The notes beneath the pieces were generated by a model. The model worked only from the letters and a program-made list of their open reading frames with translations. It searched no databases and was not told where the DNA came from. A program made the position numbers and the translations under genes. This document shows, in pieces, positions 1 through 64,000 of a stretch of DNA of 64,000 nucleotides (its first letter is position 1; each line of letters starts with the position of its first letter). The DNA lies in assembly GCF_963676685.1 (NCBI RefSeq), contig NC_092352.1:80228001-80292000 (forward strand), in the 5' to 3' direction. The DNA is from Mytilus edulis (Eukaryota).

Positions 1-711
1 TACTAAATGTCATTCATAGTGATCATAACCCTTATATAAAGAACTTACTTCCGTTGTTATATGTAGATGGAATTGCTATGAACTTTTGTTCAATAAAAAT
101 ATAAACTTTTTAGTATTTTTTTTTAAATTTGATTATATCATGTTTCAATGCTGTTAAAAATATAGTTTGAGTGCACTGGTAATGAAAAAAAAAATCTTAA
201 ATACAATAAAACCTTTAGACTGTTAGATTACGATCTACTGTCACTGTGGAGAACGTCAGATTTCAAATTGAAAAAAAAACTTGTTTTAAACATTTTTGAG
301 CATTTTGTGCTAAAAATAATTACAAAACTACATACTAGTAGTCCATATTTCATGTCACAATGTCAACAGACAATGAGGACGCTTAAGGACAAATGAACGG
401 CTCTTGTATCAAATGCGTTCATAATAACTTTCTTTACCACTTATTAATTGCATGTTTAAAATATTATTTCGTTTGATATTATCTTTGTCAAGTGAATTTC
501 TACGCACAACATCTTTGCCGACATGATGACTATGGACATAAATATCATTTTCTATAAAGGCGATTTGAAATGAATCATTTTTTCATTCTGAAAATAAATA
601 GCTTTTAAGTTGGTTTTTTTAAAACAGACTGCAAAAACAAATGCAAACAAAAACATGATGGTTATCTTTTAGTGTGTTTTCTGCATTTATTGCATTCATC
701 ATCAAGATTAA

Positions 712-2087
712 ACGTTTATATTGCTGGGTCTTACAAGTGCTCCACGAAACCTCTTTCTAAATTATTAACATCTGATTTATCAGCAACCAAAAACGGGCTT
801 CAAAGTTATTTTGAAACTGCCTATTCTAGAGGTGGCGTGAATCAGATGTGGATACTTAAAAATTCCAAAGATCTTTTAGAATACATACAATATAACTCTT
901 TTTCATCTTGTACTAGTATTAAAACATTTGCCTTTTCTACACTTTATACAAGTATTCAACATTCAAAACTAAAAGACAAATTGAAAAAGTTGGTATTGCT
1001 TTGTTTCATAAAAAAGAATGGCAAACGAAGATACCTTCTTCTTAGGAAGGGATCAATCCTACTTTGTAAAGGATCACTCTGACTCAAACAAAACATTCTC
1101 TGAAACTGACATTATCAAGATGCTTGATTTCTTGATTGACAACATATTTGTTACGTTCGGAGGATGTGGTTTTCAACAGACTATCGTCATTCCAATGGGA
1201 ACGGATTGTGCCCCTCTTCTTGCCGACTTGTTTCTTTATTATTTTGAGGCTGACTTCATACATGAACTTCTTAGGAAGAAAGATAAGAAGTTAGCAACAT
1301 CTTTTAACTCTACTTTTTGCTATATAGATGATGTTCTTTCACTAAATTATTCAAAATTTGGTGACTATGTCGAACGCATCTATACCATTGAATTAGAGAT
1401 AAAGGATACAGTTAAGTCGGCTTCATACAGTTGTATATTGACTTACATCTAGATATTGACAATGAGGGTCGATTGGAAACAAAACTTTACGACAAAAGAG
1501 ATGATTTCAGCTTTCCAATTGTGAACTTTCCATTTCTAAGTAGCAACATTCCAGCAGCACACGGTGTATATATCTGCAAATTGATACAATATTCCCGTGC
1601 TTATATTTCCTATCATGAGTTTCTTGATAAAGGGTTGTTGCTCACAAGGAAGCTATTAAATCAAGAGTTACAAATGGTGAAGTTGAAATCATCTCTTCGT
1701 AAATTTTACAGACGCCATCACGAGTTGGTTGACCGTTATGGAATAACCGTTTCTTAAATGATATCGGATATGTTCCTTACGTCGTAACTACAATCCCCTT
1801 CCCTTTCATAAATGTAACCTAACGAATTAGATTATTTACCGAATTTCTTATCTCATAAAAAACACGACGGGTGCCTCATGTGGAGCAGGATCTGCTTACC
1901 CTTCCGGAGCACCTGAAATCCCGCCTAGTTTTTGGTGGGGTTCGTGTTGTTTGTTCTTTAGTTTTCTATGTTGTGTCATGTGTACTATTGTTTGTCTGTT
2001 TGTCCTTTCATTTTTAGCCATGGCGTTGTCAGTTTATTTTCGATTTATGGTTTTGACTGTCCGTCTGGTATCTTTCGTCCCTCTTTC
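712..2087 (+). mobile_element. 5'-truncated, frameshifted Penelope-like retroelement (Naiad-type, family A): RT C-terminal half plus 3' UTR
   Basis: ORFs 672-1082, 1018-1452 and 1431-1757 join into one RT: YIAGS..KCSTKP, FSTLYTSI, IPMGTDCAPLLADLFL, YIDDVL, LYDKRDDFSFPIVNFPFLSSNIP, ending HHELVDRYGITVS with no GIY-YIG domain after the RT. The 3' UTR is shared with other copies. Confidence 0.88.
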
Positions 2088-2319
2088 ATATTTTTCCTCA
2101 ATGCAGATTTTGATAAAGGGACGTAGCACAATAACTAAACATGCATGAAAATATATCATTCCTACTAACCCCATTAGAAATATCCATGTTCTCCACGCGG
2201 TAGCTTTTAACCAATCGTATTCCAATAAGTTATTGGAGGTATTAATATACTAATGGTTTCAAATTTACCAGTGCACATTTAAATTTTTTCTCAGTGAAGT
2301 CAAAATTAACGCATGCTTG

Positions 2320-2968
2320 TAGTGCCATCATTATTTTCAGAATAAGTCAGTAAAATCTGGGTTATCAAGAACTAAGTATTTTCCATCAATTACAACTACA
2401 GAGATGATACAAAATTAACAAGATTTATGTGCTTTCTTCTGTAACGTCAATATTCAAATTAATCTAACATGGAAAAACAGAGTGATTCTTTTTGTTCTAT
2501 CAAATAAACATCAACATGCAACCGAAGCCTCTCTCTTCACGCAATAGCATAACGTTTTTAATTCTTCCCTTTTCTTTACATTAATATACTTGAATTTTAA
2601 GACAAAATCGTATTAATAATTTGTTTAACAAATCAAATATGGCTACACAGAAACACATATCTTGTTTCAGGAAGGAACCAATCAACATTTGAAAAAAAGA
2701 AAAAAACACTAAACGGAACAAAAACAAATGAAACAATACTTGCAATATACCTGAAATCGTCAAGATGCTTTAATTGTATAGTGCTGTCATTATTTCACTA
2801 TAAGTAAGTAAATTCTGGATTTTCAGGAACTAAGTATGTTTCATCAATTACAACTACACAAAGGATGCAAAATTAACAAGATAAAGGTGTTTGCTTTTGT
2901 AACATCGATATTCTAATTAACCTGATATGGAAACACATAGTGGTTCTTTCTGGTCTATCAAATAAATC
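2320..2968. repeat. Old local duplication: ~2320-2510 vs ~2778-2968; 2520-2780 also resembles 3580-3850
   Basis: Shared strings such as GAACTAAGTA..CATCAATTACAACTACA..CAAAATTAACAAGAT and CTATCAAATAAA at ~458 bp offset. Confidence 0.7.
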
Positions 2969-3929
2969 TGATTTAGATTTCTAATATTGCTGAGTTGGCA
3001 AGGAGGTCAATGTAATAATACTGAAGTACCATTTAAGTCTATCTGATAAGTTCAGGAGCCCGGAAGGTATGATGTTAAATTATACACTTTGTCTGGAAAT
3101 AACATACTAAACGAAAAACTATATTTATAAAAGATGAAGATAGAAGCAGATCAATCATAATATGTGAACAGAAACAAAAAATAAGCGCGGTGAGAAATTT
3201 AAATATAGTAATTTCATAAATAATATACCTTACATTTATATTACCTCTAGGTAAGTGTAAAACAACACGAACAATAATGTAAGCACGGGATTATGATAAC
3301 AGTTTATAAGTGTAATTAACTTAATATATTTTTTAAATAAAATTCTCAATACCATCCCTTTCTGTGTAAACATTATTTCTTGTGAGAACCACCAAAATGG
3401 AATTCGAACTTGACATGCATTTTATGATTTATTATATTGTGACCAAATAAAACAATAGGTTCAGCTGAACTTGATTTATCATGAAAAAACAACAACAGTG
3501 TGATAAACTGTCCACAGCTGTAGATTCCCTAGAAGCAAGGTGTATGTGAATACTAAACACAGCAGTACAATATTATCCACCCTCTTCAGGCAATAGCATA
3601 ACTTATGTGACTGATGTCTATTTTTGCATAAGTTTTCCTTAATATAAATTTCAGTGACTAAAAGAAAGAATTAGTCATTTGTATTACAAACAAAATGGCC
3701 AACACATATACAAATATCTTGTGTTAGAATGGTGCAACTCAACATTTTGTTAAAATGAAAAGAAAAGCAAAACAAAACAAAACAAAACACCAATCACACA
3801 ATAATTTCGATTTAACTGATATCTTCAAGATGCATGACTGTTGTAATGACATATTAATTTTTTTATTTGTATGATACGTACGATATATGGAATATAGATT
3901 AGCAATTTTGTATTTATAGGCATTCTGAT

Positions 3930-4055
3930 TCCTCAATGCTCTGAACTTCGTACTTAATTAGGCTTTTTGAACTTTGTTATTCGAGCATTTTCTATGAGTT
4001 GTAGACGAAGCGCGTAATAACATTTATATCCTGGTATCTATGATGAGTTAATTCA
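3930..4055 (+). mobile_element. Degenerate fragment of the hammerhead-bearing retrozyme-like repeat
   Basis: CCTCAATGCTCTGAACTTCGTAC..ATGAGTTGTAGACGAAGCGCG..ATCCTGGTATCTATGATGAG matches the copies at 10.6, 27.0, 30.2, 40.0 and 62.3 kb. Confidence 0.6.
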
Positions 4056-5265
4056 CATCACCCCCTTTTCATGTCTGCCATAAGAGTAGTCGACAAATTC
4101 AATTTATTAAAAAAAGACGTCGGCATTTAAATTTTGTTTGTCCACTAAATTGAAAAAAAGAAGTTTATTGTCAAGCAATTTTCCTTTCCTACGCAATGTT
4201 CCATTTTTTTATATAGTCATCGCCTTGAAAAGGTTATTGCTACCGGCATGCAATTCATTATATCTATTTGCAAATGGTTCTCTTAGTTTAAACATGTTTT
4301 AACATTAGTTTTATTGACGATGTTATACTTCAAGTCAGCATTATACAGGTCATATACTCTAATGTTATATAACTAGATCTTTTTCATAGAAAGTCAAATT
4401 GAATTCAAGTGAAAATAAAACTGTTAAAAAAACTTTAGTCAGGATGTCAGAAGAAGAATTACTGAAGGAGAATAAACATTATTTTTATAGCTTTTCACAT
4501 GGACGTTAAAATCAATTGAAAAAAATACAATCCTTAAATCTTAACTAAAGCAACCTCACTGTAAAAAGCTAAAAAAAAAATAATTATCAGTCAGCATGTA
4601 AAAAAAGGCAAAGGAAAGAGCCAAAAATTTACATCGAAAATTAATTCCAGATGATATAAGATTGCAGCAACTAATATTGCTTAGGCATACACCACAACAT
4701 TAATCTAGTTATCTTTTAAGGACTTTGTGCTGCATATAATGCGATAATGTGTTTATATATCTAAAATTGGAAGATAATGCCAAAACAAACATTACAAATT
4801 ATTACAACTTGTATTTACGTACGTTACATTCATGTTGGTTTCTTTTTTTAATTTCCTGAAAGCTAATAACGACTGATATATGTAACCAAATTTCCAAATA
4901 TAAGCTTTAATTCGAACAACATTAAGATGTAATAGGAGTAAACACGCATCATGAATATAAAAAAGGATATAAGTATAGGTATGATATGTTTTATGAGTTT
5001 TTATTCGTATAAACCATAAACCAGCTTCGTCTGTTTAAAACACTTCCGAATTGACACTTTCTAATCTGTCTACAAGATTCAGACAGGAGTCTGTAACACT
5101 CTCGTTTATATGATAAAGGGTAATAACAAAAACTACGACAGCCGTCAAATATTGTCAGTAAAGAAAAGTAAGAAAATATCTTGTTTACAAAACACCATTC
5201 CTGTCTACGAGTATCTAAACTTTTTTTCTTTCTTTCGAAGTAATATTTAAACATCTTAAAAATGC

Positions 5266-5752
5266 TTTTATAGCTGACTATGCAATATTGGCTTTGCTCA
5301 TTGTTGAAGGCGATGACGTGACATGTAAATGTTAGTTTATGTGCCATTTGGTCTCTTGTGGAGAGTTGTTTTTACGGACGCCATCACGAGTTGATTGACC
5401 GTTGTGGAATAATCGTTTCACAGATGAAATCGGATTCGTTACTTACGTTGGAACTACAATCCTCTTTCCTTTCATGAATGTGACCTACTGAATTAGACTA
5501 TTTACCGGATTTGTTATATATGAGCAACACGACGGATGCCACATGTTGAGCAGGATCTGCTCACCCTTCCGGAGAACCTGAGATCACCACTAGTTTTGGT
5601 TGGATTCGTGGTGCGTATTCTTTAGTTTTCTATGTTGTGTCATGTGTACTATTGTTTGTCTGTTTGTCTTTTTGAATTTTAGCCATGGCGTTGTCAGTTT
5701 ATATTCTATTTATGAGATTGACTGTCCCTCTGGTATCTTTTGCCACTCTTTT
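5266..5752 (+). mobile_element. Adjacent PLE 3'-end fragments: family B tail (5266-5371) joined to family A 3' end (5372-5752)
   Basis: TTTATAGCTGACTATGC..TTGTTGAAGGC matches 9430-9530. TTTTACGGACGCCATCACGAGTTG onward matches 1705-2087. Confidence 0.8.
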
Positions 5753-7394
5753 GTCTCATTTGAAATCATACTGTCTGTTCTTTTTTATATAAACAATGAA
5801 GGAATGAACAACATTACCAATGACAGTATTTTTTTCTTCACGTGTCTAGTTTTTATTAAGTATCCACTAAGAGAACAAGTGAAACATTAAGTGTTGACAA
5901 ATTTTATACTATTTTTTTTTTGCGTCTTTTGAAAATAGATTGTTACCTGATACACTATATTTTTCTGTTTTGTGTCCTGTAATTCTCGTCACAAAGAGTG
6001 GACAACTATATTCTGCACTATTTTTGCCCATTATGGTTTTCAAAAATGTTATTATTGATCATGTTTGTAATGCTTACTGCGTTTGCATTTTGTTATTATG
6101 CAACATATACGGATGACTAATGAGTTACAATTAGCTTAAATAAGGAACACAGCAAACATTCATTTCATCACGGATATTGTGATGCAGATGAACATCACAA
6201 GACTAATTTAAGTTTGTAATGGTAATACTCTCGTTTCAGACAAAGCATTTTAATACATGTAATTGATCGTTGTCGAAATCTTGTTTCAAGGAAAGCATAC
6301 ACATTAAATAATGGTCTCTTGTGTTTTCAAAATAGATAGGAATACAAGCTAAAATACTGAATAGATCATGTCTTTATTCTAACAGTCTTGTTATTGCGAC
6401 GAAAGTTTGCGAACTTCAACTTGTTTCAAATTCAGTCAATCTGGTGAATTAGTTATTGTCTTGCAATTTGGTTTGATCACAACAGTTTGTGATTTTCATA
6501 AATAAGAAATATGGTAATTTTTTCGATAAATTTCATTTTGTGCAAATTTCATTTAAATTGCTTTTATTGTGTCAAGACATTTGGTTAGTAGTCGGTATAT
6601 TTGTTTTGCATCTAGAAGACGCCATATTCGTTAAATTTTGTACTGGAAACGTCATCAGTATTCTATAGCTAGTACAAGTTATAATTATGTTATTGTGCAC
6701 ACTAATCATGAAAGTGTCTGATATAAACGGTGGTATCATGAGATAACAGATAATGTTTGGACCATCAAAGTTGCTTTAATGTCATTAACATTTCATGTTG
6801 TTAAGCTTTCAGACTTAATTAGATGTTTCAGCTTTTTGATACACTGACAGATGAAACTCTTCAACACTAATATCAATTTACGATGGATAGTCAGTTTTTC
6901 TATATTGGAGTAAACAAATGGAAAAGTAGAAAAAAGTGATATGACTGCTAATTAGACAAATCTTTAACAGAGATTAAATGGCATATAATAGGGCATCGCA
7001 CAGCCCTCAACATTGTGAAAAAAAACCGTACCAATCACCCATATGTTCAACAATAGATCATCATACATTTTGTTAAACAAAATTATAAAGTCATGTCAAA
7101 TCATTTAAAAAAGGTTGACTCTTGAATGTATATGTCAATCATAACAGCTGATAATCTACAGTATGCTATTCAAATAAACATGCATTGACCATCTTGTCCA
7201 TTCGTTTTTGATGTGTTTGGTCATTTGATTTTGCCATGTGATTATAGATTTTCCGATTGGATTTTCCTCTGAGTTCAATATTTTTGTGATTTTACTTTTT
7301 GACCTAAAAACCTTCATTGTAATTTAATGCTTTAATTTGTATGTACTGTTGCTGTAAATATATAAATCATGAGTATTTTATTAAAACTTTCAAA

Positions 7395-9568
7395 GCGGTT
7401 TGTATTGTACCGGCCGACAAAGCAGCCAACAATGTGGTGGTGGTATGCCGTAAATACTATACGGACGTTCTAAAGAATGAAATTTTAAATTCATCTACAT
7501 TCAAGTCCATGCGATCCACAGAGAGCCATATAGTAAACAAACATATCATGACCACATCAAAGCTTAAGGCTTCTTCTGAACATTTGAAGGTCCCTACTAT
7601 GTATTGGCTTCCCAAACTACACAAAGAAACATTCAAATATCGTTTCATCTCGGCCTCTAGTAAGTGTTCTACAACTAATCTTTCATTGCTTTTTTACAAG
7701 TTCATCATTTACTATCAGAGAGCTTATTATAAACTATTGTAATAAAATATATGTGAACAAAATTCTATGGATGTTTTAGATAAATTACGTGCTTTTGATG
7801 GTCCTTTTGTTTCTGTTGACAGTTGTGATTGCTCTAGTCTCTTTACTCTACACTTCCACACTATCTTATCAAACAAAATGTTCCTATTTAATTAAATGGT
7901 CGTTTGGTAAATCTGATTGCAAATATATTTGCTGCAACTCATTTAAAGCCGTCTTCTCCAATGAGAAAGGAAAATATGCTAGATATACTACTGGAGTTGT
8001 GATGAGATGATTGAAGCTGTTAATTTTCTCCTTAATAATATTTTTGTGCGTTTCGGCAACAAAATTTATCGACAGGTTGTAGGTATCCCATTGGGCACTA
8101 ATTGCGCTTCTGTAATAGCAGACTTGTTTTTTTGTACTGTTACGGATCACAGTTTATGACTAAACTCAGTAAAGACCCGTCGAAATTTTATTTACTTAAT
8201 AAATTTAACAATACTTACCGTTATCTTGATGATATTTTGTCGTTAAATAATCAACAATTTTCTCAATATAGTGCTGGAGCTTACCCCAAGGAACTTACTT
8301 AAAATAAATCAAATTTAGACGGTAGTAACTGTTCTTTCCTAGATTTAGATGTTTCGGTTTTAAACGGGAAACTCCACACTTTACGACAAAAGGGAGATTT
8401 TTCGTTCCCTATTGTTAGTTTTCCATTTTAGATTGTGTTGTTCCTTTTGCACCATCTCACGGTTTTCATATTTCACAGCTCGTTCGATATGCCCGTGTCT
8501 GTTGTAACGTTTTTGATTTTAACGTACGTAATCTATGTACTACTGGTAAATTATTAAACCAGGGATATCGTTACCATAAATTACTTACAACCTTTACTAA
8601 ATTTCTCCATAGATATAAAGATTTGGATTTTGATTATACCTGTAGAGAACTTATTTCAAACTGGTTAGCACATCCTCATTTTTACGGAAATGTTGTTAAC
8701 CGTGCCCGGAAATTAAGAAATGATAATTGTTAACTTATCCCTTAAATAAACTTATTCTCAAAGGTTACCAATTCAACACTGTTATAAGATCATTGAATAT
8801 TGTTTTATTGGTATAAATATTGATTGATTGTTATCAGTAAATTAAAGCAAACTAAGTATTACTAAGATGTTATATACATATACACATTTATGAATCTGTT
8901 GATACCTGTATCTTAGCATTGCATAAGGTCATGTTTTTCTCTGACTGTTTATAACGTTTTTACTCAAAATCCATTGGTTGTTGGATGTGTACAGATTGAT
9001 AACTTAGTCTTAGATGCATGATTTTTTTATCACTTAATGGCTTTGAACTAGCTGTCCGTTAACTGTGAGTACTCTCCGATCTGTTCCTAGTGTGGTTTTT
9101 TGTTGTTGTTGGGATGTACAGTTAGGCGGCAAGTCCACTTGTTTGTTGTCCAACTGATGATTTAATCCCTTTTCAACTGATTTTCATAGTTCGTTCTTGT
9201 GTTGTACTGTTACACCACTGTTCAAGGTTAGGGGAAGGTTGGGATACCGCTAGCATGCTTAACTCCGCCATATAATATATGTTCATGCCTGTCCCAAGTC
9301 AGGAGCTCGTAATTCAGTGGTTTTTGTTTGTTTATGTGTTACATATTTGTTTTTTCGTTCATTTTTTTTATAGATAAATAAGGCCGTCAGTTTTCTCGTT
9401 TGAATTGTTTTACATTGTCATTCAGAGCCTTTTACAGCCGACTATGCGGTATGGGCTTTGGTCATTGTTGAAGACCGTACGGTGACCTGTAGTTGTTAAT
9501 TGTTGTGTCATTTTGGTCTCTTGTGTAGAGTTGTCTCATTGGAAATCATACCACATCTTCTTTTATAT
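7395..9568 (+). mobile_element. Decayed Penelope-like retroelement (Naiad-type, family B): RT plus long 3' UTR
   Basis: VPADKAANNVVVVCRKYY, MYWLPKLHK..YRFISASSKCSTT, GIPLGTNCAS, YRYLDDILSLNN, then the RT C-terminus to ~8850. Many frameshifts and stops. The UTR ends CATACCACATCTTCTTTTATA. Confidence 0.88.
9215..9320 (+). ncRNA. Decayed type-P5 twister ribozyme motif (PLE family B)
   Basis: CCACUG..GGGGAAGG..UAA CUCC GC C..G CCUG U CCC AA GU CAGG A..CAGUGG. The T1 strand carries a substitution. Confidence 0.65.
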
Positions 9569-10529
9569 ACTAACATTGCTAATAACATTGTCAAAATTGA
9601 TATATATCAGTTACATCTATGGACGAAAAACAAAAGTGTGAAAAAAATCGCAACAATAACATTTACAAAGCTCTAGTCAAATTGACTGGTATCATGCGTT
9701 TCTTATGCAGGCACCGTCCTATACTTTGGGAATAGCTGAAACAGATAAAAACAAGACATAAGTTCTCAAAATACAATAGTACTATCAACGCACAAGCTCA
9801 AATATGTACATTTACTTGATAATGACAAAAACAACTAAACGATACGATTATTTCATTATTTATTTTAGTAGGTACGTGTGAATCTTATCGCAAGCAAATA
9901 TCAAAAGGATGTTGATCGACAAAAGGACAACAAAAAAAAGAATAATGATTCACCTCATAACAGATTCAAACAGATTTTAATAGATTTAGTTAGCACTTAA
10001 CTGTACTTTTTGTGTTTTTTTATTATAAAATTGCATATGTATTTTAAAATAATCTAAATGCAAGTGGTAGTTGTCAGTTGCCGTTTGCTATATTGCTTTT
10101 TCTGTTTAATGATGCTGGAACACGTCATGCAAACTGGATGTGTATTTGATTGAATTAACATGTTGTAATTCCTGGAAGCAAACATGCTAACTTATGTTTC
10201 TCTTTTATTAGCATCACATATTCTTTTTTTATTCGATGTTTGACTAAACCTTACTTTCAATTGCAATTTTGGTTACATGTAGATGGTATTGGTGTCAGTA
10301 AAACATTGTTGAGTCTATTGTTACTTAGATCAAGATATGTCTCATTGGCACTCATACCACATCTTCTTATATATCTATATTATTTATATTATGTATTATG
10401 GCTTACACCTCATCCCTATGGCAATGAGACGAAGATAAAATGTGATTTAAAATCTTTAATGTTATTGTTGTTCCTGCCTTCCCTTTCGCCCCTCTTTTCA
10501 ACTGACAGTTTTAATTAAAGTTATTAGTT

Positions 10530-10835
10530 ATCAAAGGTACCAGGATTATAATTAAGTACGCCACACACGCGTTTGGTCTGTATAAGACTCATCAATGACG
10601 CTCATATCAAAATATTTATAAAGCCAAACAGGTACAAAGTTGAAGACATTGAGGATCCAAAATTCCAAAAAGTTGTGCCAAATACGGCTAAGGTAATCTA
10701 TGCCTGGGATAAGAAAAATTCAAAGAGTTGTAAACAGAAAATTTATAAAAATGACCACATTATTGATATTCATGTCAACATCGAAGTGTTGACTTCTTGG
10801 CTGGTGATACCCTCGGGGACGAAACGTCCAATCAG
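10530..10835 (-). mobile_element. Near-full unit of the hammerhead retrozyme-like repeat, core mutated, just downstream of exon 2 of the host gene
   Basis: Minus strand 10557-10601 reads GCGUCA UUGAUGA GUCUUAUACAGAC CAAA CGCGUG UG UGGCGU, a type I hammerhead layout with core substitutions. The body matches 29870-30160. Confidence 0.75.
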
Positions 10836-10853
10836 ATATGTCTTAAAACTTAC

Positions 10854-11522
10854 CAAACGGCAGACCTAATGCTGCTTTGATGTTTAATACGTTTGACGTC
10901 AAAAATCCACCACATCCACCCATATGCATCTCCCAATCCATATAAAAACTGCTGTCCATATATTGAGGGTAATCAATTGCTGTAGAGGAGGTAATCCAAT
11001 GTGTCATGAAATCATTCGCTGAACCTAAAGAACCAGGGGATGCATGTTTCGGGTTGAAGAAAAATGTGATATAGCTGTTGGGGTTTCCATCGCAATTAAC
11101 AAACGTGAAGTCCATGTCTTTAGCTCGATATCTTTGGGAGTTTCTATTTTCCGACAGCTTGATTGGGAGGAAGCCAAGGAAAAGATATGGTTGAAGTCCC
11201 GAATCTGGAGACGGTCCCTTATATCCATCATGACTATTCAGTGCAAAATGAAGATTGGACAAGTTTTGAAATGATAACATGTTTTCTACAAGTACCTCCC
11301 TTTGCTCTCCAGTATTTTTGAAAATTCGTATTTTTGCGAAATTGTTAGTGCTGTACAATGCAGTTACGTCAATACTTGCTTCTGCAGACTTTCTTGAAAT
11401 ATAGGTGAATCCATAATCTCCTTCGAATGAACAGTACACTTTTACAGCATGTTCCCGTTGATAAATGATATACTCTCCGCTTGGATTTCGACGGTCTTCA
11501 AAATATATGTCTAAGCATGATA
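10854..11522 (-). CDS. Exon 2 of a secreted protein: ~223-aa domain with a fibrinogen/intelectin-like N-terminal signature
   Basis: Open 669 bp between acceptor GATATTTTAG and donor GTAAG, phase 1-1. SCLDI..SGEYII..VYCSFEGDYGFTYI resembles the fibrinogen-domain SCxxI..SGxYxI..VYCD....GWT pattern. It could alternatively read through to the stop at 10843. Confidence 0.8.
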
Positions 11523-11934
11523 CTAAAATATCGTTCAAACAACTTTTCTTAATTTCAAAGGCAAATTTGGTCCTCCAGAGAAGATATCTTTGATTTTAAA
11601 ACTGCATACAAAATGTGGCTCATTTTTTAAAAAGACTTTATGCAAAACCAATGACGTTTCAGACAATTGTATTACTACAGCCATTTTGAATGCTTTCTCC
11701 TCAAAATAAATCAAAAATGATGTCAACTTTTATCAAACATTATTCCCGTGTTTTTCTGTTGTTAAAACAATTCCGGAAAATTGCATAAATAACACGGAAG
11801 TAGACGCACAAAAATATCTATAAACAAGACGCAGAAAGAGTAATATAACAAAGGAAATTACAATAAGCTATAATTCAACTGATTTATGATATGAAGAATT
11901 GGAAGTAGATGAAGAAGTCGATAGTGGCATGGGT

Positions 11935-12205
11935 CCCTTTTCACCACGAATGTGACCTACTGAATAAGACTATTTACCGGGTTTGCAATACCATGAGCAA
12001 TGCAACGGGTGCCACATATGACACAGGATCAGCTTATCCCTCCAGAGCACCTGTGGTCAATCCCATTTTATGGTGGGATTCGTTTTGCTTAGTCTTTAGT
12101 TTTATATGTTGTGTCTTATGTACTATTATTTGACTGTTTGTATTTTTGTTTAACCATGTACGTTTATTTTCGATCTATGAGTTTGACCGTCCGTCTAGTA
12201 TCTTT
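11935..12205 (+). mobile_element. PLE family A 3' UTR fragment (intronic)
   Basis: Matches 1800-2075: GAATGTGACCTACTGAAT, GGGTGCCACAT, GAGCACCTG, GAGTTTGAC. Confidence 0.75.
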
Positions 12206-12356
12206 TAAACAGATAACAGTACATTGCCATAAACAGGTTTAAGTATTAATTTTTATACATTATTATCTTAAATTAAATTAATCGTTATATCCGATTACAG
12301 GTAAACATCACCATTTTGTTTATCATTTATTCTAAAAAAAAGTGTTTACTTCTTTT

Positions 12357-13245
12357 TAGGGACGTCAACGAATACTCGATTGCCGATTACCAAAATGATA
12401 TTCGACTAATCGGTTTCCTGTTAGAATTTTGCGTTCTTACATTTAAAAACAAAATATATTATATTAAGAGCGCCTCCCTGGAAATAAGATATAGATCAAA
12501 ATGAATTAAATTTAAAAGACAATTCGAATGTTTGCGTTTAACTGTCATTTAAAATGCTCTCAAACATTGATATGTTTTGAACAAGAGAACCTTTTAAAAG
12601 CTCGCATTTTAAAATAATAATTTCTTAGGCAGCCTACCACGTCTGACATCGGAGCAGATATTTTCATTAGCTGGACTATTAGTTACCTAACAAAGTTTAA
12701 GAAATCGCCTAGTCCCAAGAAAAGTTCACAAGATAATATTTTTGAATAAAAATAAAGTCGTTGCACCCTTTGATTGTAGTCATCAGTAAGTTCCAATCAT
12801 CACCCCTTTGATGATCATTTAATGTGTTTTTCAAAGATTCACTAACACTGTTGTTTGTGAGTAATCATTTCTATAGATATTCATTAATTACTTGATTAGA
12901 TTATTGCCTGTTTACATAATTAGTACATGTAGTAAATCTTTTAATGAGCTATCAACTATGGTAAAAAAAATCCTTTAACTTTGTAAATATTTGTAAATCA
13001 GTATGTGACACTATAATAAAATAAATATGTATTTATTATTATAAAATTCCTTTAACTATTATCTACTAGTAGTCTTTAGTACAAATATTGAAGGTGTAAA
13101 ACCAAAGACAATGACCCATAATCATAAAATGGATATAATTGTGAGTTTCCATTTTGTAAATGTTTCACCGTGCGAGTACTCGAGTATCGCTCGGTCAATC
13201 CAACGGGTACTTGATTAGTAAATCTTCACCGAGTTGACATCCCTA
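12357..13245. mobile_element. Non-autonomous hAT-type DNA transposon in intron 1
   Basis: TIRs TAGGGACGTCAAC and GTTGACATCCCTA. Perfect 8-bp TSD CTTCTTTT at 12349-12356 and 13246-13253. Confidence 0.88.
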
Positions 13246-13329
13246 CTTCTTTTATATCTCCATTCTACGCATTGTAGAGGCACCATAAGACACTATATAC
13301 ATGATAATCTTACGATCGGACGTGCTTAC

Positions 13330-13510
13330 CTGGTTTTACACACTGATGTTGTTGGTTCCAAGTTAGCAACTTTTGTTGTATTGTGACAATACTTGAGGTT
13401 AAACGTTGTTCATTAATTTCCAAAGCTGACAGACGGTCATCTGTTTCTGTACACTGAATTCGATAGATCAGAATCATTACAAGAAGACTAACCAGCATTG
13501 TTGTCGTCAT
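13330..13510 (-). CDS. First coding exon of the secreted protein (signal peptide plus short coiled coil)
   Basis: MTTTMLVSLLVMILIYRIQC then TETDDRLSALEINEQRLTSSIVTIQQKLL..CVKP. Acceptor TTTCTTTTCGGATAG lies 2 nt before the ATG. The phase-1 donor GTAAGC joins exon 2 in frame (CVKP-V-SCLDI). Confidence 0.8.
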
Positions 13511-16500
13511 ACCTATCCGAAAAGAAATTGAACCATTACTAGCAATTGTATTGGTAAAATATATTGAAAAATATATATATAATATGTTTATGATATATTT
13601 ATATTGAATTAACAATGAGATTAAATGATAACTAAATAATACCGTTTAGCAATATCCAGCTGGACGTCTAGTTATACTAAATAATCACACATCCACTCAA
13701 TTCGACGTCATTTTACATAACAGTGTAATTGTTGTGCAAAAAAGAAAAGCATACACAATTAACGTTAATACTTGACATCTACAACGTAATAGGATGCAAG
13801 AACGGATATATCTCGTTGTATCAACTATTAGTATAAATATTTTACGCACATGTTATCTTTACAATCTGTAACCAACAGAGTCATATAATTATAAGGGTTT
13901 ATTAGATTTTAACCACAAATATTGATAAATAAACCATGATACCTATCAATTTCATCAATCGATATAGGCGAAAAATCATGACATAAAACAGAAACCGAGA
14001 AAAAACAAATCTGAAACACATGGTTCAAGCTCGGTTCAAGACCTAATATTTACTATTAGACCTTTTCAACCACGCTCAATACCGACATTTGACACATACA
14101 GTTTACAGGAGGAATAAAGGGGTCATATCAAAGACAAGAATCGTTCATGTTTAACATGTTTATTACATTTATATTACATAAAAACTTAGTACTACATATT
14201 CGATGTGATAATAAAAAAACGAATATTTTGCACATTGTTTTGGTTGATTTTCAGACTAGTGTTTTTCACATTTAATACCTAATATCATAAGTTAAAAAAA
14301 ATTCAAAGCATCTCACTCTCAAATCTTTAAAAAAATAGCCAATATATTTTATATTCGAAACTATTACATTTTCGGTAATATGATTATTGATATTTATAGT
14401 TGTTCGATTTTCATTGGAAGTCTGCTTCGCCTACCAACATTCGTTAACTCGTTTTAGGAATGTTATTTTATGACTTTACATTTTAGCATCCCCATAGTAA
14501 AAACATTACAGATAGTAGTGGCTGATCCCGAAATTTTCCTAAGTGAGGACTCATTGACTGCCTAAGAAGAGGCCTGGCCCAGTCATGCATCAGCGATTCT
14601 CTTGTTGACCATTTATGTATATTCTGTAAAACACATCCAGACTCTTATGCATTCTCAATCCAAAAAAATAACTAAACATATAAATCAGTAAATTGTTAAT
14701 AACAACAAACATAACAGTATCGTTGTGATAAATTATAAATTTTGAAACTATAAGGAAACTAAGTTTTCATCTCCCTCAGGCAAAGTTGACTTTTGATAAA
14801 TTTGGCTAATTATTTTAGTTTTTTTTGGTAATAAGCAAACAAGTTTTTTTTCACTTTTCTATTCAATTACGGACCAATTACAATTATATAAGAGCATTAC
14901 TATTTTAAAGACCACCACTTACATTTTACCTGCCGTAGTCGTTGTCAACTGTAAGGATAGACAATTGTTGATAAGGTCTACTGGCTAGGGTGTTGACAAC
15001 TAAACTCAACAATAAGCACTATAAGACGGACAGAGTGTGCTAAGTTCGTATTGGTAGAATCATAAATGGCGTTTTTGTTCTTAGTATTTCTCATTTAAAC
15101 TTATACTTATTGTAGTATATACGGGGTAATAAGGGCAGAGATACAACATTAGTAAAGTACAGGCGCGTTTCTAAAACGTTTTATAGACACCAGTCTTCAA
15201 TTGATAAGAAACTTAACAAATGTTGAATATGTTTCATATACTTGAATGGTCGAGTTTCAATTTATAAAAGTGTACGTAAACTTTATGGTACAATAATCCT
15301 TTATTTTGGCAAGGAAAACTTTGATGAGAAAAAGTAAACAAACGTGTACTGAAAAGTAAGTTAACTAATTTTAAAAGAACATATTCACTCGACTAATCAT
15401 TGAAAACTGTTAATAAAATGTTCACAGATTGGATCACATGAAAAATATAAAAACATATATTCATGATATTGTGGCTCTATTAAATCACTTATCTGTCACA
15501 TGATGCACGTGTATGTATTACTTATTAATGACTCCAACTGATATCACTGCAACAAACTCGAAGTTACAATTATCATTCTATCACCAATCATAACGATAAT
15601 GATTTATAGATTCTTAAATGTGCATACAGGACAACTTACACATTTAACCAGATAACTACGATAATAGGTTAAGGAAAACAAAATGGACAATGCAACATGA
15701 AAAGTGAAAGGTTGTACCAATGTTTAAACAGCAAGTGTGTACAATTGCAGATCTAAATTCTATTAAATGAATCATTGGTATTAGAATCATGGCATACCTT
15801 TGATAAATTGTATATACCTTTCTGTTGTAAAACTTTGCATAAAGTAGAAAAACGACAAAAGTAATAATCTTTACTAACTACATGTACATGTACGTGCAAG
15901 AGCGTGATATATGTATACATACGAACACAATCAATTAGTGGTCTTTCCGGGATTCGATAACATTTTAATGGGAAATTTACAAAGAAAAATATTACTACAG
16001 AACGGAATCAACGATTTTTCAAATTAACCAACATTTTGAATAGGAGACAGACAGTGTGTTCAAGTACCCATCTTTTTAGTTACAGTTATCAATGGTATTT
16101 ACTGTTCCTTGTCATGTGAACTATTTATCTAGTGTACGGTTTTACTTAGAATGCGAACTGTTGATAGCTCCCGTGATGCCGACATTTCAAATGAGTAGTC
16201 TCTTTAAATATATCGTATTGATAAGTTTTGTATTCTACAATTCTCGTCGTATTTAGATTAAACAATATTCTTGACTACTCGTGCCCATAACGGTATTCTG
16301 AAATATAATAGTTGTGATGCAAACCGCTGGTATCGGCATTTGAATTACGCCACTAGAGATTATATAATGCTATCTATTGGGTTACAATTATCTTAATTGA
16401 GAAATACTACAAATATTCACTTGTTCGCAAACATTGTCGTGCAAGTAATTATTACAATAATGGTACTTATATCATTTTGCAGTAACATTTCAATCTAAAC

Positions 16501-16722
16501 AAATGAAAAACTAAAACAAAGATAATTACTTTATATCTCTCATGAAACCAAAGTTCTGTATAAGTTAAACGTGTTAAACGCGGAATTAAAACTGTTGTCT
16601 TATTGTTTTGCAGCTATTGCATATGCATGCTGTTTTATTCTGTAGATATATGTCGACATGTACATAGTCACGTCGTCTTCAGACCAATTAGCACATTACT
16701 TATGAGCTGATAAAACTGGTAG

Positions 16723-16926
16723 ATAGATTGATTGGTTGATTGATTGATTGTTGGTATTTTAACGCCACTTTTAGGCGCCACATTTGGGCTATTTCGTGGC
16801 GGCCAGTTTAAATTGGTGGACGAAGCCGGAGTGCACGGAGAAAACCACAGACCTTCGATAGGAAAACTGACAATCCTAGTCAATAAAGGTTGACGCCGAG
16901 TGCACCAGCACGGGCGGGGTTCAAAC
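16723..16926 (-). mobile_element. 5'-truncated tRNA-derived SINE with V-domain-like core and (CAAT)n tail
   Basis: Minus strand: B-box-like GTTTGAACCCC, core GGTTTTCTCCGTGCACTCCGGCTTCGTCCACC, tail AAAGTGGCGTTAAAATACCAACAATCAATC. Confidence 0.75.
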
Positions 16927-19900
16927 TTTTGAAAAGCTTTTGGTTTACAAAATGGTTAATACAGCTTATTCTGAATTTAAACTGAGAGCCATAACATGTA
17001 CCTATTTTTCCAGTTTTTTTTAAAGTTCATTATCAGTTTTCAAATATCATATGTTGTGCATGTCTTTTACAAAATGCAAAAGCTATTCATGAATGCATAT
17101 TATCAGGTGCCAGCTGAAGCCCGTCTTCGGATGCGGGATTTTCATTGTTGGCCTTCTGCTCTTTGGTCGGGTTGTTGTCACCTTGACACAATCCCCATTT
17201 CCATTCTAAATTGTTTTCGTTCATGTTCATAATTAAATTTTACAATGGCAGTAACAGATGAATGAGTGCTTTGCTCACAAGAATCTGATAACACACCGTT
17301 CATACCTCGGGATATCTAATATAAGTCAATAAACTTCCACCCTTGAAAAATTTTTGAAGTTGTGTATCTTTTTACAAAACCATTGGTATCCGAAAGGTCT
17401 ATAACACAGAATTAGAACGGAGTATTGTCAAATCCATGTAAGCGAAGTGTGGAAATAGTATTTGTATTTCATCTAACTTGGATGTAAATGACCTATTCAT
17501 TAATTCTGTCAATCAAATCAATGCTGATATTCTTTTTAACTCTCTATCAATTTCAGTAGGATAACATACGAAAAAACTATGTTCCCATATATTGGACTTG
17601 ATATACCAGTTTTCATTAATACACAAAAGGGACTTCTAAACGGAAAATATACCAAAAAGGGAAAAAATGAAATCATACAAGACATTATTAAAATTATCGA
17701 TCAAACCCAAAGTCACCAGGAAGCACATGCCATGATACCAATGTTTAAATCTATATTAACGAGTAATTATTGTAAGCTAAACGGGGAATACAGATGTATT
17801 TAAGGTCGGAATGAAATACCGTCTTCTATATTTATGTGCCTGTCAAATGCCAGGTTACCGTATGTCTTATATTTATAACATATTTTTGTTTATTTAGAGA
17901 ATTAGGTTCTGATGGTACTTCTTTGATCGTATATGAATCCCTCAACTTTTTAGACTCGAGACGATTGACACCATAGTGGTCTTTATTTATGTATATCGTA
18001 GGGTTGCTTTTTTAAATGAATTTTGAAAAACTTTTTTTTTCCATTAGGGACCAAATGGTTGATTAGGTCAGAAAAGTATAGTTTCCTGGATGTTTTTCTC
18101 TAAGGTAAGAGATATGCCTAAGAGATATGCAGTGGAATAGAAACGTTTTCGACGCCACGTGTAATGTATGCAGTGTGTAATACTTTCTGTTAAAAAAAAC
18201 CTTCACACAAACTCACAGAAATACCGGATCCTTGGTGGTAAATTGCCATGCAAAATTACCTGCCCAATCCAACATGCGTCCTTGTTTTGACCATGTTTGT
18301 ACAACAAGTGCAGAACAATTAGCCATATCTATTTCATAGCAGTAAGCCGACTTATCTATCGAATTTATTGTAAATTTGTATTAGTTCTGAATATGCATGA
18401 TTTTTGTGTGCTAAAGAAACAACAACAATCAATCAACACATGTTCATACATTATTTCAGCTTAAAAATTATAGCCGCTTTTAGTTGTTTTTGTTTTTGTA
18501 ATTGAAATTGGAACATTTATTTTGTTTCAGTATTTTGACGAATATCATACAAGGGATCCCAAATATCATACGTTTAACCATTTTGACCTGTTTTGTTTTG
18601 TTTAAATTGTTATTTTTTCTATACAGTAAAGACACATTTTATACTTGTGAACACATAGTATTTTAAAGTTTCTTGACTTCATTTGTATACGTCTGTTGTT
18701 CATATCTCTATATAAAAAAGAAGAGGCCGTACCAATCAAAACTATCTACCAATGTTTAAAAAGACAGGCATTTAAGTAAGCAACTGGAGGTCACTATACG
18801 GCCTTCATTAATGAGAAACAACAAATACCGTAAAATTTAAAATGCCCTTACATGACAGACGTGAAATAAGATAAACTTCAAAATAAGCAAAAAGCAAAAA
18901 AAAAAATGGCCTGATTTATGAATGACAAAAACAAGAGAAAAACAAATATAACAATGCATATCCTTGTTCAGTGTGTTGTGTTATGTTGCTTTTTCTCTTG
19001 CTTTACATTTTCCCAAATCGTCGTTTTATTCGTTTAATTTTTTTCTGGTTTGAATTATCTTCAACTACTACATGTTTACCCCGAGACAAAATTGCCTTAG
19101 CCTTATTTGGCTTTTTTTTTGTTGAAAAATTCAGTTTTAATACTCTTTAACAAATTTTATAAATAAAGAAGGGGAACCATGATCAAACGTAAAGTTAAAA
19201 TATGGATTTTATTTGAGTTATCGACAAAACTATCTAGTTGTTTTATTTTGTTTCCCACTGTCTCTTTTCAACCTGTACTCCACTCATAAGTCATACTCAT
19301 TGCAAGGGATAAAGGTCATATTCGTCGACAGTTAAATGAGATTGATGAGAAATTACTGGAACATAAATTTATGTTATCTCGTGTCTTGGCTCGTCCGTTA
19401 ATGATATGTTTTTTTCCTAAATCAGCTTATCATGCCTGTGTACTAAAGACTATTAATTATTATTGTTTGATAACCATAATCTATTTTCCGTGTTAAGTAA
19501 TCACCCCTGCAGACCAAAAATGTGTCTTCAAAGAAATCAAAGTGTTTTCTTATTTATCTAGCCGTTATAAAAAAAAAACGCTATTGTTCACGCTGAAAAT
19601 AAAATTACCTGCATGGAGGTATTAATTGATCATACCAAAATTATTACAATAACCGCTATAGAGATATCTGAAATATTACCGTACGACTAGTCTAGAGATG
19701 ATAATTATAATGTTTAAAAAGAATTCTTCTTTTAATTACTCTTTACTTCATCCTATATTTATTATTTATATATGTATAAAAAAATGTATCACCATTTTGG
19801 CGTCGTCATATTTGGTTATTTGAATTAATTAACAAGCTATATATTTTGTGGAAGGATTCTTATCTAAATATTTCAATTACAAAGGAAATATATTGAGATA

Positions 19901-20563
19901 ACAATACTGCTGTTAACGTATTATTGGTATTGCGTATGCATGCTGTCCTGTTCGGTAGACATATGTCGCCATGTACATAGTCACGTCGTCCTCAGACCAA
20001 TACGTACATTACTTATGAGCTGATAAAATTAGTAGAAAATATTTACTTTAGTTTGTATATGCCTAAAACTTTATCAAAAGCTAAATGAATAATTTCTCCT
20101 GTATTGTTGATTTGTTATCAAAAAGTAAAATAACAAAAATACCGAACTCTGATAAAAATTCAAAACGGAAATTCCCTCATCAAATGGCAAAATCAAAAGC
20201 TTAAATACATCAAACAAATGGATAATAACTGTCATATGTCTGGCTTGGCACAGACAAACCGCACATCTTTTTATTTCAAATTCAAACTATAATTTGACGT
20301 ATCGACATTTCTAAATAAATCGGCAGTTTTTAAGGATGAAGGACGTAAAATCCAAGTTTTAAGAAATACATGTAACTCTTCAAATCAATTCGACGTTTGT
20401 GTCAATCCCTTTCGTCAAGTGTTTTAATCTTTCAATACTATATGCAACTAGTTTCTTGAAATTATTAGGTTAAGGAAATTATTCAACCAATATGTGTATT
20501 ACATGTTTACGTACCCTTAACGTTTATAAGTAAAATTGATGAGATATTTGGTATGTAAAAATT

Positions 20564-21748
20564 GTGTTTTTCAGATTGTCCCACTTTTAAAATTCCAGGT
20601 AAAAAAGTAATAACATTTTATGGGACAATCAGGAATATGTTTGTGGGACAATTTGAAAGTTTAAATGTTAAACAATTGGGAATTGTTTTGATAGTGGTTA
20701 ATTTGTTTTATAGTGTGTAGGAGGTTAATTACAGGTTACTCATCAATGTAACTTATAAAATATAAAAAAAACATGAACAAATGATAATATTTACATATTA
20801 TATCCTCAAAATGGAATATAATATGAAGTCAACAAATTTTAGTCTCAGATGCATGATTTTTTTATTAAGTTTTTATTGGCTTTCAATAAGCTGTCAGTAA
20901 CTGCGATTACTCTTTGATCTGTACTTACCGTCTTTGTTGTTTGGATGCAAAATTTGTCTTTGTTTTTGTAAGATGCATTTCTATGTGTCAACTGAATTTA
21001 ATAGTTTATTCTTATGTTGTACTGTTACAACACTGTCCCAGGTTAGTGAGATGTTTGGCGCCTTGAAATAAGTTTAACCCCGCCACATTATGTATGTGCC
21101 TGTCCCAAGGCAGGAGCCTGTAATTCAGTGGTTGTCGTTTATTGCTGTGTAACATATTTGTTTTTCGTCTATTATTTGTACATAAATTAGGTCTTTAGTT
21201 TTTCTCGTTGTAACTGGTATACATTTTTTACATCGGGGTCTTTTAAAGCTGACTATGCGGTATGGGCTAGTGGGAACATCTCTCCTTCAACAATTTTGTG
21301 TAGAGTGTAAAATGTAAATGAGTTTATACCGTCTTTTTTTAAATTGCATGCATTTTTTTCTAAATTTATCTAAAAACTTATTGAGAAAATATAATTAAAA
21401 TTACGGTATTGACATTTGTTTTATAAGAACCAAGAAATTGTATATTTGAATATACAATTTATTAATAACGTACCATTGTTGGTACATTTCATAAATCAGA
21501 ATTATTATATTTTATTAATCCACAATGCATTAATCTAATGATTTAAAAAACATTTTGTTTTATACTTTTATAAAATTAACATTAAATTTGCAATAATTAA
21601 TTCTTGTTTATATAGCAAAACAAACACCAGTTACATTGTTTATCTAAGAACATCTTACTTTAACAATAATGTGGGACAATCAGAACTTTTCATGTGGAAC
21701 AATCAGAACTCTAAAATTTTAAAAAGTGAGACAATCTGGAAAACAACC
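20564..21748. mobile_element. Non-autonomous Mutator-like (MULE) TIR element with a nested PLE family B 3' fragment (~20840-21267)
   Basis: ~30-bp TIRs GTTTTTCAGATTGTCCCACTTTTAAAATT and AATTTTAAAAAGTGAGACAATCTGGAAAAC. 9-bp TSD GTAAAAATT at 20555-20563 and 21749-21757. Empty site at ~26968 in the paralogous unit. Internal GGGACAAT repeats. Confidence 0.85.
21031..21130 (+). ncRNA. Decayed type-P5 twister ribozyme motif (PLE family B)
   Basis: P5 CAGGUU/AGCCUG. Core UAA CCCC GC CACAU..AUGUG CCUG U CCC AA GG CAGG A. Substitutions in the GGGGAGGG strand and in T2. Confidence 0.65.
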
Positions 21749-24700
21749 GTAAAAATTTATAACAAACTCTTCCGAGGTACCATGATTATAACGGAAAAAA
21801 AGAGTATAAATTGCTATTAAAATTATTAAAAAACAAAGCTGAAGAATATTGAGTTTAGATATTGTTTTGCAGATGATGACTCTAAAGTCAATATAATCTT
21901 GCAATAATGATTACTATAATAATTGTTATCACATATGTCCGTAAATGTCCTCCCTGATCTGAACACCGAGTCTGATATTAGTACTGGTATTATAATATAA
22001 AAGATAACTGTATTGATCACATAACGCATTGTCACTAATATTCATTCAATTTAAGCCTTCAAAAATTATTAGATAGACCAAGCACTGTGATATATAGTGT
22101 TTTTACATTTGCATTATGTTTTTAATTAACGGTTCATATTGGTTTTGTGAAATTTTTTTAAATAAGTAAACAATGTCTGGTGCTTTAGTGCGTTCTGTTT
22201 TGCTAGTAAGACGAACGTTTGAAAGAAGAAATAATCCTTTTTTAATAAGAGATAATATCCGTTTATATATAGTCTCTTCGAAATTATCATTTGCCAGTAG
22301 TAGATATTGCATACGCATGTGTTTGAAAAGCTTTTGGTTTACAAAATGGTTAAAACAGGTTATTCTGAATTTAAATTGAGGGTCATAACATGTACCTATT
22401 TTTCCTGGGTTTTTTTTCATTATCAGTTTTCAAATATGTTGTGCATGTCTTTTACAAAATGCAAAAGCTATTCATGAATGCATATTATCAGGTGCCAGCT
22501 GAAGCCCGCCCGGGTGCGGGATTTTCATTGTTGGCCTTCTGCTCTTTGGTCGGGTTGTTGTCACCTTGACACAATCCCCATTTCCATTCTAAATTGTTTT
22601 CATTCATGTTCATAATTAAATTTTACAATGGCAGTAACCGATAAATGAGTGCTTTGCTCACAAGGATCTGATAACACACCGGTCATGCCTTGGGTTATCT
22701 AATATAAGTCAATAAACTTCCACCCTTGAAAAATTTTGAAGTTGTGTATCTTTTTACAATTTTTACAATTCCACATTGGTATCCGAAAGGTCTATAACAC
22801 AGAATTAGAACGGAGTATTGTCAAATCCATGTAAGCGAAGTGTGGACATAGTATTTGTATTTCATCTAACTTGGATGTAAATGAACTATTCATTAATTCT
22901 GTCATTCAAATCAATGCTGATATTCTTTTTAACTCTCTATTAATTTCAGTAGGATAACATACGAAAAAACTATGTTCTCATATATTGGACTTGATTTACC
23001 AGTTTTTATTAATACACAAAAGGGACTTCTAAACGGCAAATATACCAAAAAGGGAAAAAATGAAATCGTACAAGACATTATAAAACTTATCGATCAAACC
23101 CAAAGTCATCAGGAAGCTGATGCCATGATCCCAATGTTTTAATCATTATTAATGACTAATTATTGTAAGCTAAATGGGAATACAGATGTATTTAAGGTCG
23201 GAATGAAATACCGTCTTTTATATTTATGTGCCTGTCAAATGCAAGGTAACCGTATGTCTTATATTTATAACATATTTTTGTTTATTTAGAGAATTAGGTT
23301 CTGATGGTAATTCGTTGATCGTATTTGAATTCCTCAACTTTTTAGACTCGAGACGATTGGCACCATAGTGCTCTTTATTTATGTATATCGTAGGCTTGCT
23401 TTTTTCAATGAATTTTGAAAAACATTTTTTTTTCCATTAGGGACCAAATGGTTGATTAGGTCAGAAAAGAAAAGTTACCTGGATGTTTTTCTCTAAAGTA
23501 AGAGATATGCCTAAGAGATATGCAGTGGAATAAAAAAGTTTTCGACGCCACGTGTAAATTAGGTAGTGTATAATACTTTCTGTTAAAAAAACCTTCACAC
23601 AAACTCACAGAAATACCGGATCCTTGGTGGTAAATTGCCATGCAAAATTACCTGGCCAATCCAACATGCGTCCTTGTTTTGACCATGTTTGTACAACAAG
23701 TGCAGAACAATTAGCCATATCTATTTCATGGCAGGAAGCCCACTTACCTATCGAATTTGTTGTAAATTTGTATTAGTCCTGCATATGCATGATTTTGTTG
23801 TTCTAAAGAAACAACAACAATCAATCAACACATATTCATACATTATTTCAGCTGAAAAATTATAGCCGCTTTTAGTTGTTTTTTGTTTTTTTGTAATTGA
23901 AATTGGAACATTTATTTTGTTTCAGTATTTTGACGAATATTATACAAGGGATCCCAAATCTCATACGTTTAACCATTTTGACCTGTCTTTGTTTTTTTTA
24001 ATTTGTTATTCTATGCAGTAAAGACACATTTTATACTAGTGAACACATAGTATTTTAAAGTTTCGTGACTTCATATGTGTACGTCTGTTGTTCATATCTC
24101 TATATAAAAAAAGAGGTCGTACCAATCACAGCTGTCTACCAAAGTTTAAAAAGACATGCATTTAAGTAAGCAACTGTAGATCACTATACGGCCTTCAATA
24201 ATGAGAAACAACCAATACCGTAAAATATAAAATGCCCTTACATGACAGACGTGAAATAATATAAACTTCAAAATAAGCAAAAATCAAAAATAATGGCCTG
24301 ATTTATGCATGACAAAAACAAGAGAAAAACAAATATAACAATGCATGTCCTTTTTCAGTGTGTTGTGTTATGTTGCTTTTTCTCTTGCTTTACATTTTCC
24401 CAAATCGTCGTTTTATTCGTTTAACTTTTTTCTGGTTTGAATTATCTTCAACTACTACATGTTTACCCCGAAACAACATTGCCTTAGCCTTATATGGCAT
24501 TTTATTGTTGAAAAATTCAGCTTTGATACTCTTTAACAAATTTTATAAATAAAGAAGGGAACCATGATCAAACGTTAAGTTAAAATATGGATTTTATTTG
24601 AGCTATCGACAAAACTATCTAGTTGTTTTATTTTGTTTCCCACTGTCTCTTTTAAACCTGTACTCCACTCATAAGTCATACTCATTGCAAGGGATTAAGG

Positions 24701-25650
24701 TCATATCGTCGACAGTTAAGTGAGATTGATGAGAAATTACTGGGACATAAATTTATGTTATATCGTGTCTTTGCTCGTCCGTTAATGATATGTTGTTGTT
24801 TTTTCTAGATCAGCTTATCATGCCTGTGTACTAAAGATTATTCATTATTATTGTTTGATAACCATAATTTATTTTCCGTGTTAAGTAATCACCCCTGCAG
24901 ACCGAAAATGAAAGAAATCAAAGGATTTTCGTATTTATCTAGCCGTTATAAAGAAACGCTATTGTTTACGCTGAATATAAAATTAGCTGCATGGAGGTAT
25001 TAATTGATCATACCAAAAGTATTACAATTAGCGCTATAGAGATATCTGAAATATCACTGTACGACTAGTCTAGAGATAATGATTATAATGTTTAAAAGGA
25101 ATTCATCTTTTAATTACTCATTACTTCATCCTATATTTATTATTTATATATGTATAAAAAAATGTCTCACCATTTTGGCGTCGTTATATTTGATTATGTG
25201 AATTAATTAACAAGCTATATATTTTGTGGAAGGATTCTTATCTGAATATTTCAATAACAAAGGAAACATATTGAGATAACAATACTGCTGTTAACGTATT
25301 ATTGGTATTGCGTATGCATGCTGTCCTGTTCGGTAGACATATGTCGCCATGTACATAGTCACGTCGTCTTCAGACCAATACGTACATTACTTATGAGCTG
25401 ATAAAATTAGTAGAAATATTTACTATAGTTTGTATATGCCTAAAACTTTACCAAAAGCTAAATAAATAATGTGTTATCAAAAAGTAAAATGACAAAAATA
25501 CCGAACTCTGATAAAAATTCAAAACGGAAATTCTCTAATCAAATGACAAAACCAAAAGCTCAAATACATCAAAGAAATGAATAATTACTGTCATATTCCT
25601 GGCCTTGGTACAGACAAACTGCAAACCTTTGTTTCAAATTCAAACTATAA

Positions 25651-26714
25651 AATAAAATTGAGAATGGAAATGGGGAATGTGTCAAAGAGACAACAACCCG
25701 CCCAAATAAAAAACAACAGCAGAGGGTCACCAACAGGTCTTCAATGTAGCGAGAAATTCCCGCACCCGGAGGCGTCCTTCAGCTGGCCCCTAAACAAATA
25801 TATACTAGTCCAGTGATAATGAACGCCATACTAATTTCCAAATTGTACACAAGAAACTAAAATTAAAATAATACAAGACTAACAAAGGCCAGAGGCTCCT
25901 GACTTGGGACAGGCGCAAAAATGCGGCGGGGTTAAACATGTGTGTGAGATCTCAACCCTCCCCCTATACCTCTAACCAATGTAGTAAAGTAAACGCATAA
26001 CAATACGCACATTAAAATTCAGTTCAAGAGAAATCCGAGTCTGATGTCAGAAGATGTAACCAAAGAAAATAAACAAAATGACAATAATACATAAATAACA
26101 ACAGACTACTAGCAGTTAACTGACATGCCAGCTCCAGACTTCAACTAAACTGACTGAAAGATTATGATTTCATCATATGAACATCAGGCACAATCCTTCC
26201 CGTTAGGGGTTTAGTATCATACCATCATAACATATATGAGAAGAACATAACCCGTGTCATGCCAACAACTGTTTTTAGAATAAATGTGTTTAGTTCCGAT
26301 GCAAAGACCTTATCAATGACTCAATATTAACGCCAAAATATGCAATCTTTAATGACTTGACAACAGTATCGTAATTATATCCCTTCTTAATAAGTCTATT
26401 CAAAGGTTTTGTAAGTTTCTGAGGTGAATACTGACACCTTTGTGCTTTATAAAGAATATTACCATAAAAAATTGGATGTGAAATACCTGAACGTATTAAA
26501 AGTCTGCATGTTGAGCTATATTTACGAATAATGTCTTTATACCGATGATAAAATTTAGTAAAAGTTTTGACTAGTTTGTGATATCGAAAACCCTGGTGTA
26601 ATAATTTTTCAGTAATACATAAATTTCTCTCGTTAAAATCTAAAACATTGTTACATACACGAGCGAATCGTACAAGTTGAGATATATAAACACCGTAAGA
26701 TGGTGACAAGGGAA
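25651..26714 (-). mobile_element. Young 5'-truncated PLE (Naiad-type, family C): intact RT C-terminus plus 3' UTR
   Basis: ORF 26290-26709 SPSYGVYISQLVRFARVC..KLLHQGFRYHKLVKTFTKFY is homologous to the family A and B C-termini. The element is absent from the paralogous site at ~20290. Confidence 0.9.
25889..25975 (-). ncRNA. Type-P5 twister ribozyme, apparently intact; predicted cleavage U^A between 25934 and 25933
   Basis: Reads UUAGAGGU AUA GGGG G A GGG [UUGAGAUCUCACACACAUGUU] U^A A CCCC GC CGCA UUUU UGCG CCUG U CCC AA GU CAGG A GCCUCUGG. It maps position by position onto the O. sativa twister core. P2, P3, P4, P5, T1 and T2 can all form. Confidence 0.85.
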
Positions 26715-27014
26715 TAGTTTATCGTATCGACATTTATAGATAAAACGGCAGTTTAAGGATGAATAACGTAAATTCAAGTTTGGGAACATAACTCTAAAAT
26801 CAATTCGACTTTTGTGTCAATTCCTTTCGTCAAGATACTCTAGTCTTTGAATGTTATATGCAACTAATTTCTTGAAATTATTAGGATAAGGAAATTAACC
26901 AATCTATGCATTAAATTTTCTGGAAACCCTTAACTTTTATCAATCAAATTATTAAGATATTTGCTATGTATAAATGTATAACAAATTCATCAGAGATACC
27001 AGGATTATAATGTG

Positions 27015-27056
27015 TCCAAGACGCGCGTTTCGTCTACAAAGACTCATCAGTGACGC
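27015..27056 (-). ncRNA. Type I hammerhead ribozyme with intact catalytic core, in a retrozyme-like repeat fragment (26985-27115)
   Basis: GCGUCA CUGAUGA GUCU UUGU AGAC GAAA CGCGCG UC^UUGGAC. Palindromic stem III (ACGCGCGU). Stem I is partly disrupted. Confidence 0.8.
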
Positions 27057-29709
27057 TCAAATAAAAAAAAAGTATAAAAAGGCAATTAAAAATACAAGGT
27101 GAGGAACATTGAGTTAAGATATTGTTTTGCAGATGGTGACTTTAAAGTCAATATAACCTTGCTATAATAATTACTATAATAATTGTTATTACATATGTCC
27201 GTAAATGTCCTCCCTGAACCGAACATCGAGTCTGATATTAGTACTGGTATCATAATATATAAGACAACTGTATTGATCACATAACGCATTGTGATTAATA
27301 TTCATTCAATTTAAGCTTTCAAAAGTATTTAGATAGATTAAGCACTGTGATATATAGTTTTTTTACGTTTGCATTATGTTTTTAATTTACGGTTCAAATT
27401 GGTTTTGTGAATGTTTTTAATAAGTAAACACTGTCTGGTGCTTTAATGCGTAATGTTTTGCTAGCAAGACGAACGTTTGAAAGAAGAAATAATCCATTTT
27501 TAATAAAATAAGAGATAATATCAGTTTATATATTGTCTCTTCGAAATTATCATTCGCCAGTAGTAAATATTGCATACGCATATGTTTGAAAAGTTTTTCG
27601 TTTACAAAATGGTTAATACAGGTTATTCTGAAGTTAAATTGAGGGTCATAACATGTACCTTTTTTTCCTGGGTTTTTTTAAGTTCATTATCAGTTTTTCA
27701 AATATGTTGTGCATGTCTTTTACAAAGTGCAAAAGCTATTCATAAATGCATATTATCAGGTGCAAGCTGAAACCCGTCTCCGTGGGCGGGATTTTCATGG
27801 TTGGCCTTCTGCTCTTTGGTCGGGTTGTTGTCACCTTGACACATTCCCCATTTCCATTCTAAATTGTTTTCGTCCATGTTCATAATTAAATTGTACAATG
27901 GCACTAACCGATGAATGAGTGGTTTGCTCACAAGCTAGGATCTGATAACACACCGTTCATACTTAGGGTTATCTTATATTAGTCAATGAACGTCCTCCCT
28001 TGAAATTTTTGAAGTTGTGTATCATTTAACAAAACCATTGGTATCAGAAAGGTCTTTAAAACAGAACTAGAATGGAGTATTGTCAAATACATGTAAGCAA
28101 AGTGTGGACATAGTATTTGTATTTCATCTGATTTTGATGTAAATGAACTATTCATTAATTCCTTAAATCAAATCACTGCTGATGTACTTTTTCACTCTCT
28201 ATGTATTTCAGTAGGATAACATACGAAAAAAACTATGTTCCTATATTGGACTTGATATACCAGTTTTCATTAATATACAAAAGAAACTTCTAAACGGAAA
28301 ATATACCAAAAAGGGAAGAAATGAAATCATACAAGACATTATTAAAATTATCGATCAAACCTAAACACACCAGGAAGCACATGCCATGATACCAATGTTT
28401 AAATCTATATTAATGACTAATTATTGTAAGCTGAATGGGGAATACAGATGTCTTTAAGGTCGGAATGAAATCCCGTCTTCTATATGTATGTGCCTGTCAA
28501 ATGCCAGGTTACCGTATGTCTTATATTTATGACATATTTTTGTTTATTTAAAGAATAAGGTTCTGATGGTAATTCGTTGATCGTATTTAAATTCCTCATT
28601 TTTTTAGACTCGAGACGATTGACACCATAGTGGTCTTTATTTATGTATATCGTAGGGTTGCTTTTTGCAATGAATTTCGAAAAACATTTTTTTTTCTTTA
28701 GGAACCAAATGGTTGATAATGTCAGAAAAGTATAGTTACCTGGATGTTTTTCGCTAAGGTAAGATATATGTCTAAGAGATATGCAGTGGAATTAAAACTT
28801 TTTCGACTCCACGTGTAATGTAAGGAGTGTGTAATACTTTCTGTTAAAAAAAAACTCACACAAACTCACACAATCTCCGGATCCTTGGTGGTAAATAGCC
28901 ATGCAAAATTACTTGTCCAATCCAGCATGCGTTCTTGTTTTAACCATGCTGGTACAACAAGTGCAGAACAATTAGCCATATCTAAGTCATGGCAGTATGC
29001 CCACTTACTTATCGAATTTGTTGTCAATTTGTATTAGTTCTGAATATGCATGATTGTTGTCCGCTAAAGAGACAACAACAATCAATCAACACATGTTCAT
29101 ACATTATTTCAGCTTAAAAATTATAGCCGCTTTTAGTTGCTTTTTGTTTTTTGTAATTGAAACAGTAACATTATTTTGACGAGTATTATACTAGGGATCC
29201 CGAATATCATACGTTTAACCGTTTTGACCTGTTTTTGTTTTGTTATTTTTTGTATGCAGTAAAAAAACACTTTATACTAATGAACGCATAGTATTTTAAA
29301 GTTTCGTGACATTATATTTATACGGCTGTTGTTCATATCACCAAAGTATAGAAAGGAGAGGCCGTACAAATCACAACTATCCACAAAAATTTTAAAAAAG
29401 ACGTGCATTTAATAAAGCGACTGTAGGTCACTTTACAAACTTCAACAATGAGAAACAACCAATACCGTGAATATATAAAATGCCCTTACATGACAGATGT
29501 AAAATAATTCAAACTTAAAAATAAATAAAAATAAAAAACAATGACCTGATTTATTCATGACAAAAACAAGGGAAAAACAAATATAACAATAATGTTCTTT
29601 TTCAGTGTGTTGTGTTATGTTTCTTTTTCCTTTGCTTTACATTTTCCCAAAGTCTTTAGTTTGTTCGTTTAAAGTCTTGGGGTTTGAATGATCTTTAACT
29701 ATTACAGTT

Positions 29710-30240
29710 TTACCCCCGAGAAAAGATTGCCTTGGCCTTTTTGGGCACATTTTCTTTTAAATTCAGTTTTAATGCACTTTAACTTTGTATTTGACCTTCC
29801 AACTGTTTTGGTTCGATTGTTCCCTGTTACGTTTTAAGTAGACGAAACTCGCCTCTATCGTTCACAATTATAAGCCTGATATCTATGATGAATTAAATCA
29901 ATCACTGTTGTTCGGCGTTTTGTACACGAGGTTATCAGCAGCCCAATATTCATCACGTATGTGTTGACATGCATCATCAATGATATGTTACTGTAATATC
30001 TACTGTTAAAATGTTCAATTAATCTAAACAATAAGTTTTTTTTTTTTCTACTTCCAAGTCTAAATGGCCTTAGCCTTATTTGGTATAATGGAATTTATGG
30101 GTTTTTTTTTAATGCCTATCAACTTCGTATTTGATTCGGCCTTCGACCTATTTTATTTCAATCGCCACATAAGTCTTTTGTAGACGAAACGCGCGTCTGA
30201 TGTACAAGATATAAGCCTTGTAACGTTTATGAGTCATTTT
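29710..30240 (+). mobile_element. Decayed tandem retrozyme-like repeat (~1.5 units, 342-bp period) with two hammerhead remnants
   Basis: GTAGACGAAAC at 29838 and 30180. The second copy reads AGTCTTTTGTAGACGAAACGCGCGTCTGA. CUGAUGA is lost in both. Confidence 0.75.
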
Positions 30241-31596
30241 CTACCAACTTCACTTCCCTTAAAACGAATTCTACATTTTAAAATAATCGTTTGATAACCT
30301 GGACAGAGATTGTTCCATGTTTTCTTCAGTTTTGAAAATTCATTATTTCGTGTTTTTGAATGATATATTCAAATATTTTGTCCGTCTGAAATTTATTATT
30401 TATATATTTATGCTATACCAAGTTGTGTGTGTATCAATGTATAAGACGTCATAATCGCCCACTCTATTGTGAATCTCATATTCAATATAGTTTGTAAAGG
30501 CATATCAATGTCCGTTTTTATTTTGCTAATAAAACATACATGGCAGAATTATAACACAATGCATTTGACGTAGAAACAGACTTTAAAAAAGCGCGCGCTG
30601 ATAGAAGCTGCTTAAGTTCTAGGGAGTAAAATTGTCAATGAGAAACAGTGCATATGTTCTCGTATAAGATTATAACCTGTTAAATCATATATAAGAATTG
30701 AAGCTGTAATTGATATTTCCGACAAACCAACTGATAAGCTACACTATTAGATATGTATTGTATAATTACCTAAAATAGACATACGTTCATCCCAAATCTT
30801 TTTCATCACATAAACAAACTACCTTAGAAGGCATACAATTTGTATTTGATTTCCTATTTACTACTTTGTTGGTATCGTTGTCACTGTTAAGAAACGTAAC
30901 TAACATTGTCAGAAGAAGGATAAAACGTCACTTATAATGGAAACTTCGCTTTGATTATATACTAATGTTTTTTCCTAATAGCATTCCTTGTCCGAGTCTA
31001 TTAATACTTTTTTATGAGCAGTATTATGCCTTTACTTAAGGGATAGCTAAAACAATTCAAAAACAACTAAATGTATTCTAAAAAGAAATGCAAATCTGAT
31101 GCAGTAAAAATGTTACCGTTAAAATTAAAGTTGCACAACTTTCACAATTATAACATTATTCTACAAAGTTGAAAATTTGGAACTTTTTTTCGTGTCTATT
31201 TTATAGCATATATGTTGAGTGTGTTCAACAAAATATGGTTAACTTACTGTAACAGGATAAAATGTGATACAAGCTTCTATAAACCAATCAAATCACGAGG
31301 CAACTAACAAATTGATAACTGAAAAATCCTTTCGATTTCTTTCAATAATGTTCTTTAATTATTCCCGCTTAACAATTTTATCTTTACAGTAACATCAAAC
31401 CCTGTAAATAAGTTAATCGTAGTTATCTTCAATGTTCGAGTAGCCTGTAGTTAAGTGTTAAAGGTTTTTTTCAATTGTGCTCTAGTCAGGATATTGATAT
31501 CTCTTTTGAAACAATTCACATTTTGTCGTCCCGGTTTTTCTAAAACTTTTTTTATGGTATTGGTTATGCTATTTGCTAATCACCATACGATGACCT

Positions 31597-32320
31597 GAAA
31601 AATGTAAAATAACCAAAACACTGAACTCCAAGGAAGCGGAGTGTCCTTTATCAAATGGCAAAATCAAAAGTTTACACACATCAACCAAATGGAAAACAAC
31701 TGTCATATTCTTGACTTGATACATTCATTTTCTTATGTAAAACTATTGTGGATTAAACCTTGTTTTATAGCTAGCCAAACCTCTCACTGGTACAACAGTC
31801 GCATCAAATTCCATTATATTGACAACAATGTGTGAAAAAAAACCCAAACATAATAGGTTAAAATGTCGAAATAGGAGTACAAGAGTCAACATTGTGTAAT
31901 AAACTTAATCACTATAAAACAAACAAATATGTGAACAAAACAATGGCATATATACAAAGCACATACGCAACAATGAAAGACAAGATTACAAAAAATGTCC
32001 GCAGAACAACAAGACATTGGCGGGATGCATAAATACCGAGTCAGTCAAATGGATATTGCCAAAAAAATGAATTAACAGTAAAGATTCACAAAGACAAATA
32101 AGACATCACTATAACACATAATTAAGACGATAAACTACGTTAGTACTTAAAATCTATACTTCAAGACCATCATGTATTATTTGTGAGGTTGATACGGAAT
32201 ATTTGTCCACAATTTTTTGGTATCTTCCGCTGGCCTTTTTTTAGAAAAAGGACCAGACGATCTTTGACATAACACTGGTTCATCATCATTCTGCTCAGAC
32301 ACTGGTGGCGTTTGTAAGGT
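31597..32320 (-). mobile_element. PLE family D 3' fragment (RT C-terminus plus UTR); shorter family D pieces at ~7195-7300, 20120-20255, 25478-25615, 35160-35270, 38340-38620, 47885-48330
   Basis: Minus strand translates KRHQCLSRMMMNQCYVKDRLVLFLKK, then after a frameshift GRYQKIVDKYSVSTSQIIHDGLEV*, homologous to family A RKLLNQ..GRHHELVDRYGI.VSQM. Confidence 0.75.
31698..31800 (-). ncRNA. Decayed type-P5 twister motif (PLE family D)
   Basis: ACUGU..GUGA G A GGU UUGGCUAGCUAU AAAACAAGGUU UAA UCC AC..UAUCAAGUCAAGAA..ACAGU. P4 is disrupted. Confidence 0.55.
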
Positions 32321-33390
32321 TTCACATCCTTGTTGGCCTTAAACTTTGGTAAATAATTTTCACAGTGGCAATCAATATCTCTTTATTTCTTATATCTTTT
32401 GCTTGATCAATACATATTATTATTATTATGGTTATAGTATAACGACAATTGTGTCAGTAAAACGTTGCTAAAATGTCCTTGCAACATCGCCCAAAACACA
32501 TATCATTAACACTACAATATTACATGTATCGAATCGGTAGGTTTCTTAACAAACACTGTACTGTTCAAATGATAATTGTATAATTATCGACATGGAATAT
32601 CGAACAAAATAAATGCTTGTTCAAAATATAAAACAAAGTATATTGCAGAACTAGCACTTCCATCATGTCAATATATGTGTGCAGATACAACAATGGGTAC
32701 TTTCCAACATTGTAGACCATGAGTATTTTTTTGTTTGTATTTATCTTGTATTGCTGATAATTTTGTCAGTATAGTTTCACGAGATCTAGTCATGTTTATA
32801 GCAAATAAAAAAACATTATTATTGCAGCAACCCCTATAAGTGACCTGACAATTTTGATATTAGTGACCTGTTTGTTGACCAGTCTTGGTGATAACTTTCA
32901 ACAGTTTATCTCTCTTTTCTAATTAAATTGTTTTCAAAAATCCTAAAAACAATTTCAGTCATTTATTAAATATTGTATTTATCTTTCTTGTATTGCTGAT
33001 CATTTGTACTTTTGAAAATATCTCTTTTCATTTTAGATTATATAGATCAAAGATAATAGGCAATATTAAAAAGATTTTGGTAATTATTTTAGGGTAATAA
33101 CTCCTATTATAAGTCGTCTGACAGTTTTGTTGTAAAGAACAATAGGTTGATTTCAACAATCCTACATTTAAGCTTAATTCAGATTATAGCGGGGTTTTTT
33201 CTACAGTTCAATTTTCAGTCATGTCGGCTGTGTTTGCTGAAAAAAAGAAAAGCAAACATATCGAACTGCAAGGAAAATAAAAAAAAAGGGAAATCCTTAA
33301 AAACTCAAATCAAACGGTAATAATCATATTAAACTGCACTAATCATGGCTTGCTACAGGCATGATCATCGAAGCATTTTTATTTAAAATC

Positions 33391-33846
33391 AAAGAATTTG
33401 TGTGAGCATGCTCACATTCCCCACGCCCCCACATTGTCACTGGGCAAATACAAATTGTATTTTAGTTCAAATGCTCATAAATCCCGCAATTAGTGAAATG
33501 ATATTTTTTGTCTGTAAATATGTACATCTGTATAGTATTTCCTATCTTTCTACAAAGTTATATTCGAATTTGTGGTTTCACAGGAATCACGATTACAAAC
33601 TGTTGCAGTAGTATATCAAGGCCAAAGTTCTAAGTTCAAAGAAGCATAACTTCGAGTAAAAAATTCCTGTTTGTATGCACATCCACATAGTGTGTTCTTG
33701 TTGTATACAAAGTATCATGAATTATGTTGTGTGGGGTTTCAAAGAAGTTGCGATAACAAGAACAGGACTGACGGACGGACTGACTGACTGACAGACGGAC
33801 AAATCAAAAACATTTTCTCTACGGAATTTTTTTCCGTGTGGTATAA
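33391..33846 (-). mobile_element. Helentron-associated non-autonomous element (HINE-like)
   Basis: Terminal palindrome TGTGAGCATGCTCACA (33401-33416), about two ~165-bp internal repeats, (GACT/GACG)n microsatellite, subterminal inverted repeat ACGGAA..TTCCGT. Same family as 50915-51348. Confidence 0.75.
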
Positions 33847-33965
33847 CCAAGCTTTAGGATTAAACTGTCAATGTTTTGAAGGTGTTTTACGAATGTAGTG
33901 ACTTTCATTTGTACTTAAAGAAAAAAAAACAGTAAATTTTGTACCACTTTTGTTGTTATGTATAA

Positions 33966-34475
33966 TGTTCCGGACCATACGCGTATGGTCATGACCTCAT
34001 GAGTACACCCCTACTCTAAAATTTGGACCATATGAGTATTAATTACTCGTCTGGTTGTTAACGGCCCGATCCATATGAGTATTTAGACTTTATAGGTATT
34101 TGACTTTATTGATCTGTTCCTGCTCTAATGCATACGAACTTAGAATACAAGTAGTTTATACATGCTGCTGCCATTAGACCATAGAATGACAGTAATTTAT
34201 ACGTGATGTACATCTTTTCCTATTTTCCACATAAAAATGAAGGAATAACACGTATACACCTCTATTATAGTAAGATAGTATAAATAGTTGACGTCTTATG
34301 AAATGGTTCATTACGACATTGCCTTTAGTTATTTTCCAAAGTCGACATATTACTTTTTCTACGTAAAAACTGATAATGAAAAAAAAATTACTTTAACTAA
34401 TGAGTAAATGTCACTTTGCTTTATTATTTATCAACGTTCATCATATTGGTTACACGGACCATACGGTCTGGAACA
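33966..34475. mobile_element. Non-autonomous TIR element with TGT...ACA ends in a TA-rich site
   Basis: TGTTCCGGACCATACGCGTATGGTC and GGACCATACGGTCTGGAACA. Internal CCATATGAGTATT repeats. Confidence 0.65.
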
Positions 34476-35020
34476 TATATATATAGTTACATATAAATTA
34501 TAAGTATTTCAGGTACTAGATTAATAAAAAAAAACAATCAATTGGTTTCGCTGTGTCATCTCAATATCAATGTATTTTTTAGATTAATTGAACGCTGGAA
34601 ATTAAGCAGCGTCAGTAATGAAAAGACTAATATTAATAATATACTTTCTTTTTTTTGTACCTATTTCTGGACAGAATCAAAATATGTGGTCTTTTTATTT
34701 ATATTGGAGCAATTGCGATTAGGATTTTTTTATTCGTTCAACTGTTGATCTAAATTTACATAATTGATTATTAGCAAAAGTTATTCACACCATAACGTAA
34801 ACATGTTATAAAGAAACTAACCATTCAACGACCCTGACATAAACCTAATTGACAAGTAGCATTCCTAGATGACTAAAATAAATGATTTGTTCACAGTTGT
34901 TTGTGATGTCGTCCATTGATCAAGTGTCTTATAAAAGACGCAACGATATCAATAACAGAATACAAGATATAATTGTTAAAAGGAAGAAATGATGTATAAA
35001 TAGTTTTATCATTGTACTTA

Positions 35021-35150
35021 TATTGCTAAAATTCTTCATTTTGTATTATACTATTACAAATCTTCATTCTGAATCATATTGTTAAAATTCTCCATTCTGA
35101 ATTATATTGTTTTTATTTCAGTTATGTAGCCAGAAGTATTATATTGTTTT
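35021..35150. repeat. Degenerate ~28-bp minisatellite (3-4 copies)
   Basis: Repeats of ATTGTTAAAATTCTYCATTCTGAATYAT. Confidence 0.55.
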
Positions 35151-38100
35151 TATTATGTTTGACAGTTGTTATCCATTCGTTCGATGTGTTTGAGCTTTTG
35201 GCATCTGATTAGGGACTTTCCGTTTTGTATTTTCCTCGGAGTTTGGTATTTTATTTATTTTACTTTTTTTCCAATGCAAAACAATATTGGCATGTACAAC
35301 AAACAATATTGTTTACAAACCGGTTATGACAAAAGTTTCATATTCATGTTTGCCGAGCCATTACTCCTACCAAAAAATTGGACGCTGCTATTATTTAAGT
35401 ATTCAACTATTCTGAACTAGTTACTCGGTAAAGTGGTGATCTCACCATGGAGGTTCATAGATTAAAAAATGACATGGTATGGTTATCTCGTTATAAAGTA
35501 CATGACATAAAAATCGACAATTTGTATTCATTTTGTGAAGCTACACAAAGTAGAAGATAACTGTATGTCAAGGTCATTCAAATTATCTAACCTTTTGTGA
35601 AATTCATGTTTTAATGGAACATTAAGGAAAAAACGACAAATCTTGTTTGCTGTAATTTTTACATAGCTGTCTTTGCTAATGCATATACAGTGTCGATGAA
35701 GTGCTTTTTCTGCCAAAAGTTCTCTGTTGTTGGATATACGCAACAATTACACGTGTACCTCCGCCAAATATTCTGTTTTATAAATACTAGATTTTGTAAA
35801 CATTTAATTTATTCTTTTTTATTCTTTTTCTTTACTTCTCTTCATCAGGAAATGTTAAATTGAATAAAGTGGAACCAAAATATTGAAATCCTATTTGAAA
35901 GTAGTGCATTGACACGCGACAGTGTACAGGAAATTAAAACAGTGAATATCATCACAAGTTACATCGAATGTATTGTTGCTTAATACTTTAAAACGTATAT
36001 TATAGCTGTTTTTCAAATGAGTTATGAAATTGAAAAAAATAGTCTTGAAGGTACAGAAAGAAGTTATTAACGGATGGTCTGACACTATTGGTATTCGAGA
36101 CCTGATCGGTGAAAAGTGTGTCATATTATCACATATTATTAAACGATGATAGTCTAAAGTAATACATTTATTATTACGAATTCCATTTAATATACGAGAT
36201 TGATACATATAGCTCTGTTCACTGCGTTAATTGATTATGACCGATATGCGATTATTAGATATGCATTTGTTAACAGTAATTTGTTTAACTATCACATTAC
36301 AAAAAGTATGTGTCTAAAACAAGTACAACAATTTCAACCAAAACACAAGTATATAACGTCAAGATAGTAGGCGTAACCCTCGGAGCATGGTAAATTTAAA
36401 GTATCAATTTGCGTGTTACTCTCGCTTTGTACTGTGTGTGATGCTGAAATAACGAGTATCAATTAACGTGTACCCGACAGAAATAATTTAAGAGAGAAAA
36501 ATATTCGGTAAAAATTGACGGTATCGCGTGTCAATTCTATCAAGGATATTCGAATATACTCTTCTGCGTCTAATATGTCCCATGAACAATTATATAGTTA
36601 GGCTATTTCATGAGACATTTTCCTTTCACAGTCTCCTATTCGTTACATTCAGAACGTTGCTTTTTCTCTGTTGAGAAGGATTTTGTATGATATTGCTTCA
36701 TATTCCTACTACTAATGACTGGAACCATGCAATTATCAATCTGATGATTTATCCACGCTCTGTGTACTGCTACCAATGGCTTGTATGGAAGGCATGGACA
36801 CATAATCTATATTGTAGAGGTAATTAGTGTAAGGATTTATATTAATGAACTATATTAATATAGAAAACCTAAATGAAAGTAACCGAAAATATATAAAAAA
36901 AAAAACCTGTCTTTTTCTCTAAACACGTAAAACTCACAACAACAACAAAATAGCTACTCAAAAACAAAAGCTGATGCTATTGTTAGAAATGTACCAACGG
37001 GATGATAAATTGGCTGTCACAATCTATTGGAACTGTCATTTTCAGCAAAAAATAGTAATGTGAGAACAAATTTGTTACTGTAATAAGAAGTATTAATTTG
37101 AAAGCAGAAGGCAACAGCTGTGTGACAAATTTTGTCGTGTCCCAATAACATCATTCCAAAGTTCATTATTCTGTTTTTTTTTAAACACTTGTCATTCTAC
37201 TTAAATTATAAATTTTCTTGTTTTACTATTTGAATATTTATTATGTATTAAATCCGTTTACATCTAAAGTGTTGTATTCCAGGATTTAAGGATAAAAGCC
37301 AAATATTAATATTATCATGTTATTTTTTATCACGCTTCTGTATATTGAAATAGTTCTTTTTTTTAATTGTGGAATTGTCCTCTAATACAGTTTGTTAGCA
37401 AACCAAATCATATTCATTAGATATACTATGCATTAAAATCAATATCAAAACTGTTAGTTATTGTGCAAAATAATTCAAAATGAATAAACGAATAAATTAT
37501 TTGAACAGGATGCTGCTATAAAGTCTCCCAAACAAAGCCCCCATAAATATATATACCTCTGGGGATTCATCCAACACATGCTACAATGTATATTTCATTC
37601 AATTCATCTCGACATGTAAAACAAGGAAATCATATGATTGAGGGTTACGATCTCTACCGTTTATAAAATAACTGAATATAGTAAAATTGTGGACGACTCA
37701 CGGACTTTGTTGATATATAAAAAAAAAAATATTCAGTTTCAGTTTAGAGCTTGGGATCTGATACTTTAACGTTCTCATTTGAAAGGCAGAGCCATATCAA
37801 CATACCATAATTTTCCAGTTACAGCTGGAATTTCGGACCTTTATTAAGGCAACAACATGATAACCGAACCATGTTTTTTTAACATGATGCAATGAATCAC
37901 GAGCATTCGGCGGTTGAATTTGATATAAGTGTTTGAAAATCTAATGAAAAAGATTTCCGACGTATAGCAATGGTAATGTCAAACACAATGTCACAACTGT
38001 GCATTCTTACTAATTTGACAATTAGTTCTTCGGATAATATTGGCCATATTGCACAATCATACTTTTCTGTTGGATTTGTATCTGACCTATATATATATTT

Positions 38101-38411
38101 GTGAACACTTTATGTTTGTCGAAGGATGTGGTCAATATTTATAGAATGATATAGATCTTGAAAGTTTGATTGAAAAATTCTTCAAAAGGGTAATATAATA
38201 ATTATTATCATACCTTATAAATTTTCAAAATGGGATAAGTTAATAAGTTGAGGAAAATCATATACTTTAACTAAATAGTAATATAAAGGTAAGCCTTATG
38301 TGGTTCTTCTTCTTTTGATTACGGACTGAAACATTTCGAATTGTTACCTTTTTACCTTTTTGTCTGATTGTTTGCTCACACATTGTTGTCAATATAATGT
38401 ATTTCTATGCG

Positions 38412-38521
38412 ACTGTCAGACTGATTTGTACAAGTGAGAGGCTTATCTAGCGATAAAACCAGGTTTAAACCACAATGTTCTACATTAGGGAATGCCTGAT
38501 CCAGGTCAGGAATATGGCAGT
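38412..38521 (+). ncRNA. Decayed type-P5 twister motif (PLE family D)
   Basis: ACUGUCA..AAGUGA G A GGC..AAAACCAGGUU UAA ACC AC..G CCUG AUCCAGGU CAGG AAUA UGGCAGU. Confidence 0.55.
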
Positions 38522-39244
38522 TGTATTCCATTCGTTTGATGTGTTTAAGCATTTAAGTTTGCCATTTTTTCCGTTTTAAATTAAATCTCCTCGGAGTTCG
38601 TTTTTCTTTTCTTTTACTTTTAAAACTAATTTGCACACAACTTTTGAATAGTATAAGGTGTCAGTTTATGATGGTATAAGGTCTGGAGTACATGGAGTCA
38701 CTCTGCAGATTTTTTTTTCAGATACGTTTGATTTTATTTGCAATTTCGAACAAATTATATCTTCCTTAAAACAGACGACACCACTGTTCAACATGTCTTA
38801 ATTCTATTTAAATAATGCTATATTTACAGCTGTTAATTTCTGTGTCATTTGGTCTCTTGTGGAGAGTTGTCACATTGGCAATCATACGACATCTTCTTTT
38901 TTATATTAAGATATTAAAAGTGCAAGCCAATGTTTATCTTGAGAATTGAAAATACTTTTAACATGTCATGAATATCCTCTGAGCTTCCTTTAAATATTCA
39001 TCGTCTAACTAATGAAAAAGACTTTATAACTATCAAGCATGCCAGGGTACATTAAAAATATATCCTCAACAAATATGACAGATTATAACTATTCTTGTTC
39101 CAATTGACCTATGCATTTCGATATCTCTATTAAGGTTGAAACAATGTCAAACACAACCATTGAATCATTTAATCCAAATTACTGAATAGAGTGTATAGTC
39201 GATTATGAATAATAAGGTGAATATTCAATGATTATAAATTCAAC

Positions 39245-39735
39245 GATTATAAGGGATTCACACTCGTAAGTCAAACATAAAATGACAACTACACAAAAAA
39301 AAGAAAAGCGGCGAAAAGACAAACAGCAGTACAAAAAACACAACATCGAAAACTAATAGCTTAACAACCCAACCAAATATCATGGGGTGGTATCAGGTGC
39401 GCCACAAGGGTGTGCAGATCCTTCTCTAAGTGTGGCACCTGTCGTGTTGATAATGCAACTACAAATCCGGTGATCAGTCTAATTCTGTATGTGACATTAG
39501 AGGGAAGAGAACGTGATTGTGGTTATAACAACTTCACTACTTAGAACTATTGGTTCAATAGCTCAACAATAAGCAGTAACCTACTATCAAGGAACTCATG
39601 ATAGACAATGCAATTTCTGGAGTATAATGGTATCAACTGCCAGATATATACCACGTCTGTAGGTGCTGCTGGAATGTTGATTCATAGAAACGAAAGTTCA
39701 CAACTAGGGAAGCTGAAATCATTTTTGTCGTCTCT
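39245..39735 (-). mobile_element. Degenerate PLE family A-like 3' fragment
   Basis: The reverse complement matches FSFPxVNF..NIPAAP.DVVYI and the family A UTR (GGTGCCACAC..GGATCTGC..GCACCTGA). Confidence 0.7.
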
Positions 39736-39934
39736 CATTTTTTGAATAAACATAACATTGTAAAACAATTTGTAACTTATAAATACACACTTAGAGTTTA
39801 ATAATTTTGTCATCTTTGTAAAGCTGAGGTATCAAAAAAAACATACGGGCGAACTGAGATATTTTAAAATTTCATCTGTTTAATTTATCCACTTTATGGT
39901 TTGTTTGAGTCGTTTGGTCTACAAGTATATTTGA

Positions 39935-40095
39935 ATTTTTGAATTCCAAATTTGGGTCATCAAAGTTTTTTTATCTTCGTACTTTATAAGGAATTTTAAC
40001 GTTTTTAATTCGAATGTCATTGATGAGTCTTCTGTAGACGAATAGTACGTCTGGCGTATATAATTTTAATCCTGGTATCTATGATAAATTTATTT
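39935..40095 (+). mobile_element. Retrozyme-like repeat fragment with a mutated hammerhead (40015-40056)
   Basis: UGUCA UUGAUGA GUCUUCUGUAGAC GAAU AGUACG UC UGGCG. Confidence 0.7.
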
Positions 40096-40239
40096 GGCTC
40101 ACTGTCTTTCTCTGATTAAATCAGATGTAAAATAAACAAAGTCATCAACTCTTGAAGCTTCACTCACATCAAGTTTTTGTTTCATGATTTAACCAGTGCA
40201 TGTAACAATTAGTTGTAAGTCAAATAAAATGATGATAGA

Positions 40240-41600
40240 GTTACAAACAACGGTATATTGCTGGGTCTTCCAAGTGCTCCACGAAAACTCTTTATAAATT
40301 ATGAACATCAATGTTATCAGCAATCAAAGCCGGGCTTCAAAGTTATTGTGAAACTGCCTATTCTAGAGGTGGCGTGAATCAGATGTGGACACTAAAAAAT
40401 TCTGAAGATCTTTTAGAGTACATACAATCTAAGACTGTTTCATCTACACTTTACACAAGTATTCCCCATTCCAAACTAAACGACACATTGAAAGAGTTGG
40501 AATTGCTTTTGTTCATAAAAAATGTCCAACGTAGATACAAGTATCTTGTCTTAAGGAGGGACAAATCCTACTTTGTAAAAAATCACTCAGATTCAAACAA
40601 AAATATCTCTGAAACTGACATTAGCAAGATGCTTGATTTCTTGATTGACAACATATTTGTTACGTTTGGAGGACGTGTTTTCGAACAAATAATCAGCATT
40701 CCCATTGCAAGCAACTGTGTCCCTCTTCTTGCCAACTTGCTCATTTATTCCCATGAGGCTGACTTCAAACAGGAACTTTTTAGGAAGAAAAAAAGAAGTT
40801 AGCAGTATCCTTTTACTTTAAATTCCGCTATATAGATGATGTTATCTCACAAAATAATAAAAAAATTGGTGACAATGTTGTACGCTTGTATCACATCGAA
40901 CTTGAGATAAAGGATACAACAGATACAGTTAAGTCTGCCTCATATCTTGACTTACATCTAGAAATTGACAATGAAGGTCGGTTGAAAACAAAAGAGAGGA
41001 TTTAAGCTTCCCGATTGTGAATTTTCCATTTCTATGTAATAAGGTAGCAACATTCAAGCTGCGCCTGCATACGGAGAATATATCTCGCAATTGAAACGAT
41101 ATTCCCGGGTTTGTATTTCCTATCATGATTTCCTTGATAGAGGGTTGCAGCTCACAAGGAAGCTATTAAACCGAAACTTCCAAATGGTGAAATTGAAATC
41201 ATCCCTTCGTAAATTTTACGGACGCCATCACGAGTTGGTTGACCGTTATGGAATATCCGTTTCACAGATGATAGCGGACATGCTCTAAATGTTCTAACTA
41301 CAATCTTGTACCCTTTTCACGAATGTGACCTACCGATTTAGACTTGTTACTGGGTTTGTACTAACATAAGCAACATAAACGGGTGTCACATGTTGAGCAG
41401 AATCTGCTTACCCTTCCGGAGCACCTGAGATCACCCCCAGTTTTTTGTTGGGGTCGGGTTGCTTATTCTTAAGTTTTCTATATTTTGTTTTGTAAACAAT
41501 TGCTTTTCTGTTTGTCTTTATCTATTTTAGCCATGATGTTGTCAGTTTGTTTTCGATTTTTTTAGTTTGAATGTCCCTCTGGTATCTGTCGCAACTCTTA
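40240..41600 (+). mobile_element. 5'-truncated, decayed PLE family A
   Basis: ORFs 40311-40802 and 41091-41288 are colinear with 712-2087 (YSRGGVNQMW, MLDFLIDNIFVTFGG, HHELVDRYGISVSQM). Confidence 0.88.
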
Positions 41601-42088
41601 TACAGGAGCACAGAGAACCACAGTTTGTTAATGATTCCTACATAGTACATAACCTCTGTTTTCTTTGCACCTTGATTGTAGACTTTCAAAAATAATCTTA
41701 ATTGAGGAGTATTATATTACTTACAAAATAGCCCAACAACTGATGTATCGACTCTTATTAAATATAATTGCAAAACATAAATGATTGATAGTTCCCGAGA
41801 GAAAAATATAAGTCTATCAGTAATCGTGTTCTTGCCGCATCATTTGTTCGTAGTTTTGAACAAACAAAAAATTTAAACAAAACAGTAAGAAAATTGTGTA
41901 TCTATTTCAATTGCGACTTTTAACTGCGTGGTAATTTGAAAGGCGGGTCATTCATGCGTAACATTAATCGCTTATCCAGTTGAGTCTCTCGATCTACCTC
42001 CTTTTGATTTCATGCTTTTCTCCCATTTTCTGTTTATAACCTTGATTCGTCTCTTCCTTACGTTAATAAGAAAATGCTTTATTTATAT

Positions 42089-42090
<2 letters not shown>

Positions 42091-42129
<39 letters not shown>

Positions 42130-45100
42130 CAACTTTAAATATTTCATTTCATTCCTGGTTGTGAACAATGTCCCTTAGCGCTACAACAATGACGCTAAGG
42201 TTCCTCCCTGTGTTATTAATTGCTAATAAAACCAGGGGATTTGATTAGCAAAATATACTTTATATTTATATCTTTTGTTAGTTGCATATTACAAAGTATT
42301 CATACGAGCACACAATACATACATATTATTCAAACAGTGATCCTATATATAAACAATCATATAAGAAAGAAATTATAATAATAAAAAAAAAAACCAAAAA
42401 GACGGATTTTTGTCCGTCATTTGTTTTGATTGTATAAAACTAGTTTAACCGAAAGTAGAATGATCAAGAATGATCAAGCATGGTCGACCTCATGGCTAGA
42501 CGAATAATTTCATGAAGTGGTGAGTAATTTATTGCAGTCATCAAGTGACTTATCAAATGTGTAAATTTCTAAACTTATAATAATCAAATATTTCTGGTAA
42601 GTAATAATGAAATATATTGAAGAGATCAAAGAAGGAGCTATTGACCCCTGATCTTGATTGATTTGTAAATTATTGATTGATTGATTCTTTGTTATTTAAA
42701 TACTGACTGAAGTATTTATATTAGATCTAATTCTCCTAAAAAATAGATATAATCAAAGTTTGGATATTTTCCTCTGAAATTTTTTCAAAAATAGATTTTC
42801 TGGATGATATAACATTTGTGTTTCAATCTCATTTTTTAGAACTGACAACATGTTCACAAATTTAGTTCTCTTTTCTGATAAATAAAAACATTTATAAATC
42901 ACAAAACAAATCATTGTTATGACATGATTAAGTGGATTATATTCAATATCTTCAATTTTATATCCAAGCACAAGATTTTTAAGACAGAAGACATGTTGGT
43001 CTATATTGAAATACATAAATATGTCATAAATTATTGACCAATAATTTTTTACCCATTTACATTCAAAAAAAAATGATTATAGTTATCACATTTGGAACAA
43101 ATCACACAATTTGGATTATCAGATATTTTCCAACGGTGCAAATTAGAATTAATTGCTGTAATATTATGCAGTAATTTCCATCTAAACATTTTCATTCTAT
43201 TATCTTTTAAAAAATGGAACGTAAAAATAAGGTTCTTCTTTATAAAATAAGTAACGTTATCAAAAGTGAAATGATTTTTCCATACATAGAATCCTACTGG
43301 GAGCTCTTTGTTAGATATAATTAAAATATTATATATTTCTTTGAATGAAATTTTGTCCAGATTGTAATACAATCCATGGCTATTCATCTTTATATCATGT
43401 TGAAAATGAATTTTAGTATTTAAAGATGTTTTACTCTTTAATTTTTCTTTCCAAGATTTGGGTATGGCTTTACGTAAAATACATGTTTCTGCTATCCAAT
43501 TTTGTTTCCTTTTAAGTTTGTCTAAGATTTTTTTTGAAATTTCTCCTTTATCGTCAATTATATCGTTTATAAAAATTATATCTTCTTCTATCCAATGTTT
43601 AAAGTACAAACTTTTGCCTTGATTCTTAATATATTGATTTCCCCATATAACTTGTTTCCTGATATCTAAATAGGTTTCAGGTTTATTTGTCTTCCCGCCA
43701 CCATTTTTAATCCAGCATTTTAAGATTTCTAAGTAAAAAGTAGGCAGGTTTTTTATGTTTTCTAATGATTTATGAGAACCCAGATTCATTTTAAATATAA
43801 GGTTTTTACCCCCAAACTCACTGAAATAATAGGTTGGAATAATTTTCCAGTTTGCCCAAGTTTCATCTGTAAGTCTTTTTACCCAATTTATTTTCATTGC
43901 CTCAATGTAAGAATCTATATCTGTCATTTTTAACCCCCCTTCTAAATAATTTTTTCTTAGCACTGAGCGTTTAACTTTCTCACTACCACCCTCCCATAAA
44001 AAATTATATATCATCTTCTTAAACTTAGATATAGTTTCTTTGCACAGATTTATTAGTGATGCAATATATGTTATATTAGGTATGACAAGTGTTTTGATGA
44101 TAGTGATTTTACCAATCATGCTAATTTTCCTTTTTTTCCAATCATTAATTATTCTTTCTGATTTTTCCAACTGTTTTTCTGTATTAAGTTTTTGACATTC
44201 TTTCTTATCAGAGCCAAAATAAATACCAAGACTTTTTACGTTATGTTTCCAATTGATATTTTCAAATTTGTCTTTGCAGTGTTTAAGTTTACCTAGCCAT
44301 ATACCTTCTGTTTTGTTTCTATTGAGTTTGAGTCCTGAGAGCGATCCAAAGGTTTCAATAATATTAAGTGCATGCTTTATTTCATTTTTAGATTTTAGAA
44401 AAAGAGTTGTGTCATCTGCTAATTGTGAAATTTTTAGACTATGAGTTTTTTTTATCAATTTTGATTTGTATTCCTTTTATATCATTAGAGTCTCTTATTC
44501 TGCAAGCAAGTAATTCAACTGATAAAACAAACAATAAAGCGCTTAAAGGACACCCTTGTCGAATTCCGCGCTCAATATTAAAGGTTTCTGAAATCCACCC
44601 GTTATTTAAGATACATCCTTTTATGTCATAATATAGGGTTTTAACCCACTTCTGAAATGATTCATTAAACCCAAATTTCTTTAATGATTCCAGCATAAAA
44701 TCCCACTCCAGTGAATCAAATGCTTTAGAAAAGTCAATAAATAGTATAGCTCCTTCAATATTAAAATTTTCAGAATAATCTATGATGTCCTGAATTTGAC
44801 GCACATTGAATCCTATATAGCGATTTTTTATGTATCCATTTTGGTCTCTATGGATTATTAATGGTAAGATTTTCTTAAGTCTTTGTGCTAAAGTATATGT
44901 TATTAATTTCACATCTATATTTAATAAAGTTATTGGACGGTAGTTATCCAGGGACAAAGGGTCATTTTTCTTATAAATTAATGATATAATCCCAATCTTT
45001 TGGGTATTAGATAAAGATTCTTTATCATAACAAGTATTAGAGACTTTCAAAACTATGTTCTTTAGTTTTGACCAAAATTGTCTGTAAAACTCTACAGTTA

Positions 45101-46600
45101 AACCGTCTTTCCCAGGTGTTTTATTTAGTTTCATTTTAAAAATAGAGGATGTTAACTCTTCTAGTGTTAATTTACCATCTACTTGTTTACTTTCAGAAGA
45201 TGTCAAAGAATGATTTATCTTTGTTCCTTCAATATATGATTTTAAGATTTCAGTATCAGGGTTAGAGCTTTTGTATAGGACTTTGTAGTACTCTTTACTC
45301 ATATCAAGAATTTCACTTTGATCTACAGTTACCTCCCCATTTTGGGACAATAACTTATTAATAGATTTTTTTGATTGCCTGTGTTTTTCTAAAGATAAAA
45401 AGAATTTTGTATTTTTTTCACCTTCCTCAACCCATTTGATTCTTGACCTAATTTGAGCCCCTTTTGCTTTTAATGAATATATTTGGTCTAATTCATTTTC
45501 TAATTGTTTAATTTCATTTAAAAGATTATTATTTGTGTCTGTGGGTAATGTATCTAACCTATCGTTTAAAGTTTTAATTTCGCTTTCCAAAACATTGATT
45601 TTATTTTTTCTTTCTTTGGCTTTCGATTTACAGTATTTAATTGTAGTGTCTCTGATTTCAATTTTGAACAAGTCCCACTGAGTAAGAAGATTTTCATTAT
45701 TAAATTTATTCTCATACTTATCAATCAATTTATTTATTATTTCTTGATATTGAAAGTCAGCTAATATACTATTATTCATTTTAAAGTAACCCTTTCCTCG
45801 ATTACTTGAATAAATATCTACTTTTAAAGAAATAGCTTGGTGGTCTGTACTTGAAATGTGAGCTGGTCTGATGTCAGCTGATACTGTCAGCGTGCGTACT
45901 TGTGAACTTATTATAAAAAAGTCAATTCTACTTGCCTCATTTGTAGAATTTTTTCTTTTCCATGTATATTGTTTTTTGGTTTTATTTAATAGCCTCCAAA
46001 TGTCTATCAGTTTATTTGTTTTAATTACCTGTTTAAGATTATTTACTGGTTTTTTAAACTTTTTATGAAGATTTTGATTTTTTGTATCTAAACTAGATAG
46101 ACGGTCGTTCATATCTCCTCCTACAATTAATGCACCAAGACTGTGCTCTTCAATTAAACCTTGTACTTTTTTAAAGAATGTGTTCCTTGCGTGGACTTCA
46201 TTTGGTGCATACAAGTTTAATAAAGTAAATATCTTATCTTCTATTTCCAAATTAATTAAAATTATTCTTCCTTCATTGTCACAAAATTCATTTATTATTT
46301 TAAAATCGAGTGTTTTGCGTATAAAGAAAGAAACACCTCTCGAATTTGTTTTGCCTAAACTGTGATGGTGTTTTCCATGAAATTCATTATTAATTTTCGT
46401 TATAATATCTTTTGAAAAATGGGTTTCTTGTGCCATTAAAATGTCACACTTTTGTTGTTTAAACCATGTGTATAGTCTAAAGCGTTTATCCTTCTTTGCT
46501 AACCCTTGACAATTTAATGAACAAATATGAAGATTTTTAATGTTCATAGTAGTTAGTTGTATTTGTTGTTATAGAAAACAGTTCTAAAAAAAAAAAACAT
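42091..46600 (-). mobile_element. Tx1/L1-clade non-LTR retrotransposon: complete ORF2, ~620-nt 3' UTR and 39-nt poly(A); ORF1 absent
   Basis: Poly-T at 42091-42129 on the plus strand. The 5' boundary is approximate and no firm TSD was found. Confidence 0.9.
42753..46547 (-). pseudogene. LINE ORF2 (APE endonuclease, RT, CCHC knuckle; ~1260 aa) split by two single-base frameshifts
   Basis: SLNCQGL, QETH, NLYAPN, GGDMN, SRIDF, TDH (APE); KTPGKDG, YRPITLLN, DFSKAFDS, RQGCPLS, QLADD (RT); CVIC..H..C after repair. The shifts fall in homopolymers at 44446-44453 and 43065-43073. Confidence 0.92.
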
Positions 46601-47556
46601 TTAAATGCCAACAGAAGTTTTGTTTATCGAGCTTGATCATGACCCAGATAAACACCAGGTTATTTATAGATCTATATATAGCATTGTGAAAGGTTAAATC
46701 TATTTTTAGTTTCATTACTGACTTTCCGAAAATCTCTCTTAATAGGTAATTGAAATGTACCGGATTTAGATAGTTTTGAAGTGTAATTATTTTGATGTTA
46801 AAATTGACACTTACGGTATTTATAAGTATAGACTATTCCATTGAATTAGAATGACACATTCATATTAATATTAGAAATAAAATATAAATGCTATTCCATG
46901 CAAACCGTGTCATGATAAAATTTGTGTACACTTAAGAAACGTATCGTTCTTTAAATGTTGTTCTGAAATAATATAAATTGTCAAGTGCAATAGTACTAAC
47001 AAATAACCCTATTTCAAATGTAGTCTCTCTAGTTTAATTGAGGATCAAAGAGACTAGTATTTGCTTATGAAAACAAAATGTTTGATAACCAATTTCTTTT
47101 CACAGCAGTTATTCTTTGTATTTCTGTGAAAATTGGTTGTTTACAAAACTCTTTGAATATGAAAGAATTTCAAATAAAAAAGATTCTATTTTTAATGATT
47201 TTAAATGGCATCTCGACACTGTTCGCACTGATGTTAAAGTTCATTTCATTTCAAAGGGAATGCCTAGATTTGATACAGAAATAAGAAGATGTGGTATGAT
47301 TGCCAATAAGACAACTCTCAACCGAAGACCAAATGACTTAAAAAGAAAGAAATAAATGTGATAAAACATCTAAACTAAATTGTTATAGCTTGCCCTCATC
47401 GTGGTACGTTAGCACCTAGCTATTATTTATCAGCAATTAACTCAAAATGACGTCTGCCTTTCTTTATACTTATTCGTAGAAAACATAAAATAGTTCCCGC
47501 TGTACATGTTATTATATTAATGTGACCGAAACAGTGATTTGTCGGTTAGAATAGAG

Positions 47557-47875
47557 TAGTATACCGCTGTTCGAAAGTCATAAATCAATTGAGAGAAAAC
47601 AAATCCGGGTTACGAACTAAAACTGAGGGAAACACATCAAATATAAGAGGAAAACAACGAAACAACAGAAATACTAAAAGCAAACAAAAAACCAAACGAC
47701 AATGAAACACACACAGCAACGAACTATAAGATAACAATTGCCATTTTCCTGACTTGGTACAGGACATTTTAAAAAAATAAATGGTGGGTCGAACCTGGTT
47801 TTGTGGTTGGCCAAACATCCCGCTTTCATGGCAAAGATAAATATAACACTAAAATGACACTATCACATGACAAGA
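47557..47875 (-). mobile_element. 3' UTR fragment of a presumed PLE (family E); a related tail lies at 55150-55397 (+)
   Basis: Carries the same twister module as family D. The terminus GAACAGCGGTATACTAC is shared with 55368-55384. No RT sequence is attached in this window. Confidence 0.6.
47738..47834 (-). ncRNA. Type-P5 twister motif (family E) with two core substitutions
   Basis: UUGCCAU GAAA GCGG G A UGU UUGGCCAA CCACA AAACCAGGUU C G A CCC AC CAUUU..AAAUG U CCUG U ACC AA GU CAGG AAA AUGGCAA. Confidence 0.7.
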
Positions 47876-48499
47876 CTAAAAAAGTAAAAAGTAAGATAAT
47901 AAAAATACCGACCTGCAATGGAAATGCTAAAACGCAAAGTCCTTTATAAAATGACAAAATCAAAAGCTCAAACACATCTAACGAATAGAAAAATAACTGT
48001 CATACTCCTCACCGAGTATGGGTATTTCCTTATGTATAAACTTGATTTTTAAACTAGATAACCCATTTATACGAGCGCTGCATTGCATTCCATTATATTG
48101 TGTGAGGAAAGCAAAGACATAATAGCTAAAAACGTCAAAAATTGGGGTAAAGCAGACACCATTGTAATATAATTTTAATCACAATAAAACAAATAACTGG
48201 TTCAACAAAGAAACAGAAAAGGGCATAAAGACAAAGTATAAGCAAATATGAAAGAATGTATTTCAAATTTGACCATAGCACAATATCGGGATGTATAAGT
48301 ACCGAGCCACGTATGTATATAATCCTAAATGGGCTTAACATTAAAAGAAATTATTTACACAGACAAATATTATCAGATTATTACATGGCATTTTTCATAT
48401 CAGATGTACATTTTTTTTTCTGATGTATTATCAGCTCAAGGTTCAATATCAGCCCAAGAACCGAGGGCTGATAAAACATCTTATATGAAAATTGACATG

Positions 48500-48711
48500 T
48501 TATGCGGAGCCGGATCTGCTTACCCTTCCGAAGCACCTGAGATCACCCCCAGTTTTTGATGGGGTTCGTGTTGCTTAGTCTTTACTTTTCTATGTTGTGT
48601 CTTCTGTACTACTATTTTTCTGTTTGTCTTTTTATTTTCAGCCATGGCGTTGTCAGTTTATTTTCAATCTATGAGTTTGACTGTCCCTCTGGTATCTTTC
48701 GTTCCTCTTTT
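48500..48711 (+). mobile_element. PLE family A terminal fragment
   Basis: GGATCTGCTTACCCTTCCGAAGCACCTGAGATCACCCCC..GGTATCTTTCGTTCCTCTTTT. Confidence 0.8.
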
Positions 48712-50279
48712 ATGATCTTTTTATCATATGCTTCAACAATGAAGAAAAATTACAGTTTAATATATTGAGCCTTTTAAGTGGTTTTTACGTAGAAGTTAAA
48801 AAAATAAACTACTAAAATTAACTTTCTGCTCAAATACTTTTCGGTCAGACGAAGTCTTGAAACGTAGTGAGAAATATAAATTGCAAGAGAGTAACTGAAT
48901 TTAATTTTAAGAGCTCAAGGAAAATCATTAGAAATGAAATCTTTTTATTACTAAACAAATCATACACAAAGTGAACAATTTAAATCGTTTTAAGCATTGT
49001 GCATATTTGTCCGTGTAAACATTTAATGCATACATTAACTTTCTTTAAATTACTATCAATCAATCTAAAAAAAAAAGAGGCAAATGTATGTTAAAGATAA
49101 AAAGACACCGATCATAAAAGCAAATTAAACACCTTAAGTTTTGCAATAAACTGGCACCAACACTGTCAAGAATTTTGACTGCGATCATGACCTTGCAGAC
49201 ATTTCAAAAGCAGAAAAACAATCAAATGGGATTTATTTTCTTCTATATCAATCATTATACTCTAGGCCAACAGGCTTTCCGTCAATCAGTTTGCTCTCCG
49301 GATGATAAATCAAATACTTAATATCAGATTGCAATCCTTGAATGTATGATTATTTCTAAATAATGAGTAGTGATTATTCCTTTTGATGTCGAGGTCACTG
49401 TCTAAAGGTCAAGGTCAAAGCTGTTAAACATAGACTTAACATTTGTGCAGCAATGTGGCTTCCGGGTGCTATTTTAAATACTTTATATTTATGTCACAGA
49501 AGCTTTATTTAAAATCGACTGAAATTTGTGAATAAAAGGTGTTTCTATATGATAAGTCAAATGTTTAACATGGGATTGGAACCTGCTATATATTACAAAA
49601 TATTGTCATACCTGTTTAAATTGTGTTACAATAGTCATTTTGGGGGCCCTTTATAGCTTACTGTTCGGTATGAGCCGAGCCTCCGTGTTGAAGGCTGTAC
49701 TTTGACCTATAATGGTTGACAATAACAAACTGTTACTTGGATGGAGAGTATTCTCATTGGCATGCATACCACATCTTCTTATATCTATATATAATGGAGT
49801 TAAAATCCTTTCTTTTTTAAGTTTGAAATAACTTTACACTAGTAAACTAATCTTGATCTGAAAAGGTCATTTTGAACTGTACATCACCTATACGACTAAA
49901 CAATAACTTTTCAGACGTATATACTGCGGTTAATTCAGAACTGTTCAGACAATTCACTTTAATTCAACAATGTGCAATTAAGTTCTGATCAGTAGCTTTT
50001 CATGCAATTCATTATGTTGTGTTGTGTACAGGTACAGTTCCCGAACATTATGTACATAGATTAAACAGCTTATAATTAACATGGATTTACTCCTGACATA
50101 AAAACTGTTCCAATTGTGTTGAGAGAAGAACTAACTGAAATTGACACAACATATTAAGAATTACGGTAATCATCTCGAATTTGATGACTGACGATACGAC
50201 CATCCTGAAACGGTTGTCTTTCTTCTTTATTATATTCGTATTGTTCCCTAAGTTTGACCTTCTTTCAAATGTAGTGACA

Positions 50280-52060
50280 TGCAGACGAAATTCTAAAAAA
50301 GAAATGTTAAATATAAATCCCAATCACCTCCTGGATTGGCGACATAGCCATAGGTTAATGGACTATTAACGATTTGAATGATAAAAGACTTCGAAAAAAG
50401 TTATGGAAGATAGACGAGACCGGATTATGGTAATATCTGTTTGCAATATTTTTAAATGATTGCAGCTGCATCTTTATTAAATCAGTTAATGAGGTTTATG
50501 ACAGCATTCCGTGACACAAATTAGTTATATTGAAAAATTTGCCTTTACGAAAGATCACTTTATTTATTTCTTCCACTGGGAACTGGATGATGTGAACCTT
50601 TCTTAATATGTATTCAAAATACTGCATTTTTTCCATTTTTGTTTTTGTTTTTGTCATATGTATGAGAACTTATATATAACCATAATGAAGAATACAAACA
50701 TTAAAATACCAGGATTGAATTTTGTACGCTAGATTTTATACCTGTTTTACCTGTTTACTTCCTTACTGTTCTTAACTTCTGGAATTAAATATTCTAAAAT
50801 AAAGAAAAGATCTAAAACAGAATGAAAGGAGATAGCATCATCATTTGAAATTGAGAATTGAAATGGGGAATGTGTCAAGGAGACAACAACCCGACCAAAA
50901 GCAGCAAACAGCCTATTTTTTTTTCTTGGAGTTGCGCCCCTTTGAACTTATTTGCTTCAATGTACTACTGCAACAGTTTGTCATCGCAACTCCTTTGATA
51001 CCACACAACGAAATTTCATGAAACCTTTTTAGATAATAAGGACATACTATGTAGATGTACATATCGACAGGAAATTACGGTTCATTTTTTTCTAGGAGTT
51101 ACAGCCCTTTGAACTTATTTGCTTTAATGTACTACTGCAACAGTTTGTCATCGCAACTCCTCTGAAACCGCACAACATAATTTCATGAAACTGCGAGATA
51201 ATAAAGACATACTATATAGATATGCATATTGACAGGAAATTATGATTTAATTTTATTTTCTTATACATTTTTTTTCTTACACATATTTTATTTCTCCAAT
51301 AACAATGTGGTGACGTGGGGTATGTGAGCGAGCTCACTAAGGTTCTTTAATTTTGAATGTTTTTATGACATGGCAAGTTTCAGATTGTAAATTGAAAAAT
51401 GTGTACCTGTGTTTCGAAACGTTCTTGTTTGGTAAACTATAAAAGAAATTAAAAAAAAATGATAAATATAAGTCCCAATCACTTCTGGATTGGCGACAGA
51501 GCCATAGGTTAATGAACTATTAACGATTTGAATGATAAAAGACTCTGAAAAAGTTACGGATAATAGACGAGACGGGATTATGGTAATATCTGTTAGCAAT
51601 ATCTTTAAATGATTGCATGCGCAGCTGCATCATATATAAATAATTTGATGAGGTTTATGACAGCATTCCGTGACACAAATTAGTTATATCAAAAAAGTTT
51701 GCCTTTTCAGAAGATCACTTTATTTATTTATACCACTGGGAACTAGATGATGGGAACCTTTCTTAATAAGTATTCAATTTATAAATTGATACCATGGATT
51801 TCCTCTTTTTTTGTCATATGTATGAGAACTTATATATTACCTTAATGAAGAATACAAAAATACCAGGATTGAATTGTGTACGCTAAATTGTATGCCTGTT
51901 AACTTCCTTACTGTTCTTAACTCCTGGAATTAAATATCCTAAAATAAAAAAATCCTTCTAAAACAGAATGAAAAGAGATAGCATAATCATTTAAAATTGA
52001 GTATTGAAATGGAGAATGTGTCAAAGAGACAACAATCCGACCAAAAGCAGCAAGCAGCCT
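50280..52060. repeat. Direct duplication ~50280-50914 vs ~51430-52060, separated by a HINE fragment
   Basis: CCCAATCAC..GGATTGGCGACA.AGCCATAGGTTAATG through AAAGCAGCAA.CAGCCTA occur in both copies. Confidence 0.85.
50915..51348 (+). mobile_element. 5'-truncated HINE-like element with two ~168-bp repeats and a 3' hairpin
   Basis: CCCTTTGAACTTATTTGCTT.AATGTACTACTGCAACAGTTTGTCATCGCAACTCCT occurs twice. Hairpin GTGAGCGAGCTCAC at 51324-51337. Confidence 0.75.
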
Positions 52061-53075
52061 AAGGCCACCAATGGGTCTTCAACATAGCGAGAAAATCCCT
52101 CACCCAGAGGCGGGCTTCAGCTGACCCCTAAACAAAAATGTGTACTTGTTCAGTGAAAATAGAAGTCACACTAAACTATAAAGTATATACATGAACTAAA
52201 ATTAAAAATCATACAAGATTAACAAAGGCCAGAGCTCCTAACTTGGGACAGGCGCAAACATGTTTGGTGAGATGTTTAACTTCATGTTTTGTAATAAAAA
52301 TGATGTCTTTTCACTTAATAATTCAAAGACGTGCTACTATGTTGAACGCACTTATCCCATCGAACTTTAAAGAAACAGCTGTAGGCAAAATATATTGACT
52401 TAAAGTTGAGGGTCGGTTGATAACAACACTTTTAAACAAAAGACATCATTTCAGCTACCGAATTGTGAATTGTTCATTTCTATGTAGCAACCTTCTAGCA
52501 AAGCCTGCATTTGGAGTATATATTGTGGTAGCATTTCCTATAGTGATTTTTCCTGTTAGAGGTTTGTTGCTTTTAAGTTATCTTGAGTCTAGTTTCACGG
52601 ATGACGACGGAAATGTTCCAATTGTCGTTACCACAATGGCGTCCTATTTTTTTATCTACGAATAAGACTCAGCATAACATTTATACTAATATGAGCACCA
52701 TAACGGATGCCACATATGCTGCTTGCCATTCCTGAGCATCTAAGTTCACACCACGTAAGTTTATGTAATTATTTAGTTCTTAATTATCAATATCATGTTT
52801 AGTAGACTGTAGTTTGTCATTTGGTCGTTTTTCTTTTGCCATGCCATTGTACTGTACTATAGAAATGAGGAGATGTTGAAAACAATTCAATTAAGAAATA
52901 TAACGGCCTAATTTTTAACAAAACAATTTACGAAAAACAAATCTGACAGACATGAACCAACGACAACCACTGATAAAGTACAGGCTTCGGACTTGGAACA
53001 GGCACATACAGAATGTGTGGGGTTAAGTTCGTTTGTGACTTATGAGTTTGAATGTCCTGTTGGCATCTTTTGTCT
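51992..53075. mobile_element. Cluster of PLE fragments: family C tail (-, 51992-52280), family A-like (+, 52330-52850), family B (-, 52880-53035)
   Basis: Matches to 25651-25950, 1360-2030 and 9260-9420 respectively. Partial twister P4 hairpins at ~52237-52253 and 52989-53003. Confidence 0.7.
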
Positions 53076-53627
53076 CTCGAGTTTTTTTTTTTTTTAGATA
53101 TTGTTAATTAATCAACTTACACATTTATAGCTAAGGAAATTCGTCTCCTTTTAATATAGGTGACTAATTGACAAATTTATGCCTTTTCCTCCACAAGGAA
53201 ATTTTGCCATCACCAAGTTTCCAGAATTTTTTTTTATTTTATTTACCAAATGTATCTTTAAAAGTTCAGTGCAGTATTCCCAAAAGAAAATAATAAAACA
53301 TCATAATGCCATTTTTTAATATACTGGTTTGGTAAAACCTGTTTAATCAGCAATTCCTAATCACAAACAAAAAGTCAAAATAGGAAGGTTGATAAAATCA
53401 GAACATGCAGAGAGAACGAAAAGTAAAACCAAAGCATCACAACTTACCTTATTTTTTCGGACAGAACATCCATCTTATTCAGAAGGCATAGTCAAAATCT
53501 GGTTGTTAAAATTGAAAACAAAAGGCTGTCAGATTGACAGCAAACCGCATTTTCCTCCATGAAAATTATATTTTCAAAGGTGGACTCCGAAACAGAATGA
53601 AGTAAAAACATAAATGATTTGTTGTCG

Positions 53628-54470
53628 GGTTCAGAAATGGAAAGGCTCAAATAAATCTGAGTATTACTTTTCGATACCTTAAGGGCTACAACAAAACAAA
53701 GATGAAAGTCAAATTCATGAAAAGAGAACTTGACATTCATTCAGTCATAGGAAACAGCAATATATAAATTTGAAAAGATAGGGTTCAGAAATGGAAAGGC
53801 CAAAATTAATCCAAGTATTACATTTCGCTACTTAAAGGTATACACCACAACATGGATAAAAGCTAAAATCAGGAAAAGATCACATGATCATCATTTAATC
53901 ACAGGGAACAAAATATCTAAATTTGAAAAGATTTCGTCAGAGCGTTATCAGTAATTGCACGGACAAAAGTCTGAGGTTCACTTTTGTTACTTAAATGTCT
54001 ACAACTCAACAACAATAAAAGCTAAAAGCGTGAAACGTGAGTTTGACCACCATAAAGTTAGGAAAACAATATTTATATTTAAACAATGTTAAATTTTACA
54101 CGATTTCTTAAAAGCGTTTTCAAGTTAGAGACAACACTCTAAGTATCACATTTCGCTACTTAAAGGTCTCTACATCTCAAAGTTGATAAAAGCTCAAATC
54201 TTGAAAATAAAACTTGTTCGTCATTCAGTCACAGGAAACAACATATTTAAATTTGAAAAGATTTCTTCAAAGGGATTTCAAGTTATTGCGCGGATAGCGC
54301 TCAAAGTGTCACTTTTCGCTACTTTAAAGTGTACAACAATTCAACAACTCAACAACGATAAAAGCGAAGATCGTGAAAATCGACCTTGATCTTCATTTAG
54401 TCACAGGAACAACATATTTAAATTTAAAAAGATTTCGTCAAATAGTTTTTAATTTAATAAACGGACACTG
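53628..54470. repeat. Degenerate tandem array of ~155-170-bp units (5-6 copies), satellite or Helentron-type
   Basis: Recurrent TTTCGCTACTTAAAG, GATAAAAGC, CATTYAGTCACAGGAA, and AAATTTRAAAAGAT near 53767, 53919, 54249 and 54420. Confidence 0.8.
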
Positions 54471-54734
54471 CATGCACTGTTTAGCAGCCGATGCAACCTT
54501 ACATCACAAAACCAATAACCTATATTTTCTTTCGAAAATCCGGTTAAAACTGTTTAATCTTGTTGTATATTTATTGTTGATTGTTATAATTGAAATATTT
54601 CTTTAAACGTGTTTAAAGCTATTTTCTACTAAAAGTTAAAGCCATCCAGCTGACATGATAATAAGCCTTAAAGCAAAATATGTGTCGTTCTAAAAGACTG
54701 ATTAATATAACAATAACTGTATCAATTAACTGCA

Positions 54735-54772
54735 GCAGATGCGCATTTCAACAACTAATGTATTTTCAGTGA
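54735..54772 (-). ncRNA. Degenerate type I hammerhead-like motif, second family
   Basis: UCA CUGAAAA UACA UUAGU UGUU GAAA UGCGCA UC UGC. Palindromic stem III AUGCGCAU. Confidence 0.5.
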
Positions 54773-55692
54773 TTGTCGAACCCATAAACATAGTACACAC
54801 GTTAAAGAGCTAACATAACTAAAATTAAAGCAATACCCGGACAAAAATTTACGAGCGAGGGCGATATATTTCTGCATCAAAACATATGAGCAATGATTGT
54901 TTGTGTAGCAGACAAACCTCAATAACATTATATAGTTGTAGAATGACTTTTAAGACATTTTACTATAAAATTCAACGATATTTCTTTTTCAAAAAAGTTA
55001 GCTTCAAGTTCCTGTAAATTAATCAATTGACGCAGATGCTCTGGAATAATCACGGTAAATGTAGTCGTCTATGTTTTGCCAAACAAGTGTAAGATTTAGC
55101 GAGCTATAAGACCAGCGCATCTGCTGCAGTTAATTGCAGTTCACATTACTATAAGACGTGTCACGGTACTTATCTATCCCAAATTCATGTATTTGGTTTT
55201 GATGTTATATTTGTTATTCTCATATGATTTTGTCTAATGCTTAGTCCGTTTCTGTGTGTGTTACATTTTAATGTTGTGTCGTTGTCCTCCTCTTATATTT
55301 AATGCGTTTCCCTCAGTTTTAGTTTGTTACCCCGATTTTGTTTTTTGTCCATTGATTTATGAGTTTTGAACAGCGGTATACTACAGTTGCCTTTATTAAC
55401 TTCTTAAATCAAGTTACTTATATGACAGTTGTTTTTAATTCATTTCATTAGTTGATAAAGTCGACTGTTTGGTTTGTCAGTATTTATGGACTTTTTGGAA
55501 CAGCCCAGTCCTCCTGTATCATTATAATGTCTAAGACCATATTGATGTATCATTGACACCCAATTTCTCATCATTCAAGGTATATATATTTAAAGTATCA
55601 TCAGTCGTATTTGGCTCATATCAAATCGGATTCTAAATAATGGTAATGCGCGATTCGATTCAAATGGTTCTGTAAAAATGAAGCATTCTGTG

Positions 55693-55732
55693 CATCCGTA
55701 CCGCTTTTCTGGATTAGCCTTCATCAGGAATG
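55693..55732 (-). ncRNA. Degenerate minimal type I hammerhead-like motif, third family
   Basis: CAUUC CUGAUGA AGGCUAAUCCA GAAA AGCGGU AC GGAUG. Stem I CAUUC/GGAUG. The cleavage triplet is altered. Confidence 0.5.
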
Positions 55733-56485
55733 TTCAAAGCCGAATGTTTGAAAGCCAAGGATGTGACAGAACCGAACAGATGCAGAGGTTTATAATTAAT
55801 CAGGTTTAAGCTCGATCCTTAAAATTGTTCTTGATGTTCTAGATAATGTATGAAGACGAGTCAAACAGCGGTTATATCTTGTAAGAATTCAATTGAAAGT
55901 ATTTGAGACTTATGTGTCTCTGTAATATCAGAGTTCCATTGTTTTTACTGTTCCTTTTAATGGCAAACTTTGATCTAGCCATTAACATGATAAACTATCG
56001 AAGGAAGTAAACATCATTGACAAAGAAATTCTGATATTAAAACTCATCAAAAAGTTAAAAACAAACGGTTTCTTAGAGATAAGGTATATAACTGTATAGT
56101 ATTTACCTACACATTCGTTATGCAGTTTGGTTCAGTTACAGACAACCTTTAAAACCCTGGCTATGTGATACGCTTCAGCGAAGACTATATCAATTTAGCA
56201 TCCAAATCGCACCTCCGAGTTCCACACATGTGGATATTATACGCTTCTGTGTTGTTCCATTATTTGTTATACGTTGATAAAACATCTAACATTACGAAAA
56301 TTTATTCCGAATATTTACGAATTTAATCAAATAAATCCATTATTCATCCTAAAGATACGGACCTCATTTCAATTAGTTGGAAACACCACACCTCGATGAT
56401 ATAATAATACAAACCAAAATGCTGTCATTCTGGGTTCGTTTTTGAATAGATTCCTTTTAACTACAGTGTTTAAATCATAATGATG

Positions 56486-56562
56486 TTGGTTTACGATATT
56501 CAAAAATAGATTTTGGTTTACGATATTTAAAACTAGATTTTGGTTGATGATATTTTAAAAAT
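56486..56562. repeat. 27-bp minisatellite, ~3 copies
   Basis: Repeats of TTGGTTTACGATATTYAAAAMTAGATT. Confidence 0.7.
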
Positions 56563-58305
56563 ACTAAATTTGACAAAAGCATGAGGAGTAACTGTATTTT
56601 TATTTCAGAGGTTGATAGCTACAACCATAAGTTTTTGATTGCATTAGCGTTGTTGTACAAGAAAAAAATATTTCATCACACATTTACTCTCCAACATTTT
56701 TTTATGCAACTAGTGGTTAAAGAATCCTTCATATACTGCTTTGTAGTTTCTCTAGCAACTAAAAATATATCTGCATAATAAAGAAATAACTAGTGATGAA
56801 CATGTATTGTCAATAAAATAAATTCAATACAACACAAGTATTTGTTTTGAAAGGAAACTGAGTCAGCCTAAATTTAGTCTCCGTGGACAGATTCTGTCTT
56901 TTCAAAATATTTACTAAGATAATAAGCAAAACGAGAAATGGATTGTAATTGTAGTATAAAGACACCAACTGCTTTAGTTGTCGATTAATGTTTTCATTTA
57001 TATTAGCTTGTTCGGAGATATTGTTGTGTTGTCATAATCTGTATATACAAACACTTAAAAAATTGTTATTGAATATTAATTTGTATAAATATTCGTCAAT
57101 CACGCATGCACTGTATTCTTCATCATTGAAGCCTTGTTGACCCCAAAGAAGAAGAAGAAATGAGTGTTCACGATATAAGTTAAACACAAAAACCAAACAT
57201 AAGGTAAGCTTTTACCCAATGAATTATTTTCTTGAAAGTTTGTATTGTGATTTCAGGTTATTTTTTAATATTTATGGTTATTACTTTTAACATACAATTG
57301 ATTAGTAACCTTTATCGCTTAAAAAATACTTTATATTGTTTTTTGTATACTGTATTTTTCATTTTTGGTCGGGTTGGACAAAGTCCAAATGAGGCTTTTA
57401 GTATAGTCATGTTGGGCGGGAGGGGAATTGTGCGTACCTTATTTATGTAATCAACTCTTTCTTAAGAACTTTGTAATGGTTTTAACAGGTATATAAGGTT
57501 TGCATTTTGAGTAATTCATTTTTTTTTAGTTTTCAACCCAGATCTCTGAAAAAACACAGGCAGATTGTACACCTGCTAATATGGAATCATATAATTGATA
57601 TTTTTTTCCAGTCGTTTTTAGCATTTGGAACTTTTATTTTATCAGCAAAATTTTGTCAAAAATATTGCAACCCCGGCCATTTGAGATTTGACCAATGTGT
57701 ATCTATCAATATAACGTTATGTTGTTATATAGTATCCAATTTGTTACTCTACCGAAGGAGTTATGCGTTCAACAAGTTCAAATTATCATAAATGTCAACA
57801 TTTACATAGTTTCACCCCATTATACTTAAAACATTAACGCAACTCATCCACGCATCCCTATTGTTTGTTGAACTTGACAATGATTTAGTGTTTTGGGAGC
57901 TTTTCTTCAATTTCAAGGAATAGTTGTTTTTTGTTTATATATTTGTAGAATATTTGATACGTCTGATCTCATCAGGGTCTCCTAAAATATTTGTTAAATC
58001 ATTGATTTCATTCCAGATCCAGTGAAACTTCAGTTTTCATGTTTTGTTTAATTGTGCAATAACCTGTTTCTCCGTTAAACGTTTCTTCGGATTTGGTTTA
58101 CTAGTAGAATATTACAATACTTTAATAGGGTTTTCTTAATAATTGTTTTCCCCAAGAGAGGATTGTATGGAAAAATCAGAATTAGAGGAATAATAATGAT
58201 TTCAAATCAGATACACAATTTGATCTTTGTTTACATAACACTATAAACATAGTGTTGTCAATTTCCTATTAAGAATAGCGATGATAAGTTCAATGTAAAG
58301 TCCTT

Positions 58306-58757
58306 GGATGGTGTAAACTTCCCACTAACACCATACACCATTACACCATACACCATACACCATTACACCATACACCATACACCATTACACCATTACACCA
58401 TACACCATTACACCATACACGTTACACCTTTGCACCATACACCTTACATATTACACCATACACCATTCCTCATTCTATCTACACGATCCGAAATTACACA
58501 TTATGCAATTAAATTTCAAATATTAAGATTATTTTTATAGTTTATGTTTACAATCCGAAAAATTAAAATAACAATAACTTCGTTTTCAACCAATGAAATG
58601 TTGTACACCGTTCATTCACACCATTCCCGATCGCACGTTACACAATAACACCATTCCTTATACACCATTACACCATTCCCCTTACACCATACACCATAGC
58701 ACCATACACCATACACCATTACACCATACACGTTTTTTGGGGAAGTTTACACCATCC
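58306..58757. mobile_element. MITE with perfect 18-bp TIRs and internal (TACACCA/TACACCAT)n arrays
   Basis: GGATGGTGTAAACTTCCC (58306-58323) and GGGAAGTTTACACCATCC (58740-58757). Flanks AAGTCCTT and ATGTCTTT match at 6 of 8 positions (possible TSD). Confidence 0.85.
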
Positions 58758-58985
58758 ATGTCTTTAAGTATGGGATACCAATATTCTTTAATTGCCCGGG
58801 TATAGGTGAACCATAAACATTGAATTTTGTTGAACATTTTCAACAAAATACAAATATGATATACGCCTGTATGCAGATTTTGAAAAAAACCACGAAATCA
58901 AATATCGACAATTTTTTTTTGCATTCATGAACAAAATTAATATCCACGAAAACAAAGTCCACAGCAATATGTCTTTTATTATATA

Positions 58986-59780
58986 TGTAGGAATTTAAAA
59001 TGCAATGGGGACGCCATGATCATGATAGTACGATGGTCACGCTAAAATGCGATGGTCTGCGCTAAAGTTCGATTCCTCCATACGCTTGAAGTCCGATGGT
59101 CCACGAAAACATAGACATTAGAAACATAGTTGGATTATGACATTAACAGTCGTTTATACAAACCAAAACTAAATATACCGAAAGATAAAGGTATAATAAA
59201 GGTACAAGTTTTTTGAAGCGTAAATTATAAATTGTCCGCTTAAACAGTTTGTACAGTGTAGGACAATACAACCTGTATTTTCACTCGTTTCGAAAAAGTA
59301 GAAAGCTCGGATAAAATTGCATTTTTCTCGCATTTTAATTAAAGCTTGTACAAATAAATGTCAATAATTCCGACAATGAAGGAAGGAGGTTATGTGGTTA
59401 TTGAAAGACTTTGTAAGCGGCAAGCTATACCAATTTTTCAAATATTTAATACGTCCGATTGTTAAAAATTCATTTAACAGGAAATATAGTATTTTGGGAC
59501 ATTTAAATTACCCTTTTAACAATTATTACTTGGTCGGTCTTTTACATTTAGAAAAAATCACTTAAGACTACCCGTAAATTACAAAGCCTATCATATATGT
59601 TATACCTTAGCATACTAGCTTTTGCAAAAAGACTATTTTTTTAAATCCATGTATTTTATCGTTTTAATCCCTCGAACCTTACCCTATGGGTCAATTGTAC
59701 TTTAGCATGATGTATCATTGTGCTTTAGCAAACCAGCAACCTTCGCACTTAAGAGTACCATCGCACTTTAGAGTCCTACA
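58986..59780. mobile_element. Non-autonomous TIR element with TGT...ACA ends inserted in (TA)n
   Basis: TGTAGGAATTTAAAATGCAATGG vs reverse-complemented right end TGTAGGACTCTAAAGTGCGATGG. TATA on both sides. Subterminal CGATGG repeats. Confidence 0.8.
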
Positions 59781-62229
59781 TATATATATATATATATATA
59801 ATATTATTACAATCACTGAAAGTGTTTGTATTTCTGATGTACCGTATTGATATTCGGTAAATATATACTCTTACAAAATATAAAGATCTAAGAAATCAGT
59901 TATAGACGATGCACGTATCTAAAGCTGTTTGGTGATAAATTATTTGATTTGTCAAAGAATAAGTATATTTCCTCTTTAGTCCATGATAAATAATCTCTTG
60001 TGTCTGAACGGCTCAGATAGCGGTTTCTTTTTGTTTGTTTGAATATATGAATAGTATCCCATCCCCTTTTGTTAACCGGCAGCATGACTTTGGGGTGTTT
60101 TTATGCAAAATAGAAAAAAATCAGTATATGTAAGAAAATATGTAATAAAAATCTGCATGACACTTTTGCATATTATATAAATGGAGTTGTATATACACCC
60201 TCAAGAACCAAACGTAATTTATTGGGAAAAAAACATGTATATATATAACACTACTAATCAGTTTCTTTCATAAATAAAAGCACAGGTTACAAGTTTTTAG
60301 TACATTTCTAATGCTAGTGTTGATTTTTTCAAAATAAAATTGATCAAATATTCTTGTCAAGGACAATGCAACTGTTTTTTGTTTTCATGTACATCAAAAG
60401 AATGAAATAGCAGGTTAGGATTCTACGACCTGATGAATTGGAAAAGAGATGATTGGAATTAACTTTAAACCTTCTCACTGCAGTATTACAATGTAATCTG
60501 TTAAAAACAGACCAGAAATTTTAATGGCTTAATTGATTCCTGCTTTATCAGACTGAGCGTAAAATCAAACTAGCAGAGAAAAGTTATATATCAAATTCAA
60601 AACTCAGTTGGATCTTTATTTACTTAATATCAAACATGTATCCGTCTGTTAAACTCTTGATACAAATATATACTTATACAATTATACGGTTGGAAGTTGA
60701 TTTTAATTGGAATTTATTCACTTGCATCATTGTAAATGTTTCCAATTTGTGACAACACTGGTAGGGATAAACCAATTTCTCATTCAAATTATCAATACAT
60801 ATGCATTTTGTAAATGTATGGAACTTATTTCTGCGCGAAAAGAACGATATTATAAAATTGTGATATTCTGTATCTAGTTATTTCGAAAAATATTAAGACT
60901 CCATTAACATGAATTGATTGAGTAGTGTTATTGCAACTTCCGGCACTTTTGTACTATTTCTTGAGATCTGTTTTTATTTATTTATTAATGAAACCCTCAT
61001 TTATACTCTGAGGGGTTGAATGCATATATAAACAATACAATACAAATATATACACAATGCAAACATTATAAAATATTAAACATCATACATATATCGATAG
61101 TAACAACAAAATAATAATAGTTTACTTTAACAAATTGTGACTTGGATGTATAGTTGTCTCATTGGCACTCATACCACATCTTCTTATATCTATATCATGT
61201 ATATATTAAACATTTAGTAACACCAAACAAAGACGGATGTTTATACAGTTTACTTTAATTTAATTTGACTTTCGTTACTCCAAATGTATAAACTACGGTT
61301 GTATAATTAAATCTTCTACAGAGTTGAGTACTTTATAATATAAATTTGTGTTTTGGACTATTTTTGACAAGTCTTTTATTTTCCCCTTTGAATTAAGTGT
61401 TCGTATCATAATACTGGTTAGCTTTTTGTATGATTTGTGATCATGAACTTTTAGGTATTACATAAAACAATTCAAATACATATTCACGCTCAGCACCCTC
61501 AATTTAATTTACCTAAGCATTTACGTTTAAGCGCTTCATTTTAAATGGATCTGTGTGTACATGGTTGAAAAACAGTAAGGATTATATTTCGTCAAAATTA
61601 TCTTCTTATTACGCAAACTGATTTTCAATCGTGACAAGAGAAGCCATTATTGGGATGACGCGCTATAAATTTAGCTGTTGCAAATCGATAAATTTATCAA
61701 CACGGTTTCATAAAGATCCTTATTTAACAGTTTTAACGTTTTTTTAAATGTATCTGCTAGCTATAAAGCATCATTTTAATGTACTTTTATGCCTTTTGTC
61801 AACGTAAAACTATTGTTTGATTGGTTGTCAGAAGGGATTTTCAAAAGTTCAAAAAACAATAAATATCACACATACAACAATTGTTTTTAAAGAATTATGC
61901 ACAAAAACTACAAGAGGTAAAATTTGTCTTAAGTTTTCACATGTGTTGTAGCACAAACTTTTTTTGTTAAACTCTGTTGTAACGACTCATTAGAAAAGTA
62001 TACTTGACCCATATATTTCAGTTTTTGAAACAGAGATGTTTTAATGTTATTATGTCAACATGTAGACAAAATATATAAAAATAATAGAATCTGAGGAGAA
62101 GTGATAAATTAAATATTTTTCATTTTTGTTAATTTACAAAAATAAAATTCAAGACTCAATAGTCAACTTAAAACACGACTCAGCGTAACAAGGTGAACAT
62201 GACTTCCTCAATCTTCTTTTAATTTGAGT

Positions 62230-62365
62230 TGCTTAATGCTCTTCAACTTTGTACTACATTTGGCCTTTTATACTTTTTTTGAGTCGAGTGTCACTAATGA
62301 GTCTTTTGTAGGCGGGACGCGCGTCTGGTTTACTAAATTGCTATCATGGTATATATGATGTGTTT
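62230..62365 (+). mobile_element. Retrozyme-like repeat fragment with a mutated hammerhead (62288-62328)
   Basis: GUGUCA CUAAUGA GUCUUUUGUAGGC GGGA CGCGCG UC UGGU. Confidence 0.7.
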
Positions 62366-62374
62366 TCTTACCAA

Positions 62375-63975
62375 AAAGAGTTGCGATATGATTGCAAATG
62401 AAGTGGTAGTAAGCAATTATAGGTGTCTTTACGGCCCTCAACAATGACAAAAACCCATACCGTATATTGGTCTATATAGGCACAGACATGAAAAATGTGA
62501 AATGGTTCAAACGGATAAACTCACGGCCTAATTTATAACAACACAATTTATGAAAAACAAATATCATTATTGACATGAACCAACGACAACCACTGAACTA
62601 TAAGGGCTCATGACTTGGGAGATGGACATACATAATATGCTAGGGTTTAGTATGTTGAGAGCGACAAACCTTCCCCAAACCGTGGATAGTGGTGTAACAT
62701 TACAATGAAATAAACTGTCAAAAAGCAGTTGCAATTGGGTTAACTTCAAATAAAATTATTACGAGGCACAAAGCACCACAATAAGAGTACTCGCAGTTAC
62801 TGAAAATGAGAGGCAGAAGATATCAAAGGTACATCCAAGTACATAAGTAGGAAATAAACTGACAACGTCATGGCAAAAAGGAAAAGGACCAAACGACAAA
62901 CAATAGCATACAAAACACAAAGAAAACAATAGACCAAGCTACACGAACAATACCAATAACTCGGGTGATCGCAGGCGCTCCGAAAGGGTAAGGAGATCCT
63001 GCTCTACATGTGGCACCCGTCCTGTTGCTAACATTAGTACAAACCTGATGATAAGTCTAATTCGGCAGGTTACATGTGGAGAAAAGTGACGGGATTGTAA
63101 TTCCGACAATTAGAACATATTCTTTGTCATCTGTGAAACTGATATTTTATAAAGGTCAACCAACTCGGGATAGGAAATGCAACTTCTGGAATATCGTGTC
63201 AACATGGATATATACATACTCCATACGCAAGCTCTGTCTGGAATGTTGCTATATGAACATAGAAATTGAAAGTTCACAACTAGGACGCTGAAATCATCTT
63301 TTTTGTCGTAAAGTTTTGCTCTAAACCTACTCTCATTGTCAATTTATAAAAATAAGTCAAATCATGAGGTAGACCTAACTATATCTGTTGTTTACTTCAT
63401 TTCAATTTCGATGGGATAAATGTGTTCAACGTATTCACCAATCTTGATTATTTAGTGAGAGGGTATCAGGTATATAGCGACACGCGAAGTTAAAGGATAA
63501 TGCTACATTCATTTCATTATTTTTAAGAAGCTTTTGTATGCATTCAGTTTCAAATGAATACAGGAACATGTTGGGAAGAAGAAGAGCACAGTTAATTCTC
63601 AATCAGGAAAGCCAATTCTTTTTTAAAAAACACGTTCTTCACACTTTACAAATATGTTGTCAATCAAGAAATCAAGCATCTTGATAATGTCAGTTTCAGA
63701 GAAGTTTTTATAAATAAGAAGATTTGGTATGAGTGCCAATGAAACAATTATCCATCCAAGTCACAATGTATAAAACGTAAACATATATAGGTCTAAGTAC
63801 GGCATTCAACATTGAGCTTACATCAAATAGCTAGCTTTAAAGGACCCCAAATTGACAAGTTTGAAACAATTCAAACAGGAAAACCAACGGTCCAACCTTT
63901 ATAAAAAACGAGAAACTAAAAACACGTATGAACCACACCAACAAACGACAACCACTGAACAACAGACTCCTGATT
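62375..63975 (-). mobile_element. PLE fragment cluster: family B UTR (62375-62805, decayed twister at 62590-62692), family A-like RT plus UTR (62810-63710), family B-like tail (63715-63975)
   Basis: Reverse complements match 9040-9560 and 1095-2087, e.g. AACTTCTCTGAAACTGACATTATCAAGATGCTTGATTTCTTGATTGACAACATATTTG. Confidence 0.8.
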
Positions 63976-64000
63976 GTTTGTAGGAATCAAACTGATTGCT

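Follow-up and report, generated by a model that had tools for sequence, protein, structure and literature searches.

The Naiad-type insertion and its host element

The window, i.e. the whole 64,000-nucleotide stretch of Mytilus edulis DNA analysed here, contains a 5'-truncated copy of a Naiad-type Penelope-like retroelement on the minus strand. The end of its RT ORF is followed, in the sense of the element, by a SECIS-like element and by a 101-base module that can be read as a twister ribozyme opened at P5. Related module copies are found elsewhere in the window. The main features are the following.

25651-26714, minus strand: 5'-truncated family A Naiad-type copy, 1064 bp, 3' end at about 25651 (common 3' boundary; empty paralogous site)
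26290-26709, minus strand: C-terminal part of the RT ORF, 139 aa with the stop counted (the ORF of longer copies extends to the RT motifs GTNCAPL and FRYLDDIL)
26174-26238, minus strand: SECIS-like element, some 50 nt past the stop codon (RF00031, 32.3 bits against a gathering score of 35, E 0.0003)
25882-25982, minus strand: whole twister-like module closed by a long P5 (sequence; pair counts; model R1, 104.8 bits)
9214-9321, plus strand: family B module copy, slightly decayed (model R1, 82.2 bits)
21029-21132, plus strand: family C module copy, 3' half of the core intact and GAGGG side decayed (model R1, 99.7 bits)
62589-62693, minus strand: old decayed module copy (model R1, 76.8 bits)

All copies of the element share a 3' boundary, at about 25650-25653, while their 5' ends are variable, as expected of target-primed reverse transcription. 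Copies of 95-100% identity are found across the chromosomes, and the element protein gives more than 7000 first-look candidates in the genome. The first-pass annotation, made from sequence alone, had described a young insertion with an empty paralogous site near 20290 and an RT stop about 315 nt upstream of the module in the element's sense. Both claims held. Copies that are 99-100% identical exist, the empty site is seen in the match of 24600-25650 to 19215-20292 at 91% and of 26723 onward to 20298-20562, and the stop codon lies at 26290-26292.

The empty site belongs to a segmental duplication of about 3 kb and about 91% identity, between 19215-22528 and 24600-27800 of the window. Each paralogue has later gained an insertion of its own: a 1263-bp segment at 20562-21825, which carries the family C module, and the family A copy at 25651-26714.

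The identity of the host is best seen in locus L048, a near-full copy in which a GIY-YIG-like segment, a CxC motif and the RT are found in one frame. The segment L048:5025-5378 (minus) shares the frame of the RT ORF and can be aligned with residues 96-186 of the homologue P0043 (E 1e-16), whose Pfam GIY-YIG domain covers residues 86-169; Pfam gave no score on the L048 segment itself. The CxC motif is present as CNC followed by HVITGDL, aligned with CEC and HVITGDL of P0043, and pseudo-LTRs are present as direct repeats at 2153-2424 and 6036-6296, about 3.88 kb apart. The earlier assignment to a Naiad-type host is supported by the RT and CxC motifs, the GIY-YIG alignment to P0043 and the pseudo-LTRs.

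An SECIS-like match follows the stop codon in every copy examined (the window copy and five others). Just before the GIY-YIG motif of L048, two in-frame TGA codons (L048:5381 and 5414, minus) are found at cysteine positions of P0043. From these sequence features we infer that the element is probably a selenocysteine-coding Naiad, like those of clams and spiders; selenoprotein-coding Naiads were described by Craig et al. 2021 (PMC8557442). The same study states that Naiads lack canonical hammerheads, as the first-pass annotation had stated, and never mentions twister. In agreement, our Rfam search found no hammerhead inside the element, neither in the window copy nor in further copies.

A further homologue of the Naiad protein, P0109, is filed publicly as a hypothetical protein of a Campylobacter isolate. 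Contaminating invertebrate DNA in the Campylobacter assembly is the most likely origin of this entry.

Structure of the module

Read on the minus strand, 25982-25882 forms a module that can be folded as a twister opened at P5. Bases are numbered below from 25982 (base 1) on this strand, and the parts of the module are listed in their order in the RNA, all on the minus strand.

25968-25982: P5 5' strand, bases 1-15 (pairs with 25882-25896; compensatory changes among families A, B and H)
Directly after the P5 5' strand (bases 1-15) and before GGGG 19-22: AUA (sequence)
25956-25964: P2 3' strand GGGG (19-22), G23, A24 and T1 GGG (25-27) (invariant between families A and B)
25960: G23, the proposed general base (sequence position)
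Between GGG (25-27) and U49: a loop of 21 nt (sequence)
25945-25954: self-complementary box 1, UGAGAUCUCA, at the place of the P1 3' strand (palindrome kept with different letters in six families)
25936-25941: self-complementary box 2, ACAUGU, at the place of the P1 5' strand (8-10 nt in other subfamilies)
25932-25934: U49^A50 A51, predicted cleavage between 25934 and 25933 (position relative to P2, as in published twister parses)
25926-25931: P2 5' strand CCCC (52-55) and T2 GC (56-57) (sequence, pair counts)
25914-25925: P3 hairpin CGCA-UUUU-UGCG (58-69) (families B and C have A-U in place of a G-C pair)
25897-25913: P4 CCUG (70-73) with CAGG (82-85), loop L4 UCCCAAGU (74-81) and junction A86 (sequence; a local Rfam twister-P1 alignment covers P3-P4)
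25882-25896: P5 3' strand, bases 87-101 (compensatory changes)

The base-by-base reading of 25975-25889 in the first-pass annotation was exactly right, and so was its statement that the core positions of twister are present in P5-permuted order, which is supported by both the sequence and the descriptor search below. However, it gave a P5 that is too short; the helix has 15 positions, 25982-25968 with 25896-25882, and contains a UU/UU internal loop. It also left unstressed the absence of P1, the G-U wobble in T2 and the failure of the Rfam twister models.

Agreement with the twister core

The criteria for the cleavage site, P2, P4 and T1 are all satisfied, the twister consensus being that given in PMC5408937, PMC8501958 and PMC11662667. 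At the cleavage site, UAA (25934-25932) and GAGGG (25960-25956) are both identical to the published Schistosoma parses (PMC8501958). P2 has four base pairs, CCCC 25931-25928 with GGGG 25964-25961, and these pairs are 82% intact in 13 sequences, decayed copies included. P4, CCUG-UCCCAAGU-CAGG-A at 25913-25897, includes the UCCCAAG loop, the closing G-C pair and the conserved A. The GGG of L1 is complementary to the CCC of L4, forming T1. The sequence carries a complete twister core and the required pairings, that of T2 with a G-U wobble.

Compared with the type P5 twister (RF02684; Roth et al. 2014 via PMC5408937), the order of the elements is the same when the fold is opened at P5, and N^AA, GC, UCCCAAG, A and GAGGG are shared, as are the 4-bp P2, P4, the optional P3 and the complementarity of T1, while that of T2 includes a wobble. 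The Naiad module differs by having no P1 hairpin, where it has instead the 21-nt loop with two self-complementary boxes, as well as by one G-U in T2, a P5 of 12-15 bp and a score far below threshold. The Schistosoma parse (UAA/P2/GC/P3/P4/GUCCCAAG/P4/P2/GAGGG; PMC8501958) agrees with the Naiad module element by element. However, the last base of L4 is U instead of the C of the Schistosoma L4 (GUCCCAAGC), and the order is permuted at P5.

To quantify the resemblance we used a descriptor, AA-P2-GC-N3-40-P4-UCCCAAGN-P4'-A plus the P2 complement followed by GAGGG within 75 nt, with a 4-nt P2 and a 4-bp P4. It matches once in the 64-kb window, at the module (25982-25882), and 39 times in the 385 kb of repeat copies examined; in 40 Mb of first-order Markov sequence modelled on the window it gave no match. 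The unpaired part of the descriptor occurs about once per Mb in the simulated Markov sequence. From the pattern frequency and the pairing probabilities we estimate about 0.05 chance matches per whole genome of 1.37 Gb, and these descriptor statistics all but rule out a chance origin of the core match.

Departures from known twisters

Three features do not fit a standard twister. First, there is no P1 helix, as the bases after GGG and the bases before U^AA do not pair in cis. Second, T2 consists of a C-G pair and one G-U wobble in all intact families (the loop ends in GU, not GC), whereas the Rfam twister-P1 consensus and the Schistosoma parses (PMC8501958) have G-C. Third, Rfam gave nothing at gathering thresholds on the window, the module or related loci.

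A search with the Rfam twister models had been proposed earlier as a check, and no twister match above 13.3 bits was found; this best match is a local twister-P1 hit that aligns P3-P4 and falls far short of the gathering threshold of 67.2 bits. A genome-wide search with RF02684 (threshold 37.6 bits) gave no match, only 79 of about 31,000 candidates having been scored. The failure of the Rfam models counts against simple membership of the twister class. For RF02684 it can be speculated that the 21-nt loop and the 12-nt P3, set against a model of 58 positions, are responsible.

Deviations like the absence of P1 and the T2 wobble are tolerated by twisters in published assays. P1 is conserved in the phylogeny yet dispensable for cleavage (PMC5408937). 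A screen of about 2600 natural type-P1 twisters (PMC11662667) saw no effect of imperfections in P1, and among the defects it covered, G-U wobbles in the pseudoknots were tolerated best.

Predicted secondary structures are divided. The minimum free energy fold of a family B copy reproduces P5, P2, P3 and P4, but those of family A prefer a nested alternative, GGGUU with AACCC, which competes with T1 and P2 and speaks against the proposed fold.

Conservation and covariation across families

The module occurs in several families, of which D, E, F and G are older; families C, E and G are represented by few copies. Family B (e.g. L077) has about 2200 first-look candidates, and more than 100 of its genomic copies share an identical top model score. 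In many family B copies a G is missing before AGGG, so that either P2 is shortened or the proposed catalytic G is lost, which speaks against an active ribozyme.

Between families A and B the 3' regions overall are about 62% identical. Within the module all 35 core positions are identical (35/35), against 43/75 (57%) of the other positions (Fisher p = 5e-7). The stems have changed in a compensatory manner, clearly in P3 (G-C to A-U) and in P5 (G-C to C-G and C-G to A-U). In variant H, found on the marine metagenome contig L088, P5 is fully re-written with its pairing retained; its best match in the M. edulis genome is 94% identical, at a single locus. T1 is altered on both sides, GGG/CCC having become AGG/CCU in family E and GGU/ACC in family G, although these are few and decayed copies and the support is only moderate. 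P2, P4 and T2 are invariant in intact families, i.e. they are supported by conservation and not by covariation.

In an alignment of 13 sequences, the proposed structure including both pseudoknots has 89.8% of its cells paired, compared with 33-43% after a shift of the partners by 1-3 columns. Both sides have changed in nine pairs, a number that none of 500 shuffles reaches. These pairing controls are only indicative, as the sequences are related to one another and were themselves used to derive the structure.

The core is conserved far more than its surroundings and the stems covary; we read the twister fold as being under selection.

Self-complementary boxes in place of P1

Within the 21-nt loop, two self-complementary boxes occupy both P1 strand positions. 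Box 1 lies just after GGG-U, and box 2 ends at the cut site or one base before it. Their letters in the different families are listed below.

Box 1: family A, UGAGAUCUCA; families B and H, GGGAUCCC; family C, GGCGCC; family F, GAGCGCUC; family E, UGGUACCA; family G, UAGCUAGCUA or UUGGCCAA
Box 2: window copy, ACAUGU; another A subfamily, AAACAUGUUU; family B, AACAUGUU; family H, AAACUAGUUU; family E, AAACGUUU

The palindromes are retained through the central bases of the boxes, which a hairpin loop would not require, and this favours pairing between two RNAs. RNAcofold favours dimers by 8-13 kcal/mol; however, it does so through an alternative pairing that is not that of a twister, and the calculation is therefore not discriminating.

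It is possible that P1 has been replaced by the palindromes and that folding or cleavage needs two paired modules. This is an inference and the least secure step of our interpretation. A bolder reading, for which there are no cleavage data and which can only be put forward as a possibility, is an obligately dimeric twister that is active only when two modules pair. The pairing partners could be the upstream pseudo-LTR and downstream 3' UTR modules of a single read-through transcript, or they could come from two separate transcripts. With both modules cut, exactly one Naiad RNA unit would be freed, with ends that a host tRNA ligase could join into a circle.

Proposed function

We suggest that the module is probably a twister-class self-cleaving ribozyme of type P5 in the 3' UTR and pseudo-LTR of selenocysteine-coding Naiads. 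Cleavage itself is inferred, as we have no cleavage data.

Full-length copies carry the module both upstream of the ORF, in the pseudo-LTR, and downstream of it, separated by one unit (about 3.9 kb). Loci L039, L040, L042 and L043 have the upstream module; the upstream repeat of L048 begins 22 nt after the cut site. In the proposed mechanism the RNA would cut itself between U (25934) and A (25933). If this happened at one module and again at the next, the RNA set free would be one unit long and bear 5'-OH and 2',3'-cyclic phosphate ends. Cleaved RNA ends would be expected at AACCCCGCC. Release of unit-length RNA is the role that has been proposed for the hammerheads of canonical Penelope-like elements (PMC4209133; PMC6765202).

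No significant pile-up of truncated-copy 5' ends was found at the cut site, which counts against cleavage; 3 of about 16 start 10-23 nt downstream. Those parts of the first-pass interpretation that could be checked held, while catalysis and the role in processing of transcripts remain inferences.

Alternative explanations

The alternative that survives best is a twister-derived but catalytically dead structured RNA. It could be a handle in the 3' UTR for the RT in target-primed reverse transcription, or a signal for dimerisation or packaging, with the palindromes, and not cleavage, as the selected function. In its favour are the missing cis P1, the T2 wobble, the failing Rfam models and the strong maintenance of both palindromes. 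In family G, P3, P4, P5, T1 and the palindrome are retained although the GC of T2 is gone and P2 is imperfect, so the scaffold can outlast the full core. Further, it is in the 3' region, where the module is found, that other retroelements such as stringent-type LINEs and R2 have their RT-binding elements.

However, all nucleotides known to matter for twister catalysis are invariant between families that are 57% identical elsewhere. The A that follows the cut, the G of GA and the bases of L4 are among these invariant nucleotides, and a scaffold would have no need of exact unpaired bases. The deviations that are seen are of the kinds tolerated in active twisters (PMC5408937, PMC11662667). We consider a dead scaffold unlikely.

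A signal at the DNA level of the pseudo-LTR (a promoter or protein-binding site), or a mere chance resemblance to twister, is very unlikely: Penelope-like pseudo-LTRs do carry promoters (Craig et al. 2021, PMC8557442) and palindromes could in principle bind dimeric proteins, but P3, P5, T1 and both palindromes have stayed paired through compensatory changes of their letters, which speaks for an RNA structure and not a fixed DNA word, the palindrome letters are wholly different between families, and chance would provide only the roughly 0.05 descriptor matches per whole genome estimated above.

Relation to known ribozymes of retroelements

The preferred reading, a self-cleaving twister of type P5, can be compared with three known systems. 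The T-variant twisters of Perere-3 (RTE) in Schistosoma mansoni (PMC8501958) are also borne by a retrotransposon, have a weak or absent P1, share the same loops and have UUG after GAGGG. They differ in being of type P1 and lying at the 5' end of an APE-type LINE, where they trim the upstream co-transcript, whereas the Naiad module is of type P5 and belongs to a GIY-YIG Penelope-like element, in its 3' UTR and pseudo-LTR.

The minimal type-I hammerheads of canonical Penelope-like elements (PMC4209133) resemble the Naiad module in their pseudo-LTR location, very high copy number and covarying families. Here too the helix next to the cut site (helix III) is reduced and palindromic, and action as a dimer has been proposed (PMC4209133). 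However, they belong to another ribozyme class and are reportedly absent from Naiads (PMC8557442). Finally, a mini-twister without P1 cleaves at a near wild-type rate (Kosutic et al. 2015, via PMC5408937), but it is an engineered construct and not a natural element, and has no palindromes.

Our search of the open-access literature, which left subscription journals largely uncovered, yielded no account of a twister in Penelope-like elements or Naiads. Among retrotransposons, Perere-3/RTE LINEs are known to carry twisters at their 5' end (PMC8501958), a review mentions unpublished twister work on the RTE superfamily (PMC7761336), and a 2024 screen listed bivalve twister candidates, of type-P1 forms only (PMC11662667).

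Canonical Penelope-like elements all carry hammerheads, while Naiad, the most abundant clade in bivalves, was reported with none (PMC8557442). This reported absence left undecided whether ribozymes are of any importance to Penelope-like elements. If our reading is correct, the need for a self-cleaving RNA would be general in these elements and be met in Naiads by another class of ribozyme. Twister, about whose biology little is known, would then have a second role in retroelements besides that at the 5' end of RTE-type LINEs, and by a rough count there would be perhaps tens of thousands of natural type-P5 copies per genome. It would also offer a natural variant with P1 replaced by palindromes, in which dimer-dependent twister activity is directly testable. 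Should the dimer reading hold as well, two ribozyme classes would serve the replication cycle of Penelope-like elements, twister having been recruited independently as the second.

Additional observations

An older repeat family, G, is found at 47726-47844, 31696-31802 and 38381-38540 of the window as well as at L039:647-739 and L009:667-778. It shares P3, P4, a 12-bp P5, the palindrome and the co-varied T1 (GGU/ACC); the GC of T2 is missing and P2 is imperfect. We considered it as a divergent twister, and it may be one, as T1 covaries, although T2 is lost and P2 imperfect. Family G may also descend from the twister module in a degenerate or altered form.

Type-I hammerhead matches of 29-32 bits, against an Rfam threshold of 34, were seen at 27014-27054 of the window, L048:6907-6950 and L047:3404-3447, all on the minus strand and all in DNA flanking Naiad copies. 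The match at 27014-27054 was rejected as a part of the element, as it lies outside the Naiad copy and a similar match was found in only 1 of 14 further loci. The L048 match adjoins a 323-nt direct repeat (two copies) and resembles a retrozyme.

One copy of the family A module, L042:3621-3711 (minus), has clustered A-to-G changes and a GC content of 0.65, compared with 0.51 in its relatives. Such a pattern is expected if ADAR edits a double-stranded RNA intermediate that is reverse-transcribed afterwards, which is a possible origin of the cluster.
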